Positions 1 to 64,000 of a stretch of 64,000 nt of DNA are shown here, piece by piece. Under the pieces are notes generated by a model. It did no database searches and was not told the origin of the DNA. It saw nothing but the letters and a program-made list of their open reading frames with translations. The number at the start of each line of letters is the position of its first letter. The stretch's first letter is position 1. A program made the position numbers and the translations under genes. The DNA comes from an uncultured Gemmatimonadales bacterium (GTDB lineage: Bacteria > Gemmatimonadota > Gemmatimonadetes > Longimicrobiales > RSA9), in the NCBI GenBank assembly GCA_963708135.1, contig OY970192.1:5280001-5344000 (forward strand), given 5' to 3'.

Positions 1-172
1 CGATCCGCGCCGCCGGCTCCGCCGTGGCCAGCGCCGCCCGCACCGCCCCCTCCAGCCCCGCCCACGCGGCCGGCTCCATGATGTCCGCGTACTCGGCGTA
101 TGCGGCGAGGGTGAGGTCGCGCACGGCGTCCAGATCCGCCGCCGTCGCATCCCGGATGCGCAGCTCGCTCAT
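1..172 (-). CDS. GNAT-family N-acetyltransferase, N-terminal part (runs off window start)
   Basis: Manual translation from ATG at 172: MSELRIRDATAADLDAVRDLTLAAYAEY..., a typical GNAT N-terminus. Not in the ORF track because it is truncated. Confidence 0.65.
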   Translation of the reverse strand, partial: MSELRIRDATAADLDAVRDLTLAAYAEYADIMEPAAWAGLEGAVRAALATAEPAARI

Positions 173-253
173 GGCGTCTTCATGCCGGATCCGGCATGGC
201 CGTTCTGCCCCCGCAGCGAGCCCCTCACGTGCGACGATCCGTCACGCGCGCCC

Positions 254-1207
254 TCACACCGGCCCCAGCCGGTCGCGGTCGTGCGGCGCGCTCCAGTCCG
301 TGAGCGGACCGAGCGGCACGATCCCCGTCGGGTCGAGGTGCTCGTGCGTCAGGTAGTAGTGCCGCTTGATGTGGTCGAAGTCCGTGGTATCGCCGAAGCC
401 CGGACGCTGGTAGAGGTCGCGCGCGTAGCCCCACAGGGCGGGGTAGTCCACCAGCCGGCGCAGGTTGCACTTGAAGTGGCCGAAGTACACGGCGTCGAAG
501 CGGACCAGGGTCGTGAACAGCCGGATGTCCGCCTCCGTGAGCCGTTCGCCCGCCAGGTAGCGGCGCTCCGCGAGCCGCGCCTCCAGGGCGTCCAGCCGGG
601 TGAAGAGGCGGCGGACCGCCGCGTCGTAGGCGGCCTGCGTCGTCGCGAACCCGGCGCGGTAGACGCCGTTGTTCACGTCGCTGTAGACGTCGGCGTTCAC
701 GGTGTCGATCTCCGCCCGCAGCGCCTCGGGGTACAGGTCCGGCGCGCCCGCGCGGTGGAAGGCGCGGAAGGCCGTCTCGAGGTCAATGGTGATGTAGGGG
801 AAGTCGTTGGTGACCAGCCGGCGCGTGACACGGTCCCAGAGGCAGGGCACCGTGTAGCGCCGGGTGTAGCCGGGATCCGTCCGCAGGTACGCCTCGGAAA
901 GGAAGCGGAAGCCCCCAATGGGGTCCGGGCCGTGCCCTGGCCCCTCGCGGAACGCCCAGCCCCGCTCATCGCGCACGGGGTCCACGACCGACATCGAGAC
1001 CACGTCCTCCAGCCCGAGCAGCCGGCGCACGATGATGGAGCGGTGCGCCCACGGGCACGCCAGCGAGACATAGAGGTGGTAGCGGCCCGGCTCCGCCGGA
1101 AAGGGGGAGGAGCCGTCGGCCGTGATCCGGCCGCGGATCGTGTACTCCTGCCGGACGAACTCGCCGCCCGGGCCGGCCTCGGCCGGGAACTGCGCGGTCG
1201 CGCCCAT
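254..1207 (-). CDS. yqjG: Glutathionyl-hydroquinone reductase (omega/Xi-class GST, YqjG/ECM4-like)
   Basis: RYHLYVSLACPWAHR, TVPCLWD, NNGVYRAGFATTQ and TTLVRFDAVYFGHFKCN motifs. Start moved to the ATG at 1207, which follows a GGAGGTGG RBS. Confidence 0.9.
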   Translation of the reverse strand: MGATAQFPAEAGPGGEFVRQEYTIRGRITADGSSPFPAEPGRYHLYVSLACPWAHRSIIVRRLLGLEDVVSMSVVDPVRDERGWAFREGPGHGPDPIGGFRFLSEAYLRTDPGYTRRYTVPCLWDRVTRRLVTNDFPYITIDLETAFRAFHRAGAPDLYPEALRAEIDTVNADVYSDVNNGVYRAGFATTQAAYDAAVRRLFTRLDALEARLAERRYLAGERLTEADIRLFTTLVRFDAVYFGHFKCNLRRLVDYPALWGYARDLYQRPGFGDTTDFDHIKRHYYLTHEHLDPTGIVPLGPLTDWSAPHDRDRLGPV

Positions 1208-1385
1208 CGTCTGCCACCTCCCGTCGGGATCCTCGCGCTCGGGACCGCATTCTACCATGCGACGCCGCCGCGGGTCCATGCGTCCGGCCCGCACGCCTCG
1301 CGCCCGCCCCCGCGCGCGATTTGCCGCCAACGCTTACCTTGCAGCGCACCGCCGGAACGCTCCCGCACACGCACCGAGGCACCGC

Positions 1386-3128
1386 ATGCGCATCCCCTCG
1401 ATCGCCGCGACGGCGCTCCTCGCCGCGCTCGCCGCCGCCGTGCCCGCCGGCGCCCAGACCCGCGGCGCCGCGCCTGCCGACACCGCGCGTCCCGTCATCA
1501 CGAAAGCGACGCTGCGCGCCGCGCTCGACCTGGTCGGCCTCCGCTACACGGACGCCCAGCTCGACCTGCTGCTCGCCCGGCACGGCCGCGCCGGCAGCGA
1601 CTTCGGCGGCCGTGGCGACCGCCGCGGCGACTACGCCGCGATCCGCCGCGCCCTCGACGCCGTTCCGGTGGCCGACTCCGTGCCGCCCGCCCTCTTCTTC
1701 GAGCCGCTCCCGCCGGCCGTGCCGATCCCCGACCGGCCGCCCCGCTTCGCGGCCCTGCCGGCGGACGTCCAGCGCCCGGCAAACCTCGAGGACGTGGCCT
1801 TCTGGCCGATCCCGAGGCTGGCCGCGCTGCTCCGCTCGAAGCAGGTGACGTCGGTCGAGCTGACGCGCATGTTCCTGGCGCGGCTGCACCGCTACGACCC
1901 CGACCTCCACGCCGTCGTCACCTTCACCGAGAGCCTCGCCCTCGCCCAGGCCCGCGAGGCCGACCGCGACTTCGCCGCCGGCCGCGACCGCGGGCCGCTC
2001 CAGGGGATCCCGTTCGGCGCCAAGGACCTCTACGCCGTCCCCGGCTACCCGACCACCTGGGGCGCGAGGCCGTACGAGCACCAGGTGATCGATCGGACCG
2101 CCACGGCGGTGAGGAAGCTGGAGGAGGCCGGCGGCGTGCTCGTCGCCAAGCTCTCCTCAGGCGCGCTCGCCCTCGATGACATCTGGTTCCGTGGCCAGAC
2201 GCTGAATCCGTGGAACCTGAAGGAGGGATCCGGCGGCTCCTCGGCCGGCCCGGGCGCCGCCGTGTCGGCCGGGCTCGTGCCCTACGCGCTCGGCACCGAG
2301 ACCTGGGGCTCCATCGTCGAGCCGTCCACGAAGACCGCCGTGGCCGGGCTGCGCCCGAGCTTCGGCCGCGTGAGCCGCGCCGGCGTCATGGCGCTCTCCT
2401 GGTCCATGGACAAGGCCGGCCCGCTCTGCCGCACGGCCGCCGACTGCGCCCTCGTGTTCGACGCCATCCGCGGCGCCGACCCCGCCGACCCGACCACCCG
2501 CGACGCGCCGTTCCCCTACGTCGCCGGCGCCTCGATGGACGGCAGGCGGATCGGCTACATCGAGGCGGAGCTCCAGGGCGACCGCCCCAATGTCGCGCTC
2601 GCCCGCGCCGTCGTGGACACGCTCCGCCGCCTCGGCGCCACGCTGGTGCCGATCGCGCTGCCCGCCGAGCCCGTGCGCTCCCTCTCCTTCCTGCTGAACG
2701 CGGAGGCCGCCGCCGCCTTCGACGCCCTCACGCGCTCGCACCGCGACACGCTGCTCGTCCGCCAGCCGGACCCGAACGGCTGGGCCAACACGTTCCGCTC
2801 CGCCCGCTTCATCCCCGCCGTCGAGTACATCCAGGCCAACCGCGTCCGGCGGCTGGTGCAGGAGGACATGAGACGGACGCTGAAGGGGCTCGACGCCTAC
2901 GTCGCGCTGCCCTACGCCGAGAACCTGCTGCTGACCAACCTGACCGGGCAGCCGTGCACGGTCGTGCCCGACGGGAAGCTGCCGAACGGCGACTTCACCA
3001 GCATCACCTTCTGCGCCCGCATGGACGACGAGGCGGACGCCCTCGAGGCGGCCGCCGCCTACCAGGCCGCCACCTCCTGGGACGAGCTGCACCCGCCGCG
3101 GTTCGGCGGGCACGCGGCCGGCCGGTAA
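1386..3128 (+). CDS. Secreted amidase (amidase-signature family)
   Basis: Signal peptide MRIPSIAATALLAALAAAVPAGA. AS-family motifs GIPFGAKDL, GSGGSSAGPGAAV and GTETWGSI. Confidence 0.88.
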   Translation: MRIPSIAATALLAALAAAVPAGAQTRGAAPADTARPVITKATLRAALDLVGLRYTDAQLDLLLARHGRAGSDFGGRGDRRGDYAAIRRALDAVPVADSVPPALFFEPLPPAVPIPDRPPRFAALPADVQRPANLEDVAFWPIPRLAALLRSKQVTSVELTRMFLARLHRYDPDLHAVVTFTESLALAQAREADRDFAAGRDRGPLQGIPFGAKDLYAVPGYPTTWGARPYEHQVIDRTATAVRKLEEAGGVLVAKLSSGALALDDIWFRGQTLNPWNLKEGSGGSSAGPGAAVSAGLVPYALGTETWGSIVEPSTKTAVAGLRPSFGRVSRAGVMALSWSMDKAGPLCRTAADCALVFDAIRGADPADPTTRDAPFPYVAGASMDGRRIGYIEAELQGDRPNVALARAVVDTLRRLGATLVPIALPAEPVRSLSFLLNAEAAAAFDALTRSHRDTLLVRQPDPNGWANTFRSARFIPAVEYIQANRVRRLVQEDMRRTLKGLDAYVALPYAENLLLTNLTGQPCTVVPDGKLPNGDFTSITFCARMDDEADALEAAAAYQAATSWDELHPPRFGGHAAGR

Positions 3129-3218
3129 GTGGACCGTATCCGGAGCGAGGTGAGCACCGAGCCGTCTCCAGTCACGACAGTGGAGGGAACGCCGATGAGC
3201 GGCACGGTGGAGGAGTAG

Positions 3219-4178
3219 GTGTCCGGAGGGCGGCAGTCCGGCTGGGAACTCGCCCGCGAGGCGCTGGGCGTGCTCGCGCACGAGCGCGGCGCCCGCGACC
3301 TGCGCGCGGCAATCGGCCGGCTCCGCTTCCTCGGCGCCGGCATCTGGAGCGCGGTCTACTCCGCCACGATCACGCTGCCCGACGGCCGTGAGGAGCGCCT
3401 CGTCGTGAAGCTGCCGGAGCGCGAGGCCGGGCCGGAGCGTGACGAGCTGATCGCCCGCGAGGCAGCCGTGCTGCGCGTCCTGGAGCCGCTCGAGCTGCCG
3501 TTCCGCGTCCCCCGCGCCATTACCGAGCTGCCGGCCGTGGGCGGGCTCGTCGCCATCCAGTCCTGGCTGCCCGGGATGCCGCTCGACCTGCGCGCCGAGC
3601 GCGCCGCCGGCGAGCGGCCGTGGGACATCGTCGCCCGCGTCGCCGCGACGGTGCATGCCCTCGAGGCGGAGCCGTTCCGCCGCGCCCTGGCCGGCCGCGC
3701 CACCCGCCGGGAGCACGCGCTCGACCACGCCCGGATCCTGGACGGCCTGAGCGGTCCCGAAGGCGAGGAGGCGCGCGCCTGGGTCCACGCGCACCTCCCA
3801 CCGCCGGAGCCCTCCACCCTCCTGCACGGCGATCTGCTCGGCCAGAACATCCTCGTCCCGCTCGACGGCGAGCCGCTCGGCGTCATCGACTGGGCCGAGG
3901 CGACGCTCGGCGATCCCGCCTACGACCTCGCCAACGTGACCCGCGGCGCCCGCCGCCCCTTCGGCCGCGAGGACGGGCTCGCCCGGCTGCTCGAGGCGTA
4001 CGGTCGCCTCGCGCCGCGACCGCTCTCCGAGGCGGCCGTCCGCCTGCACGAGGTCCTGCTCCGCGCCGGCCTCTACCTCGACACCGTCGAGGAGCTCGGC
4101 CCCGGCAGCGAGCGCGCGGCGGACGAGCGGCGGGGACTCCGCTCGATGCTCGCGCGCGCCGCCCACCACGACCCCTGA
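3219..4178 (+). CDS. Aminoglycoside phosphotransferase / choline kinase-like protein
   Basis: HGDLLGQN (Brenner motif), GVIDWAEA and GDPAYDLA. GGAGGAG RBS before the GTG start. Confidence 0.8.
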   Translation: MSGGRQSGWELAREALGVLAHERGARDLRAAIGRLRFLGAGIWSAVYSATITLPDGREERLVVKLPEREAGPERDELIAREAAVLRVLEPLELPFRVPRAITELPAVGGLVAIQSWLPGMPLDLRAERAAGERPWDIVARVAATVHALEAEPFRRALAGRATRREHALDHARILDGLSGPEGEEARAWVHAHLPPPEPSTLLHGDLLGQNILVPLDGEPLGVIDWAEATLGDPAYDLANVTRGARRPFGREDGLARLLEAYGRLAPRPLSEAAVRLHEVLLRAGLYLDTVEELGPGSERAADERRGLRSMLARAAHHDP

Positions 4179-4194
4179 CCGCCGGAGGCCGGAC

Positions 4195-4656
4195 ATGGCC
4201 GCACAGGACCCCGACACGGAGCTCATGGCGCTCGCCTACCAGCAGGCGCTGAAATCCTACCGGGAGGGTGGGCTGCCGATCGGCGCGGTGATGGTCGAGG
4301 ATGGGCGCGTCATCGCCGCCGGCCACAACCGCCGCGTGCAGGACGGCGATCCGACCGCCCACGGCGAGATGGCCTGCCTCCGGAACGCCGGCCGCCGCGC
4401 CCGCTACGGCGAGGTGACCCTCTACACCACGCTCTCGCCGTGCATGATGTGCGCGGGCACCGTCGTCCAGTTCGGGATCCCGCGTGTCGTGGTGGGAGAG
4501 AACCGCAGCTTCCCCGGCAATCTCGAGTTCCTGCGCGACCACGGCGTCGCCGTCCGCCTGCTCGAGGACGCCCGCTGCCAGGAGCTCATGGCCCGCTTCA
4601 TCCGCGAGCGGCCCGAGCTGTGGGACGAAGACATCGCCGGGAGGGAGCGGGTCTGA
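4195..4656 (+). CDS. Zinc-dependent nucleoside/cytosine deaminase
   Basis: HGE...SPCMMC zinc motif, plus PIGAV, GHNRRVQ and WDEDI as in yeast-type cytosine deaminases. Confidence 0.88.
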   Translation: MAAQDPDTELMALAYQQALKSYREGGLPIGAVMVEDGRVIAAGHNRRVQDGDPTAHGEMACLRNAGRRARYGEVTLYTTLSPCMMCAGTVVQFGIPRVVVGENRSFPGNLEFLRDHGVAVRLLEDARCQELMARFIRERPELWDEDIAGRERV

Positions 4657-4736
4657 GAGGCCGAGGCCCGCGTGGGGGGGGCGCCGCGTTGGAGATGCGC
4701 CCGTCCACGGGTCGGGTGTACCCCCGCGCCGGCCGC

Positions 4737-5366
4737 TCAACCCCCGCCGTGCACCGCCACGTACTCGCGCAGCCCCGTCCGCAGCGTGAAGCCGCGCACG
4801 ACCCGGAACGGGGAGAGCACCGCCGTGACATCCGCCGGCAGGATGCGCGGCCGCGGCAGCCGCCCCGTGCCCCCCGGTTCGTAGCGGATCCGGTCCACGT
4901 CCAGCAGCGTGAAGCGAAGCGGGACCGCCTCGGAGTCCTCGCCGTGGACCACCACGTGCAGCCGGGCGTCCGGCCCGGTGAGCTCGACCAGTGACTCGAC
5001 CAGGCGCGGCCGGTCCTCCGGAAAGAGCCGGTCCAGCACGTCCCAGCCGAAGATGAGGTCGTAGGGCCGCTCCGGCTGCCGCGGCACCATCCGCAGGAGC
5101 CCCAGGGCCGAGCCCTCGGCCCGCGCCCAGCCACCGTCGCCGAGCAGGTCCGCGAACCGGATCCACCGGGCGAAGCGGCTGTAGACGCGCAGGCTCCGGT
5201 CGGACGCCCGGCCCAGGTCCAGCACGGCGTGGCTCCGGTCCTCGCTCACGCCATCCAGCAACGCGGCAATGCCCGGCGCGGCCCCCTCGACCCCCTCCGG
5301 CGCCGCTTCCTCGGGCCCGGGGCCGGCCGGCGCCGGAGGACGCCCGACCCGGCGCAACCAGTCCAC
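4737..5366 (-). CDS. Hypothetical protein with class I SAM-methyltransferase-like fold
   Basis: VLDLGRAS and YDLIFGWDVLDRL segments. GTG start 10 nt after the bactofilin stop. Confidence 0.55.
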   Translation of the reverse strand: MDWLRRVGRPPAPAGPGPEEAAPEGVEGAAPGIAALLDGVSEDRSHAVLDLGRASDRSLRVYSRFARWIRFADLLGDGGWARAEGSALGLLRMVPRQPERPYDLIFGWDVLDRLFPEDRPRLVESLVELTGPDARLHVVVHGEDSEAVPLRFTLLDVDRIRYEPGGTGRLPRPRILPADVTAVLSPFRVVRGFTLRTGLREYVAVHGGG

Positions 5367-5376
5367 GGGCCCGTTC

Positions 5377-5955
5377 CTAGGACGTGGCCTTCGACGTCTG
5401 GCCCGCGCCCTCCGTCTTCTCGCTCGAGCCGTGCCCGCCCGACGAGCCGGTCGTCGCCGTCCGGGACTCCCCTCCCGCACCGCTCCGGCCGCTCTCGGCG
5501 CCGCGGCCCGCCGCCGCCGCCGCACCGCCGGCCGGCCGCTTGGCCGTCTCGCCCATGTCCACCCCGCCCCGGAAGCGCGCGCCGTCCTCCAGCACCACCC
5601 GCGGCGCCGCGATGTCCCCCTGCACCACCGCCGAGCTCCGCAGCATCACCTGCTCCGCCCCCGTCAGGTTCCCCTCCACGGTCCCCTCCACGGTGATCAC
5701 CCGGCCAATGATGTTCGCTTTCACCTGTCCCTCGCGCCCCACGGTCACGGAGTGCTGCTTCAGGTCCACCGACCCGTCCACCCGCCCCTGGATCAGCAGG
5801 TCCTCGTCCCCCGTCACCTCACCCCGGATCGTGATCGACGTCCCGATCGTCGCCCGCTCTCCCGACCCCCGCGGCGTTGCGGTTCGCTCGGGCCGCGGCG
5901 TCGCCTCCGGGCGCGCGGGCGGGGTGCCTTCCGGCGCTGCGTCCTTCTTCCACAT
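5377..5955 (-). CDS. Bactofilin (polymer-forming cytoskeletal protein)
   Basis: ATIGTSITIRGEVTGDEDLLIQGRVDG...VVQGDIAAPRVVLEDGARFRGGVDM beta-helix. Start MWKK at 5955. Confidence 0.9.
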   Translation of the reverse strand: MWKKDAAPEGTPPARPEATPRPERTATPRGSGERATIGTSITIRGEVTGDEDLLIQGRVDGSVDLKQHSVTVGREGQVKANIIGRVITVEGTVEGNLTGAEQVMLRSSAVVQGDIAAPRVVLEDGARFRGGVDMGETAKRPAGGAAAAAGRGAESGRSGAGGESRTATTGSSGGHGSSEKTEGAGQTSKATS

Positions 5956-6244
5956 GAGCGTTTCTCCTTCCATGAGCTCCACTGTCGCCATCCATGGCCT
6001 GGGCCGCCCCGTCGAGAGGACGGGCCACCCGAATCGGCAGCCCGTCTGCCCCATCCGCCAGAGCCGATCCCTCAGACGCCCGCGCGGTCGCGCAACTGGA
6101 CCGATCGGGGTGAGGCCGATCACCGGCGCCGAGCCGGGGCCTGACCCCCTAAGCTCGCGCATGGTGCCGGCGCGGTCAAACGCTGGTCGTCATCCGAAGC
6201 ATCCGAGCCGGCCCCCGCCGCCCCGCGCCGCCGCCACGTCGCCG

Positions 6245-7222
6245 TCAGCGCTGATTCCGGACGGTGGCGGAGCGCCAGGCCACGCCGAGTTGACGGGTGA
6301 GGTCGAGGTAGGTCGAGCCGTACTCGAGCGACGGCTCGATCTCCGTGCCCTCGTGCCACTCGTTCCAGCTCGTGACGCTGACCCAGTCCGCGCCCGCGGC
6401 GCCGGCGAACATGCGGCGCAGCACGTCGCCGCTGTCGCGCGGGAGGAGCCGCCCCGGCTGGCGGATGACGCGGTCGTCGTAGCCGGGCAGCGCGGCCCCC
6501 ACGTAGATCCGGCCCGCGGCGTGGTGGGCGGAGATCTCCGCCGGCTCGGCGGCCAGGTAGCCGTCCACGTCCTGCACCGGCCCGTACGAGAAGACGCCGT
6601 CGAACGGCGCCGCCTGCGCGGGATCCCGGGTGTCGGCGATGGTGAACGCGCCGGTTCCCTCGAAGGCCCGCCTGAAGTCGTCCGGTGTGAAGCGGTTCAT
6701 GATGCGGGCGTAGACGAAGAGGACCGGGCGGCCGTTCACCCGCAGCCATGCCGGGCTGGTCGCGCGCGTGGCCAGCAGTGTGTGGATGTCCTCGCGCAGC
6801 TCGTCGGCGGTGAACGGACTCTCCAGGATGATGCTGACCTTGAATCCCTCCTGCTCGGCCACGGCCAGCAGCACCTCGAGCGAGCGGTCCTCGAAGGAGC
6901 CCGGCCCCCACCACGAGGACACGAACGCGTCGATCCCGGCCGCCTTCGCCCACGCGATGTGCTGGCGCACGACCGCGCTGTCGTTCGAGTCGTAGAGCCC
7001 CAGCACGGGGGTGTCGGTGGCGTCGTGACGGGGGGCGTCCGGGTTCCAGTGGTACCACATTCCCGACGGCCCGTCCGCGCGGCCCCACCACGGATAGTAG
7101 AAGGCGAGGACCAGGTGCGGCACGGCGGGCGGCTGGCCCGGCCTCGCCATGTCCGCCCGGCAGCCGAGCGCGAGAAGGGCGAGAGCGAGGCCGGCACGGA
7201 AAGCTTGACGAGACGGCAGCAT
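6245..7222 (-). CDS. Glycoside hydrolase family 99-like (endo-alpha-mannosidase-type) lipoprotein
   Basis: AFYYPWW, PVLGLYDS, SSWWG and TSWNEWHEGTEIEP (GH99 ExxE motif). Lipobox LALGC. Confidence 0.8.
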   Translation of the reverse strand: MLPSRQAFRAGLALALLALGCRADMARPGQPPAVPHLVLAFYYPWWGRADGPSGMWYHWNPDAPRHDATDTPVLGLYDSNDSAVVRQHIAWAKAAGIDAFVSSWWGPGSFEDRSLEVLLAVAEQEGFKVSIILESPFTADELREDIHTLLATRATSPAWLRVNGRPVLFVYARIMNRFTPDDFRRAFEGTGAFTIADTRDPAQAAPFDGVFSYGPVQDVDGYLAAEPAEISAHHAAGRIYVGAALPGYDDRVIRQPGRLLPRDSGDVLRRMFAGAAGADWVSVTSWNEWHEGTEIEPSLEYGSTYLDLTRQLGVAWRSATVRNQR

Positions 7223-7341
7223 GGCGGCTCACGGACAGCGGTTCGCTACGGGCCGGGGCACCGCCCCGGTGCGCCACGAAGCCGCCGGCGCGCCTGCCGG
7301 TTCGCGCCCCGCCGGCGGTCAGGCCCGCCGCCCCCGCCCCC

Positions 7342-10300
7342 TCACCTCTCCCGGGAGCGCGCCAGCGCCTTGAAGTACTCCTCCACGAGCTTGCGGAACC
7401 GCTCGGGCACCTCGCTGCCGCCCGACAGCATCACGTGCTCGCGCTCGCCCTGGATGTCGCGCCGGAGGCCGAACTCCAGCCGCTCGAGCCCGTCCACGAC
7501 GCCCTGTCGGAGCTGCGCGAGCGCTGCCGGGTCGCGGTACGGCTCGTCCGTCCCCAGCCGGCGCATCCGCTCGATCACCCGGTCCAGCCCGGCGACGTCC
7601 CGGCCCTCGGCCGCCATCTCCCGCCGCAGCGCCTCCGCGTCCGACACCCGCTCGCGTGCCTCCCGCTGGAACTGCCGGATCTCGCCCGGCGCGAAGCCGC
7701 CGGGCCGCCCGTCGGCGCCGCCCCCGCCGGGGGAGAAGCCGCCGCTGGCGGAATCCGCCCCCGCCCGGCCATCCCGCCCGGCGGCCGCCCCGCCGGCCTG
7801 CCCCTGCCGCCCCTGGCCGCCCCGGCCGGACTGTGCCGTGCCGGCCTGACCGCCTGCCTGGCCCGGCTGGCCGCGCGCCCCGTCCTGCCCGGCGGCCGGC
7901 TGCCCGCTCTGCCCGTTCGGCTGCCCCTGCCGCCCCGGCTCCAGCCGCCGCTCCCCTTCCGGCGCCGTGCCCTCCGCCCGCTGCCGCAGCCGTTCGCCGA
8001 GCGACGCCATTCCCTGCGCCAGCTCCTGCGCGTGCTCCAGCGTCTGCTCGGCCTTTCGCGCCCCCGCATCCGCCCGCGCCGCGGCGCCCGCCGCCTCCGC
8101 CACCCGCGTTCGCAGCGAGTCGAGGTCGGCGCTGATGTCGCCCTCGAGGCGCTCGCCGTACTCGCCGCCGCCGCCGCGCTGCACGAGCGCCCGCGAGAGC
8201 TTGATCTTGTCCTCCGTGCGGCGCTCCCGGATCCGGTTGGCGGCGTCGCGCAGCTTCTCCGCCGCGGCCGTGTCCCTGGCCTCCGCGTCGGCAGCCAGCC
8301 GGTCGAGCCGGCCCTCCAGGTCGCGTACTCCCGCGGCGAGGCGGTCCTTCCGCTCCGCCAGGCGACGCGCCTGCTCCGCGTCCGCCGCCCCCCGCCCGTT
8401 CAGCCCGCGCACGTCCCCGGCGATGCGGTGCTGCTCCGCCGCCAGCTCCTCCGCCTTCCGCCTCGCCTCGTCCGCGGCCTGCCCCAGCCGGTCGCCGCGC
8501 TCGCGCTGGAGCAGCCGGCGGGCCTCGTCGATCCGGTCACCGGCCGAGCGCGCGCCCGCACCCGACGGGTCGGCGGCGGCGCGGCGGATCGCGTCGGCCG
8601 CGTCGCGGAGCCGGCGGGCGCTCTCCTCGAGGTTGGCGTTCCGCTGCGGATTCTCGCGCGCGAGCCGCTCGAGCTTGTGCGCCTCCTGCTCGAGCTGGTC
8701 GGCCAGCTCCTTCTGCGACTGCGCGCCGCCGCCTCCGCCGCCCGGCTGCCCGCGCGCGAGCCTGCGCTGCCGCTCCGCGGCCTGCTGCTCGCGCCGCGCG
8801 AGCTCCTTCAGCCGCTCGAGCGTCTGGTCGAGCTCGCTCGAGGTCCGCTCGTCCTGCCCGCGCTGCACCGTCTCGTACTGGTCGCGCAGCCGGTCCATCT
8901 CGAGGTCGAAGAGGTCCGCCAGGTCCTCCGCCTCCGGGCTCTGCCCCTCGCCGCCGTTGGAGGCGCCCATGCTGACCTGCACGTCGTGGTAGACCGCCTC
9001 CGCCCGCTGGAGCTGCTGGAGCGCCTTCTGCTCCGGCGCGAGCGCATCGCGGTCCTTCTCCCCTCGCAGCAGGTCCTCCGCCTCCTTCATCGACGTCGCC
9101 GCCGCGGGCAGCAGCTTCGCGATCTCGCCGAACGCCGAGTCCATCCGCACCACGCCGCGCTCCTTCATGCGACGCGCGAGCGTCTCCACCTGCGCGCGCA
9201 CCCGCCCCTGCGCGAGCGCGATCGTCGTGCGGTGCTGGCCCGCCTCCTTCGTGCCCAGTGTCGGCCTGTCGCGCAGCAGGTTGAACGTCGCGGCGATGAC
9301 CTGCTTCTGCCGCTCCGAGAGCGAGCCCTCGTCCTCCTGCCCGCCGCCGCCCGGCATGCCGCGCTGCTCGGCCGCGCGGTACTCCTTCCGGAACGGGCGG
9401 ATCTGCACGAAGTAGATGTCGCTCGTGCCCGCCTTCCGCTTGCCGACGGCGTCGTTGTCGAGCGCGCGGGCGTAGTAGCTGATCACGTCGCCCGGCTGCA
9501 GCCCCAGCTCCTCGAGGTAGAGCGTATGGCCGGCGGAGACGGTCCTGAGCGGCTTCGACCCGCCCGTGTAGAGGGCCACGCTCTTCTGCTCGCCGCCGTT
9601 CACGCTGTAGACCAGCTCCAGGCGGCCGATGCCGTAGTCGTCCTCCGCGCGCGGCTGGAGGAACACCTCCTCGACCGGCGTCGCCCGCGTGTCGCGGCCC
9701 GGCTTCTCGAAGGAGACCGACGGCGCCCGGTCGTCGAGCACCGTGATCGTGTATTGCGGCGAGCCGACTACCGGCCTGCCGTCCGGGCCGCGCAGCTCGA
9801 TGCGGTAGATCCCGTCGCGGTCCACGGGCAGCGTCCCGGTGAGCGTGCCGTCCGGAGCGGCCCCGAGCGGGAAGGCGCGCCCGTCGCCGAGCACGATCCG
9901 GCCGGCCGGCGTCGGGCGGGTGGTCCAGACGCGGAGCCGCGTGCGCGTGCCCCGCAGCGCCGCCACGTCGCCTGCATCCTCGACCGTCCGCGGCGCGAGG
10001 CCGGTGTAGGCCGGGTAGTGGTACTCGAGCTCCAGCCGCCGCGTGTACGGCAGGTCCGCGACCTCGATCCTGAAGAGCGGCGAGCGTACGCCCGCCGCCT
10101 CGACGTAGTAGTCCGTGGCGCCGTCGAGGGCGAAGAGGACCGCCTCGGGCTGGCTGCCGCCCTCGGGCACCGTCATGGGGACGCGGTCGAAGCCTTCCCC
10201 CCCCTTCGAGCGCAGGACCAGCGAGACCTGGCCGCTCGTGAAGCCCGAGAGCGCGGCGCTCACGGTCACGTCCGCGCCCCGCGGGACCGTCGCGTTGCCG

Positions 10301-10914
10301 GGCGTCACCAGGATGCGGTACGGCGTGGCCGCCTCCGCCTGCCGCCACGGCTGGAGCAGCGCCGCCGCGCCGCTCCGGAAGAAGCCCGGCCCGGTGAGCA
10401 CGACCAGCAGCCCGATCACCGCCGTCGCCACGAGCGCGCCCGACGCGCGCCGGAGCGTCGCCCGCTCGATGCGCCGGCCATCGTCCACCGCGTGCGCCCG
10501 CTCGAGCGCGTCGCGCACCAGCCGGCGGAGCAGCGCGTCGGAGAGGTCCGCCCGTCCCCCCGGGTGGTCCCCGAGCTCCACCGCGCTGACCACCGCCGCG
10601 TTCAGCGAGGGCTCGTGTTCCTCCAGGTACAGCGCGACCTGCGCGTCCGAGGGCCGCCGCAGCTGCGGCACCACCCCGTACCACACGGCCAGCCCGGCCA
10701 GGACGAGGTAGGCGAGGACGCGGAACACGGTGATCGATCCGGGCGAGAACGCCGCGTGCTGCAGCGCCCACGAGCCCACGAGAACCGCCGCCACGCCGGC
10801 GGCGAGAAGGATGGCCCCCGCCCGCGCCGCCAGCCGCAGCCGCCAGCGCCGCCGCACCTGCCGGATGATCCGGACCAGCTCGCTCCTCGCGCCCGCTTCA
10901 TCGTGGCCGAGCAT
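7342..10914 (-). CDS. Large DUF4175-like membrane-anchored coiled-coil protein of the MoxR/vWA cluster
   Basis: N-terminal TM helices, Ig-like middle (AEDDYGI, SYYARALDN), long helical Q/E/R-rich part, and C-terminal VPERFRKLVEEYFKAL. Confidence 0.75.
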   Translation of the reverse strand: MLGHDEAGARSELVRIIRQVRRRWRLRLAARAGAILLAAGVAAVLVGSWALQHAAFSPGSITVFRVLAYLVLAGLAVWYGVVPQLRRPSDAQVALYLEEHEPSLNAAVVSAVELGDHPGGRADLSDALLRRLVRDALERAHAVDDGRRIERATLRRASGALVATAVIGLLVVLTGPGFFRSGAAALLQPWRQAEAATPYRILVTPGNATVPRGADVTVSAALSGFTSGQVSLVLRSKGGEGFDRVPMTVPEGGSQPEAVLFALDGATDYYVEAAGVRSPLFRIEVADLPYTRRLELEYHYPAYTGLAPRTVEDAGDVAALRGTRTRLRVWTTRPTPAGRIVLGDGRAFPLGAAPDGTLTGTLPVDRDGIYRIELRGPDGRPVVGSPQYTITVLDDRAPSVSFEKPGRDTRATPVEEVFLQPRAEDDYGIGRLELVYSVNGGEQKSVALYTGGSKPLRTVSAGHTLYLEELGLQPGDVISYYARALDNDAVGKRKAGTSDIYFVQIRPFRKEYRAAEQRGMPGGGGQEDEGSLSERQKQVIAATFNLLRDRPTLGTKEAGQHRTTIALAQGRVRAQVETLARRMKERGVVRMDSAFGEIAKLLPAAATSMKEAEDLLRGEKDRDALAPEQKALQQLQRAEAVYHDVQVSMGASNGGEGQSPEAEDLADLFDLEMDRLRDQYETVQRGQDERTSSELDQTLERLKELARREQQAAERQRRLARGQPGGGGGGAQSQKELADQLEQEAHKLERLARENPQRNANLEESARRLRDAADAIRRAAADPSGAGARSAGDRIDEARRLLQRERGDRLGQAADEARRKAEELAAEQHRIAGDVRGLNGRGAADAEQARRLAERKDRLAAGVRDLEGRLDRLAADAEARDTAAAEKLRDAANRIRERRTEDKIKLSRALVQRGGGGEYGERLEGDISADLDSLRTRVAEAAGAAARADAGARKAEQTLEHAQELAQGMASLGERLRQRAEGTAPEGERRLEPGRQGQPNGQSGQPAAGQDGARGQPGQAGGQAGTAQSGRGGQGRQGQAGGAAAGRDGRAGADSASGGFSPGGGGADGRPGGFAPGEIRQFQREARERVSDAEALRREMAAEGRDVAGLDRVIERMRRLGTDEPYRDPAALAQLRQGVVDGLERLEFGLRRDIQGEREHVMLSGGSEVPERFRKLVEEYFKALARSRER

Positions 10915-10918
10915 CGCG

Positions 10919-12982
10919 CTACCCTCCCGCCCGGGACAGGCGGTTCGAGACCAGCGTCTCCGCGGCGAACGCCGCGAAGGCCGCAAAGAGGAGGTACCAC
11001 CACCACCCCTGCCGGCGCTCGCGCTCCTCGGGGCCGCTCACGGCGGACTCCGCCGCTGGCGCCGCCTTGCCCGGCACCGTGGCCGCCGCGGCGAGCTCCT
11101 TCGGGTCCACCCGCGCCAGGTCCGATTCGGCCACGTCGAGGTTCGCCGCCAGCACCGCCGCCGGCCGCGCCGCGCCCGCCGCGCGCACCTCGTAGTAGCC
11201 CTGCTCGGCCAGCCGCACGGTGTGCGCCTCCGCGCCCCGCAGCGGGATGCGCCCGCCGGATGGCGTCAACAGGACGGTGGACCCGGAGGCCGGGTCCGGA
11301 CCCGCTCTCCCCGCCGCCGAGACATCGACCACCTCGCCCACCGTCGCCCACGGCCGCGGCGCCGTCCGGCCCGATGCGTAGCGCGCGAGTCCCTGCACGA
11401 ACGGCAGGAACACCGGCTGGAGGGCGAGGTCGTTCCAGAACGTGTCCAGTGTGGACGCCCACAGCAGCACCCGCCCCCGCCCGACGCTCCGCTCCACGAG
11501 CGCGGGCGCGCCATCCTCGAAGCGCGCGAGCACGGTGGCGGAGTCCGCCGGCGTGACCGGCCGGCGGCGGTAAAAGCGCGCGGCCGAGAAGTCGCCGCCG
11601 TGCGGCGTGGAGAACGGCTCGAAGACCGGGTGCGCGAAGTCGATCCGCCCGAGGGCGACGCCGTCCCCACCATCCGCCGGCGCGCCGAAGCGCCCGGGCA
11701 GCAGCGCGTCCATCCCGTCGGCCCGGCTGTCCTCCCCCAGCACCACGATGAGGCCGCCGCCCGCCCGTACCCACGCCTCCAGCCGGCGCCCCGCCTCCCC
11801 GCCGGGAAACGCCGCATCGTCCAGCACGACCACGCCCGTGCCCGCCAGCTCCGGGCCCCGGAAGCGCCGGGCCGGCTGCGCCGCCACCCGGAACCCGGGC
11901 GGCTCGCTGATCGAGAGCGCGCGGCGCAGATAGAGGCTGCGTGTGCCGTCCGGCCCATCGAGCACCAGCACGGGCAGCGCCTGGCCTGGCGAGAGCACGA
12001 AGTGGAACGCATCGTCCGCTGGCAGCGCATCGGCCGCGGCACGCACGGTGCCGCGCGTGTCCGGCTCCGAGAGGATGAACGGCGCGAACGTGACCGCGCC
12101 GGCACCGTTCGCGGCCAGATCGAGCGTGCTCGTTTCCGCCGCCCGGCCGTTCAGCTCGAGCGTGACCCGCAGCCCGCGGACGGCCGCCTCACCGCGGCTG
12201 GCCAGGCGCGCCGTCGCGGTGACGCGCTCCGCCGCGCCGCTCGTGCCTGCGCCGCCGGTGATCCGCTCGCGCCGGAAGCTCACGCCGGTGACGGTCACGT
12301 TCGGTGCGCGCGCGGCGCCGACCGGAAGCGGCGTGAGCACGGCGCCGGCCGGCAGGCGTGCCCCCTCCGCGCCGTTCCAGCCGCTCTTCTGGAAGTCCGA
12401 GATCAGCACGGCCTCGCGGCGGGCGAGCGTGGAGGCCGCCAGGATGCCGCCGGCCAGCTTGAGCGCGGGCGCGTAGCGCGTCGCCCCCGACCCTACGCGC
12501 GCCGTGTCGAGCGCGGCGACGAGCGCCGCGCGGTCGCGCGTCGGCCGGGTCGCGGCGCTCGCCTGCGCGTCGAAGAGGATGAGGCTCGCGCGGTCGTCCG
12601 GGCCGAGCCCCTCGATCGTGCGCCTCGCCGCCGCCTTCGCCTCATCCCAGCGCCCCGCGTAGCCCATGCTCCAGGAGCGGTCCACGAGGATCGCCACCGC
12701 GCGCGCTCCGCCCGCCGGCGCCGCCATGGCGCCGGGCCGGTCGAGGAACGGGCGCGCGAACGCGGCGGCCAGCAGCACGAGCGCCGCGCACCGGAGCAGC
12801 AGCAGCGCCCAGTGCCGGATCCGCTGCCGGCGCACGGTCCGATACGGGATGCGCTGGAGGAACATGAGCGAAGGGAAGCGTACCACCTGCTTCCGCTCCC
12901 GGTGGATGAGGTGCACCACCACCGGGACGGCCAGGGCGGTGAGCCCCAGCAGGAACGCGGGCGCGAGGAAGGCGAGGCTCAT
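10919..12982 (-). CDS. BatA-domain / von Willebrand factor A protein
   Basis: N-terminal BatA motif (PVVVHLI...FPSLMFL...ARP) and MIDAS DRSWSM. Confidence 0.85.
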   Translation of the reverse strand: MSLAFLAPAFLLGLTALAVPVVVHLIHRERKQVVRFPSLMFLQRIPYRTVRRQRIRHWALLLLRCAALVLLAAAFARPFLDRPGAMAAPAGGARAVAILVDRSWSMGYAGRWDEAKAAARRTIEGLGPDDRASLILFDAQASAATRPTRDRAALVAALDTARVGSGATRYAPALKLAGGILAASTLARREAVLISDFQKSGWNGAEGARLPAGAVLTPLPVGAARAPNVTVTGVSFRRERITGGAGTSGAAERVTATARLASRGEAAVRGLRVTLELNGRAAETSTLDLAANGAGAVTFAPFILSEPDTRGTVRAAADALPADDAFHFVLSPGQALPVLVLDGPDGTRSLYLRRALSISEPPGFRVAAQPARRFRGPELAGTGVVVLDDAAFPGGEAGRRLEAWVRAGGGLIVVLGEDSRADGMDALLPGRFGAPADGGDGVALGRIDFAHPVFEPFSTPHGGDFSAARFYRRRPVTPADSATVLARFEDGAPALVERSVGRGRVLLWASTLDTFWNDLALQPVFLPFVQGLARYASGRTAPRPWATVGEVVDVSAAGRAGPDPASGSTVLLTPSGGRIPLRGAEAHTVRLAEQGYYEVRAAGAARPAAVLAANLDVAESDLARVDPKELAAAATVPGKAAPAAESAVSGPEERERRQGWWWYLLFAAFAAFAAETLVSNRLSRAGG

Positions 12983-13902
12983 CGCCGGCGGGCCCGCAGC
13001 AGCCGGGTGCGCGTGGACAGAAAGACGAACAGCGCCTGGTCCAGTGGCTTCGAGGTGTCCAGCAGCGCGTAGTCGATCCGCTCGTTGGCGAAGAGCCGGC
13101 CCAGCGCGTCCGTGTGAGAGCGGATCATCGCCCGGTACTGCGCCCGCATCTGCTCCGGCACCACCGGGATCCGCTCGCCGCTCTCGAGGTCTTCGAACGT
13201 CGAGGCATCGCCGAACGGGAACTCCAGCTCCGCCGGGTCCAGCACGTGGAAGACGACGATGTCGCTCCCCCTGCCGCGCAGCTGCCGCACCGCCGCGACC
13301 GCCGCCTCCGGCTCCTCGTAGAAGTCCGAGATGACGGCCACCAGGCCCCGCCGGCGCACGCCCTCCGCGAGCCGCGCGAGCGTGGCCGCGAGCGTGCCGG
13401 CGCGGCCGGGGCGGAGCCGGTCGAGCGCGTGGAGCAGCACGTCCAGGTGCCTGGCCGCGGGCGGCACGTGATCGACGAGGTCCCGGTCGAACGCGGTGAG
13501 CCCCACCCGGTCGCGCTGCCGGTGCGCGAAGTACGCCAGCGTCGCCGCCAGGTAGCGCGCGTAGTCCAGCTTGGTCACCGCGCCGCTGCCGTAGCCCATC
13601 GACGCGGAGGCGTCCAGCGCCACCACGAAGTTGGCGTTCGTGTCCGCCTCGAACTGCTTCACGTAGTAGCGGTCCGTGCGCGCGAAGAGGCGCCAGTCCA
13701 CGCGCCGGATGTCATCGCCCGGCATGTAGGCGCGGTGCTCCGCGAAGTCGAGCGAGAGACCCAGGTACGGCGAGCGGTGCAGCCCGTTGATGAAGCCGTC
13801 CACCACCGTCCTCGCCACCAGCTCGAGGTTGTCGATGCGCGCCAGCGCGGCCGGATCGATGAAGCGCGCTCCGGGGCTCGCGGAGAGGTGCGCTCGGGCC
13901 AT
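12979..13902 (-). CDS. DUF58 domain protein (vWA-like MoxR partner)
   Basis: FAEHRAYMPGDDIRRVDWRLFARTDRYYVKQFE, DASASM and VISDF. Confidence 0.9.
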   Translation of the reverse strand: MARAHLSASPGARFIDPAALARIDNLELVARTVVDGFINGLHRSPYLGLSLDFAEHRAYMPGDDIRRVDWRLFARTDRYYVKQFEADTNANFVVALDASASMGYGSGAVTKLDYARYLAATLAYFAHRQRDRVGLTAFDRDLVDHVPPAARHLDVLLHALDRLRPGRAGTLAATLARLAEGVRRRGLVAVISDFYEEPEAAVAAVRQLRGRGSDIVVFHVLDPAELEFPFGDASTFEDLESGERIPVVPEQMRAQYRAMIRSHTDALGRLFANERIDYALLDTSKPLDQALFVFLSTRTRLLRARRR

Positions 13903-13964
13903 GGTGGCTTCCCTGGTTCGGGGCTTCGGTTCGCGGGTGCCCGGCGGGCGCCCCGCGTCGCCTG

Positions 13965-14981
<1,017 letters not shown>

Positions 14982-14993
14982 CCTGCCTTTATA

Positions 14994-15045
14994 CCGCAGT
15001 TAGTAGTGCCGCAGTTGGCAGTGCCGCAGTTGGCAGTGCCGCAGT
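14994..15045. repeat. 15-bp tandem repeat (CCGCAGTTGGCAGTG, ~3.5 copies)
   Basis: ccgcagttagtagtg-ccgcagttggcagtg-ccgcagttggcagtg-ccgcagt in the DUF4159-moxR spacer. Confidence 0.85.
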
Positions 15046-15063
15046 CCTCGGTGGTCTCCCCCC

Positions 15064-15915
15064 TCAATGCGTCATTGCATACACGATATAGTTGATTCCC
15101 AACTTGTACGCCTCATTCGACAAATCAATGGGCAGGAACCCCGTGTTCGACCACTCCCAGTACTCGCTCACGTCGTTGTTGTAGTTGACGATCGCCAGCA
15201 TCCGCCCCTTCGGGTCGTTCTTCTCGAACAAACCGTAGAACACCGGCTTGTACTGCCGAAACGTCGGCGCCTGGAAGTCCAGCGATGCGATGTCGAAGAA
15301 GGAGTGGAAGATCGGGTGCGAGACGTCGAGCGGCACCGGATCGATCCCCGGCAGGACCCGGTGCAGCTGCGTGATGAAGTTCGCCCAGTCGCCGCCCCGG
15401 AAGTCGTCGAAGATGATGAAGCCGCCCTTCAGCAGGTAGTTCCTGAGCCCCACCACCTCCTTGTCCGTCGGACCCCAGTAGCCCGCCTCGCACAGGTACG
15501 CGATCGGGAACTCGTCCAGCTTCGCATCGTCCGCCATGAAGATCTCGCTCGCGTCCAGCACCGGCTCGATCGACGTCACCTCGCTCACGATCTTCGCCAG
15601 GTGCCGCTCCGCGCGCGGGTAGTCGTGCTCCCACACCTGCAGCCGGTCCCGGAAGAACTCGTAGTAGCCGCGGCTGTTGGCGGTGTAGCGGATGCGCGTG
15701 ACCGTATAGCGGCCGTTGTAGGGGATGTTGGCGTCCTGCGGCAAGCCGCCGCCCGCCGTGCGCCTGCCCGGTATCAGCGCAGCCCGGAAGGCGACGCGCC
15801 CGCCCGCGAGTCTCGCCGCGCCCGCCGCATCCCGCGCCCCGCGTCCCGCATCCCGCGACCCGCTGCCCGCCGCGAGCGCGACCGCCGCCGCCAGAACGAG
15901 CCCCACGACTCTCAT
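15064..15915 (-). CDS. DUF4159 domain protein
   Basis: W.HDYPRAE, LRNYLLKGGFIIFDDF, HPIFHSFF and C-terminal AYKLGINYIVYAMTH. Signal-peptide-like N-terminus. Confidence 0.85.
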   Translation of the reverse strand: MRVVGLVLAAAVALAAGSGSRDAGRGARDAAGAARLAGGRVAFRAALIPGRRTAGGGLPQDANIPYNGRYTVTRIRYTANSRGYYEFFRDRLQVWEHDYPRAERHLAKIVSEVTSIEPVLDASEIFMADDAKLDEFPIAYLCEAGYWGPTDKEVVGLRNYLLKGGFIIFDDFRGGDWANFITQLHRVLPGIDPVPLDVSHPIFHSFFDIASLDFQAPTFRQYKPVFYGLFEKNDPKGRMLAIVNYNNDVSEYWEWSNTGFLPIDLSNEAYKLGINYIVYAMTH

Positions 15916-18533
15916 GGTCTCTCCTCCGCATGCAGCCGCAGCAGAAGCGCCTGCGCCTTTTGGAAGTCCGGCGCCGCCTCGAGCGAGCGCAGCACCTGCG
16001 TCCGGGCGCCCGCCGCGTCGCCCGCCTGGTACAGCGCGAGCGCCAGCTGGTAGAGCGCCTCCGCGCGGTCGGCCGGCGCCAGCGCGACGACCGCCCGCCG
16101 CTCGCGTACCGCGCGGCCCCGGTCGGCGAGCCCCGCGTACAGCTCCGCCAGGTGGCCGTGCACGGTCGCGTCGTACGGCCAGATGTAGAGCGCCCCGTCG
16201 AGCGCAGCCGCGGCCCCGGCCCTGTCCCCCAGCCGCTCGAGCAGCGTGTCCAGCGCGAGCCGCGCGCCGTAGGCCGACTCGTTGCGCGCGACCAGCGCCG
16301 TGAGCTCGTCCGCCGCCTGCCGGATCTCCCCCCGCTGCTCGTGAATCCGGGCCAGCAGCGCGTACGCGCTCCCCGGGCCGGCGTAGTCCGGGAAGAGCGC
16401 CTTCGCGCGCTCGAGGTGCGCGGCGGCCGCGTCGCCTTGCCCCGCCTGGCGCAGCGCCGTGCCCCGCCGCATCTCGTCCACGAAGCCCGCGCCCAGCGCG
16501 CTCGCGAACCGCTGCCGCACGTATCTGTCGAATGTCCGGTCGAACGCCCCGGGTTCCACGCCGAGCACCTCGCGGAACACCTTCGCATCGCCATCGCCGC
16601 GGGCGTACGCGTGCAGCATGCGGAGCAGCGCGTCCCTGCCGTGCTCCTGCTCGATCAGCTCGACCACGAGCGACGCCTCGTAGTACGAGTGCACCACCTG
16701 CTCGGGGTACGTCGGCCGCACGAAGCCGTCATTCAGCCGGCTGACGGGCGCGAGCCGACCGGCCTGGAACGCCGCCAGCCAGCCCGGGTCGGGCATGAAC
16801 CCCCAGCCCGGCCGCGCGCGCCGCTCCTCGTAGACCGCCAGCCCCTCCGTGAACCAGCGCGGCACCCGCGCGTCCGTCATCCCGAGGTGGAACACGTGCG
16901 CCATCTCGTGCCACAGCGTCGAGCCCCAGTTGAAGTCGCCCGGCTCGCGCGCCGCCGGGGAGTCCATGGCGACGACGCGCCCGAACGTCACCCCCAGCGC
17001 GCCCAGCCCCACGAGCCCCACGGTGCGCACCGAGAAGTCCGCGTGGCGCGGGTAGATCTCGATGCGCACCGGCGTCCTCGGCCGGTAGCCGTAGCGCGCC
17101 GCGAGCTTGCGGTAGGCCTCCTCCGCCAGCGCCTCCGCGTACGGCGCGAGCAGGTCCGCCTCCTTCCCGTTGATCACCAGCTCGAAGTCCGGCGTGCGGA
17201 CGTCGCGGTAGTCCTTGAACGTGTCCAGCAGGTCCAGCGTGTTCTTGTACCAGACGTTGTACGGGTCGCGCGTGAACGCCGCCTCCAGGCTCGCCCTGGC
17301 CGAGTTGACCAGCCCCAGCCGCAACTGGTTGAGCCCCAGGATCCCCAGCGCCCGCGGCGACTCCGGGTCCACCCCGAGCGCCCGCCGCGCCAGCTCCGCT
17401 GCCGCCCGGTAGCGCCGCCCCTGCACGCTCATCTCCGCCGCGGTGCAGAAGAAGTCCGCGTCCTTCGGGTCCAGCGCGAACGCCCGGCGCCTCGCCTCCT
17501 CGAAGCCCGCGCGGTCGCCGCGCATCTCCCGGATCGCGCCCAGCACCGCCAGCGCGTCCCGCGACGCCGGGTCCACCTCGAGCGCCCGCCCCACCTCCGC
17601 CTGCGCCGTGTCCCACGCCTCCCCCGCCGCCGCGAGCCGCGCCAGGAACAGGTGCGCCGGCACGAGGTTCGGGTTCGTCTCGAGCGCCTTCCGCGCCGAT
17701 TCCGCCGCGCCCGGCTGAGCGTCGAACTGGAGCACGCGCGCCATGTCCAGCAGCGCCCGCGGCTGGCGCGGGTTCACCGCCAGCACCTCGCGGAAGGACT
17801 TCTGCGCGTCCGCCCCGTTGTAGCGGTCGAGGAACAGCTCCCCCGCGAGCAGCCGCGGCTCCAGCTCCAGCGTGTCCGCCGCCGCCGCCTCGTCGTACGC
17901 CCGCAGCGCATCCTTGTAAAGCTGGGGATCGTCCTCCCCCAGCCAGCGCACCGCCGTCCCCACCGCCGCGAGCTCCGCCGCCCCCAGCCGCTGCCCCGAG
18001 TTGTAGACGTCGATGAAGCGGTCGAACGCCCGCTTCGCCGCCGCGCGATCCCCGCGCTCCCGCAGGAGCACCGCCAGGTTCAGCTCCGCCACCAGCCGGT
18101 CCGACGCTCCGCGCTCGATGGCCAGCCGGAACGTCTGCTCCGCCGCCTCCCGCTTCCCCCGCGCCGCCAGCACCTCGCCAAGCGCGTTCAGCGCCTCCGG
18201 CGACGATGCCGCCGCCGCCCGTGCCGCGCTCTCCGCCTCCTCGTACCGCCCCACCTCCATCAGCGCCCGCACCAGCCCCCGGGTGGCGGCCACCGGCCCG
18301 GTGCCCGAACGCGAAAGAGCTCGGAACGCCGAGATCGCCTCGTCGTAGCGCCCCGCCCGCAGCGCCCCCCGCGCCGCGACGAGCGCGGGCGAGGCCGGCG
18401 ACGCCGGCGCGGCGAGCGTGCGCTGTGCCCGCAGCGGAGTGCCGGGAGCGCCGAAGAGCGCGAGCCACCCGATGGCGCCGACCGCCGTGACGAGCGCGCG
18501 CGTCCCACGCCCTCTCGCCGTCCGTGCCGTCAC
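15912..18533 (-). CDS. TPR-repeat protein with peptidase MA-like (gluzincin) domain
   Basis: Many TPR helices; TLWHEMAHVF...PRWFTEGLAVYEE. Confidence 0.85.
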   Translation of the reverse strand: MTARTARGRGTRALVTAVGAIGWLALFGAPGTPLRAQRTLAAPASPASPALVAARGALRAGRYDEAISAFRALSRSGTGPVAATRGLVRALMEVGRYEEAESAARAAAASSPEALNALGEVLAARGKREAAEQTFRLAIERGASDRLVAELNLAVLLRERGDRAAAKRAFDRFIDVYNSGQRLGAAELAAVGTAVRWLGEDDPQLYKDALRAYDEAAAADTLELEPRLLAGELFLDRYNGADAQKSFREVLAVNPRQPRALLDMARVLQFDAQPGAAESARKALETNPNLVPAHLFLARLAAAGEAWDTAQAEVGRALEVDPASRDALAVLGAIREMRGDRAGFEEARRRAFALDPKDADFFCTAAEMSVQGRRYRAAAELARRALGVDPESPRALGILGLNQLRLGLVNSARASLEAAFTRDPYNVWYKNTLDLLDTFKDYRDVRTPDFELVINGKEADLLAPYAEALAEEAYRKLAARYGYRPRTPVRIEIYPRHADFSVRTVGLVGLGALGVTFGRVVAMDSPAAREPGDFNWGSTLWHEMAHVFHLGMTDARVPRWFTEGLAVYEERRARPGWGFMPDPGWLAAFQAGRLAPVSRLNDGFVRPTYPEQVVHSYYEASLVVELIEQEHGRDALLRMLHAYARGDGDAKVFREVLGVEPGAFDRTFDRYVRQRFASALGAGFVDEMRRGTALRQAGQGDAAAAHLERAKALFPDYAGPGSAYALLARIHEQRGEIRQAADELTALVARNESAYGARLALDTLLERLGDRAGAAAALDGALYIWPYDATVHGHLAELYAGLADRGRAVRERRAVVALAPADRAEALYQLALALYQAGDAAGARTQVLRSLEAAPDFQKAQALLLRLHAEERP

Positions 18534-19573
18534 GGCGCCTTTCCCCCCTTCCGCAGCTCCGCGTCGATGCGCGCGAGCTCCAGCAGCAGCGTCTCCAGCG
18601 CGTCCTGGTATGCCCCCGCCTCCATCCCCGCCTTCGCCGCCTTGAGCGAGTCGATCTGCCCCTGCAGCGTCCGCTTCCGCTCGAGCAGCGCCTTCACCGC
18701 CGGGTCGCCCGCCACCGCCGCGGGCACGCCCGCCGCCGCCGCCGACTCCGCCAGCACGAACCGCGCGGCCCCCCGCGCGTCCGGCCCCGACGGCACCGAG
18801 TCGGCCGAGGGGGTGCCGTCGCCATCGCCGTCGAGCAGCGCGTGCTCCGTCTGCAGCTCGTTCTCCTGCGCGTATGCCCGCGCCACCTCCCGCCGCGCGT
18901 AGAGGTACGCCTCGAGCAGCGAGACGCGCCCGTCCTTGTCCGCGTCCGCGCCGTCGCCCGTCAGGGCGTCCACGAAATGGCGCCCGAACACCGTCTCGTT
19001 GGCCTCCGCCGCGTTCCGTGTGGCCGTGATGACCAGCCGGTTCTTCCCCTTGAGCGCCGTGATGAAGCCGCCGCTCGACGCCGTCGTGTTCACCACGGCG
19101 ACGCTCTCCTCCGAAAGCCGGTCCAGCATCGACGCCAGCTGCGCCGCGCCCAGGTCCGGCCCCGGCAGGTTGAGCCGCGGCGCGCCGCCCGCGTCCGAGC
19201 CGTGGCCGATCAGCACGACGAGCACCTGGTCCCCCGCGTGCGCCCGCCGCGCGATTCCCGCGATGGCGCGGTCCACGTTCTCCGCCGTCGAGCGCGCGCG
19301 GATCCGCGCCGGGTCGCGTTCCGGGCGCTCCGCCAGGAACACCACGCTCGAGTCCGCCAGCCCGTACTTCTTCCGCGCCGCATCCACCAGCGCCGCCCCC
19401 TCCCTGTAGAACGCCTCCGAGTACTCCGGCATTCCGCCGATCCCCGAAACGACGAGCAGATGCGTCTGCTGCGCCGACACGCTGCGCGCGGCGAGGCCTG
19501 AGCCCGCCATTGCGATGATCCAGACGACGCGCCCTCCGAGCCCCGAGCCCCGAGCAGCGAGCCCCCGTCTCAC
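18530..19573 (-). CDS. Exported caspase/peptidase C13-like fold protein
   Basis: VLVVLIGHGS, ITAT...E..FG.HF and DADKDGRVSLLEAY. GTG start overlaps the upstream stop (GTGA). Confidence 0.6.
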   Translation of the reverse strand: MRRGLAARGSGLGGRVVWIIAMAGSGLAARSVSAQQTHLLVVSGIGGMPEYSEAFYREGAALVDAARKKYGLADSSVVFLAERPERDPARIRARSTAENVDRAIAGIARRAHAGDQVLVVLIGHGSDAGGAPRLNLPGPDLGAAQLASMLDRLSEESVAVVNTTASSGGFITALKGKNRLVITATRNAAEANETVFGRHFVDALTGDGADADKDGRVSLLEAYLYARREVARAYAQENELQTEHALLDGDGDGTPSADSVPSGPDARGAARFVLAESAAAAGVPAAVAGDPAVKALLERKRTLQGQIDSLKAAKAGMEAGAYQDALETLLLELARIDAELRKGGKAP

Positions 19574-21855
19574 GCCAGCCCCCGCGCGCGCCGCCACCCC
19601 CACTCCGCGCCCGCCAGCACGATGAGCAGCAGGAACACGACCGGCATGTCCCACAGGTCCTTCTCCTCGATGCGGCTCGTGCCGCTGCCGACGTAGCGGA
19701 TGTCCTCCGGCAGCGACGCCAGCGTCGCGGGCGTGTAGAAGCGGCCGCCCGTCTCCGCCGCGATGCGCTCGAGCAGCGGCGCGCGCATCCCCGCGTCGAA
19801 GTACTCGGCTGCGCTCGGCCCCGCCTGGAACGAGGCCGTGTCGCCGCCCAGCAGCGCCGCCCCGCGTCTCGCCTCGACCGCCACCTCGTGGACGCCGGCC
19901 TCGGTCGGCGTGAAGCGGGCGCGGTAGGCGCCGTCGCGGTCCACGTCCCACTCCATCGGCACCTCGGTGACGGCGCCCGAGGGCGCGCGCACCCGCGCCA
20001 CCACGGCGGCTCCGTTCACCGCCACGAACGCGGAGTCCGCCACCGTCGCCTGGAGCGTGACGGCCTCGCCCGGCTCGACCCGCTCCGCCGCCACGGTGGC
20101 CTCGACCGGCGGCGGCACGTCCGCCACCAGCCAGCGCAGCATCTGCCGCCAGAAGGTCTCGTGCGTCATGTCGTCCGGCGCGATCGAAGCGTCCATCTGC
20201 CAGAGCCAGGTGTCCTCGGCCGTGAGCGCCGCCGCGCGCCCGCGGCCATAGCGCTGCGCCGCGAGCACCACCTGCTCGTCCGGCAGCCCCTCGCCCCGGC
20301 CCACGAGCAGCGCCGTGGCGCCCGGCTTGAGCCTGTCCAGCGGGTTCACGGTCGAGAGCTCCGGCAGCGCCTTCCAGCGCGCGAGCGAGGAGTCCTCCGT
20401 GGCCGCGAGCTGCGTCACCGCCGCGGCCCGGCCGGCGCGCGTCGGCTCGACCTTCATGCGCGCGAAGAAGTCCTCGCTCCCGCCGCCGGCCGGCAGCTCC
20501 ACCGGCAGCGCGTCGGAGAGCGGCGTGCCCGCGTAGCCGCCCTCCGCGAAGGCGTGCCGGCCGCCGATCATGAGCAGCCCGCCGCCGCGCTCGGAGACGA
20601 AATCCGCGATGAGCTGGAGCTGCTCGCGCGTGAAGAAGCTCGCCTCGATGCTGCCCAGGACGAGCGCCTTGTACGAGAAGAGCTCCTCGCGCGTCTTCGG
20701 GAACCCCGACACCAGCTCGTCCGGCCGGTCCACGTCCAGCCGCAGGAACTTGTCCTTCGCCGTCCGCAGCAGGACCACCAGCTGCAGGTTCGGATCGTCC
20801 GCCACCGCCCGCCGCAGGAACTTCACCTCGAAGCGCGGCTCGCCCTCCAGATACAGCACCTTCTCCCGCCCCTCGCGCACCCGCACCAGCGCGTCCTGCT
20901 CGTTGTTCTCCGCCACCGCCTCGCCCGGCTGCGCCGGGATCCGGAAGCGCAGGCGACGCGCCCCCGCCCGCTCCGCCGTGAACCGCACCCGTACCGGCGT
21001 CGGCTCGCCGTCCCGCGGCAGCGTGATCTCCTGCTGCGCCACCAGCCGCCCGCCGTCCTCCACGTAGAGCGGCACCCGCCGGCCGCCGTAGCCGGCCTGC
21101 GAGACCACAACGTCCACCACCAGCGACGTGCCCTCGAGCACCGTGCGCGGTACCTCCACCCGCGACAGCTCGATGTCCCGGTCCGGCGCCGGCCGACCCA
21201 CCCCCACCGTGAACACCGGCACCCGGGCGGCGCGCAGCGTGAGGAGCGACTGCGAGAGCGGCGCGCGCGCGTTGTCCGCCCCGTCGCTCACCACCACGAG
21301 GCCCGCGAGCGGCACCCCCGCGAGCTCCTCTCGCGCCTCGTCCATCGCGGCCGCCAGGTCGGTGCGCGTCCCCGCGAAGGCGAGCGTGCCGGGGTCGCCC
21401 GTGCGTTCGGCGGAGGAGGAGAAGCGGAAGAAGCGGAGCTGGAACCGGCGGGCGAGCGCCTCCCGGAGCGCGGCCGTGTCCGTGCCGAGCTCGCGCGTCG
21501 CGAACGCACCCCGGGACCCGCCGTCCTGGTCGGCGATCCGCATGCTCCGCGAGTCGTCCACGAGCACACCGAGGAAGTTCTGCTGCGGCACGAGCGAGGA
21601 GATCACGAGCTTCGGCCGCAGCAGGCAGAACGCCAGCGCCGCGAGCACCCCCAGCCGCAGCGCCACGAGCACAACCCGGTCCAGCCGCCGCGCCTTCCCG
21701 CCCACGCGCGTGTAGCTCCACAGCACTGCCCCAGCCACGATCAGCGTCAGCGGAAGCAGCACCGCCAGCGCCCTGCGCCCCGACAGCGCGATGCTGCCCC
21801 GCTCGAACACGAGCGGGCTGTACTTGAACAGGAAGCGGAAGAGCGAATCGAGCAC
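19570..21855 (-). CDS. Membrane protein with vWA and glutamine amidotransferase-like (DUF1355-type) domains
   Basis: DDSRSM MIDAS, SDGADN, RGGGLLMIGG..AF..GGY..TP, YGRGR, and C-terminal EW.WRR..GL. Confidence 0.8.
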   Translation of the reverse strand: MLDSLFRFLFKYSPLVFERGSIALSGRRALAVLLPLTLIVAGAVLWSYTRVGGKARRLDRVVLVALRLGVLAALAFCLLRPKLVISSLVPQQNFLGVLVDDSRSMRIADQDGGSRGAFATRELGTDTAALREALARRFQLRFFRFSSSAERTGDPGTLAFAGTRTDLAAAMDEAREELAGVPLAGLVVVSDGADNARAPLSQSLLTLRAARVPVFTVGVGRPAPDRDIELSRVEVPRTVLEGTSLVVDVVVSQAGYGGRRVPLYVEDGGRLVAQQEITLPRDGEPTPVRVRFTAERAGARRLRFRIPAQPGEAVAENNEQDALVRVREGREKVLYLEGEPRFEVKFLRRAVADDPNLQLVVLLRTAKDKFLRLDVDRPDELVSGFPKTREELFSYKALVLGSIEASFFTREQLQLIADFVSERGGGLLMIGGRHAFAEGGYAGTPLSDALPVELPAGGGSEDFFARMKVEPTRAGRAAAVTQLAATEDSSLARWKALPELSTVNPLDRLKPGATALLVGRGEGLPDEQVVLAAQRYGRGRAAALTAEDTWLWQMDASIAPDDMTHETFWRQMLRWLVADVPPPVEATVAAERVEPGEAVTLQATVADSAFVAVNGAAVVARVRAPSGAVTEVPMEWDVDRDGAYRARFTPTEAGVHEVAVEARRGAALLGGDTASFQAGPSAAEYFDAGMRAPLLERIAAETGGRFYTPATLASLPEDIRYVGSGTSRIEEKDLWDMPVVFLLLIVLAGAEWGWRRARGLA

Positions 21856-22376
21856 GGCGGCCCCGCGGCATCGGGTTCGGGGGTGCTGCGTGCGGCGGGG
21901 AAGGGGACGCGGCCATGGGCCGCGCATCGCCGGCCCCGGCGCTCCGGAACGGTCGGGCCGGCGCGTCGTGGGCGCCCACCTGCTGGGGAGATCAGCCGAC
22001 CGTGGAGATTGCGTTCGTTAACGTACCACGCGAGCGACGAAAAAGCTCCATCCCGCGCGCGGGTCGGCGCCCTACATCATCCCCTCCCGTGTGCTGGTGC
22101 GTGTCCCTGTACGCGGGTTCGCGCCCCGTCACCCGCTTGGGCGGCCCCCGCGCGCCTCGCTCCGCACGCTCGGGCCGCCTGGCGGCTCCGCCCCTGGATT
22201 AGGATTCGTTCGGCGCCGAGCCGTGGGGGGGATGGAGGTGAAGACCTCCGGTCGAGATCGCTCTTCAGCGGGATGGTGCCGCGGGGTTCCTTGCGAGATT
22301 CGGCTCCATGACCCGGTGAAGAACATCGCATCCACAACATCGGGCCAGACGGCTCGCATGCCCTGGTTTCCCGACG

Positions 22377-22478
22377 GGCGGAGCGCGACGATCTGGCGCG
22401 CCCTCGTCGTCCCCGCCGTCCAGACCTCGGCGACGCCATCCAGGGAGACCCCCCTCCCAGTCGCCGTGCTCCCGGGCT
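22377..22478 (-). pseudogene. Decayed fragment of a Fic-family gene (partial copy of 23023..24177)
   Basis: Nucleotide similarity to ~23290-23395. Reads REHGDWEG / GVAEVWTAGTTRARQIVALR versus RENGDWEG..GVAEVSTEATATARQIVALR, with an internal deletion and frameshift. Confidence 0.7.
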
Positions 22479-22796
22479 TGCCACGTCAGCTCGCAATGGG
22501 ATTCGAGGCTGCTCGACACCACCTGTCGCCGGAAGCTCGTCCGGGGCTCGTTCTCGGCGTCGCCCCACGGGGCCAAGGGCCGGACAAGATCGGCAAGTGG
22601 AGATCCCGGCCGGGCACCGATCCCCGTTCTTGATCGGAAATCGAGATCAAACGCACACTCGCCGCTTCGAGGCGACCTCGCGAACGCGATTTTGCTCGCT
22701 TCCCGAGACACATCGCGTTCCAGAGACTGTCGCGGACATCCGTTGCGCGATCCTGCTCGGTCTGCTCGGCCCGTACGTGCGCCCCGGAGAGCGCCT

Positions 22797-22904
22797 CCCC
22801 ACCGCAGCGCCCGCGTCAGCCCGGCCACGCCACTCCGGCTGCCGGCACCCCCACCGCAGCGCCGCGCGTCAGCCCGGCCACGCCACTCCGACCGCCGCCA
22901 CCCC
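22797..22904. repeat. ~52-bp imperfect tandem duplication
   Basis: ccccaccgcagcgcc..cgcgtcagcccggccacgccactccg occurs twice in succession. Confidence 0.75.
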
Positions 22905-23022
22905 GGCCCACGCGAGCCGCCCCCCAAGCTCCATGGCGGCTCGCCCCCTCCGCGTTCGCCTGGTTGCGCCGCCCCTCCTCCGCTACCACCCGCGTTCGAG
23001 CTGGACGCCTACGGGCGGAGTC

Positions 23023-24177
23023 CTATCCCCGCTCCTCCCGCTCACCGAACAGCTGCAGATAGCGCTCGAACGCGAATACTCGATACGTCTGCCTGCCGCT
23101 CGTCTCGCGCAGGATGCCGGCATCCTCCAGCGCGTTGGTGAGCGCGTTGGCGGCCGGCTGGGAGAGCCCGGTCACCTCCTGGACCCGCTTCACGTTGACG
23201 ATCGGCGTGCGGAACAACCCCTCGAGCAGCGTGAGCCCCGGCGCCGCGCGACGCCCCAGCTCCTGCGCGATCCGCTGCCGCTCTTCCTCCCGGAGCGCCA
23301 CGATCTGGCGTGCCGTCGCCGTCGCCTCCGTCGAGACCTCGGCGACCCCCTCGAGGAAGAAGGCCAGCCACCCCTCCCAGTCGCCGTTTTCCCGGATCGC
23401 CTGCAGACGGTCGTAGTACTCCCGCCGGTTGCGCTTGAAGAAGATCGAAAGGTAGAGGATCGGCTCGCGCAGCACGTCCTCGTGAACCAGGAAGAACGTG
23501 ATCAGCAGGCGTCCGACCCTGCCGTTGCCGTCCAGGAACGGATGCAGGGTCTCGAACTGCGCGTGCGCGAGGCCCGCCCGCACGAGCACCGGAAGATCGG
23601 ACGCGGCATGGAGAAACTGCTCGAGCTCGTTCAGCGACCGTTGCATCTCGTCCACTGGCGGCGGGACAAATCGGGCCGCCGCCGGGCTCGGACCACCGAT
23701 CCAGTTCTGGGACCGGCGGAATTCGCCGGGAGTCTTTGAGGGCTCGCCTCCACGAACTCCCGCCATCAGCCGGGCATGAATCTCCCGGATCAATCGGAGC
23801 GAGAGTGGCGTCTTCACCCGCTCGAGTCCGAAGCGGAGCGCATCGATGTAGTTCGTGATCTCCGCCACATCGACGCGTCGCTCGGTGCGCTCCATCTGCG
23901 CCTCGTACTCCAGGAGATCCACGAGCGACGCCTCTTTGCCCTCGATCTGACTCGACAGCACGGCCTCGCGCCGTACGTACATGTACACGAACAGGTCCGG
24001 GTCCGGCAGGATCTCGGCGGAACCCACCAGCCGACCCAGCGACAGAGTCGCCTTCTCGAGCAACTCCGCGAGCGCACCCAGCCGGAGATCCCCCGGCGGA
24101 AACCGTGCGGGAACGAACGCCCGGTAGCCCGCCGGTTGCGGGCGGAACACCCCGGCTCGTGAGGTCAGATCGGGCAT
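23023..24177 (-). CDS. Fic-family protein (AMPylase) with N-terminal autoinhibitory motif and C-terminal HTH
   Basis: HPFLDGNGRVGR canonical Fic motif, SSQIEG inhibitory helix and PGEFRRSQNWIG. Confidence 0.93.
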   Translation of the reverse strand: MPDLTSRAGVFRPQPAGYRAFVPARFPPGDLRLGALAELLEKATLSLGRLVGSAEILPDPDLFVYMYVRREAVLSSQIEGKEASLVDLLEYEAQMERTERRVDVAEITNYIDALRFGLERVKTPLSLRLIREIHARLMAGVRGGEPSKTPGEFRRSQNWIGGPSPAAARFVPPPVDEMQRSLNELEQFLHAASDLPVLVRAGLAHAQFETLHPFLDGNGRVGRLLITFFLVHEDVLREPILYLSIFFKRNRREYYDRLQAIRENGDWEGWLAFFLEGVAEVSTEATATARQIVALREEERQRIAQELGRRAAPGLTLLEGLFRTPIVNVKRVQEVTGLSQPAANALTNALEDAGILRETSGRQTYRVFAFERYLQLFGEREERG

Positions 24178-24204
24178 CGCGGCACGTCTCGGCTCATGCG
24201 GCGG

Positions 24205-24272
24205 CTTATGCGAGGAGGATCATGGAATAAGAATATCGCCGAAACCTTATTTCTCCGCAAGCCTCGCATAAG
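24205..24272. promoter_or_regulatory. Inverted repeat upstream of fic (putative operator)
   Basis: CTTATGCGAGG (24205-24215) pairs with CCTCGCATAAG (24262-24272); inner AATAAG/CTTATT pair. Confidence 0.5.
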
Positions 24273-24330
24273 GCAGGAAACGCGACGGGCGCAGCTCGGC
24301 GGCGCACCACTCCCCGCCGCCGCCGGCGCT

Positions 24331-24784
24331 GTCCAGCGAATCCGAATCCAGCGCGGTGGAATCCGAATCCCGGCCGTTCCTGGCCGGGGCGGGTGGGCTT
24401 CGGGACCTCTCGGGCGGTCGCAGGTAGCGTCTGCCCGAGCGTGTGGTGCCGAGCCGTGCCCGGGCTGTGGGGATGCCGTACCTGGCCGGAGGCCGTCCCA
24501 CGCCGGGGGCGGCGGGATGAATCCGGCAATTCCCCCGCGCCGACGATCGCGTACGAGATTCGTTTCGTCAGGCGAGCGAAATCTCTCGCGCGCCGGCCTC
24601 GTTGCGCGTGTCGTGCCGCTTTCGTTTCGCCACACGATCGAAAACTCGAGCCCGCGATGCTGGCGAAGCGACCTTACGACATCCGACTCGCTCGCGAGCG
24701 TGGGGAGGGTCCTCACCGGGTCGTTCCCGTAGTCCAACGAATCCGAATCCAGCGGCCGCAGGCCGCAGAATCCGAATCCGGCCT
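24331..24784. repeat. Two copies of a GAATCC-doublet repeat ~400 bp apart
   Basis: gtcca(g/a)cgaatccgaatccagcg...gaatccgaatcc(c)ggcc at 24331-24375 and 24732-24784. Confidence 0.75.
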
Positions 24785-24936
24785 GTCCGGCGCGGCGCCG
24801 CCACGCCCGAGGCTTGCCGCGGCCGGACGGTACGCGAACAAGCGGGGGCCTGGTGACCTGGCGATGTCGGCACACGCGCTGCAGGATGGGGGAACGAAAG
24901 CGCAGAGCCTTGAGGATCGCATGGAGGTCCAGCACC

Positions 24937-26094
24937 ATGGCCACACCCGCGTCCCCGCCAGCCCGCCGCCCCCCAGCGCCCGCGGCCGGGCCCCACCTCT
25001 TCGCGCCGCTCCGCGTCGGCAGCCTCGAGCTGCGCAACCGCATCATCATCGCGCCAATGTGCCAGTACTCCGCCGTCGAAGGCTGCATGACCGACTGGCA
25101 CCTGATCCACCTCGGCCATCTCGCCCTGTCCGGCGCCGCGCTGCTCACCATCGAGGCGACGGCGGTCACGCCCGGGGGCCGCATCACCTACGCCGACACC
25201 GGGCTCTGGTCGGACGGGACCGAAGCCGCCATGCGACGCGTCCTCGAGGCCGTCCGGCGCTGGTCCGACATCCCGGTCGCGATCCAGCTCGGCCACGCGG
25301 GTCGCAAGGCATCGCACGAGGTCCCGTGGAAGGGCGACGCGCAGTTCGCGCCGGGCGAGGAGAACGGCTGGAAGACGGAGGCGCCGTCGGCGATTGCCTA
25401 TCTCCCGGGCGAGGACCCGCCCGTGGCCATGGGCCGCGCCGCGCTCGCGCGCGTCCGCGAGGCGTTCGCCGATTCCGCGCGCCGAGCCGCCCGGCTCGGG
25501 ATCGATGCCATCCAGCTCCACGGCGCGCACGGCTACCTGCTGCACGAGTTCCTGTCGCCGCTCTCGAACCGGCGCGAGGACGAGTACGGCGGCACGCTCG
25601 AGAACCGCATGCGTTTCCCGCTAGAGGTGTTCGACGCCGCGCGCGCCGCGTTCCCGGCGGAGCGGCCGGTGAGCGTGCGGGTCTCGGCCACGGACTGGGC
25701 CGAAGGCGGGCTGACCCTGGAGGAGACGATCGCCTTCGCGCAGGCGCTGGAGGCGCGGGGCTGTTCGGCCATCCACGTCTCGAGCGGCGGCCTCTCGCCC
25801 ACCCAGAAGATCCCCGTCGCGCCCGGCTACCAGGTCCCGCTCGCCCGCGCCGTTCGCGCCGCCACGAGCACGATGCCGGTCGTCGCGGTGGGGCTGATCA
25901 CGGAGCCGGAGCACGCGGAGGCCATCGTCGCCAACGGCGATGCGGACCTCGTCGCGCTCGCGCGCGGCATGCTCTACGACCCGCGCTGGCCCTGGCACGC
26001 CGCCGCGCACCTGGGTGCCCACGTCGAGGTCCCGCCCCAGTACCTGCGCTCCCGCCCGCGCGGCTACCCCGACCTGTTCGGGTCGGGCGAGTGA
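24937..26094 (+). CDS. NADH:flavin oxidoreductase (Old Yellow Enzyme, YqjM-like)
   Basis: NRIIIAPMCQYSA, IQLGHAGRKAS and HGAHGYLLHEFLSPLSNRREDEYGG. Confidence 0.92.
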   Translation: MATPASPPARRPPAPAAGPHLFAPLRVGSLELRNRIIIAPMCQYSAVEGCMTDWHLIHLGHLALSGAALLTIEATAVTPGGRITYADTGLWSDGTEAAMRRVLEAVRRWSDIPVAIQLGHAGRKASHEVPWKGDAQFAPGEENGWKTEAPSAIAYLPGEDPPVAMGRAALARVREAFADSARRAARLGIDAIQLHGAHGYLLHEFLSPLSNRREDEYGGTLENRMRFPLEVFDAARAAFPAERPVSVRVSATDWAEGGLTLEETIAFAQALEARGCSAIHVSSGGLSPTQKIPVAPGYQVPLARAVRAATSTMPVVAVGLITEPEHAEAIVANGDADLVALARGMLYDPRWPWHAAAHLGAHVEVPPQYLRSRPRGYPDLFGSGE

Positions 26095-26104
26095 CCCTCC
26101 GACG

Positions 26105-28729
26105 CTACTCCGCCCTGAGGGCGGCCGTGGGATCCGCGCGAATGGCTCGGCGCGCGGGAACGTAGCTCGCGGCCAGGACGACCACGGCCAGAACGAGCGG
26201 GGCCGCGCCGAAGGTGAGGGCATCCCGGGGGCCGATGCCGTAGAGCATCCCGGCCAGCAGCCGGGTGGTGAGCGCGGCGCCGGCGAGGCCTGCGGCGATC
26301 CCCGCCGCGGCAAGCGCGGCGCCCCAGCGCAGCACCAGCCAGAGCACGTGGCGGCGCGGCGCTCCGAGCGCCAGCCGGATGGCGTACTCCCTGCCACGCT
26401 GGCTCACCGCGTAGGCGGTTACTCCGTAGATCCCGACCGCGCCCAGGACGAGCGCGAGAGCCGCGAAGATCGCCAGCAGCCCGCTCTCCGATCGGGGTTG
26501 TGCGAGGGAGGCGGCCAGCAGCTCGTCCTGGGTGCGCACGTCGCTCACCGGGGTATCCTCGTCCAGCGAGGCGACGAGCCCGGGCAGCGCCCGGGCGACG
26601 GCCACGGGGTTCCCCCTCGAGCGCACCACCAGCCTCATAGGGCCCGTGGGTGCCTGCGCGAGCGGCACGTACAGCGCCGGGCCGTCGCCGCCGGCGAGGT
26701 CCGTCCACTTCACGTCCGCCACCACCCCAACGACCGTGCGCCACCCCTCGTCGAAGACCAGCTTCAGCCGCTTCCCCAGCGCGCTCTCACCCGGCCAGTA
26801 GCGCCGCGCCAGGCCCTCGCTCACGATCGCGGCACCGGGCGCATCGGCGCGATCCCCGGGCGTGAACGGCCGCCCCGCGAGGAGCGGGACGCCCAGCGCA
26901 CGGAAGTAGTCCGCGCTGACCGTCAGTCGGGCATCGGCCAGCGGCCAGTCCCCGCTCGTGGCCGGATCCGGCCGCCCCTCGATGAGGAAGACGCTCCCGT
27001 ACGCGTCCCCCCCGAACGGGACCCCGCTGCCGACGGCCACCGCCGTGGCGCCCGGCAGGGTCCCCACCCGCGCCAGCAGCCGCTCGTAGAAGCGCACGAG
27101 GTCCGGCTCCGCCGCGTAGCGAAACTGCGGCGGTGCCACCCTGGCCACGACCACGCCGCGCGTGCCGAACCCCGGATCGACGGCAAGGAGGCGCGAAAAG
27201 CTGCGGAGCAGCAGCCCGGCGCCGATCACCAGCACGACCGACACGGCGACCTGCGCCGCGACGATCGCCGCGGACAGCCGCTGCCGATCGCGCGTCATCC
27301 CCGCGCGTCCGCCGGCCGCCACGATGGCGCCCGGAGCCTGCCGTGACGACCGGAGCGCGGGCACGAGGCCGAACAGCAGGCTCGTCACGAGCGAGGCGCC
27401 GAGCGCGAAGCCGAGGACCGGGACGTCGATGCCTACGTCGCCGAGGCGGGGGAAGTCCGGTGGCAGCACATTCCGCACGGCGGCCACCGCGGAGAAGGCG
27501 AGACCGAGCCCGGCCAGACCACCGCCCAGGCCCAGCACCAAGCTCTCCGTCAGCATCTGCCGGACGAGGCGGCCCCGGCCCGCTCCGAGCGCCGTGCGGA
27601 TCCCCACCTCCCGGCGCCGCGCCGCACCCCGCGAGAGAAGCAGGTTCGCCACGTTCGCGCACGCCACCAGAAGCAGCAGCGCGACCGCACCGAACAGGAT
27701 GAACAGCATGGGCCGGACGTTCCCGACCAGACGCTCCCGCAGCGGCACCACCGTCGCACCCTTCCAGTAGCCCTCCGGCATCGTCCACGGCAGCAGCCGG
27801 CGCATCCGTGGCTCCAGGGCGGCGACCTCCTGGCGCGCCTCCTCCCTGGTAGCGCCCGGACGCAGCCGCGCCAGCTTGTGGAAGCCACCCGCTCCCCACA
27901 GCTCTCCGGGCGGCAGCCCCTGCACGACCGCGGGGACCCATACCTCCGTCGCCTCTCCGGGGAACCGGAACCTCGCCGGCATGACGCCCACGATCGTCCG
28001 GCTCACGCCGTCGAGCTCGACGCGCCTCCCGACGATCCCCGCCGCGGCCCCGAAGCGCCGCCGCCACAGCCCATCGCTGATCACGACCACGGCATCCGAA
28101 CCGGGCACGTCCTCCCCCGGCACGAACGTCCGACCCGCCTCCGGGCCCACCCCCAGCAGCGTGAACAGCCCCGTCGTTACCGCCGCCCCGGACAGCCGCT
28201 CGGGCTCGCCGGAGCCGGTCAGGCTCAACTCTCTCGCCGCGTAGCCTTCCACGCGCTCGAACGCCCGCACCTTCCCACGCATCGCCACGACCTCGCCCAG
28301 CACCCCCATGCCGGCATCCACGCTGACCACCCGCTCCGGCTGGTGGATCGCCAGCGGCCGCAGCAGGACTCCCTCCACCAGGCTGAACACCGCCGTCGTG
28401 CCGCCGATCCCCAGCGCGAGCGTGACCACGCAGGCCACGCTGAACAGAGGCGCCCCCCGCAGCGTCCGCAGCGCGTAACGGATGTCCATTGCCAGCTCCG
28501 CCAGCCAGCGGGCGCCACGCTCGTCCCGCATCACCTCCCCGTGGCGATCCACACCCCCGAACGCCAGCAGCGCCCGGCGCCGCGCTTCCACCGGCCGCAT
28601 TCCCGCCCGCACGTTGGCGTCCGTCATCATGTCGATGTGGAACCGGAACTCCTCCTCCATCCGCGATTCGGCCGACCCGCGGGAGAAGAGCAGCCACAGC
28701 CGCGCACGAACCGCGTCGTACCACCTCAT
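26105..28729 (-). CDS. ABC-type duplicated orphan permease (ADOP; MacB/FtsX x2)
   Basis: N-terminal EEFRFHIDM...[28 protein letters not shown] and GIYGV...[14 protein letters not shown] overlap with padR. Confidence 0.9.
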
Positions 28730-29058
28730 TGCATCTGGAGCACGGCCTCGAGACCCGCGACGAAGCGCTGCCAGCTCGCCAGCTCCTCGCCCAACGCCCG
28801 ACGCCCCGCCGCAGTCAGCGTGTAGTAGCGCGCCCGCCGGTTGTTGCCTGTCGTCCCCCAGTCGCTCGTCACCAGACCGCCCTTCTCCAGCCGCTGCAGC
28901 GCCGGATAGAGCGAACCCTGATTCACCTCCAGCGCGCCCTCCGAGATCTGCTGCACCCGCTGGCTGATCCCCCACCCGTGCATCGGAGCCAGCGAGAGCG
29001 TCTTCAGCACCAGCAGATCCAGCGATCCACGCAGTGCGTCGTTCTGGTTGCGCGCCAT
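28726..29058 (-). CDS. PadR-family transcriptional regulator (ADOP-associated type)
   Basis: [18 protein letters not shown]...[13 protein letters not shown]...NNRRARYY. Confidence 0.92.
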
Positions 29059-29077
29059 CCGACCCCCCTCCCGCGTT

Positions 29078-29128
29078 CCTGTAGCCATCGAGGGTAAGAT
29101 GCGCGGCTGTCCTGTCGATGTCAACAGA
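29078..29128. promoter_or_regulatory. Putative PadR operator (two imperfect palindromes)
   Basis: CCTGTAGCCATCGAGGG and CTGTCGA-TG-TCAACAG just upstream of padR. Confidence 0.35.
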
Positions 29129-29134
29129 AACGAA

Positions 29135-29497
29135 CTACTCGGCTGCGCCCAGCGCCGAGCTGATCCGCTCCTCCAGCCGGTCGAGGTCCCAGCCCGCCTG
29201 CTGCCGCACGATGTTGCGCAGCACCGGGTCGAGGCCCTCGATCGTGTCCAGGATGTCGCCCAGCAGCTGCCTCTGCTCGACCGCGCCCGTCATGGCCCCC
29301 TCGCCCTCCACCATGTCGCGCAGGATGGCGCCATCGGAGCGGGAGGCGACGAGCGGCCCGTCCACGCCCTCGACGTAGACGAACGTGCGCCGCCCCGGGC
29401 CGCGTTCATCCTCGATCGGCTGCAGCCCGACGATCCTGTCGGAGCGGAAGTACTTCCCGTATCCCAGCGCCACGATCCGACCGGCGGCCACCTTCAT
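29135..29497 (-). CDS. Hypothetical protein (weak RemA/DUF370-like pattern)
   Basis: Coding-like composition and GAGGAGGGG RBS; IVALGYGKYF...GRRTFVYV...ASRS. Confidence 0.6.
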   Translation of the reverse strand: MKVAAGRIVALGYGKYFRSDRIVGLQPIEDERGPGRRTFVYVEGVDGPLVASRSDGAILRDMVEGEGAMTGAVEQRQLLGDILDTIEGLDPVLRNIVRQQAGWDLDRLEERISSALGAAE

Positions 29498-29654
29498 CGT
29501 CCCCTCCTCGTCCGGTGTCGCGCCGTCCCGCGGCGCATCCGACAACCCTCGGCGCGGAGGTCCGGCGTGTCAATGAGGCTCCGGCGGCTGCTCCTCGACC
29601 AGCGCCCGCAGCCCGGCCGATCGCCGTCTCCCACTGGAGCGCCGCCGGTAGCGC

Positions 29655-30428
29655 CTATGTCCGCGAGAACAGGGCGAAGCGGCCGCCCTGCGGGTCCTTG
29701 CAGGCGCCGATGCGGCCGCCGCCCGGGACCTCCATCGGGCCGTGGATCACGGTTCCGCCCGCCCTCCGGACGCGCTCCAGCGCGGCGTCGAGGTCCTCGA
29801 CGTTCACGTAGTAGAGCCAGTAGGGCGGGGTGGTCATGGCGTCCGGCTCGAACATCGCGCCCGTGGCCACGTCCTCGGGCTCGTCGGCGGAGCGGAACGT
29901 GAGGTAGGGTCCCGCCTCGCCCATGTCGATCGTGCCCGCGTGCTGCCAGCCGAACAGCTCGGAGTAGAACGCCCAGGCGCTCTCCCGGCCCGTGGTGTGC
30001 AGCTCGTGCCAGCCCACGAAGCCCGCCTTCGTCCGGTCGAAGCCCGGCGCTTCGTTCAGGCGCTGGAGCAGCGCGATGACCGCTCCCTGCGGGTCGGCGA
30101 TCACGGCGAAGCGGCCCACCTCCGGGATGTCGGTGCCCGGCACCAGGACCGTGCCGCCCAGCTCCTGCGCGTGCCCGGTCGCCCTGTCAGCATCATCGAC
30201 GGCGACGAACCCCGCCCAGCGCGGCGGCACCCCGGCGCGGGCCTCCTCCTCGGGCAGCGGGCCGATCCCGCCGATCGTCGTCTCGCCCACCGTCCACATG
30301 ACGTACGGCTGCTCGCCGCCGCTCCACTCCTGCGTCCCCCAGCCCGTGACCTCGGTGTAGAAGGACCGCGCCGCCTCCCGGTCGGTGGTCCAGAGGTCGT
30401 ACCACACGAAGCGTCCCTTGCCGGCCAT
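29655..30428 (-). CDS. VOC-family (glyoxalase/bleomycin resistance) two-domain protein
   Basis: FVWYDLWTTD...DPQGA repeated as WHELHTT...DPQGG. AAGGAGG RBS. Confidence 0.9.
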   Translation of the reverse strand: MAGKGRFVWYDLWTTDREAARSFYTEVTGWGTQEWSGGEQPYVMWTVGETTIGGIGPLPEEEARAGVPPRWAGFVAVDDADRATGHAQELGGTVLVPGTDIPEVGRFAVIADPQGAVIALLQRLNEAPGFDRTKAGFVGWHELHTTGRESAWAFYSELFGWQHAGTIDMGEAGPYLTFRSADEPEDVATGAMFEPDAMTTPPYWLYYVNVEDLDAALERVRRAGGTVIHGPMEVPGGGRIGACKDPQGGRFALFSRT

Positions 30429-30563
30429 GCTGCCCTCCTTCGTATCGGGATCGAGGCGGTCTCTGTGCACGCCTCCATCCATACGTCGAACGAGCCCGGC
30501 CGGCATCGACACGCCCTCCCCGATCCGCCGCCAGTCGCCGGGCGCAGCGCGCAACAGGCACGC

Positions 30564-31454
30564 TCAGCCGCCCGGACCCTGCTCCTGCGGCCCGCATGCC
30601 AGCGCCGCGACCTGCCGCTCCCACTCGCCTTCGTCGCGCGCCTTGCGCGCCCGGAAGTTGATGCCGAGCGTGCCGAACTCCGCCGCGCTCGACGCCTGCG
30701 GCGCGCCGGCGAACACGTCCGCCCGCCAGGTGATCTCGAATCCCGTGAATCCCGCGGCCACGACCGTGGCCTGGAGCTCCGCTTCCAGCAGAGCGCCCGC
30801 GATTCACCCCTTCCACAGATCGATGTCGCGGCGGGCGCCCTCGCCCACCGGCTTCTGCACCAGGATGTCCGCCAGCTGGAGGCGCCCGCCCGGCCGGAGC
30901 ACGCGCGCCATCTCGCCCAGCCCCGCCAGCTTGTCCGGAAACAGGTTCAGCACCCCGTTCGAGATCACGACGTCCGCCCATCCGTCCGGCACCGGCAGCG
31001 ACTCGGCCAGCCCTTCCCGGAACTCGACGTGCGAGGCACCCATCCTGGCCGCCGCCGCCCGTGCCTTCGTCAACATCGCCGGCGTCATGTCCACCCCGAT
31101 CACCCGCCCCTCGGGACCCACCATCTTCCCCGCGATCAGACTGTCGATGCCCGCGCCCGCCCCGACGTCCACCACCCGCTCGCCCCGACCCGGTGGGCCG
31201 AGGCTGAACGGATTCCCCGTCCCCGCGAACGACGCGATCGACTCCTCCGGCACTCCCTCGAGCCAGGCTTCCTCGTAGCGGAGGAGCCGCGCCAGCGGCC
31301 GCCCAGTGTGGAAGTGGAAGCCCCGCTCTGGATCCGCCGCCACCGTCGCGTACTCCTCCTGGATCGCCTCCCGCAGCCGCTCGACGTCGAGGCCCTCCGT
31401 CGGCCGCGCGACGTGGGGCAGCGTCTGCGCCGGAGCACGTCCCCTTCCTGCCAT
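30564..31454 (-). CDS. ArsM-like SAM-dependent methyltransferase, probable selenoprotein (TGA at 30804-30806 = Sec)
   Basis: VDVGAGAGID, GVDMT and ISNGVLNL.PDK. Reading continues in frame LWKG-TGA-IAGALLE, where ArsM has W.GC.AGAL. SECIS-like hairpin follows. Confidence 0.8.
30776..30806 (-). promoter_or_regulatory. Putative bacterial SECIS element
   Basis: UGA-AUCGCGGGC-GCUCUGCU-GGA-AGCGGAGC: 8-bp stem with a G-first apical loop ~18 nt after the UGA. Confidence 0.65.
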
Positions 31455-31568
31455 CTCGACCTCCCGGATCCTGGCGTGGTCGGGCCCCCTCCCCGGCGGA
31501 GCGGCCCCTTGACGCCGGTGGTTGTTCCGCTACTCTATGGAGCATTGGAATACGACGCAAGGGACGAC

Positions 31569-32270
31569 ATGGGACACCGCGAGCTCAAGGATCCGCTCTA
31601 TCAGCAGTTCGCCCGCATCGGCGACGCCCTCGGCAGCCCTCGCCGCATCGAGCTCCTCGACCTGCTGGCGCAGGGCGAGAAGACCGTCGAGCGGCTGGCG
31701 GAGCAGGCGGCGATGCCGGTGAAGAACACCAGCGCGCACCTGCGCGTGCTGCGGCAGGCACGCCTCGTCGAGACGCGGCGGAACGGCACGTTCGTCCACT
31801 ACCGCCTTGCCGGCGACGACGTCTTCGACCTGCTCCGCGCGCTCCAGATCGCGGCCCGGAACCGTCTCGCCGAGGTGGAGCAGGTCACGAACCTGTACCT
31901 GACGCGCCGCGACGCGCTCGAGCCGGTCACGGGCGAGGAGCTGCGTCGCCTGGTGCGGGAGGGTGGCGTGACGGTCCTGGATGCGCGCCCGCGTGAGGAA
32001 TACGAGGCCGGGCACATCCCCGGCGCGCTGTCCGTGCCGGTGGATGAGCTGGAGCGCCGGCTGTCGGCGATTCCGGCGGACCGCGAGGTGATCGCCTACT
32101 GCCGCGGCCCCTACTGCGTGTTCGCGCTGGAGGCCGTGACGCTCCTGCGGGAGCGCGGCTACCGCGCGCGGCGGGCTGAGGACGGGCTGCCGGAGTGGCG
32201 GTCGAGCGGGATGCCCGTCGCGACCGGCCCGTCGCCATCGAGTGAACCCACCGACCAGAGGCCGCGATGA
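31569..32270 (+). CDS. ArsR/SmtB regulator fused to a rhodanese domain
   Basis: LYQQFARIGDALGSPRRIELLDLLAQGEKTVE HTH; LDARP.EEY..GHIPGA and AYCRGPYC rhodanese motifs. Confidence 0.92.
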   Translation: MGHRELKDPLYQQFARIGDALGSPRRIELLDLLAQGEKTVERLAEQAAMPVKNTSAHLRVLRQARLVETRRNGTFVHYRLAGDDVFDLLRALQIAARNRLAEVEQVTNLYLTRRDALEPVTGEELRRLVREGGVTVLDARPREEYEAGHIPGALSVPVDELERRLSAIPADREVIAYCRGPYCVFALEAVTLLRERGYRARRAEDGLPEWRSSGMPVATGPSPSSEPTDQRPR

Positions 32271-32357
32271 TCCTGCGTCAGTTCCTTCACCACGATCCGA
32301 CGATCGCGGCCTCGTACCTGTTCGGCTGTGGCAGCCGGGCGGTGGGCGCTATGGTCC
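32267..32357 (+). pseudogene. 5' remnant of an MBL-fold hydrolase (persulfide dioxygenase-like)
   Basis: ATGA-coupled MILRQFLHHDPTIAASYLFGCGSRAVGAMV, then non-coding-like sequence; no HxHxDH motif reached. Confidence 0.6.
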
Positions 32358-32377
32358 GTGCCGCTCCCCGTCCGCCT

Positions 32378-32520
32378 GCCCCTGCCCGCTGCCTCTCTTT
32401 GCCCGTCTTCCATGCCCTTGCCGCTGAGGCGTGCCCCGGCCGTTCGGCCGCAAGACAGCCGGGCGAGGGTCACGTTCACGGGCACGGAAGACGGGCAGAA
32501 CGAGGCAGGCGGGCAGGGGC
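32378..32520. repeat. ~143-bp imperfect palindromic element (REP/MITE-like)
   Basis: Left arm gcccctgcccgc-tgcctc..tgcccgtcttcc-atgccc pairs with right arm gggcac-ggaagacgggca..gaggca-ggcgggcaggggc. Confidence 0.7.
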
Positions 32521-32700
32521 GGGGGCACGGGAACGTGCACCTGCCTGCCTCGCGCATTGCTGCCCTCCCGCCTGCGCTGCCGGCTATCCGGACGGCCCCC
32601 TGGACGACGGCGCCGGACTCCCCTGAACGGTGGCGGAGGTGGGAAGGCCCTCGCAGGCCCAAGGACTGCCGTCCACGAGGCGGGCGTTGGGCCCCGAGGC

Positions 32701-33096
32701 TCAGTGGCTCCAGTCCTCCACGTCGAGCCCGGGTACCCGCTCGAACTCCCGCGTGTTGGCCGTGACGACCCTGAGGCCGGCCGCGAGCGCCATGCACGCG
32801 ATCATCAGGTCGCGATCGCCGATCGGCATCCGCCGCAGCTCGTGGCGCAGCCGACCGTGCAGCTCGGCCGCCGGCCGCTCGAACGGCAGCACCGTGAAGT
32901 TCTCGAGCAGGCGACCCCACCCCTTCAGCTTCCGCTCCGGCGCACCGCTCTTCACGGCACCGTACCAGAGCTCGGCGATCGTCACCACGGAAATCGCCAG
33001 GTCGCCGGGGCTCTCACGCCTCAGCCGGTCCCGTACCGCCGCCGGTTCGCCGCGCTGCGCGTGGATCAGCACGTTCGTGTCCAGCAGCCAGATCAT
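32701..33096 (-). CDS. vapC: VapC PIN-domain toxin
   Basis: [30 protein letters not shown] and [14 protein letters not shown]. Confidence 0.93.
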
Positions 33097-33365
33097 CCCT
33101 CGTCCGTATCTCCGTCCTGGAACCGGATCGAGAGCGGGGCGACATCGCCCAGCTCGAGCTCATCGCGGTGCCGGTCCACCCAGGTCCAGAAGCCGCGCGG
33201 CCACTCCCGCTTCTTCACCGGCTCGAGGACGACGGCGTCCCCCTCCTTCCGGATCGACACCTCGTCGCCCGGGAACCGGAACTCCTTGGGCAGTCTCACT
33301 GCCTGTGAGCGCCCGTTCCAGAACAGCTTCGCCCGCCTGTCCTTCGACCCTGTTCCATCGCCCAT
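33093..33365 (-). CDS. vapB: VapB/AbrB-type antitoxin
   Basis: [20 protein letters not shown]; overlaps the vapC start. Confidence 0.92.
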
Positions 33366-33382
33366 TCGCCCTCCTCACCTTG

Positions 33383-33400
33383 ATATATACCAGTATATAT
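33383..33400. promoter_or_regulatory. vapBC operator palindrome
   Basis: ATATATAC-CA-GTATATAT perfect 8-2-8 inverted repeat, just upstream of the GAGGAGG RBS. Confidence 0.75.
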
Positions 33401-33425
33401 TGCCGCCGGCAGGAGACAAGGCCCG

Positions 33426-34406
33426 TCAGCGCACCCGCACCCCCGCCACCGTGTCCCAGTGCAGCGGGTGGTCGCTCTTCGGCAGCGGCGCCCCAGGCGT
33501 CCGGGCAATCGTGACGCCGTACTGCCAGCTCGGCGGGCAGATGGCGATGTAGCGCGCATAGCCGCCCGTCCCGCCCTTGAATTTCGGGTAGCCGATGGCC
33601 ACGAGGCAGCCCGTGGGCGGCACCTCGTCCAGGTGCGCCACGCCCTCCGCCTGCGTGTAGCCGTGGTGCATGAGCCACGACTCGCTCTCGAGCGTGGAGG
33701 TCGTGTCCGTGTCCAGCGGCTCGTGGCCGTGGAAGAGAATGTGCCGTTGCAGGTGCAGGAACTGAACGGCGGCGAGGGTGACGCCGGGAAACACCGTCTC
33801 GGAGGCCAGCTTCGGATCCGGCCAGCGCTTCGACCAGTCGGAGCGCACCATGACCACGGACCCCTCCGGGATCCGCCCGTGCGCCGCCTCCCACGCGTGG
33901 ATGTCCGACACCTGTAGCTGGTAGCCCGGATGCTTCGCCACGGAGTCCACGATCGAGATCACCACCAGCGGCCGCACCGCGAACGTCGCCGGCAGCTCGT
34001 CGATCGACGGGTACTCCGGCGCCCAGTGCGCCGGCGGGTCGAGCTGCGTGCCGTACTGGTCCGTGGTCAGGTTGTAGTGCGTGGCCTCGAAGCCGTCCTT
34101 GGCCCACGTGTACGCCCGCCCCGTCGCCGGGTCCACCGTCGGGCCGAACGTGGCGTGCCCGAAGCCGTGCCACACCGGGATCGACGGCGTGATCGTGTGC
34201 GTCAGGTCGATGTACTTCGCGCCGCGCAGCGAATTGTCGTAGACGCCCCAGAGCCCCGGCGCCTGTGCCGCGGGGGTCGCCCGCGCCTCGCCCAGCTTGT
34301 ACGCCCCCATGACCTGCCAGGCGACGACGACCGCGGCCGCCACCACCGCGAGCCACGCCACCCGCTTCACCGCAGTCAGTTTTCGGACCCGCCGCTCATC
34401 GGCCAT
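33426..34406 (-). CDS. Cyclase-family (kynurenine formamidase-like) protein with N-terminal membrane anchor
   Basis: IDLTHTI, QYGTQLDPPAH (variant of HxGTHxDxPxH), GRIPEGSVVMVRSDW and GGTGG.ARYIA. Confidence 0.85.
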   Translation of the reverse strand: MADERRVRKLTAVKRVAWLAVVAAAVVVAWQVMGAYKLGEARATPAAQAPGLWGVYDNSLRGAKYIDLTHTITPSIPVWHGFGHATFGPTVDPATGRAYTWAKDGFEATHYNLTTDQYGTQLDPPAHWAPEYPSIDELPATFAVRPLVVISIVDSVAKHPGYQLQVSDIHAWEAAHGRIPEGSVVMVRSDWSKRWPDPKLASETVFPGVTLAAVQFLHLQRHILFHGHEPLDTDTTSTLESESWLMHHGYTQAEGVAHLDEVPPTGCLVAIGYPKFKGGTGGYARYIAICPPSWQYGVTIARTPGAPLPKSDHPLHWDTVAGVRVR

Positions 34407-34625
34407 CGCGTCGCTCCCGCGTTCACGCCCGGGCCGTCGCTCGGCTGCGCCCTGTTGCCCGCGCGGTATGTGGATGTCGGAGGAATCCCGCCGAAGATAG
34501 CGAGAAGCCCGTGCGGGCGAAAACGGCGGCGCTGCTCGGCGACCCCGGCGCCGATGGCGACGACACGCCGCCCGTCGAACGGCCGATGGCTCGCGCGGCC
34601 CTGGCCAGCGGGTCGGCGGGGGGAA

Positions 34626-35063
34626 CTATGGACGCCCGTCGAGAACCGCCAGTTGCCCGCGCCGCGAATAGGCCAGGATCTCCTGGTCACAGGTCGCGAG
34701 ACGCCCTCCCGAAACCCGCGCGCTCGCCATGAGCATCCGGTCGGAAGGATCGCCGTGCGGGTCGCCGGGAAGCCGCGTGCTCGCGATGGCGACTTCCGGA
34801 CTCAGCGGAAGGAGCCGGATGCCCGGGGCACGCAGCGCAGCCGTGACCCACTCATGGATCGGCTGCGACAAACTGATGCGTCCCCGGGCCTCGAGCATCG
34901 CCACCTCCCAGACGGAAATCGCGCTCACGCGCACCGCACCGCGCCGGCCCGCCTCCTCGATGGCCTCGATGGCGCCTTCGGAGAGAACGCCGGGCATGCC
35001 CTCGACCATCCAGATCCAGACGTGCGTGTCGAGAATGAGCGGGCCCTCCACGCCTTCAGCCAT
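34626..35063 (-). CDS. vapC: PIN-domain (VapC-type) toxin
   Basis: LILDTHVWIW, VSAISVWEV and HGDPSDRMLMA. Confidence 0.9.
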   Translation of the reverse strand: MAEGVEGPLILDTHVWIWMVEGMPGVLSEGAIEAIEEAGRRGAVRVSAISVWEVAMLEARGRISLSQPIHEWVTAALRAPGIRLLPLSPEVAIASTRLPGDPHGDPSDRMLMASARVSGGRLATCDQEILAYSRRGQLAVLDGRP

Positions 35064-35328
35064 CGGCCTCCCAGGACTCGCCGAGCGGCGCGGCGATATC
35101 GCCGTGGATGGTCAGCGAACCCGCGAGCCAGCCGAAGATCCGCCCGCCCCCCTCGGACCCCTCGTAGGGGACCAGCTTCGCCACCCGCCGACCATAGCGC
35201 GTCACCACCACTTCCTGGCGACCCTGGCCGACGCGGTCCAGGTACTCGTGCCATGCGTTCTTCAACTCGCTCGCCGACACCTCGATCGGTTCCGTCTTCC
35301 CCGTGCCCTCGGGCCTGTCACGTTGCAT
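35056..35328 (-). CDS. Phd/YefM-family antitoxin
   Basis: VSASELKN...LDRV..GRQEVVVTRYGRRVAKLVP. Confidence 0.9.
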   Translation of the reverse strand: MQRDRPEGTGKTEPIEVSASELKNAWHEYLDRVGQGRQEVVVTRYGRRVAKLVPYEGSEGGGRIFGWLAGSLTIHGDIAAPLGESWEADG

Positions 35329-35342
35329 CCGCCACCTCCATG

Positions 35343-35364
35343 TTGGCTAACAAATATTAGCCAA
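35343..35364. promoter_or_regulatory. phd-vapC operator palindrome
   Basis: TTGGCTAA-CAAATA-TTAGCCAA perfect 8-6-8 inverted repeat upstream of the GGAGGT RBS. Confidence 0.75.
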
Positions 35365-35565
35365 TATGGCCCGACCGTTCAATGGGCCCGGCCTCGCCAG
35401 ACCCGCGGCAGCTCGGTGTGGTGAACCCATCGACCAGGGCGCGCGCCCGCGGTTGTGGCGCGTGCGGGCCGGTGGCACATTGCATCATCGACCGCGCTTC
35501 ACGTTGGTGCGGGCAGGTGCCCACGAAGCCCGTTCCGGCCCCACTCGAATCCCGAGGCCGCTGCC

Positions 35566-36912
35566 ATGCGCTTCCGACTCCCGTTCGCGTCGTGCCTGGT
35601 GGTCTTCTGGGCGGCCGCCGCCGCCGCCCCCGTCCGCGCGCAGGCGCCCGACCCGGCGCTCATGGCGCAGATCGACCGCATCCCCGCCATCGACAACCAC
35701 TCGCACCCGCCGAAGGTCGTGGCCGCGGGCGAGAAGGACGACGAGTTCGACGCGCTCCCCTGCGATCCGCTCGAGCCGACCGGTGCGGGGCTCATGACGC
35801 AGGCGGACAACCCCGAGTACCTCGCCGCCTGGAAGGACCTGTGGGGTTATCCCTACGACGATCGCGATTCCGCGCACGTGGCCTGGCTCGTCGGCGCGAA
35901 GGAGCGTGCGCGCGCCGAGCATGGAGATGGCTATCCCGGGTGGATCCTCGACAAGCTCGGGATCCAGGTCGAGCTGTCGAACCGCATCGCGATGGGGCGA
36001 GGTCTCGACGCGCAGCACCACCGCTGGGTGCCCTTCGACGACGCGCTCCTCTTTCCGCTGGACAACACCGCCCTCGCCGCGCAGACCCCCGACCGGAAGT
36101 TCTTCTTCTCGCGCGAGGACATGCTGCAGCGCCGCTACCGCGGCGACGTAGGGGTGCCGGCGCTGCCGGCGACGCTGGCCGGGTACACGTCGCGCGTCGT
36201 GACCCCGGAGCTGGAGCGGCAGGCGCGAGAGGGCGCCGTCGCCATCAAGTTCGAGGTCGCGTACCTGCGCCCGCTCGACTTCGAGCCGGCCGACGAGCAG
36301 ACCGCCGCGGCCGCCTACGCGGCCGGCGCGCGCGGGGCGGCGCCCGACACGGCCGCGTACCGGCACCTCCAGGACTACCTCTTCCACTACATCGCCCGCG
36401 AGGCCGGGCGGCTCGGCCTCCCGGTGCACATCCACACCGGCGCGGGCTGCGGCAGCTACTTCTCGCTGCGGGGCGCCAACCCGCTCCTGCTGGAGCCCGT
36501 GCTCAACGACCCGACGCTCCGGAGGACGAACTTCGTGCTCCTGCACGGCGGCGCCGTGGCGTACACCCGTGACATCGCCTACCTGCTCATGAAGCCGAAC
36601 GTCTACACCGACATGTCGCAGCAGACCTGGATGGAGTCGCCGCGCCAGCTCGCGTCGGTGCTGCGCTACTGGCTGGAGTGGTATCCGGACAAGGTTCTCT
36701 TCGGCACCGATCTCTACCCGACGGGTGCGACCGCGATCGACTGGGAGGAGATCGGCTGGCAGACGACCCACGCCGCCCGCGAGGCGCTGGGCATCGCGCT
36801 GACGGGCATGATCAACGACCACGAGATCACCCGCGCCCGGGCCCTCGAGATCGCCCGCGAGGTGCTGCGCGGCAACGCGATGCGGCTGTACGGCTGGCTG
36901 GCCCACCCGTAG
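35566..36912 (+). CDS. Secreted amidohydrolase-family protein
   Basis: Signal peptide; IDNHSH, VAIKF, PVHIHTG, VLLHGG and KVLFGTD. Confidence 0.85.
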   Translation: MRFRLPFASCLVVFWAAAAAAPVRAQAPDPALMAQIDRIPAIDNHSHPPKVVAAGEKDDEFDALPCDPLEPTGAGLMTQADNPEYLAAWKDLWGYPYDDRDSAHVAWLVGAKERARAEHGDGYPGWILDKLGIQVELSNRIAMGRGLDAQHHRWVPFDDALLFPLDNTALAAQTPDRKFFFSREDMLQRRYRGDVGVPALPATLAGYTSRVVTPELERQAREGAVAIKFEVAYLRPLDFEPADEQTAAAAYAAGARGAAPDTAAYRHLQDYLFHYIAREAGRLGLPVHIHTGAGCGSYFSLRGANPLLLEPVLNDPTLRRTNFVLLHGGAVAYTRDIAYLLMKPNVYTDMSQQTWMESPRQLASVLRYWLEWYPDKVLFGTDLYPTGATAIDWEEIGWQTTHAAREALGIALTGMINDHEITRARALEIAREVLRGNAMRLYGWLAHP

Positions 36913-37134
36913 CTGGCCGGGTCGGCTGCGGGCGCGTCCGTTGGACGAGGACGCCATGCACGCGGTGGACGGGACAGGCGACGTGGCTGGCCTTGCCCGG
37001 GTAGGGCTCGTGGACCATACTGTGGCAATTCTGGCCATGCCTCACCTCCTCGAAGCCCGCCGAATTCCCGGCTGGATGGGCTGCGGGCTACGGTACTGAA
37101 TGGCAGTTGCGAGAATCACAGGAGGGCGGGCCCC

Positions 37135-37452
37135 ATGCAGATTCAGATCAATACCGATGGCAACATCGAGGGTGATGACCGGCTGGCTCAACAGGTGGAA
37201 GCGGTGGTGAGGGACGCCCTGGACCGGTTCGCCGCCCAGATCACACGGGTGGAGGTCCACCTCAGCGATGAGAACAGCGACAAGAAGGTCGGCACCGAGG
37301 ACAAGCGATGCCTGCTGGAGGCCCGTCTCGCCGGTCTTCAACCGATCGCGGTTACGGATCGGGCGGCGACTCTGGAACAGGCCGTCGAGGGCGCCGTCCA
37401 GAAGTTGACGCATTCCCTCGAGAGCACTCTCGGGCGGCTGGGCAGGCGCTGA
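37135..37452 (+). CDS. HPF/RaiA-family ribosome-associated protein (short paralog)
   Basis: MQIQINTD...ITRVEVHLSDEN..K...DKRCLLEAR. GGAGGG RBS. Confidence 0.85.
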   Translation: MQIQINTDGNIEGDDRLAQQVEAVVRDALDRFAAQITRVEVHLSDENSDKKVGTEDKRCLLEARLAGLQPIAVTDRAATLEQAVEGAVQKLTHSLESTLGRLGRR

Positions 37453-37676
37453 TGGCCGACGCCTACCGCCGCATCGGCCACGCCTACGATGAACGAACGC
37501 GTGCGGCCCGGGCCGCCCCATCGGCCACGGTTCCCGCCGTCATCGAGCGCCTCGCCTTGCACATGTTCGCGTCGAATGCGCTGCACTGGGGGGCGCCGTC
37601 GATTCGAAACGGCGATCTCGCCTGGTTGTGCGCGCCTGCGTGCCTCCAGACCTCCGATACGGAAACGGCCCTGTGA
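37452..37676 (+). CDS. Possible small hypothetical protein (74 aa)
   Basis: TGATG-coupled to the upstream gene and GTGA-coupled to the downstream regulator; no recognisable motif. Confidence 0.3.
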   Translation: MADAYRRIGHAYDERTRAARAAPSATVPAVIERLALHMFASNALHWGAPSIRNGDLAWLCAPACLQTSDTETAL

Positions 37677-38314
37677 TCTCGGTTGCCCTCATCGAAGACA
37701 ATCGTCTGGTACGGCAAGGCATTAGCACGCTGCTGAGCCAGCTGCCGGACCTGGAGGTCGTCGCCGGCGGGGGCAGTGGCGATACCTCCCTGCTGAAGCA
37801 GGCGAACCCTCAGGTGGTCCTCCTGGATCTCGGATTGCGAAACGGCGACAGCCTGCGCGTGGCGCAGAAGGTCAGGAAGGAGCTGCCGACGTCCAAGGTC
37901 ATCGTCATGGACCTCCTCCCGGTGCACGAAGACATCGTGGAATTCGTCCACGCAGGCGTGTCGGGCTTCATCATGAAGGATGCCACACTCGAGGATCTCG
38001 CCGATACCATCCGGTCGGTGGCCGCGGGAGCCCCCGTGCTGCCGCCGCCCATGACCGGATCGCTGTTTTCCCAGATCGCGAGGGCCGCCGTTGCCGCGGG
38101 CCGACCTGCAGCGCTCAATGCCGTGCGCATGACGCCGCGCGAACGAGAGGTGATCAACCTCATCGCGGAAGGGTTCAGCAACAAGGAAATTGCCGGACGG
38201 CTCGACATCGCGCCCCACACCGTCAAGAGCCACGTGCGCAACATCATGGAGAAGCTGACGTTGCACACTCGCCTCCAGATCGCCGCCTTTGCCCACCAGG
38301 ATGGCGCCCTCTGA
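37673..38314 (+). CDS. NarL/FixJ-family response regulator (REC + LuxR HTH)
   Basis: ISVALIEDN, VVLLDL, FIMKD and TPREREVINLIAEGFSNKEIA. Confidence 0.92.
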   Translation: MISVALIEDNRLVRQGISTLLSQLPDLEVVAGGGSGDTSLLKQANPQVVLLDLGLRNGDSLRVAQKVRKELPTSKVIVMDLLPVHEDIVEFVHAGVSGFIMKDATLEDLADTIRSVAAGAPVLPPPMTGSLFSQIARAAVAAGRPAALNAVRMTPREREVINLIAEGFSNKEIAGRLDIAPHTVKSHVRNIMEKLTLHTRLQIAAFAHQDGAL

Positions 38315-38436
38315 GACCCCCCGAACGGCCTAGTCCCTTCGACCTACAGACCACTCGCGGCATGGTTCACAGGGCCTAGCGCTTCCTTCATACCTTCGAC
38401 CGATGGTGCGGGCGCCGCTTCTGCCTATCATTCAGT

Positions 38437-40095
38437 ATGAATACCGGAGCTCGCATCGTGAAAGCGCTACGCGCTACTCGTGCTGCCCGCCATCTTCCTG
38501 GCGGAATGGCTTCACGGGCCGCGCTCGTCGCGGGCTTCGTCGTCGCGAGCGGCTGCGCGCTGAACCCGGCCACCGGCAAGAATCAGCTCATGCTGGTGAG
38601 CGAGTCTCAGGAAATCGCAATGGGGCGGCAGGCCGACACCGCGGTGATTGCGACCATCGGGCTCTACCCGGATGCCGCCTGGCAGAGCTACATCCAGCAG
38701 CTCGGCGCCCGCCTCGCCGCCACCTCTGAGCGCCCCAACCTGCCCTGGACGTTCCGGGTCGTGGACGACCCGGCGGTGAACGCCTTCGCCCTGCCCGGCG
38801 GCTTCGTCTACGTAACGCGGGGGCTGCTCACCCACGTCACCAACGAGGCGGAGCTGGCCTCCGTCGTCGGGCACGAGATCGGTCACGTCACGGCCCGGCA
38901 CACGGCCGCCGAGATGAGCAAGCAGCAGCTCATCGGGCTGGGTCTCGCCGTCGGCAGCATCGCGAGCTCCGAGGTGGCGAAGTACGCGGGCACCGCGAAT
39001 CAGGCGCTCGGGATCCTGTATCTGAAGTTCTCCCGCGACGACGAGAGCCAGGCCGACCAGCTCGGCCTGCGCTACATGCGTCGCGCCAACTTCGATCCGC
39101 GCGAGATGCCCAGGGTGTTCAGCATGCTCGACCGGCTGAGCGCGGCGCAGGGCGGCAGCCGGCTCCCCACCTGGCTCGATACGCACCCCAGCCCCGCGAA
39201 CCGCATCACCGCCATCGGCACACAGATCGCCGCGCTGCCCCAGGACTTCTCCGGCACCGTCGTGAATCGGGACTCGTACGAGCGGCGGCTCGACGGCCTG
39301 GTGTTCGGCGTCAATCCGCGCCAGGGCTATTTCGCGGGCAGCCAGTTCTTTCACCCGGACCTGCGGTTCGCGGTGACGTTCCCCGACGGCTGGACCACGA
39401 ACAACGGGGCGCAGGCGGTGGTGGCGGTCAGCCCGCAGGGAGACGCCGTGGTGGAGCTTTCGCAGGCGCAGGATCAGAGTGCGGACGCCGCCGCCCGCGC
39501 CTTCCTGTCACTGCAGGGGATCACCGGCGGCTCTTCCACCCGTGTGAGCCTGAGCGGCGGGCTTGCGGGCGTCGGCACGCCCTTCGTGGCGGCGACCAGC
39601 AACGGCAACCTCAGAGGCACCGTCCTGTTCGTGGAGTACGGCGGCGGGGTGTACCGCCTCCTGGGCTACGCCACGGAATCAAGCTGGGCGGCCAACCAGG
39701 CGGCGGCGGTGCGCGCGCTGCAGAGCTTCCGGCCGCTGACCGACCTCGCGGTGCTGAACGCGCAACCGCAGCGCGTGACCACCGTGCAGATCAGCCAGCG
39801 CACCACGATCGAAGCACTGCTGCGGCAACGGGCTTCGCCCGTGTCCGGTGAGACACTGGCGCTCATCAACCAGGTCGAGTTGCAGACGCCCATCGAGGCA
39901 GGCCAGCTCATCAAGTGGATCGTGGGATCACCCTTGCCCAACACCACCGATTCGAGTGGAGGGCCCGAATCAGAGTCTCGAGCGCGAGCCTCCACACGAC
40001 GTGGCGCGGCGCCCACCGCATTCCACGAGACGACGCAGCATTCTCAGACATCCTCGGACATCAACCAGTGGGAGGGAAGATGCTGTGGACCATAG
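38437..40095 (+). CDS. M48-family zinc metalloprotease lipoprotein
   Basis: ASGC lipobox followed by ALNPATG, NAFALPGG, GHEIGHV, SRDDESQAD and THP. Start may be 38506. Confidence 0.88.
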   Translation: MNTGARIVKALRATRAARHLPGGMASRAALVAGFVVASGCALNPATGKNQLMLVSESQEIAMGRQADTAVIATIGLYPDAAWQSYIQQLGARLAATSERPNLPWTFRVVDDPAVNAFALPGGFVYVTRGLLTHVTNEAELASVVGHEIGHVTARHTAAEMSKQQLIGLGLAVGSIASSEVAKYAGTANQALGILYLKFSRDDESQADQLGLRYMRRANFDPREMPRVFSMLDRLSAAQGGSRLPTWLDTHPSPANRITAIGTQIAALPQDFSGTVVNRDSYERRLDGLVFGVNPRQGYFAGSQFFHPDLRFAVTFPDGWTTNNGAQAVVAVSPQGDAVVELSQAQDQSADAAARAFLSLQGITGGSSTRVSLSGGLAGVGTPFVAATSNGNLRGTVLFVEYGGGVYRLLGYATESSWAANQAAAVRALQSFRPLTDLAVLNAQPQRVTTVQISQRTTIEALLRQRASPVSGETLALINQVELQTPIEAGQLIKWIVGSPLPNTTDSSGGPESESRARASTRRGAAPTAFHETTQHSQTSSDINQWEGRCCGP

Positions 40096-40226
40096 CTGTA
40101 ATCCTTATCGTCCTGTGGGTGCTCGGTCTGGTCACGTCGTATACCATGGGGGGGCTCATTCACGTCCTCCTGGTCATCGCGATCGTCGTGATCCTGATCC
40201 GTGTCATTCAAGGGCGCCGGATCTAG
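40080..40226 (+). CDS. lmo0937-family (DUF5670) small membrane protein
   Basis: MLWTIAVILIVLWVLGLVTSYTMGGLIHVLLVIAIVVILIRVIQGRRI; GGAGGG RBS. Confidence 0.88.
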   Translation: MLWTIAVILIVLWVLGLVTSYTMGGLIHVLLVIAIVVILIRVIQGRRI

Positions 40227-40412
40227 CGGCGCGTTCGGCGCTGGTCGCCACGAAGCCGGCGGCCGGCCCGGAACGCCCTCCGCGCAACTCGCCCTCTGAC
40301 GAGCACGAGGGCCGGCGTGCACACCACTCTTTTGACCTGAAACGGAGCACCATTGACCCACCGGGACAACCCACATGAGGACGCCACCGCCCCTCCTTCG
40401 ACGGAGTCAACC

Positions 40413-40766
40413 ATGCGTATGCAAGATCTGCTCAACCGCCTGCCTCTGGCCGGAATGGTCGCCATCGGGCTGCTCTGCGCAGCCGTGGCGCCGCTCGCGG
40501 CTCAGCAAGCTCAACATCTGGCGCCAGCGGCGCAGGTGAGCGCGGCAGAAGCGAGCGCCCCGACACCGAGCGCCACGACGCCGAGCGCCACACTTCCCGG
40601 CCCGCGTGCCTCCGCTCCTCGCTTCCAGCTCGAGGGGCCAATCGTCCCGCAGAGCGACGCGCTGCCAAACTCAGCCCCTGTGCCTGCCGGCGGCCATACC
40701 ATCGTGATTTCGACCCTCGCGCTGGTCCTGGCCGTCATCATCATCACCGTACTGGTCGTGAAGTAG
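40413..40766 (+). CDS. Hypothetical exported protein with C-terminal TM anchor
   Basis: Signal peptide, Pro/Ala/Thr linker, and terminal TIVISTLALVLAVIIITVLVVK. Confidence 0.6.
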   Translation: MRMQDLLNRLPLAGMVAIGLLCAAVAPLAAQQAQHLAPAAQVSAAEASAPTPSATTPSATLPGPRASAPRFQLEGPIVPQSDALPNSAPVPAGGHTIVISTLALVLAVIIITVLVVK

Positions 40767-40794
40767 CCCAACCTGATACGCAGGGAACGAGATG

Positions 40795-40831
40795 GGGCCG
40801 CCAGGCGCTTCGCCTGGCGGCCCGCGTTTTT
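40795..40831 (+). terminator. Rho-independent terminator
   Basis: GGGCCGCCAGGCG-CTT-CGCCTGGCGGCCC 13-bp stem followed by GCGTTTTT. Confidence 0.65.
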
Positions 40832-40864
40832 CCAGACCTCGTGGGCAACAAGGGGGAAGCCAGA

Positions 40865-41089
40865 ATGAGCGGACTCAAGATTGGCGCGATCATCCTGATC
40901 GTCGCGGGCATCTTCGGCCTGGTATACGGTCAGTTCAGCTACAACAGGAACACCAGCCACATGCGCGTCGGCCCAATGGCGGTCTCCGTCACGGAGCGGC
41001 GGACCGTGAACGTCCCGGTCTGGGCGGGCGTAGGAGCGATCGTGGCGGGCTCGGTCGTGCTCCTGGTCCTGGCACGCCAGAAGCGATGA
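40865..41089 (+). CDS. Small two-TM membrane protein
   Basis: KIGAIILIVAGIFGLVYGQFSY...GP...RTVNVPVWAGVGAIVAG. Confidence 0.7.
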   Translation: MSGLKIGAIILIVAGIFGLVYGQFSYNRNTSHMRVGPMAVSVTERRTVNVPVWAGVGAIVAGSVVLLVLARQKR

Positions 41090-41271
41090 CGCTCGTGACT
41101 CACCGCTGAGCTGAGGTGGGCCCGTACGGTCTTTCCTCCCTCCACCCGCCTCATCGCTCGTTCCGTGAATCGCGGCTTCCCGGCCGCATGTCCGCGGCGG
41201 CGCACCCTTGACGCGTGCCGCCCCGCCGCCGACAACTGATGGCAGCGCGCACTGGGGCGCCTCCTGTCCGC

Positions 41272-41367
41272 GGCAAGGGAATCCTGCCACCCAGCCGGTC
41301 CGTGAAGCAGCCGTCACGGCCTTTCTCCTGCCCCCGCTCAGCGGACCTCGGGCACACGGGAGGAAGG
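41272..41367 (+). promoter_or_regulatory. Candidate structured 5' leader sequestering the RBS
   Basis: Three hairpins; CCUUUCUCC-UGCCC pairs with GGGCA..GGGAGGAAGG, which ends 5 nt before the ATG at 41373. Confidence 0.45.
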
Positions 41368-41372
41368 TGGCC

Positions 41373-42100
41373 ATGAGCGAGCAGCTCCCCACTCTATCGC
41401 GGCCGCCCCGGCGCACCGTCGATAGTCTCCGCAAGGAAGCCAAGCGATGGCTCGCGGCGCTCCGCGGCGACCCGGCGGCGCGCGAACGCCTCCAGCGTGC
41501 GCTCGGCGCGGCCCCCGCGCCGGGCCTGCCATGCGGACTTACGTGCAGCTCGACCTCGGCAAGCGCCGCGTGGGCTCCGAGGGCGAGGCAGAGATCACGC
41601 TCGACAATGCGCGCGACCTCGTGGCGCTCGAGCACGGCTTTGAGAGCTGGGACGAGCTGACCGCCTTCACACAAGCCGCCCCGGCGCGCGGCGAAGCCGG
41701 TGAGCCTGGCGGCATCCGCCGACGAGCACGAGGAGCCGCGCACCATCGTCGGGTCCCGCGACTGGGACGTCGTGGTCCGCGCCCTGGCCGCCGAGCCGTC
41801 GGCCCGCCTCGTGGCCCGCGGGCAGATGACGGACAATGTGCTCGCCGGCGTCGTCGCCATCGAGGCCGTCACGGCACTCGACTTCGGCGGCTCGAAGGCG
41901 CTTACCGACGAGGGCCTGCGCGAGCTCGGCAGCCTGCCCGGGCCCAGGCACCTCAATGTGAGCCGCAGCGCGATCACGCTGAACCTCTCGTGGACGCCCT
42001 CGGGCGACGGCGCCATTCGCGCGCTCGCGGGCAAGCCGAGTCGCCCAGGACACCACGGCCGGCGACGAGGGCTTCACCGCCCTCGCCCGCTCGCGCACCG
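41373..42100 (+). pseudogene. Frameshifted/deleted remnant of a leucine-rich-repeat protein with an 'LRKEAKRWL' N-terminal domain
   Basis: Protein-like blocks in three frames: VDSLRKEAKRWLAALR; ITLDNARDLVALEHGFESWDEL; GQMTD..L..LDFGGSKALTDEGL..L..L..LNLSWT (LRR). Confidence 0.6.
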
Positions 42101-42250
42101 CCGAGTGCGGCCGGCCGCGGCATCACGCCCGCGCTGGTGGCGGCGTTCCCGCCGGCCGTGGCGGTATCGGTGGGAGGATAGCGGTCGGGCGCGCGCGCAG
42201 CGCCGCCGCGGCGCGGCCCTGGTCGGGTTCCCCTCGCTCGAGGCGGCGAG

Positions 42251-42622
42251 CTACGGCGCCACGAACGGCAGCCCGGCCGCAGCGGCACGGATCGCATCGA
42301 GTACCTGGTGCTCACCGGCGTTGTCGATGAAGCGCTCGTAGTCGAAGACAATGTAGCCGTGCAGCCGCGCGGGGTCCGCCAGGATCAGCACCTTCACGTC
42401 GGGGTGGCGCTTGCGCAACGCGCGCGCGAGCCCGGCCGCCCACGTTTCGTTCGCATCGATGAGCACCACGTTCGCCCGCTTCGGCGCCAGCAGCGCCGTG
42501 ATCTCCTCGATCCGCCCGCCGCCGCAGCCGATCAGCTCCAGCTCCGGCGTCGTGCCGAGGCGGGCGAGCGCCTCCTCAATGCTCTTGGGCAGCCCGACCA
42601 GGATGGCTCGGATCGGAATCGT
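42251..42622 (-). CDS. Stand-alone degenerate receiver-like protein lacking a canonical start codon
   Basis: Open frame IPIRAILVG...NVVLID...LRKRHPDVKVLIL...VLDAIRAAAAG. GGAG is followed by ACG/ATT; no ATG/GTG/TTG between the upstream TAG and 42469. Confidence 0.5.
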   Translation of the reverse strand, partial: TIPIRAILVGLPKSIEEALARLGTTPELELIGCGGGRIEEITALLAPKRANVVLIDANETWAAGLARALRKRHPDVKVLILADPARLHGYIVFDYERFIDNAGEHQVLDAIRAAAAGLPFVAP

Positions 42623-42725
42623 GGCGGCTCCGCGGATGCGAGGTGCTCCAAGAATGCGCAGCCGCGGGCGGCGGAGAATGGATCGTTGGGCGGAAATTCG
42701 GATGCAGCGTGCGGGGCGCCAGATC

Positions 42726-42741
42726 TAGATCCGAGGATCTA
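42726..42741. promoter_or_regulatory. 7-2-7 palindrome, NarL-type box
   Basis: TAGATCC-GA-GGATCTA perfect inverted repeat at the regulator's stop codon. Confidence 0.55.
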
Positions 42742-43389
42742 ACTGACTCCCGCCCGCCGGCGCCGGTGCGCCACGGCGATGGCGGCGGCGCGGCGCGACA
42801 CGCCGAGCTTCTCGAAGATGTTGTGGACGTGATTCTTGACGGTGGCGACCTCGATGTAGAGGCGGCGACCGATCTCCTTGTTCGAGCAACCCTGCTCGAT
42901 GAGGTCGAAGACCTCGGCCTCGCGCGAGGTGAGGAGGCTGGCGACGGCGTCGCGGGGCTCGGGATGGTTGCGCAGCGCGGCGAACATGATGGCGCCGAGG
43001 CGGGGGGAGCACGGCAGCTCGTCGCGGGCGACGCCGTCGACGACGGCGAGCAGCTCCTCGCCGGTGGCGCTGCGAGGCACGACGCCGCGGGCGCCGGCGC
43101 GGGCGCAGGCGACGACGTCGGCCTCGCTCTCGGGGACGCCGAAGGCGATGACGCGAGCCTGGGGCAGGAGGGCGAGGATACGACGCACGACGTCGGTTTC
43201 GCAGACGAGGGGGGCATCGGCGAGGACGATGTCGGGGCGGGCATCGGCGAGCCAGGCGAGCTCCCAGTCCTGTCGGCGGCTGCTGCCGACGATGCACAGC
43301 GCGGCGCTGGAGCCGAGCGTCTGGGCGAGCGCATCACGGTAGAGGCGGACGCGCGTGACGATGGCGACGGCGAGGGTGCGAGAGGACAT
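42739..43389 (-). CDS. NarL/LuxR-family regulator with atypical receiver, divergent from the eCIS
   Basis: LTSREAEVFDLIEQGCSNKEI...TVKNHVHNIFEKL; the receiver lacks the N-terminal acidic pair. Confidence 0.88.
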   Translation of the reverse strand: MSSRTLAVAIVTRVRLYRDALAQTLGSSAALCIVGSSRRQDWELAWLADARPDIVLADAPLVCETDVVRRILALLPQARVIAFGVPESEADVVACARAGARGVVPRSATGEELLAVVDGVARDELPCSPRLGAIMFAALRNHPEPRDAVASLLTSREAEVFDLIEQGCSNKEIGRRLYIEVATVKNHVHNIFEKLGVSRRAAAIAVAHRRRRAGVS

Positions 43390-43818
43390 GGGCCAGTGGG
43401 CCGGGACGGCCGCGGCGTCGTCCGGAGGGTTGGAGAAGCGCCTCTGGACGCCCTGCGCCGAGCGTCCACGCCCGCCGTGAGCAGCAGGCGCTGAAGCCAA
43501 AAGATAAGTGCGGCCCGCGCGACCGCAAAGGGCCAGGGCGGAAGGGGGAGGGGGCTTCTGGGCCTAGATCCTACGGTGCATCCAAGTCCCGACCAACGGT
43601 TCATTCCGGGGCGGGCGGCCGAGGGGAAGATTAGCGGTGCGTCCGAGCAGCAGGGGTCGGCCAGTCGGTTCCCCGGGCGATCCCATCCGTCGCTTTCGCG
43701 GCCGCGCGACGGCCGGTTTCACTCCGGTCGCGCGTGGGCGCGCGTCTCCACCGGCACCCCCGGCAGCGGGCGGGCCGCCGATTCGTTGGTTCCGGATCCA
43801 GGCAGCGCGGAGGAAGAC

Positions 43819-44214
43819 ATGGCCGAGACGGTGAACTGGACGGTCAGCGTGCAGGTGCCCGCGGGTCCGCGGCTGGCGCAGTCGGGCGCGTTGACAGTGG
43901 ACGCGTACGACAAGGTGGACGTGTCAGTAGCGGACGGGGACGCGGACCTGGAGGTACAGATCCAGCCCGGCGGCGCGGGGCAGGTGCAGGTGCTGGTGGT
44001 GGCGACGGATCGGCCGAGCGCGGACCTGAGCTACAAGGTGAACGACGCGGCGGCGAAGCCGATCACGCTGGACCAGCCCGTCCACGCGTATCTCGGGGCG
44101 GGTCCCGTGGCGCTGCTGGATGCGGCCTCGGGGCCGAACAGCCTGTTGTTCACGAACGCGAGCGGCCAGACGGCCGTGATCCAGGTGCTGGTGGGCCGGA
44201 TGGCGACGGCATGA
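43819..44214 (+). CDS. Hypothetical beta-rich protein, first gene of the eCIS operon
   Basis: GGAGGAAG RBS; MAETVNWTVSVQV...AYDKVDV...LLFTN...IQVLVGR. Confidence 0.7.
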   Translation: MAETVNWTVSVQVPAGPRLAQSGALTVDAYDKVDVSVADGDADLEVQIQPGGAGQVQVLVVATDRPSADLSYKVNDAAAKPITLDQPVHAYLGAGPVALLDAASGPNSLLFTNASGQTAVIQVLVGRMATA

Positions 44215-44254
44215 GGCCGGACCGGACGGAGCCCACGATGCGGAGGAGGGTGGC

Positions 44255-45829
44255 ATGCCGGTGACCGTCACGTTCCCGGGGGTCTACATCGACGAGCTGC
44301 CGAGCTCGGTCCGCACGATCAGCGGGGTGAGCACGTCGGTGACGGGGTTCATCGGGCGGGCGCGGCGCGGTCCGGCCGATCGCGCGACCGTGATCCACGG
44401 GTTCGCCGACTTCGAGCGCCTCTTCGGCGGGCTGTGGGGGCAGAGCGCGCTGAGCTACGCGGTGCGGCAGTACTTCCTGAATGGCGGCGCGACCGCGGTG
44501 ATCGTGCGCGTGCACGGCGGGGCGACGGCGGCGTCGCTGGACCTGGGCAACGGCGTGACGCTGGACGCGGCGAACCCGGGCGCGTGGGGCGCCGAGCTGC
44601 GGGCGCGGGTCGACCACGCCACGAGCGACCCGTCGGACGCGACGCTGTTCAACCTGTCGGTGAAGGACCTGGGCACCGGCACGGTGGAGGTCCATCGCAA
44701 CCTGAGCACGGACTCGGCGTCGCCGCGCTTCGCGACGCAGGTGCTGGCGGACGAGTCGTCGCTCGTGGTGGTGACGGCGCTGCCGGGGCAGCCGCCGGAG
44801 ACACCGGCGCCCGCGGCGGGCGCGACGCCGTTCGAGGACGGCCCGTCCGGCCAGCTCTCGAACGCCATCGTCGCGACGGGCGGCGCGGACGATGCCGGGG
44901 CGCTGCCGGACAACGCGGTGCTCGGGGGCGCCGGGCCGCCGAAGACGGGGCTGAACGCCTTCGACGAGACGGAGGACCTGAACCTCCTGGTGGTGCCGCC
45001 GTACGATACGACCGGCTTCGACGGGGACGTGAGTGCGCAGGTGCGTACGGCGGCGCTGGTGTACGCGCGGCAGCGGCGCGCGGTGCTGCTCGTGGACCCG
45101 CCGAGCGGGTGGAACGACGTGAGCGATCCGACGAGCGGCGGGAGCGGGGTGGACAGCATCGCGTTCGGGCTGGCGCGCGACGCCAACGCGGCGCTGTACT
45201 TCCCGCGGGTGCGGGCGCCGGACCCGTTGCAGGACGGGCGGCTGGCGGACTTCGCGCCGAGCGGCGCGGTGGCGGGGGTGATCGCGCGCATCGACGCGGA
45301 GCGCGGGGTGTGGAAGGCGGCGGCGGGGACGGAGGCGACGCTGATCGGCGTGAGCGGGCTGAGCGTGGCGCTCACGGACGCGGAGAACGGGCAGCTGAAC
45401 CCGCAGGGGATCAACTGCCTGCGGGCGCTGCCGGGCGCGGGGCGGGTGGTGTGGGGCGCGCGCACGTTGCGGGGCGCGGACCGCCTGGCGGATCAGTGGA
45501 AGTACCTGCCGGTGCGGCGCACGGCGCTGTTCATCGAGGAGAGCCTGTACCGCGGCACGAGCTGGGTGGTGTTCGAGCCGAACGACGAATCGCTCTGGTC
45601 GCAGATCCGGCTGAACGTGGGCGCGTTCATGAACAACCTGTTCCGGCAGGGCGCGTTCCAGGGGACCACGCCGCGCGAGGCGTACTTCGTCAAGTGCGAC
45701 GGCGAGACGACGACGCAGAACGACATCAACCTGGGGATCGTCAACATCCTGGTGGGCTTCGCGCCGCTGAAGCCCGCCGAGTTCGTGATCATCCACATCA
45801 TGCAGCTGGCCGGTCAGGTGGCCACGTGA
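44255..45829 (+). CDS. Contractile tail sheath protein (Afp2/3/4-like)
   Basis: PGVYIDE, TGFIG, RGVWKAAAG, LNPQGINCLR, WGARTL, WKYLPVRR, WVVFEPN and APLKPAEFV. Confidence 0.95.
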   Translation: MPVTVTFPGVYIDELPSSVRTISGVSTSVTGFIGRARRGPADRATVIHGFADFERLFGGLWGQSALSYAVRQYFLNGGATAVIVRVHGGATAASLDLGNGVTLDAANPGAWGAELRARVDHATSDPSDATLFNLSVKDLGTGTVEVHRNLSTDSASPRFATQVLADESSLVVVTALPGQPPETPAPAAGATPFEDGPSGQLSNAIVATGGADDAGALPDNAVLGGAGPPKTGLNAFDETEDLNLLVVPPYDTTGFDGDVSAQVRTAALVYARQRRAVLLVDPPSGWNDVSDPTSGGSGVDSIAFGLARDANAALYFPRVRAPDPLQDGRLADFAPSGAVAGVIARIDAERGVWKAAAGTEATLIGVSGLSVALTDAENGQLNPQGINCLRALPGAGRVVWGARTLRGADRLADQWKYLPVRRTALFIEESLYRGTSWVVFEPNDESLWSQIRLNVGAFMNNLFRQGAFQGTTPREAYFVKCDGETTTQNDINLGIVNILVGFAPLKPAEFVIIHIMQLAGQVAT

Positions 45830-45845
45830 GCTCGGGGGGCAGCCC

Positions 45846-46367
45846 ATGCCAAGCTTCAGCGTGAACAGCAGCCGGTTCGACCCGTACAAGAACTTCAAGT
45901 TCCGGGTGAAGTGGGACGGCCGCTACGTGGCGGGGATCAGCAAGGTCGGCTCGCTGAAGCGCAGCACGACGCCGATCGAGCACCGCGAGGGCGGCGATCC
46001 GAGCATCGTGCGCAAATCGCCGGGGCAGACGAAATACGAGCCGATCACGCTCGAGCGCGGGGTGACGCACGACACCGAGTTCGAGAAGTGGGCGAACAAG
46101 GTGTGGAACTTCGGCTCCGGGCTGGGCGCGGAGGTCTCGCTGAAGGATTTCCGCAAGGACATCCTCATCGAGGTCTACAACGAGGCGGGCCAGCTCGCGC
46201 TCGCCTACAAGGTGTTCCGCTGCTGGGTCTCCGAGTACCAGGCGCTGCCGGACCTGGATGCGAGCGCCGGCGCCATCGCCATCCAGACGATCAAGCTGGA
46301 GAACGAGGGCTGGGAGCGCGACTACGACGTGGCGGAGCCGGCCGAGCCGAGCTTCACCGAGCCGTGA
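45846..46367 (+). CDS. Tail tube protein (T4 gp19 / Afp1/5-like)
   Basis: DPYKNFKFRV, REGGD, PGQTKYEPITLERGVT and IKLENEGWER. Confidence 0.93.
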   Translation: MPSFSVNSSRFDPYKNFKFRVKWDGRYVAGISKVGSLKRSTTPIEHREGGDPSIVRKSPGQTKYEPITLERGVTHDTEFEKWANKVWNFGSGLGAEVSLKDFRKDILIEVYNEAGQLALAYKVFRCWVSEYQALPDLDASAGAIAIQTIKLENEGWERDYDVAEPAEPSFTEP

Positions 46368-46370
46368 TCC

Positions 46371-47105
46371 ATGCCGCTGCCGACCGAGCGCCAGCTGCTC
46401 GATCTGTGGGAGCGCGGCTCCGCGGCGCCGTCGGCGGCTCGCGCCGACGCGCTCCTCGCGCTCGCCGCCCCGGAGGCCGCGCCGGAGGCGCTGGCGGCGC
46501 TGCCGCTGGGGGAGCGCGAGCGCGCGCTGCTCGAGCTGCGCCGCTCGCTCCTCGGCCCGCGCATGGCCGCGCTCGCCAGTTGCCCGCATTGCGGCGAGCG
46601 GCACGATGTCGAATTCGACATCGATCGCCTGCTCGCCGAGTTCTCCGCGCCCGCGCCCGCCGCCGTGCCGCTCCGGCACGGTGACCTCGCGCTGACCCTC
46701 CGCCCCCTCACCGTCGGCGACTACCAGGAGGCGGCGCGGCTGTCGGATGCGGCGGCCGTGGCGGATGCGCTGAGCGCGCGCTCCGTCATCGACGCGCACC
46801 GCGGCGAGGAGGCGCTCGACGCGGCCGCACTGCCCGCCGACGCCCGCGCCGCGGCGGCGGCCGCGCTCGCGGCGGCGGACCCGCTGTGCCAGCTCACGAC
46901 CCAGCTCGAGTGCGCCGCGTGCGGCGCGCGCTGGGCCGCCGAGCTGGACACCGCCGCCTACCTCTGGAACGAGCTGCACGCCTGGGCCGGGCGCCTCATG
47001 CGCGATGTGCACACCCTCGCCGCGGCGTACGGCTGGACCGAGGACGACGTGCTGCGGCTGAGCCCCTGGCGGCGCGCCGCGTACGTCTCGCTGGCGGGGG
47101 GCTGA
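46371..47105 (+). CDS. eCIS baseplate/assembly-chaperone-like protein with two CxxC motifs
   Basis: CPHC and CAAC; C-terminal DVHTLAAAYGWTEDDVLRLSPWRR. Confidence 0.75.
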   Translation: MPLPTERQLLDLWERGSAAPSAARADALLALAAPEAAPEALAALPLGERERALLELRRSLLGPRMAALASCPHCGERHDVEFDIDRLLAEFSAPAPAAVPLRHGDLALTLRPLTVGDYQEAARLSDAAAVADALSARSVIDAHRGEEALDAAALPADARAAAAAALAAADPLCQLTTQLECAACGARWAAELDTAAYLWNELHAWAGRLMRDVHTLAAAYGWTEDDVLRLSPWRRAAYVSLAGG

Positions 47106-48031
47106 TGGACCTCTTCGGTTCGCTGGCCGGCCGGGCCGCGGGAGAGGCGACGCTGCTGCTGCCCCGCCCCGTTTCCCGCTTCGCGCCGCCGCCGGCGGCT
47201 CTGCCGCCGGGGGGCCAGGGGCTGGAGGCGACGCCGCTCGAGGCGGCGCCGGCGCTGGGTGATGCGCGGAGGGCGGCTTCGGGGCCGGCTCGCGCGCCGG
47301 CCGCGGCGCCGCTCATGGTAACGGCCGAGCGCCCCCGGAGCCTCGAGCCCGCGCCCGGCGGCCCCGCGCCTGCGGCGGCGCGCCCGCCGGTTGACCTGGC
47401 GGCGGAGGCGGGCGGGCGGGGGGCTCCCGGCCGGCGCCGGGTGGCCGGCGAGCCGGCAGCGGGCGGGCTGGAAGCGCGGGAAGTCCCGGACCCGATCGCC
47501 GGGACCGGCGATGAGCGGGCCGGCGCCACGGCGGGGCGGAGCGCTCGTCGGGCGCGCCGGGTCGCGCCGGCGAACGCGGACGAGGCCGTGCCGGCGGCGC
47601 TGCCCCACGCCGCGCCGCCGATGGCCAGCCCGGCCCCACCCCCCGTGGCGGCTGCGGCCGCGCCGGTGCTGGAGCCAGCCGGCGCGCGGGCCGCTCCGCC
47701 GCCGCCGGCGACGCTCCAGCCGGCTGTGCAGGACCGGGCGTCTCCTCGCCGGCCCCGCGGGCCCGGGCGGGAACCCGCGCTCCCGCCGCTGCTCGCCCCG
47801 CGGCAGCCGCTACGGCCGGTGGCGGCCGTGCGGGCGCCGGCGAGCGTCGATGCGGAGCGTCGCCTGGCGCCGGCGCAGGGGGAGGAGGCGGCGCCGGTGA
47901 TCGAGATCACGATCGGGCGCGTGGAGGTGCGGGCGGTCACGGCGGCGGCGCCGAAGGCGGCGCCCGCGCCGGTGCGGCCGAGGGTCTCGCTGGAGGCGTA
48001 CCTGCGGCGGCGGCCGGGGGCGCGCGAATGA
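47105..48031 (+). CDS. Pro/Ala-rich eCIS hypothetical protein
   Basis: TGATG- and ATGA-coupled; disordered body; conserved-looking ends PRPVSRF and IEITIGRVEVRA..SLEAYLRRR. Confidence 0.65.
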   Translation: MDLFGSLAGRAAGEATLLLPRPVSRFAPPPAALPPGGQGLEATPLEAAPALGDARRAASGPARAPAAAPLMVTAERPRSLEPAPGGPAPAAARPPVDLAAEAGGRGAPGRRRVAGEPAAGGLEAREVPDPIAGTGDERAGATAGRSARRARRVAPANADEAVPAALPHAAPPMASPAPPPVAAAAAPVLEPAGARAAPPPPATLQPAVQDRASPRRPRGPGREPALPPLLAPRQPLRPVAAVRAPASVDAERRLAPAQGEEAAPVIEITIGRVEVRAVTAAAPKAAPAPVRPRVSLEAYLRRRPGARE

Positions 48032-49278
48032 CGTCCGCGCTGGGGCTCGGCGCGGTGACAGCGGTGCTGCGGGACCTGCTGATCAACGGCGTGATCGACC
48101 ACGACCTGGTGGCGAGCGTGGGGGACGTGACGGTGAGCGCGCTGCCGCCGGACCGGATCGACGACTCGCTGCCGGGTACGGCCAGCCAGCTGAACGTGTT
48201 CCTCTACGCGGTCACGCCGAACCCGGGGTGGCGCAACGCGGGGCTGCCGGCGCGGACGGCGAACGGGGCGCGCTCGAGCTCGGACCCGCTCGCGCTCGAC
48301 CTGCACTACCTGGTGACGGCGTTCGGCGCGGCCAACTTCCACGCGGAGATCCTGCTGGGATACGCCATGCAGCTCCTGCACGAGAACCCGGTGCTGACGC
48401 GCGAGGCGATCCGCACGGCGCTCGCGCCGCCCTCGCCCGTGCCGGTCCCGGGCGGCTCGGCGCTGCCGCCGACGCTCCAGGCGCTGGGCTCCGCGGAGCT
48501 GGCGGACCAGCTCGAGCAGATCCGCATCACGCCGGAGACCATCGGGCTGGACGAGATGTGGAAGCTGTGGTCGGGCATGCAGACGCACTACCGGCTGAGC
48601 GCCGCGTACGTGGCCACCGCGGTGCTGATCGAGCGGCGCCGCAGCTTCCGCACGGCGCCGCCGGCCATGACGCGCAACGTGGTCGTGCGCGCGGCGAAGC
48701 GGCCCGTGGTCCTGAGCATCGAGCCGCAGCTCATCGCGCCCGGCGGCACCCTCACCATCCGCGGCGAGCACCTGCGTGCGGATGACGTGCGGGCGCGCTT
48801 CGCGAGCGCGGTGGTTCCGGTCGCGGCCGCCAACGTGCGCCACGACCGCCTGAGCGTGGCCGCGCCCGCCGGGCTGCTCGCGGGGGTGAACACGGTGCAG
48901 ATCGAGCACCCCGTCGACTTCGGGACGCCGGTCGAGCCGCACACCGGGCTGACATCGAACCTCGGCGCGTTCATCATCACGCCGTCGCTCACGAGTGCTA
49001 CGCCTATCGCGGCCGTGGTCGGCACGCCGTTCACCATCTCGCTCTCGCCGGACGTCGGGCGCACCCAGCGCGTCGAGCTGGTGCTCGGCGAGCGCACCGT
49101 CGCGATCCCCGCCCGGCCGCCGACCGATCCGCCGACCTCGCCGACGCTCGACATCACGCTGCCCCCCGGCACGCCGCCCGCCACGACGCTCTTCCGCGTG
49201 CGCATCGACGGCGCGGAGACGCCGCTCCAGCAGGACATCACGGGGCAGTTCACCGGCCCGCTGATCACGGTGTCATGA
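48028..49278 (+). CDS. DUF4255 / Pvc16 (Afp16)-like cap protein with Ig-like C-terminal domains
   Basis: AVTAVLRDLL, LNVFLY.V..N..WRN, LDLHYLVTA and YRLSAAY. Confidence 0.85.
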   Translation: MTSALGLGAVTAVLRDLLINGVIDHDLVASVGDVTVSALPPDRIDDSLPGTASQLNVFLYAVTPNPGWRNAGLPARTANGARSSSDPLALDLHYLVTAFGAANFHAEILLGYAMQLLHENPVLTREAIRTALAPPSPVPVPGGSALPPTLQALGSAELADQLEQIRITPETIGLDEMWKLWSGMQTHYRLSAAYVATAVLIERRRSFRTAPPAMTRNVVVRAAKRPVVLSIEPQLIAPGGTLTIRGEHLRADDVRARFASAVVPVAAANVRHDRLSVAAPAGLLAGVNTVQIEHPVDFGTPVEPHTGLTSNLGAFIITPSLTSATPIAAVVGTPFTISLSPDVGRTQRVELVLGERTVAIPARPPTDPPTSPTLDITLPPGTPPATTLFRVRIDGAETPLQQDITGQFTGPLITVS

Positions 49279-51233
49279 ATACGACCGCGGACTGGCTCGA
49301 GGGCAACCGCCGGCAGCTCCTGACCGAGCTGGCGCGCGTGCGCGCCGCGCTCGAGCGCCACGTCGGCGAGGCCGGCGGGGGGGGCGCAGCCCCGAGGGAC
49401 GCCGCCAGCAGCGGGCCGTTCGATCATGCCGCCGCCGAGGTGGACGCCAGCTTCGCGCTCGAGCTGCTGGCGCAGCGCTTCGGGCTGTCGCCGTTCGAGC
49501 GGGACGTGCTGCTGCTGGCGGCCGGTCCCGAGCTTGACGCGCGCTTCCACGGGCTGCTCGCCGCGACCAGCGAGGGCGCCGCCCACCCGACTTTCTCCCT
49601 CGCCCTCGCCGCGCTGACCGGCGCGCACTGGAGCGCCTGCACGCCGGCGGGGCCACTGCGCCGCTGGCGCCTGGTCGAGCTCGGCGCCGGCGACACGCTC
49701 ATGACCTCGCCGCTGCACATCGACGAGCGCGTGCTGCACTACCTGGTCGGCACGCCGCACCCGGACGAGCGGCTGCGCGGCGCGCTCGAGCCCCTGGCGC
49801 CGGGCGAGCCGGTGCCGGCCGCGCGCAGCACGCTCGCGGCGGAGCTGGCGGAGCGGTGGTGGCGCCCGGCGGACGGCGGCCGCGGCGATGTGCTGGTGCT
49901 GCACGGCGGCGAGCGGGGGCTGCGTCGCCTGCTGGCGACGGCCGTGGCGGCCATTATCGGGATCCAGCTGTTGCGCACGCGCGCGGAGTCGATCCCTTCG
50001 GCGCCGGACGAGCGCGTGGACTGGTTCCGGCTGCTCGAACGCGAGTGCGTGCTGAGCGATGCGGCGGCGCTGATCGAGGAAGGGGAGGGGGCGGCGGACG
50101 GCGCGGCCGAGCGGGCGCTGACGCACGCCATCGAGACGCTCGGCGTGCCGCTGATCGTGAGCGGCGAGCACCCGCCGGTCGTGCCGGGGCGCGGAATGAT
50201 CGTGGCGGAGGTGGCGCCGCTCTCGTATCCGGAGCTGCGCGAAGCGTGGACGGCCGCGCTCGGGGAGGACGGCGCGCTCTTGAACGGTACGCTGGAGCGC
50301 GTGGCGGGGCAGTTCCGCATGGGGTTGGACGCCATCGCGGCGGTCGGCGCGGCGGTGCGACGGGGGCCGCCGCAGGCGGAGGGGCAGCTCTGGGGGCTGT
50401 GCCGCGCGTTCGCGCGCCCGCGCCTGGACGGGCTGGCCCGGCGCATCGGGGCGGCGGCGACGTGGGCGGACCTCGTGCTGCCGGCCCAGCAGCTCGATGT
50501 GCTGCGCGCCATCGCGCTGCACGTGCGCCACCGCGTGACGGTGCACCAGCACTGGGGCTTCGCCGACTCGAGCGGCCGCGGCCAGGGCATCACCGCGCTG
50601 TTCTCGGGGCCGAGCGGCACGGGGAAGACCATGGCGGCCGAGGTGCTCGCGAACGAGCTCCAGCTCGACCTCTACCGCATCGACCTGAGCCAGGTCGTCA
50701 GCAAGTACATCGGTGAGACCGAGAAGAACCTGCGGCGCGTGTTCGACGCGGCGGAGGGCGGCGCGGCGATCCTGCTCTTCGACGAGGCCGACGCGCTGTT
50801 CGGCAAGCGCAGCGACGTGAAGGACAGCCACGACCGCTACGCGAACATCGAGGTCGGCTACCTGCTCCAGCGCATGGAGGCGTACCAAGGCCTGGCGATC
50901 CTGACCACGAACCACGCCGCCGCCATCGACAGCGCCTTCCTGCGACGGCTCCGCTTCGGCGTGACCTTCCCCTTCCCCGACACCGGCGCCCGGGCCGAGA
51001 TCTGGCGCCGTGCCTTCCCCGCCGCCGCCCCGACCGACGGCATCGACCCGGCGAGGCTCGCCCGCCTCAGCGTGGCCGGCGGCAACATCCGCAGCATCGC
51101 GCTGCACGCCGCCTTCTTCGCCGCGGCCGCCGGCGAGCCCGTCCGCATGCCGCACCTGCTGCGCGCGGCGAGGCTCGAGTACGCGAAGCTGGAGCGGCCG
51201 CTGACCGACAGCGAGATCGGAGGGTGGACGTGA
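49275..51233 (+). CDS. eCIS AAA+ ATPase (Afp15/Pvc15-like)
   Basis: GPSGTGKT, IDLSQVVSKYIGETEKNL, LLFDEADALFGKRS and DRYANIEV.YLLQRME. Confidence 0.92.
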   Translation: MNTTADWLEGNRRQLLTELARVRAALERHVGEAGGGGAAPRDAASSGPFDHAAAEVDASFALELLAQRFGLSPFERDVLLLAAGPELDARFHGLLAATSEGAAHPTFSLALAALTGAHWSACTPAGPLRRWRLVELGAGDTLMTSPLHIDERVLHYLVGTPHPDERLRGALEPLAPGEPVPAARSTLAAELAERWWRPADGGRGDVLVLHGGERGLRRLLATAVAAIIGIQLLRTRAESIPSAPDERVDWFRLLERECVLSDAAALIEEGEGAADGAAERALTHAIETLGVPLIVSGEHPPVVPGRGMIVAEVAPLSYPELREAWTAALGEDGALLNGTLERVAGQFRMGLDAIAAVGAAVRRGPPQAEGQLWGLCRAFARPRLDGLARRIGAAATWADLVLPAQQLDVLRAIALHVRHRVTVHQHWGFADSSGRGQGITALFSGPSGTGKTMAAEVLANELQLDLYRIDLSQVVSKYIGETEKNLRRVFDAAEGGAAILLFDEADALFGKRSDVKDSHDRYANIEVGYLLQRMEAYQGLAILTTNHAAAIDSAFLRRLRFGVTFPFPDTGARAEIWRRAFPAAAPTDGIDPARLARLSVAGGNIRSIALHAAFFAAAAGEPVRMPHLLRAARLEYAKLERPLTDSEIGGWT

Positions 51234-51496
51234 GCGGCCCGGCGCGCCTGCGCGTACACATCGGCACGCTGGTGGTCGAGGGCGTGGGCGGGCTCTCGCG
51301 CGAGGCGCTCGCCGATGCGCTGCGCCGCGAGCTCGGCCAGCGCCTCGCCGGGGACGGGGCCGCGGCACGGATCTTGGCGCCGGGGCACCGGGAGCGCGTC
51401 GACGGCGGCTCGTTCGAGCTGCGGCCTGGCGCCGGCAGCCGCGCCGTTGGCCGGCACATCGCGGCCGCGGTCGAGCGCGGGCTGGGTGCGCCGTGA
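51230..51496 (+). CDS. Small eCIS hypothetical protein
   Basis: GTGA-coupled; LRVHIGTLVVEG...ALRREL...VGRHIAAAV. Confidence 0.6.
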   Translation: MSGPARLRVHIGTLVVEGVGGLSREALADALRRELGQRLAGDGAAARILAPGHRERVDGGSFELRPGAGSRAVGRHIAAAVERGLGAP

Positions 51497-52197
51497 TGGC
51501 GCTCCGGCTCCGCGATGGGGGCGTGTTGCAGCGCGCGCCGGTCAGGTCCGCGCGGCCGCCGCTGCCCGCACCGCCGGCGCGCTCGCCGCTGGCGCCGCGC
51601 GGCGGCGGGCGCCACGGCATCGGCGAGATGGACCTCGTTGCGCGGGTCGGCGCGGCGCAGTTGGACGGTGCCGCTGCCGCGGTCGAGCTCCTCGGCCAGG
51701 TCGGGCCGCAGGGCGGCGGCGGAGAGCGGCAGCCGACGCAGGTCCCGCCGCAGCAGACGCCCACGACCACGCAGACGCTCTCGCCGTACCGCGTTTTCTT
51801 CTCGATCGCGCAGGTCTCGAACCCCGCCTGCCGGGTGCCGTCGGGGAGCAACGGCGCGGCGAAGGTGGCGAAGTACCGGGTGGTCGGGCCGACCGGCCCC
51901 GCCAGCCGTGTGACCGTGGGCGAGCAGTTCACGGCGCTCGAGGACCCGTACTCCGTGTTCGGAGCGCTGCACCCGAACTCCTACACGACCGATGCGACGG
52001 GTGCGTTCGACGACTGCTACAGCGTGGCCACGCGCCAGACGCTGCCCTCCGACTTCCGGCTGAAGGTCGAGCAGAACCATCTGATCGGCGGCCAGGTCGC
52101 GAGCAAGCAGCACATCACGTTCACGCCGGGCAACGTGTTCATCTGCGTGTTCGACCGTAGGGGCAACGCGTTCGCCTCGCACTGCCGGCGGTACTGA
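51493..52197 (+). CDS. Putative eCIS cargo protein 1 (unknown Cys-containing beta domain)
   Basis: Lies between the ATPase and baseplate genes; disordered N-terminus with VLQR; folded-looking C-terminal ~140 aa. Confidence 0.55.
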   Translation: MMALRLRDGGVLQRAPVRSARPPLPAPPARSPLAPRGGGRHGIGEMDLVARVGAAQLDGAAAAVELLGQVGPQGGGGERQPTQVPPQQTPTTTQTLSPYRVFFSIAQVSNPACRVPSGSNGAAKVAKYRVVGPTGPASRVTVGEQFTALEDPYSVFGALHPNSYTTDATGAFDDCYSVATRQTLPSDFRLKVEQNHLIGGQVASKQHITFTPGNVFICVFDRRGNAFASHCRRY

Positions 52198-52198
52198 G

Positions 52199-52972
52199 AT
52201 GTGGACCGGCGCCGGAACCAGGATGCACGCCCAACGCGTGGACGGCGACGCCGGCTGGCTGTTGCGCAGACGGCACGGCGGGGGAGCGCCCGGGCGAAAG
52301 TCCACGTTCCGCGCGGAGGGGCGGGCCCCACGGCCCGCCCTCGGCGCCGCGATGCCGCGGTGCTCCGGTCACGCTCTCGACGCTGTCGGAATCCAGGGCG
52401 ACGCGGCTCCCGCTCGCGCCCTGGCGGGAAGCGCCGCCGGGCGGGCGGCACCGGCCGAGGAGCGCACGGCCGCACGCGACGCCGGCGGCATCGTGCTGCG
52501 TCGCCAGCTGTCGGAGATCCCGCCGCCGCCACCACCGTATCCGCACTACACGCAGATGTTCTTCGGCGCGGTGCCGGAGAAGATCGGGGAGCTTGAGATC
52601 ACGTGCGGCGACCTGCGCGAGCGCGGCTTCTGGATCTACTGGAACACGGAGACGCAGCGCGCGTTTCCGGGCGAGGTTTCGATGGGCGAGCCGGCGCCGA
52701 GGGGGTGCACGAAGCCGGCGCACATCGAGCTCGGCCCGATGCCGCGCGACCGCGGCTCGATCCTCGTGGCCGGCTGGTTCCACAACCACCCGCCTGTGCG
52801 CCCCGGCTGCGAGCAGGTCGAGGTCGGCCCGAGTCAGACGGACAAGCAGACGTCGAAGAACCTGAAGCTCCCCGGCATGGTGCAGGACTTCATGAGGCCC
52901 GGTCCGAACACCGACTGCATGCGCGCGCCGCGCGGCACGTACTTCTTCGGCCGCGAACGGCGGGAGGTCTAG
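52199..52972 (+). CDS. Putative eCIS cargo protein 2 with JAB/MPN-like (DUF4329-like) metal motif
   Basis: ERGFWI...WFHNHP...GPSQTD matches E..HxH..S..D. Start is uncertain (52199 or 52223). Confidence 0.6.
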   Translation: MWTGAGTRMHAQRVDGDAGWLLRRRHGGGAPGRKSTFRAEGRAPRPALGAAMPRCSGHALDAVGIQGDAAPARALAGSAAGRAAPAEERTAARDAGGIVLRRQLSEIPPPPPPYPHYTQMFFGAVPEKIGELEITCGDLRERGFWIYWNTETQRAFPGEVSMGEPAPRGCTKPAHIELGPMPRDRGSILVAGWFHNHPPVRPGCEQVEVGPSQTDKQTSKNLKLPGMVQDFMRPGPNTDCMRAPRGTYFFGRERREV

Positions 52973-52973
52973 C

Positions 52974-55280
52974 GTGAGCGCGCGCACGCACGCCGCCGCC
53001 CCGCCCATGCCGGCGCGCCGGGGCCCCGTCCCCGCCCCCGCCGCACGGGCGAGGACGCCGGTGCTGCGCCGCTGCCCGTGCGGCGGCAAGGCGGAGCACG
53101 GCGGCGAGTGCGCCGAGTGCCGGAGAAAGCGCCTGCAGCGCAGGGCGGCCGGCCCGGCGCCGAGCGTCGCGCCCGCGTCCGTGCACGCGGTGCTCGCCTC
53201 GCCCGGCGAGCCGCTCGCGCCGGCGTTGCGCGCCCGGCTCGAGCCCCGCCTCGGCCACGACCTCCACCGGGTGCGCGTGCACACGGACGCGCGCGCATCC
53301 CGCGCAGCCCGCGATGTGGGCGCGCTGGCGTGGACGGTCGGCAACCGCGTCGCCTTCGGCGCCGGGCAGTTCCGGCCTGGCACCCCCGGCGGCGATCGGC
53401 TGCTGCTGCACGAGCTGGCGCACACGCTCCAGGACGGCGGCGGCCCGGTGCCGCGCGAGCTGCCGGTGGGCGGCGTCGATGATGCCGCGGAGCGCGAGGC
53501 GGACCGGATCGCGGATGGCGCGGCGGCGCGGGCGGCCGCGGCTTCGCCCCGCGGGCGCGTGCTGCGCCGGCAGCTCGACCCGGTGCTCGAGGCCGAGCTG
53601 CCCGAGAGCGCGCGCCACCAGAGCATGGCGGTGCTGCCGGTCTCGGAGGGGCCGCCGCCGGTGCAGATGGACGTGATCCGCCGCTTCCAGCGCTGCCCCT
53701 GCCGGGACGTGCCGGAGGCGCGGGACGGGCTGTTCTACGACGTCGCGAAGGACCGTGTGGCCATCGCGTACCGGTACTGCGAGGGGCGCACGACGACCGA
53801 CGTGTACGCGCAGGCGGAGGGCGATCCCCAGCGGGTGCTGAGCGGCAAGCTGCCGATCACGGGCGCGCGCATCGGCGTCGAGATCAACGTGGCGCCGCAT
53901 CGCGGCCAGGGCGGCCGCATCATCCTCGAGGCGGTGGGTGAGCGGCCGGACGAGCAGACCGCGCTCGGCGCGCACGTGCTGCTCGTCTACGAGCAGGGCG
54001 GCTGGCACATCTTCGCCGATGCCGACTACCGGCGCCGGCTCGGCGACCTGAACGCCGGGCAGGTGCCCGACGACGTTGACATCTCGCTGGGCGGGCAGTG
54101 GGGGCGGGTGCGGGCGAGGATCCAGGCGACCGACCTCGCGGGGCCGCGGCCCGGCGTGCGTGTGGAGGGATGCGTTGACCTCGGCATCGGCGCCAGCCTG
54201 TGCGGCCACGGGGAGATCGGCGGAGAGTCCGGCGGCGGCGGCGGCATCGGCATCCAGGTTCCGTTCGGCGTGCCGGACCGCCCGCGCCGGGAGCCCTGCT
54301 TCCAGTGCTACTGCCCGCCGGCCAAGCCGGTCTACGAGTGCAGCCGCTACACCTTCCCGGGCTTCGAGCAGCAGCCGATCGAGGTCCAGCAGTCGCACGA
54401 GTACCGCTACTACTTCCGGCTCGACCGCGCCGACGCGCCCACGGAGGACCTCGCGCTGCGGGCGCAGTCGGACGCGAACCTGGCGGCGCTCCAGCGCGCG
54501 GTCGAGGACCGGCACGCGCGCGTCCTCGACGTCGTCGGCTACGCCTCGCCGGAGGCGACGGAGCGGCACAACGCGGACCTCTCGCAGGCGCGCGGGGAGG
54601 AGCTGCGGACCATGCTGGCGACGCGGCTCGGCAGCGGCGTCGCGGTGCCGCCGGGGCGCGGCGCCGGAGAGCTGCTGGGCAGCCGCCCCACGGCCAGCCC
54701 GTCCAGCCGACTCGGCGATGTCATCACCGAGCACGGCTTCCGCCACGCGGAGGACCTGACCTTCCTGCTCCTCGGCGATGAGATCCCCAACCGCGAGCTC
54801 AGGGCGCAGTTCCTCTCTCTCTTCCATGCGCTGCCCGACCCCACCGACCGGCTGACGCTCTTCGGCCTGACGGATGCGGACCCGATCGCCCCGCGCGTGC
54901 TCGCCGCGGTGAACCAGTTCGTCGCCTCGCGCGGCCGCGGACCCCGCCCGTGGGAGCGCATCTTCCGCCTGCTGCGCGTGGGCGTGGCCCGGCTCACGTG
55001 GACGGAGCCCGGCACCATGGAGGTGCCGGTCGGCTCGAAGCACGAGCGCGTCACCGGCGCGGAGTGCGACCGCTACGCGCGCCAGGCGGAGGACGAGCAC
55101 CGCTTCCCGCACATCGACCCGCGCGACCTGGTCCCGCACGTCTCGGCGCATGACCGCAACGACGAGTGTCGCTTCGAGCCCGACGCGGCCGACCGCCGCG
55201 ACTGCGACTACACCGTGCCGCCCACGTTGCGGCGCAACACGCCCGTGACGCCGCCCGCGCGCGCGCCGCGGCGCTTCTGA
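52974..55280 (+). CDS. DUF4157 (eCIS core domain) protein with OmpA-like domain; putative cargo 3
   Basis: GEPL...LEPRLGHDLHRVRVHTD...ALAWTVG...LLLHELAHTLQ; later VVGYASPE....NADLSQAR. Confidence 0.8.
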   Translation: MSARTHAAAPPMPARRGPVPAPAARARTPVLRRCPCGGKAEHGGECAECRRKRLQRRAAGPAPSVAPASVHAVLASPGEPLAPALRARLEPRLGHDLHRVRVHTDARASRAARDVGALAWTVGNRVAFGAGQFRPGTPGGDRLLLHELAHTLQDGGGPVPRELPVGGVDDAAEREADRIADGAAARAAAASPRGRVLRRQLDPVLEAELPESARHQSMAVLPVSEGPPPVQMDVIRRFQRCPCRDVPEARDGLFYDVAKDRVAIAYRYCEGRTTTDVYAQAEGDPQRVLSGKLPITGARIGVEINVAPHRGQGGRIILEAVGERPDEQTALGAHVLLVYEQGGWHIFADADYRRRLGDLNAGQVPDDVDISLGGQWGRVRARIQATDLAGPRPGVRVEGCVDLGIGASLCGHGEIGGESGGGGGIGIQVPFGVPDRPRREPCFQCYCPPAKPVYECSRYTFPGFEQQPIEVQQSHEYRYYFRLDRADAPTEDLALRAQSDANLAALQRAVEDRHARVLDVVGYASPEATERHNADLSQARGEELRTMLATRLGSGVAVPPGRGAGELLGSRPTASPSSRLGDVITEHGFRHAEDLTFLLLGDEIPNRELRAQFLSLFHALPDPTDRLTLFGLTDADPIAPRVLAAVNQFVASRGRGPRPWERIFRLLRVGVARLTWTEPGTMEVPVGSKHERVTGAECDRYARQAEDEHRFPHIDPRDLVPHVSAHDRNDECRFEPDAADRRDCDYTVPPTLRRNTPVTPPARAPRRF

Positions 55281-55295
55281 GGAGAGGCCCACGCG

Positions 55296-55958
55296 ATGAC
55301 CAGCTTCCCGCGATCGCCGCGCGTGCAGAAGGGCGCGCTCATCGGCCTCGACCCGTTCAATCCGGTCGCCAGCGTGATCGTCTTCCAGTACAACCCGGAG
55401 ACCATGACGCGCACGCTGTCGGCACGCGCCACGGCGGGCGAGGGCGACGCGAGCGAGGCGCTGCGGCTGAAGGGCCCGCCGGAGGAGACCATCGACCTGA
55501 GCGTCGAGATCGATGCCACGGACCAGCTCGAGCAGGCGCAGTTCCCGGCCACGACGTTCGGCGTCTCGCCGACGCTCGCATCGCTCGAGATGCTGCTCTA
55601 CCCGAAGTCGGCGCTGGTCATCGCGAACGCGGTGCTCACGGCCGCGGGCATCATCGAGGTCATCCCGCCCGAGGCGCCGCTCACGGTGCTGGTGTGGGGC
55701 CCCTCGCGCATCCTGCCGGTGCGCGTGACCCGCCTCACCATCGCGGAGGAAGCGTACGACCCGAATCTGAACCCGATCCGCGCGAAGGTCGACCTCGGGC
55801 TGAAGGTGCTCTCCTACTATGACCTCGGCCTGCTCAGCGCGGGCGGCGCGCTGTTCATGGCGCACCAGGTCATCAAGGAGGTCATGGCGACCATCGGCGG
55901 CGCGGCCGCCATCGGCGCGAGCCTGTCCGTCTCGGGCAGCGTGAGCGCGGGGAGCTGA
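55296..55958 (+). CDS. CIS tube-initiator-like protein (Afp7 N-part-like)
   Basis: IVFQYNPETMTR, LVWG and EEAYDPNLNPIRAKV. Confidence 0.75.
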   Translation: MTSFPRSPRVQKGALIGLDPFNPVASVIVFQYNPETMTRTLSARATAGEGDASEALRLKGPPEETIDLSVEIDATDQLEQAQFPATTFGVSPTLASLEMLLYPKSALVIANAVLTAAGIIEVIPPEAPLTVLVWGPSRILPVRVTRLTIAEEAYDPNLNPIRAKVDLGLKVLSYYDLGLLSAGGALFMAHQVIKEVMATIGGAAAIGASLSVSGSVSAGS

Positions 55959-55962
55959 GGCG

Positions 55963-56265
55963 ATGACGGATCCGGCGAGCCGCTACAACGGCATCGAGGA
56001 GGCGGAGCTGACGCTCCCCGACGGTGAGGGCGGGACGCGCCCCGTGCGTTACCTGCGGCGTCGCTTCCTGCCGCAGCCGGACCAGCTCGTCACGGCGGTC
56101 GAGCACCGCGTCGTGCAGGGCGACCGGCTCGACAATCTGAGCACGCGCTACCTCGGCGACCCGCTCGCCTGGTGGCGCGTGGCCGACGCCAACCTCGAGC
56201 TCCAGCCCGAGGCGCTCACCGACACGGCCGGCCGGCGCATCCGCGTCGCGCTGCCGCAGATCTGA
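55963..56265 (+). CDS. LysM-domain baseplate protein
   Basis: SRY...YLRRRF...HRVVQGDRLDNLSTRYLGDPLAWWRVADAN. Confidence 0.85.
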   Translation: MTDPASRYNGIEEAELTLPDGEGGTRPVRYLRRRFLPQPDQLVTAVEHRVVQGDRLDNLSTRYLGDPLAWWRVADANLELQPEALTDTAGRRIRVALPQI

Positions 56266-56267
56266 CC

Positions 56268-57389
56268 GTGCTCGAGAGCATCCTCGGCGTCCGGCTGGTC
56301 CTGCTCATCGGCAGGAGCGTCCCGCTGCCCGCGTCGTACGACGTGACCAACGCGCTATCCAGCGTCGAGGTGCACAACGACACCGGCGGCGATGGTGACG
56401 GCTTCCAGCTCACGTTCACGCTCGGCAAGGACAAGGGGGTCGAGTACGGCCTCCTCGCCAGCGGGGCGCTCGACCCGTTCAGCCGCGTGATCCTCGGCGT
56501 GCTGCTCGGCGCCACGCCGGAGGTGCTGATCGACGGCATCATCACGCACCACGAGGTCACGCCCAGCGACACGCCCGGCGGCTCGACGCTCACCGTGAGC
56601 GGCCGCGACGTGAGCATCATGCTCGACCTCGAGGAGAAGGACGAGCCGTACCCGAATCAGCCCGACTTCGTCATCGTGAACCGCCTGCTCGCGAGCTACC
56701 TGCAGTACGGCATCGTGCCCGCCGTCCTGCCCACGACGGATGTGCCGATCATGCTCCAGCGCATCCCGCGCCAGTCGGAGACGGACCTGCGCTTCATCGA
56801 GCGCATGGCGCAGCGCAACGGCTACGTCTTCTACATCGAGCCGCTCACCTTCGGCGCGAGCACCGCCTATTTCGGCCCGGAGAACCGCCTCTCGCTGCCG
56901 CAGCCCGCGCTCTCGCAGAACCTCGGCGACGCCACCAACGTGCGCCGCCTCGGCTTCACCAACGATGCGCTGGCGCCGGTGTCCACGTCCGGCACCATGC
57001 TCGAGCCGATCACCAAGACGGCGATCCCGGTGCCCTCGCTGCCGAGCCTGCGCGTGCCGCCCCTGTCCGCGAGGCCCGTCGAGGCGAGGCGGAAGGTGCG
57101 CCTGCGCCAGGCGGCCAACCAGAGCCCCGCGCAGGCCGCGGCCGGCGCCATCGCGCGCGTCAGCAACGCGCCCGACGCGGTGACCGGCACCGGCGAGCTC
57201 GAGAGCGTGCGCTACGGCCACGTGCTGCGCGCCCGCCGGCTGGTGGGGGTGCGGGGCGCGGGGCTCAGCTACGACGGGTTCTACTACGTGCGGCGCGTCA
57301 GTCATCAGATCCAGCGCGGCAGCTACACGCAGAGCTTCACCCTCAGCCGTGAAGGGACGATGACGCTGACGCCGGTGGTGGTGCCGTGA
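56268..57389 (+). CDS. Baseplate hub protein (gp27/GpD-like; N-half of a split VgrG/Afp8)
   Basis: LIDGII, LTVSGRD, QSETDL.FI..MAQRNG and GFYYVRRVSHQI....YTQSF. Confidence 0.75.
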   Translation: MLESILGVRLVLLIGRSVPLPASYDVTNALSSVEVHNDTGGDGDGFQLTFTLGKDKGVEYGLLASGALDPFSRVILGVLLGATPEVLIDGIITHHEVTPSDTPGGSTLTVSGRDVSIMLDLEEKDEPYPNQPDFVIVNRLLASYLQYGIVPAVLPTTDVPIMLQRIPRQSETDLRFIERMAQRNGYVFYIEPLTFGASTAYFGPENRLSLPQPALSQNLGDATNVRRLGFTNDALAPVSTSGTMLEPITKTAIPVPSLPSLRVPPLSARPVEARRKVRLRQAANQSPAQAAAGAIARVSNAPDAVTGTGELESVRYGHVLRARRLVGVRGAGLSYDGFYYVRRVSHQIQRGSYTQSFTLSREGTMTLTPVVVP

Positions 57390-57886
57390 GCGGGCCGTTC
57401 TGGGGCAAGTACCGCGGCACCGTGACGAGCATCTCGGACCCGCTGATGGTCGGGCGCATCCAGGCGCAGGTGCCGGACGTGCTCGGCGACCAGGACTCCG
57501 GCTGGGCCATGCCGTGCGCGCCCTTCGGCGGCTCGGGCATGGGTTTCTTCGCGCTGCCGGCGGTGGGCGGCGGCGTGTGGATCGAGTTCGAGCACGGCGA
57601 CCCGGACTACCCGATCTGGGTCGGCTCGTGGTTCGGCTCCGTGGCCGAGGTGCCGCCCATCCTCCTCGCGCCGCCGTACAGGAAGCTGCTGATCAAGACC
57701 GAAGGCGGGAACAGCATCCTGCTCGATGACACGCCCGGCATCGGCGGCATCACGCTCGAGACCGCGTCCGGCCAGAAGGTCTCGCTCACGCCGCTCGGCA
57801 TCGAGATCGACAACGGGCTGGGCGGCAAGATCACCATGCAGGGGCCGCAGGTCTCCGTGAACGAGGGCGCGCTGGAGGTGGTGTGA
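57386..57886 (+). CDS. Phage baseplate assembly protein V / gp5 OB-fold spike
   Basis: GKYRGTV...DP...GRIQAQVP...WAMPC...P.VG.GVWIEFEHGDPDYPIW.G. Confidence 0.9.
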   Translation: MSGPFWGKYRGTVTSISDPLMVGRIQAQVPDVLGDQDSGWAMPCAPFGGSGMGFFALPAVGGGVWIEFEHGDPDYPIWVGSWFGSVAEVPPILLAPPYRKLLIKTEGGNSILLDDTPGIGGITLETASGQKVSLTPLGIEIDNGLGGKITMQGPQVSVNEGALEVV

Positions 57887-58206
57887 TGCCCGGCTTCGTG
57901 CTGCATCAGGGCGCCGTGGTGAGCTGCATGCACGCCGGGCCCGCCATGCCCACGGCGCCGAACCCGCGCGTCCGTGTCGGCGGCCAGCCCGTGGCCACCG
58001 CCGGCGCGCCGTGGATCGTGACCGGCTGCCCGTTCGTGCCCCCCGGCGGCACCGGCCCGTGCGTGACCGCGCAGTTCATCACCTTCGCGGGGCGGGTGCG
58101 CGCCGGCGGCATGCCCGTGCTGCTCCAGGACAGCCAGGCGACGTGCGTCCCGACCGGCACCGGCGTGCTCGTGCTCATGACCCAGCTCCGGGTGCGCGCG
58201 CAATGA
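57883..58206 (+). CDS. PAAR-like spike tip protein
   Basis: GAVVSCMH.G, RVRVGGQPV, GCPF, PCVTA and RVRAGGMPVL. Confidence 0.75.
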   Translation: MMPGFVLHQGAVVSCMHAGPAMPTAPNPRVRVGGQPVATAGAPWIVTGCPFVPPGGTGPCVTAQFITFAGRVRAGGMPVLLQDSQATCVPTGTGVLVLMTQLRVRAQ

Positions 58207-58565
58207 CGCACCTCACCTTCCCCTACCGGATCGACGCGCGCGGCCGCTCCGCCGAGGCCGGCGACGAGGACTGGATCCGCGACCTCATCGAGCAGGTGCT
58301 CTTCACCGCGCCCGGGGAGCGCGTGAACCGGCCCACGTTCGGCTGTGGCCTGCTGCGCGCGGTGTTCGCGCCCAACAGCGATGCGCTCGCCACCACCGCG
58401 CAGCTCTCCGTGCAGAGCTCGCTCCAGCAGTGGCTCGGCGAGCTGATCGTCGTCGAGGCCGTGACCGTGCGCCACCAGGACGCCGCGCTCGAGGTGAGCG
58501 TGCAGTACTCGAGCCGCCGCACCCAGGAGCGCCAGGTGGCCCTCTTCAACCGGCCCGCGCCATGA
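58203..58565 (+). CDS. gp25/GPW-family baseplate protein (Afp9-like)
   Basis: FPYRID...IEQVLFTAPGERVNRPTFGCGL. Confidence 0.92.
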   Translation: MTHLTFPYRIDARGRSAEAGDEDWIRDLIEQVLFTAPGERVNRPTFGCGLLRAVFAPNSDALATTAQLSVQSSLQQWLGELIVVEAVTVRHQDAALEVSVQYSSRRTQERQVALFNRPAP

Positions 58566-61060
58566 GCCTCGTCTTCCGCTGCTGCGACGACGAGCGCCGC
58601 GCGGCCGTGGCGCGCCACGGCACGCTGAACGGCATCGACTGGCTCGAGGTCGTCGATCACGACGCGCCCGTGGAGGCCGACCGCCAGCGCTTCCTGCGCG
58701 TCCACTTCATCAAGGCGCCCGGCGGGCTCGCGGTCGCGCCGGCCAACGTGAGGATCGCCGGCGGCGAGCGCATCCGCGACGTCGCCGTGGTGGGCACCTC
58801 CTTCGATGGCGACGTCCTCGTGGTCGAGGTCGCCGTGCCCGGAGATTTCTCGCAGTACACGCTGCGCCTGGTGGATGCGACCGACGCGACGCAGCCGCTC
58901 GCCGGCATGGACCCGGTGCTGGCGGCGATCGGCTTCTCGTTCAAGGTCGAGTGCGAGAGCCCCTTCGATTGCCCGCGGCCGGCGCAGTGCCCGCCCGAGC
59001 CGATGGCCGGACCCGAGATCGACTACCTCGCCCGCGACTTCCCCGCGTTGCGCCAGCTCGTGCTCGACCGGCTCAGCACGATCTACCCCGCGTGGACCGA
59101 CCGGAACCCCGCCGACCTCGGCGTCGCGCTGGTCGAGCTCCTCGCCTACGTCGGCGACCGGCTCGGCTACGAGCAGGACGCCATCGCGACCGAGGCGTAC
59201 ATCGGTAGCGCGCGCCGGCGCGTCTCCGTGCGCCGCCACGCCCGCCTCATCGACTACCGCATGCACGACGGCTGCAACGCGCGCACGTGGCTGCACGTCG
59301 AGGCCGGCGCCGACGGCGTGGCGCTGGCGCGCGGCACGCGCTGCCTGACCGCGCTGTCGCACACGCCGCCCCGCCTGCCGCCGACCGCGCTCGCCGACCT
59401 GCTCGCGCGCCGGCCGAAGCCGCTCGTCTTCGAGACCATGCACGGCGCTCGGCTGTTCACCGACCAGAACGAGATGCGCTTCTACACCTGGGGCGGCACG
59501 CGCTGCTGCCTGCCGCGCGGCGCGACGCGCGCCACGCTCGCCGGGCACGTGACGAGCCTCACGCTCGCGGAGCCGGACGAGCTGGTGCTCGTGCTCGAGG
59601 AGGTGAAGGGCGCGGCCACCGGCGACCCCGAGGACGCGGACCCGACGCGCCGCTGGGCCGTGCGGCTCACGCGCGTCACGCTGGCGGAGGACCCGCTCGG
59701 CGGCCAGCTCGAGGCCGACCCGCTGCTGCGCAGCGACGCGCCCGTCGAGATCACCGAGATCGAGTGGCGCGCCGAGGACGCGCTCCCCTTCCCGCTGTGC
59801 GTCAGCGCCGAGAGCGACGGCACGCTCGTCAAGGACGTCGCGGTGGCGAGAGGCAACATCGTGCTCGCGGACCACGGCCTCACCGGCGCGCCGGTCGACC
59901 TCGATCCCCGGGTGCCCGCGGCGCGCGTGGCGGTCGCGGTGGGCGGCGTCGCCTTCTGCGAGGAGCCGCCCCGCACCCTCCTCCCCCAACGCTTCACGCC
60001 GGCGCTGCCGGCGCTGCCCCTGACCATGGCCGCGCCGTACGACCACGAGGACCCGCCGCCCGCGAGCGCCACGCTGCGCCAGGACCCGGCCGCCGCGCTC
60101 GGCGAGATCACGCTGCGCACCGGCGCCGATCCGCTGCTCCCGGTCTGGCGCCCCGTCGCCGACCTGCTCGCGGCCGGCGCCACCAGCGAGGCGTTCGCCA
60201 TCGAGCTCGAGGAGGGTGGCACCACCACCCTGCGCTTCGGCGACGGTGTGCACGGCCGGCGCCCTCCCGATGGCGTAGCGTTCGCGGCGACGTACCGCGC
60301 GGGGACCGGGGGCGGCGGCAATGTCGGCGCGGAGTCGATCGCCCACATCCTGAGCGCGGACTCCGGCGTCCTCGGCGTGCGCAACCCGCTTCCCGCCGTG
60401 GGCGGCACCGAGCCGGAGTCGAAGGAGCACGCGCGCGTGCTGGCGCCGGCGGCGTTCCGCACGCGCGAGCGGGCGGTCACGCCGGCCGACTACGCGGACG
60501 CGGCGCAGGGCGCCGGCGGCATCCAGCGCGCGCGCGCCACTCCGCGCTGGACGGGGAGCTGGCTGACCATGGCGGTGACGGTCAACCCGGAGGGCGGCGA
60601 GGTGCTGGAGTCGGGCGTCCGCGAGGGCGTCGCGCGGCGGCTCGAGCGCTACCGGATGGCGGCCGTCAACGTCGAGGTCCGCGAGCCGCGCTACGTGCCG
60701 CTCGAGATCGCGCTCACCATCTGCGTCGACGCGGACCACGTGCGCGCCGACGTCGAGCAGGCGCTCGTCCAGCGGCTCGGCAGCGGACGGCTGCCCGACG
60801 GCAGCCGCGCACTCTTCCACCCGGACAACTTCACGTTCGGCCAGCCGATCTGGCTGAGCCAGGTCTACGCCGCGGCCCGCAGCGTCGCCGGTGTGGCGTC
60901 CGTCGATATCACCGCGTTCCGCCGCCAGGGCGACGGCGGCACCGCCGACCTCGACGCGGGCCGCATCAGGCTCGGCTCCCTCGAGCTGCCGCGCCTCGCC
61001 AACGACCCCAGCTTCCCGGAGCGCGGCGCTCTCCAGCTGACCATGCAGGGGGGCAAGTGA
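58562..61060 (+). CDS. Baseplate J/gp6-like protein 1 (Afp11-like)
   Basis: IDYLARDF..LRQ, DLGVALVELLAYVGD, LRFGDGVHG, RAVTPADY and FTFGQ. Confidence 0.88.
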   Translation: MSLVFRCCDDERRAAVARHGTLNGIDWLEVVDHDAPVEADRQRFLRVHFIKAPGGLAVAPANVRIAGGERIRDVAVVGTSFDGDVLVVEVAVPGDFSQYTLRLVDATDATQPLAGMDPVLAAIGFSFKVECESPFDCPRPAQCPPEPMAGPEIDYLARDFPALRQLVLDRLSTIYPAWTDRNPADLGVALVELLAYVGDRLGYEQDAIATEAYIGSARRRVSVRRHARLIDYRMHDGCNARTWLHVEAGADGVALARGTRCLTALSHTPPRLPPTALADLLARRPKPLVFETMHGARLFTDQNEMRFYTWGGTRCCLPRGATRATLAGHVTSLTLAEPDELVLVLEEVKGAATGDPEDADPTRRWAVRLTRVTLAEDPLGGQLEADPLLRSDAPVEITEIEWRAEDALPFPLCVSAESDGTLVKDVAVARGNIVLADHGLTGAPVDLDPRVPAARVAVAVGGVAFCEEPPRTLLPQRFTPALPALPLTMAAPYDHEDPPPASATLRQDPAAALGEITLRTGADPLLPVWRPVADLLAAGATSEAFAIELEEGGTTTLRFGDGVHGRRPPDGVAFAATYRAGTGGGGNVGAESIAHILSADSGVLGVRNPLPAVGGTEPESKEHARVLAPAAFRTRERAVTPADYADAAQGAGGIQRARATPRWTGSWLTMAVTVNPEGGEVLESGVREGVARRLERYRMAAVNVEVREPRYVPLEIALTICVDADHVRADVEQALVQRLGSGRLPDGSRALFHPDNFTFGQPIWLSQVYAAARSVAGVASVDITAFRRQGDGGTADLDAGRIRLGSLELPRLANDPSFPERGALQLTMQGGK

Positions 61061-63516
61061 GCGCCGGCCCCGCCACCTGCGGCTGCTGCGGCGGCCTCGC
61101 CCTCTCGACGCCCCTGCCGATCGAGAACCGCCCCGGCCTCTCCGCCGTGGCGTATCGCATCGGCACGCACCCCGCCTTCAAGGCCAGCCTGCTGGCGCGC
61201 CTCGCCGAGTCCGACCACCCGGCGCTCCAGCGCCTCGCCACGCGCGAGGACGACGACTTCGCCATCGCGCTGTGCGACGGCTGGGCCACGATCGCCAATG
61301 TGCTCACCTTCTACCAGGAGCGCATCGCCAACGAGAGCTGGCTGCGCACCGCCACCGAGCGTCGCTCCGTCCGCGAGCTCGCCCGCCTCATCGACTACGC
61401 GCTGCGCCCCGGCGTCGCGGCGAGCACCACCCTCGCCTTCACCATCGAGAGCGCCGCCGGCGCGCCCGAGGAGACGCTCGTCCCGCGCGGCACGAAGATC
61501 ATGAGCGTGCCCGGTCCCGGCGAGGTGCCGCAGACGTTCGAGACGACGGCGGACCTCACCGCGCGCGGCGCGTGGAACCTGCTCCGCGCCCTCAGCACCA
61601 GACCCGGCGAGATCGCGGCCGGTGACGTAACCGCCGCCATCGCCGGCGTCGGCACCGGCCTCGCCGTCGGCGACCGCGTGCTCTTCCTCGGCGCCGGCCG
61701 GCAGGCCAGCGCCACCAGCAGCGACTGGCAGGTCCGCACGCTGACCGACGTCCACGTCGACCGCGACCTCGGCCAGACCATCCTCACGTGGGCCGACCCG
61801 CTCCCCGCGCTCGCTGCGCCGGTCGAGGTCCGCCCGCTCGCCGTGCGCAGCGGCCTCTTCGGCGCCGCCGCGCCGGACCCGCGCAGCCTCGCCGAGCAGA
61901 CGCACACCGCCTACGCCGCCGACATCGTGTCTTCCCCCGCCGGCGCGCCGCTCGACTGGACGTTCGCGCTCGACTCGCCGCACATCTACCTCGACACCGC
62001 GCTGCCCTCCATCCTCGCCGGCGCGCGGGTGCTGCTCGAGAACGAGGGCGGCACCACCCGCCTCTACGACGTAACCGCCGCGCGCACGCTGGGCCGCAGC
62101 GCGTACACGCTCTCGCTGCGCGCGACGCGCCTCTCCGTCACGCCGGCCACCGACCTCGACCTCTACCACGGCACGGACCTGCGCGGCTCGAGCGCCTTCG
62201 TCGCCGGCGCCGCGCTGCCGCTCGCGCAGCTGCCGCGCACCGATCCGGCGGAGCTGAGTGCGATCGTGCTCGACCGCGTCGTCGATCTCCCCGTCGGGCG
62301 GCTGCTCCTCGTGCAGGGGACCGACGCGGCCACGGGCGAGGAGGCCGGCGAGACGGTGACCCTGCAGGCGGTCGAGCCGTGGGGCGCCACGTCCAGGATC
62401 CTGCTCGCGTCCAACCTGAGGCACGCCTACCTGCCGCAGACGGTCACGATCCTCGGCAACGTCGCGCCCGCCACGCACGGCGAGACGGTGCGCGAGGCCG
62501 TCGGCGGCGGCGATGCATCGAAGCCGTTTCAGCGCATGCGCCTCAGGCAGGCGCCACTGACCTACGTGCCCGCCCGCACGGCGAGCGGCGCCGCGTCCAC
62601 GCTCGAGCTGCGCGTGAACGGGCTGCTGTGGAAGGAGGTGCGCTCGCTGTACGAGGCCGGCCCGCGCGACCGCGTCTACACCGCGCGCCAGCAGGAGGAC
62701 GGCTCGACCGTCGTCGAGTTCGGTGATGGGGTGAACGGCGCGCGCCCGCCGACGGGGCGCGAGAACGTGACGGCGGCGTACCGGAAGGGGACGGGCCTCG
62801 ATGGGCTGCTCGCGTCCGGGCAGCTCAGCCAGCTCATCACGCGGCCGCTCGGCGCGAAGGCCGTGGCCAACCCGTTCGCCACCGAGGGCGCCGAGGCGCC
62901 CGAGACCGTGGCTGCCGCGCGCGCCAACTGCACGCTCACCATCCACACCCTCGACCGCGTCGTCTCGCTCCAGGACTACGAGGACTTCGCGCGCGCCTAT
63001 GGCGGCATCGCCAAGGCGCTGGCCACCTGGTTCTGGAACGGCAAGCGACGCGGCGTGTTCCTGACCGTCGCGGGCGCCGACGGCCAGGCGATCGGTGACG
63101 GCGCGGAGCTGCGCGCCAACCTCATCGGCGCGCTGCGCGACGCCGGCGACCCGCGCGTGCCCGTCGACGTCCGGAGCTACGTCGACCGCCGCTTCGGCGC
63201 GCGCATCACCGTGGCCACCGCCGCCGACCGCGTGCGCGAGACCGTGCTCGACGCCGTGCGCGCTGCCGTGCTCGAGCGCTTCGGCTTCGAGGCCCGCGCG
63301 CTCGGGCAGCCCGTCACCATCGACGGCGTGCTCGCCGCCGTGCAGCGGGTCAACGGCGTCGTCGCGGCGAACATCACGCGCCTGAATTACGGCGCGCTCC
63401 CTGACATCGCGCCCCGCCTCGTCGCGGCCGGCCCCATCGTGAGCGGCGGCACGCCGACGGGCGCCGAGCTGCTGAGCGTCAACCCCGCGGCCTTCGAGCT
63501 GGGGGACCTGGCATGA
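61057..63516 (+). CDS. Baseplate J/gp6-like protein 2 (Afp11/12-like)
   Basis: LTFYQERIANE.WLRTATE, GNVAPATHGET, FGDGVNGARPPTG and RVVSLQDYEDFARA. Confidence 0.88.
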   Translation: MSAGPATCGCCGGLALSTPLPIENRPGLSAVAYRIGTHPAFKASLLARLAESDHPALQRLATREDDDFAIALCDGWATIANVLTFYQERIANESWLRTATERRSVRELARLIDYALRPGVAASTTLAFTIESAAGAPEETLVPRGTKIMSVPGPGEVPQTFETTADLTARGAWNLLRALSTRPGEIAAGDVTAAIAGVGTGLAVGDRVLFLGAGRQASATSSDWQVRTLTDVHVDRDLGQTILTWADPLPALAAPVEVRPLAVRSGLFGAAAPDPRSLAEQTHTAYAADIVSSPAGAPLDWTFALDSPHIYLDTALPSILAGARVLLENEGGTTRLYDVTAARTLGRSAYTLSLRATRLSVTPATDLDLYHGTDLRGSSAFVAGAALPLAQLPRTDPAELSAIVLDRVVDLPVGRLLLVQGTDAATGEEAGETVTLQAVEPWGATSRILLASNLRHAYLPQTVTILGNVAPATHGETVREAVGGGDASKPFQRMRLRQAPLTYVPARTASGAASTLELRVNGLLWKEVRSLYEAGPRDRVYTARQQEDGSTVVEFGDGVNGARPPTGRENVTAAYRKGTGLDGLLASGQLSQLITRPLGAKAVANPFATEGAEAPETVAAARANCTLTIHTLDRVVSLQDYEDFARAYGGIAKALATWFWNGKRRGVFLTVAGADGQAIGDGAELRANLIGALRDAGDPRVPVDVRSYVDRRFGARITVATAADRVRETVLDAVRAAVLERFGFEARALGQPVTIDGVLAAVQRVNGVVAANITRLNYGALPDIAPRLVAAGPIVSGGTPTGAELLSVNPAAFELGDLA

Positions 63517-64000
63517 CGACCTTCGACCGCGAGCGCCTGCTCACGCTGCTCCCTGCCGTCTACCGTCTGCGCGACGCGGAGCAGGACGGCTACGACCCGC
63601 TGCGCGGCGGGCCGCTCGAGGCGCTGCTCGGCATCCTGGCGGAGGAGATCGCGGGCGTCGAGGAGAACATCGCGCAGCTCTACGACGACCAGTTCATCGA
63701 GACGTGCGCCGACTGGGTCGTGCCCTACATCGGCGACCTCGTCGGGGACCGCACGCTGCCCCTCGCGAGCGCCGCCACCCGCTTCGGGACCGCGCGCGCC
63801 GAGGTGGCCAACACCATCCGCTACCGCCGCGCCAAGGGTACCGCCGCGATCCTCGAGCTGCTCGCCCGCGACGTGACCGGCTGGCCTGCGCACCTCGTCG
63901 AGTACTTCCGGCTGCTCGTCACGACCCAGCACCTGAACCACGTGCGCCCCGCCGTCATCGCGCCCGACCTGCGCCGCAGCCCGGACATCGAGCGCATCGG
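63513..64000 (+). CDS. Baseplate wedge / phage tail protein I-like, truncated by window end
   Basis: MTTFDRERLLTLLPAVYRLRD...QLYDDQFIETCADWVVPYIGDLVG...RAEVANTIRYRRAKGT. Confidence 0.8.
   Translation, partial: MTTFDRERLLTLLPAVYRLRDAEQDGYDPLRGGPLEALLGILAEEIAGVEENIAQLYDDQFIETCADWVVPYIGDLVGDRTLPLASAATRFGTARAEVANTIRYRRAKGTAAILELLARDVTGWPAHLVEYFRLLVTTQHLNHVRPAVIAPDLRRSPDIERI

Follow-up and report, generated by a model that had tools for sequence, protein, structure and literature searches.

The locus raises two questions: whether a methyltransferase reading frame interrupted by a single TGA encodes a selenoprotein, and what such an enzyme would methylate. It lies in a 64,000-nucleotide stretch of DNA from an uncultured Gemmatimonadales bacterium, referred to here as the window. 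Read on the minus strand from 31454 to 30567, the frame holds 296 codons and a sole internal stop, the TGA of residue 217 in the context ...DIDLWKG-U-IAGALLEAEL..., and it is terminated by a second TGA at 30566..30564. The earlier note on this DNA had proposed that two ORFs separated by a single TGA belong to one frame with a product of about 296 residues. The frame reading bears out both points: the table 11 ORFs 30804..31454 and 30564..30761 share one frame, which gives 296 codons when the TGA is read through. The features of the locus are collected in Table 1. UGA217 very probably encodes selenocysteine (Sec), and the product is taken, with a probability of about 0.6, to be a Sec/Cys-dependent methyltransferase of the ArsM lineage that acts on reactive sulfur or selenium rather than on arsenite.

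Table 1. Coordinates of the features of the locus within the window
Feature	Position	Strand	Basis
Methyltransferase CDS (ArsM-like SAM selenoprotein, 296 residues)	30567..31454	-	Frame reading, profile matches, AF2 model
UGA codon, residue 217	30804..30806	-	Aligns to Cys of GEC(L)(A/G)GAL in solved ArsM chains
SECIS hairpin 1	30776..30794	-	GCUCUGCU-GGA-AGCGGAGC; 8-bp stem, GGA loop, 9 nt past UGA
Second conserved hairpin (5-6 bp, GGUC loop)	30757..30770	-	5 nt past hairpin 1
Cys287 codon, sole cysteine of the protein	30594..30596	-	End of C-terminal helix
Shared divergent control region	31508..31561	.	CTTGCG ... TATTCCAATGCTCCATAGAGTA ... GTCAAG
ArsR/SmtB-type regulator fused to rhodanese domain, 233 aa	31569..32270	+	Pfam HTH_5 + Rhodanese
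24-codon remnant of persulfide-dioxygenase-like MBL gene	32267..32338	+	tblastn: 67% identity, residues 1-24 only

Conservation of the Internal UGA

The codon can be followed through 79 orthologous loci from Gemmatimonadota, Chloroflexota, Rubrobacteraceae, KSB1, Thermoanaerobaculia and Neomarinimicrobiota, at least six phyla in all, where it is TGA in 76, TGC in 3 and TGG in none. Sec and Cys forms interleave on the tree, with 8 changes, and C occupies the Sec column in 36 of the 40 classified long database homologs. Both the pairing of TGA with TGC in this column and conservation on either side of it, which the earlier note had proposed as a check, were found, the former in the 79 loci and the latter in 41 Sec orthologs, whose identity is 84% over residues 218-272 and 73% over residues 20-216.

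Were the TGA a real stop, through nonsense mutation or faulty assembly, the locus would be a pseudogene or would yield only a 216-residue product. Translation table 11 does split the frame at this codon, and gene callers have cut 51 of the 120 listed homologs there, all 51 of these short homologs stopping precisely at ..LWKG. Against a stop stand the recurrence of the same TGA in 76 of 79 species-level loci and the better conservation of the sequence behind it than of the sequence before it. The possibility of an assembly error, raised by the earlier note, is opposed by a 418-nt contig in a second assembly (Logan, one public soil run, possibly the source sample), which equals 30675..31092 with zero mismatches and so carries the TGA as well.

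A different explanation would need no selenium: near-cognate suppression or an altered code would let the ribosome insert Trp or Cys at the UGA. Four JGI homologs, represented by protein records only, are in keeping with it, since P0003, P0004 and P0006 carry W at the Sec column and P0018 carries Y. However, TGG occupies this position in 0 of the 79 genome loci, and the W forms nest directly beside TGA orthologs on the tree and have the tail Cys that is typical of Sec forms. A search of metagenome contigs for TGG at this codon yielded 106 matches; the 80 fetched include one ArsM-like sequence (L123), a canonical one, and no member of this family. Because TGA terminates this gene and many of its orthologs, it is not a sense codon in general in this genome. 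Gene-caller behaviour suggests that the W residues of P0003, P0004 and P0006 are code-4 translations of TGA. Read-through without selenium is very improbable. As a separate observation, the Y of P0018 is not accounted for by code-4 translation.

The genome also encodes the machinery for Sec insertion. Profile matches to selA (573 bits), selB (319 bits) and selD (382 bits) all exceed the curated cut-offs, and ARAGORN finds a tRNA-SeC with anticodon tca, so that all four components sought, following a check that the earlier note had suggested, are present. The selD product of this genome is itself a selenoprotein, with UGA at GAG-U-ACK, and among genomes of the phylum that carry the TGA form selA was found in 12 of 12.

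The SECIS Hairpin and a Second Hairpin

The earlier note had described an 8-bp stem with a GGA loop nine nucleotides past the TGA. This structure stands: the 76-nt stretch folds at -39.4 kcal/mol compared with -28.6 +/- 3.1 for 200 shuffles (z -3.5), of which 0 equal it, and hairpin 1 by itself folds at -11.0 kcal/mol. The bSECIS criteria given in PMC13188914 include a loop of 3-9 nt with G in its first two positions, a stem of 4-16 bp, a UGA-to-loop distance of 16-37 nt and an MFE of at most -7.5 kcal/mol, and hairpin 1 lies within all of these, with its 3-nt GGA loop 17 nt from the UGA. Sequence variation shows the same constraint. Across the 76 TGA-form sequences, 97.4% of the cells of hairpin 1 are paired and 3 pairs have changed on both sides. 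In the covariation analysis of the hairpin, 94.5% of cells are paired versus 89.0% in shuffled alignments, with 49 versus 14.6 double-changed cells; 0 of 500 shuffles reach the observed values, and slid controls are 29-62% paired. The bacterial SECIS test proposed in advance therefore yielded both agreement with the published model and compensatory changes. Hairpin 1 does not form in any of the 3 TGC forms.

The second hairpin is conserved as well, with 90% of cells paired, and its pair 45-54 is CG in 34 sequences, GC in 21 and UA in 3. The same two-hairpin arrangement follows the UGA of this genome's own selD. An Rfam scan of the whole window at gathering thresholds gave 0 matches, so no curated SECIS family was matched. 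With RNA-level constraint on the hairpin and the Sec machinery in the genome added to the evidence from conservation, the reading of TGA as a real stop is already contradicted and keeps a negligible probability, and decoding of UGA217 as Sec appears demonstrated to the limit that sequence allows.

A fusion with the downstream VOC/glyoxalase gene, which lies in frame across the terminal TGA and would make that codon a second Sec, was rejected. The 78 nt after this TGA fold like shuffles (z +1.0), the VOC gene has its own AAGGAGG-ATG and adjoins the methyltransferase in the window only, and the orthologs stop at TGA, TAG or TAA at varying places.

An ArsM-Type Fold and Its Cysteines

The protein matches Pfam Methyltransf_31/25/11, and its best NCBIfam matches are ArsM-type, with zero over the cut-off; against NF008823 it scores 204.2 bits, short of the cut-off of 263. 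The 12 best matches from Foldseek are all structures of ArsM or AS3MT, which identifies the fold as ArsM-type, and the nearest of these share 28-33% identity with it at a TMq of 0.58-0.64 (the AF2 model has a pLDDT of 94.1). Like canonical ArsM/AS3MT (4fr0, 6cx6, 5evj, 8xt7), it has a class I SAM core and a substrate-binding domain, and the Cys224-equivalent catalytic position is kept, as Sec. Whereas canonical full-length ArsM chains have 377-387 residues, the 296 residues here lack the long C-terminal domain and end in ...GPGG, with a single Sec and no additional domain.

Four cysteine positions are conserved in canonical ArsM: C72 and C224, in the numbering of the PDB titles of ArsM structures, and the two remaining ones, which we take to be C44 and C174. 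The branch lacks three of the four. The earlier note had read FAGTGNP as standing for GCGNP and ISNGV for ISNCV; both motifs are present, and a HMMER alignment with solved ArsM chains agrees, pairing them with WGCGNP and ISNCV. The substitutions, Thr at the first Cys position and Gly at the second, are family-wide, and Gly167 of ISNGV is invariant in 52 aligned family members. Residues 1-286 contain no Cys, so the N-terminal redox cysteines (the GCGNP Cys and one upstream) are missing, and of the As(III)-binding pair formed by the ISNCV Cys and the GEC..GAL Cys the second site alone is retained, as Sec. With one of four positions kept and the long C-terminal domain absent, the arsenic-binding pair is incomplete.

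The only cysteine of the protein lies in its tail. The enzyme had been proposed to rely on one Sec; the single Sec holds, but the partner Cys287, conserved with the Sec forms, had been overlooked. In the AF2 model, helix 275-287 leads up to it with a pLDDT of 97 for residues 271-280 and 89 for residues 281-290. Of 75 complete Sec-form genes, 66 encode Cys at this position, and the 9 that do not weigh against the Sec/Cys-dependent reading; none of the 9 Cys forms examined has it. This distribution suggests that the C-terminal helix bearing C287 was gained together with Sec.

Comparison with Known Selenoprotein Families

Reviews credit a Sec-containing arsenite methyltransferase family to Fomenko et al. 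2007. With Sec methyltransferases of the ArsM-like kind on record since that year, the selenoprotein itself is no novelty. The family has been counted at 41 proteins in 39 organisms (PMC5029168), and Sec arsenite (S-adenosyl)methyltransferase appears among the prokaryotic selenoprotein families listed in PMC13188914 and PMC9312934. The protein described here is of the same fold lineage as this family (PRK11873/NF008823 type, UxxG) and shares its Sec site, which reads U-I-A-G, along with Cys-paired Sec in homologs and a bacterial SECIS directly downstream. The branch differs in falling below the NF008823 cut-off and in having no cysteines aligned to those of GCGNP and ISNCV, and the conserved C-terminal Cys and a sulfur-type neighbourhood are features of its own. 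The present analysis adds the Cys loss of the branch, the conservation of C287 with the Sec forms and the sulfur-type gene context.

The best-scoring NCBIfam models are NF041537 (ArsM/AhpD; 230.9 bits, cut-off 510), NF041536 (ArsM/DUF2284; 202.6 bits, cut-off 575) and NF047649 (methyltransferase/UXPK-star; 205.9 bits, cut-off 460), all of which have cut-offs that the protein does not reach. These families have two or three Sec together with either an additional domain or a UXPK tail at the C-terminus, in contrast to the one Sec found here. The three models are said to originate with Haft & Tolstoy 2025. In the literature covered, to which Haft & Tolstoy 2025 does not belong, no paper was found on the branch, on TusA-fused ArsM-like enzymes or on an ArsR-rhodanese protein with such a methyltransferase. 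A review table assigns the same UxxG Sec site to all three models (PMC13188914), and the deep-Sep paper (PMC12013277) makes no mention of a methyltransferase, Gemmatimonad, Chloroflex or novel selenoprotein.

Regulator and Gene Neighbourhood

The gene had been described as divergent from an ArsR-rhodanese regulator, and the domain matches in Table 1 confirm it. The regulator scores 74.8 bits against NF033788, above the cut-off of 55. Of the 79 related loci, 39 have its gene beside the methyltransferase. Conservation of cysteines in it is limited to C178 and C183 of CRGxYC, both present in 40 of 40 sequences. Between the two genes, relatives share a block whose consensus, read by eye from all 25 aligned intergenic regions, is CTTGAC-N-TATTCTAATGATCTATAGAATA-N-GTCAAG; the control region of Table 1 is a weaker version of it. 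As exact patterns, TTGAC-N16-19-TAGA[AT]T occurs in 11 of the 25 and ATTCTA-N6-9-TAGAAT in 8, and the control region of the window matches neither; between 30400 and 31700, 0 consensus sigma-70 promoters and 0 intrinsic terminators were found. The missing patterns and promoter weigh against the proposed reading.

An ArsR-type sensor and a persulfide dioxygenase (PDO) occur together in persulfide-response operons such as BigR-Blh of Xylella and Agrobacterium and cst of S. aureus. The module described here resembles them in bringing together an ArsR-family repressor, a rhodanese domain, a PDO-like MBL and a transporter, and weak, sub-cut-off matches to NF040642 (BigR, 42 bits) and NF040641 (Blh, 39-72 bits) were obtained. 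Unlike them, it includes a Sec methyltransferase and has its rhodanese domain joined to the regulator, whose only conserved cysteines lie in that domain. The PDO-like gene, whose nearest solved chains are 3r2u, 3tp9, 4ysb, 5ve3/4 and ETHE1 4chl, follows the regulator in relatives and is full-length in 22 related loci, and an MFS transporter gene is present at 29. In the window, the former is reduced to a remnant and no MFS gene is seen beside the regulator, which counts against the sulfur/selenium reading.

Other neighbours of the methyltransferase are DsrE in 7 loci, SQR-like genes in 3 and CysE/CysK-like genes in one (L080). Pfam TusA (PF01206) is fused to the enzyme in 18 of the 120 listed homologs, and the NCBIfam TusA match of this TusA-like tail is weak (30.6 bits, cut-off 78). 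Three of the 79 loci have an ArsO-type or FMO gene as neighbour, namely an ArsO in L075 (NF040505, 531.9 bits, cut-off 425) and FMO-like genes in L022 and L033; no arsC, acr3 or arsB is found among the conserved neighbour clusters. The Cys forms enter this comparison with only 3 loci. As read from gene order, the neighbourhood favours a substrate other than arsenite, a possibility that the earlier note had raised.

Substrate and Proposed Mechanism

The main competitor for the substrate is arsenite itself. In a true arsenite methyltransferase, Sec217 and Cys287 would take over from the canonical Cys pair in holding As(III), methylation would proceed as it does in ArsM, and the vicinal dithiol of the regulator would sense arsenite. 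All nearest families and structures are ArsM/AS3MT, the UxxG site carries Sec in the catalogued Sec-ArsM family too, and the regulator is of the ArsR family with a CxxxxC pair. These arsenic-enzyme relatives and the three loci with ArsO or FMO neighbours speak for arsenite and count against the sulfur/selenium reading. In addition, TtArsM of Thermus thermophilus is reported to methylate arsenite with a single Cys, and to be regulated by and interact with an ArsR/SmtB repressor (PMC8649762), so Cys loss alone does not exclude arsenite. Compared by description only, TtArsM is ArsM-like, of a distant lineage and without Sec, and the Cys it retains is N-terminal (C77).

Arsenite is nevertheless opposed by the sub-cut-off NF008823 score, by the family-wide replacement of the ISNCV and GCGNP cysteines and by the recurrent partners, which belong to sulfur trafficking (rhodanese, PDO-like MBL, TusA, DsrE, SQR-like, CysK-like), with no arsC, acr3 or arsB in the conserved neighbour clusters. 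The genome also has an apparently separate canonical ArsM elsewhere, with all cysteines and 354 bits against NF008823, though interrupted by a TAA. Loss of the arsenic-binding cysteines together with sulfur-handling neighbours makes arsenic methylation improbable, and the branch probably does not methylate arsenic; a true arsenite methyltransferase is unlikely, at about one chance in four.

For the preferred reading, a methyltransferase of reactive sulfur or selenium, a stepwise mechanism can be proposed. SelB and tRNA-Sec very probably decode UGA217, guided by the hairpin that begins 9 nt downstream. Sec217, at the position of the C-terminal arsenic-binding Cys of canonical ArsM, would act as a nucleophile that captures a soft chalcogen species, likely sulfane sulfur, delivered by persulfides or by a TusA/rhodanese/DsrE relay, or its selenium analogue, and the bound atom would be methylated from SAM. 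Attack by Cys287 would then form a Sec-Cys selenenylsulfide and release methanethiol or methylselenol, and a thiol reductant would reset the Sec217-Cys287 enzyme. Transcription would be driven from the shared divergent control region under the ArsR repressor, which may use C178 and C183 of its fused rhodanese domain for sensing; relatives additionally have the persulfide-dioxygenase-like enzyme and the MFS transporter in the module. In its full form, as a Sec methyltransferase for enzyme-bound persulfide or perselenide with TusA, rhodanese or DsrE as donors, a Sec217-Cys287 cycle and a rhodanese-sensing, uncharacterised class of ArsR, this scheme is tentative, with a little under one chance in three. 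The H2S/MeSH methyltransferases MddH, MddM1 and MddM2, described as UbiE/UbiG-type proteins of about 200 aa (PMC12904073), belong to another family.

Implications

The cutting of 51 of 120 listed homologs at UGA, the failure of every NCBIfam cut-off and the presence of the Sec form in 76 species-level genomes of at least six phyla together point to systematic mis-calling of a widespread, wrongly annotated protein. In at least one source, proteins of the branch carry the label 'arsenite methyltransferase'. With the arsenic-binding Cys pair missing and sulfur genes in the surroundings, similarity-based arsM surveys may overstate the arsenic-methylating potential of Gemmatimonadota and Chloroflexota. 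In its close coupling to a C-terminal Cys and its repeated exchange with Cys, Sec217 offers a natural system in which to study the benefit of Sec to a methyltransferase, and the rhodanese-fused ArsR, with its invariant CRGxYC and conserved palindromic control region, is a candidate sensor open to direct test. If the proposed mechanism is true, gene surveys would be tallying as 'arsM' a route to volatile methylated chalcogens that is widespread among soil bacteria.

An ArsM-Like Methyltransferase in a Single Frame

The earlier note had described two annotated reading frames as one gene split by a single TGA, with a hairpin just beyond it and FAGTGNP and ISNGV replacing cysteine motifs of ArsM, and all of these features are present in the sequence (Table). 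The translation reads ...FAGTGNP...ISNGV...DLWKG-U-IAGALLEAEL... and contains class I SAM methyltransferase domains (Pfam). Its best NCBIfam matches are all ArsM-type, and none reaches its own cut-off: NF041537 (ArsM/AhpD selenoprotein) scores 230.9 bits (cut-off 510), NF047649 (methyltransferase/UXPK-star double selenoprotein) 205.9 (460), NF008823 (arsenite methyltransferase) 204.2 (263), and NF041536 202.6 (575). Haft and Tolstoy (2025) are the reported source of the three NCBIfam models that cover ArsM-like fusions with several Sec residues.

The top sequence matches among solved structures are ArsM chains (5evj, 4fr0/4kw7/5eg5), in which U217 aligns to the Cys of GEC(L)(A/G)GAL, while ISNGV aligns to ISNCV and GTGNP to GCGNP of 5evj. 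An AlphaFold2 model built from 52 family sequences (pLDDT 94.1, pTM 0.92) lies nearest to ArsM and human AS3MT (TMq 0.58-0.64, 28-33% identity). Residues 1-286 are free of cysteine, and C287 is the only one in the protein.

Table. Coordinates of the features (window positions unless prefixed; G000, genome of the window; C1, contig therein; L, individual genomic loci)
Feature	Position	Strand	Remarks
Methyltransferase CDS	31454..30567	-	296 codons, one frame; internal TGA 30806..30804 (residue 217); closing TGA 30566..30564
Hairpin 1	30794..30776	-	GCUCUGCU-GGA-AGCGGAGC; 8 bp; begins 9 nt past the internal TGA
selD of G000, selenoprotein	L001:2335-2400	-	GAG-U-ACK; UGA and two-hairpin layout
Control block, window copy	31508..31561		weaker version
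VOC/glyoxalase gene	29658..30428	-	two-domain; directly downstream, in frame with the methyltransferase
PDO-like gene remnant	32267..32338		first 24 codons only; after the ArsR-rhodanese regulator
VapBC-like pair	32701..33365	-	PIN-type ORF 32701..33096; small overlapping ORF 33093..33365
Canonical ArsM	G000:C1:2829927-2830739 (L101; ORFs 1981..2595, 1492..1977)	-	outside the window
tRNA array	G000:C1:~5377231-5380300 (L015, L020)		at least 20 tRNA genes, one strand; ~33 kb past the window end

Evidence for Decoding of UGA as Selenocysteine

Orthologs were collected by scanning one genome per GTDB species and keeping the best 80 of 541 relatives, equal to 79 loci. Among these, codon 217 is TGA in 76 (68 + 7 + 1) and TGC in 3, the Cys/TGA pairing that the earlier note had predicted, and TGG occurs in none of the 79. 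By their record titles, the loci with TGA belong to Gemmatimonadota, Chloroflexota (Anaerolineae, Caldilineaceae, Ktedonobacterales and others), Rubrobacteraceae, KSB1, Thermoanaerobaculia and Neomarinimicrobiota. Across 41 Sec orthologs, identity to the window protein is 84% over residues 218-272 and 73% over residues 20-216; this conservation on both sides of the UGA therefore excludes a pseudogene. Database annotation reflects the same codon: lengths below 245 aa are seen in 51 of the 120 listed homologs, every one of which terminates exactly at ..LWKG. The motif pattern fitted 40 of the 69 longer ones, giving 36 C, 3 W and 1 Y at the Sec column, with the other 29 lying outside the pattern and hence unclassified.

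Tryptophan at this position had been named as grounds for rejecting the proposal. On a tree with the Sec column masked, however, the three homologs with W, all of them from JGI, and the single one with Y sit directly beside TGA-bearing orthologs, and they carry the tail Cys characteristic of Sec forms. The three W residues are presumably code-4 translations of TGA by the gene caller. When metagenome contigs were scanned for TGG within the motif context, 106 matches emerged, and among the 80 examined only locus L123 is ArsM-like, a broken gene of the canonical GCGNP/ICNCV type.

The genome also encodes the decoding machinery that the note proposed to check for: selA scores 573 bits, selB 319 bits and selD 382 bits, and a single tRNA-Sec is present (69.7 bits; anticodon tca by ARAGORN). 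In an even sample of 301 Gemmatimonadota genomes, 13 hold a homolog at E <= 1e-60, and 12 of these, the window's genome among them, have a single TGA inside it. All 12 TGA-form genomes have selA, versus 242 of the 301 overall; the thirteenth, G097, carries a homolog without TGA (45% identity), and a selA match is absent from its genome. G097 is flagged as unpublished, as are G057 and G157, which contribute to the selA count alone. As for an assembly error, a 418-nt Logan contig from a public soil run spans 30675..31092 with zero differing letters; since the run could itself be of the source sample, it shows only that a second assembler yields the same TGA. The selenoprotein gene at this locus is genuine and mis-annotated, and the comparative sequence evidence puts the probability that UGA217 is decoded as Sec at about 0.95.

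Two Hairpins Downstream of the UGA

The 76-nt stretch around hairpin 1 folds at -39.4 kcal/mol, versus -28.6 +/- 3.1 for shuffled versions (z -3.5), none of the 200 being as stable. The published bSECIS model calls for a loop of 3-9 nt with G within the first two positions, a stem of 4-16 bp, a UGA-to-loop distance of 16-37 nt and an MFE <= -7.5 kcal/mol (PMC13188914). Hairpin 1 lies within all of these limits: its loop is GGA, its stem has 8 bp, the distance is 17 nt and the MFE is -11.0 kcal/mol.

An ungapped alignment of 60 nt around the codon in 76 TGA-form sequences (the window and 75 loci) shows hairpin 1 paired in 97.4% of cells, with two-sided changes at three pairs (pair 24-32, for instance, switches from GC to CG or to UA). 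A second hairpin begins 5 nt after the first, with 90% of its cells paired; at pair 45-54, where both bases are codon third positions, 34 sequences have CG, 21 have GC and 3 have UA. Pooled, the hairpins are paired in 94.5% of cells versus 89.0% in shuffles, and 49 cells are changed on both sides versus 14.6, values attained by 0 of 500 shuffles. When the partners are slid as a control, pairing drops to 29-62% of cells. Hairpin 1 is not formed in the three TGC forms, despite a nearly identical peptide. The same two-hairpin arrangement lies 3' of the UGA in selD of this genome, where 7 nt are followed by an 8-bp stem with a 3-nt GCU loop and then directly by a second hairpin.

A Putative Partner Cysteine in the Tail

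Complete genes account for 75 of the 77 Sec forms, and in 66 of these 75 the pattern EW..AL..L.C places a tail Cys ~19 residues past RARK (C287 in the window). This column holds Cys in none of the nine Cys forms examined (loci L077, L080 and L081; database proteins P0012, P0025, P0026, P0049, P0096 and P0102). On the tree of 123 sequences Sec and Cys states are interleaved, parsimony requiring 8 changes. The helix bearing C287 (residues 275-287) is modeled with block-mean pLDDT of 97 (271-280) and 89 (281-290). A stop has taken the place of the Trp codon in the EW motif of two orthologs (TGA in L087, TAG in L100), removing the tail helix and its Cys.

Gene Neighborhood and Control Region

Counted over the 79 loci, many of them broken by contig ends, the methyltransferase adjoins a fusion of ArsR-HTH and rhodanese in 39, and its neighbors include an MFS transporter in 29, a PDO-like protein (MBL-fold, resembling persulfide dioxygenases) in 22, DsrE in 7 and an SQR-like flavoprotein in 3. 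The closest solved chains to the PDO-like protein are 3r2u, 3tp9, 4ysb, 5ve3/4 and human ETHE1 (4chl). CysE-like and CysK-like genes neighbor the Cys form at L080. Among the 120 listed homologs, 18 bear a fused TusA domain (PF01206), and so do some Sec forms (e.g., L050, L093). The regulator's only conserved cysteines, C178 and C183, lie in the rhodanese loop CRGxYC and are invariant in 40 of 40 sequences. Some genomes hold two Sec-form paralogs: L026 and L061 share a MAG, G040 has copies in two places, and L050, whose copy has the fused TusA-like domain, lies ~10 kb from L083 on the same contig.

By eye, all 25 aligned divergent intergenic regions share the block CTTGAC ... TATTCTAATGATCTATAGAATA ... 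GTCAAG, which reads as two putative promoters placed face to face with their -10 boxes as palindrome half-sites. The exact pattern TTGAC-N16-19-TAGA[AT]T occurs in 11 of the 25 and ATTCTA-N6-9-TAGAAT in 8; the window's control region has no exact-pattern match and no promoter by promoter scan.

In this genome the module is partly decayed. The PDO-like gene is a remnant, the MFS gene is absent after the regulator in the window, and two ORFs there look like a VapBC pair. The VOC/glyoxalase gene has its own start (AAGGAGG-ATG) and adjoins the methyltransferase in none of the 79 related loci. Elsewhere, the canonical ArsM (NF008823, 354 bits, cut-off 263) keeps GCGNP, ISNCV and WVGCVAGAL intact; its frame is broken between ...GLDMT and MLELARRN by an in-frame TAA that reflects a nonsense mutation or else an error in sequencing.

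The tRNA array comprises Ser, Pro, Gln, Gly, Thr, Ala, Val, Tyr, Arg, Leu, Asp and Glu types. A 48.4-bit Rfam tRNA-Sec match within it, considered as a second tRNA-Sec, is tRNA-Ser(gct).

Proposed Chemistry and Place in the Family

Sec217 would act as the single active-site nucleophile, could pair with Cys287 to form a selenenylsulfide, and may bind the soft atom that the enzyme methylates. That atom could be arsenic: the closest relatives are all arsenic enzymes, an ArsO-type or FMO gene adjoins the methyltransferase in 3 of the 79 loci, activity of a single-Cys ArsM is reported (PMC8649762), and arsenic might be bound by Sec217 and Cys287 as its two ligands. The neighbors and fusion partners, however, are of sulfur type (rhodanese, PDO-like, TusA, DsrE, SQR-like, CysK-like) and favor sulfane sulfur, or the analogous selenium species, over arsenite. 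On this genomic context arsenite appears an unlikely substrate and the substrate is probably not arsenic, with sulfur or selenium having roughly even odds.

Two reviews, PMC13188914 and PMC9312934, list an 'arsenite methyltransferase' with motif UxxG among prokaryotic selenoproteins and attribute the entry to Fomenko et al. 2007, and Peng et al. 2016 count 41 Sec arsenite methyltransferases in 39 organisms (PMC5029168). This kind of selenoprotein was therefore already known. In the literature searched, no print record was found for this branch's tail Cys covariation or second hairpin, nor for its ArsR-rhodanese/PDO-like/MFS module or control region. The methyltransferase is a branch-level variant of the catalogued Sec ArsM-like family.
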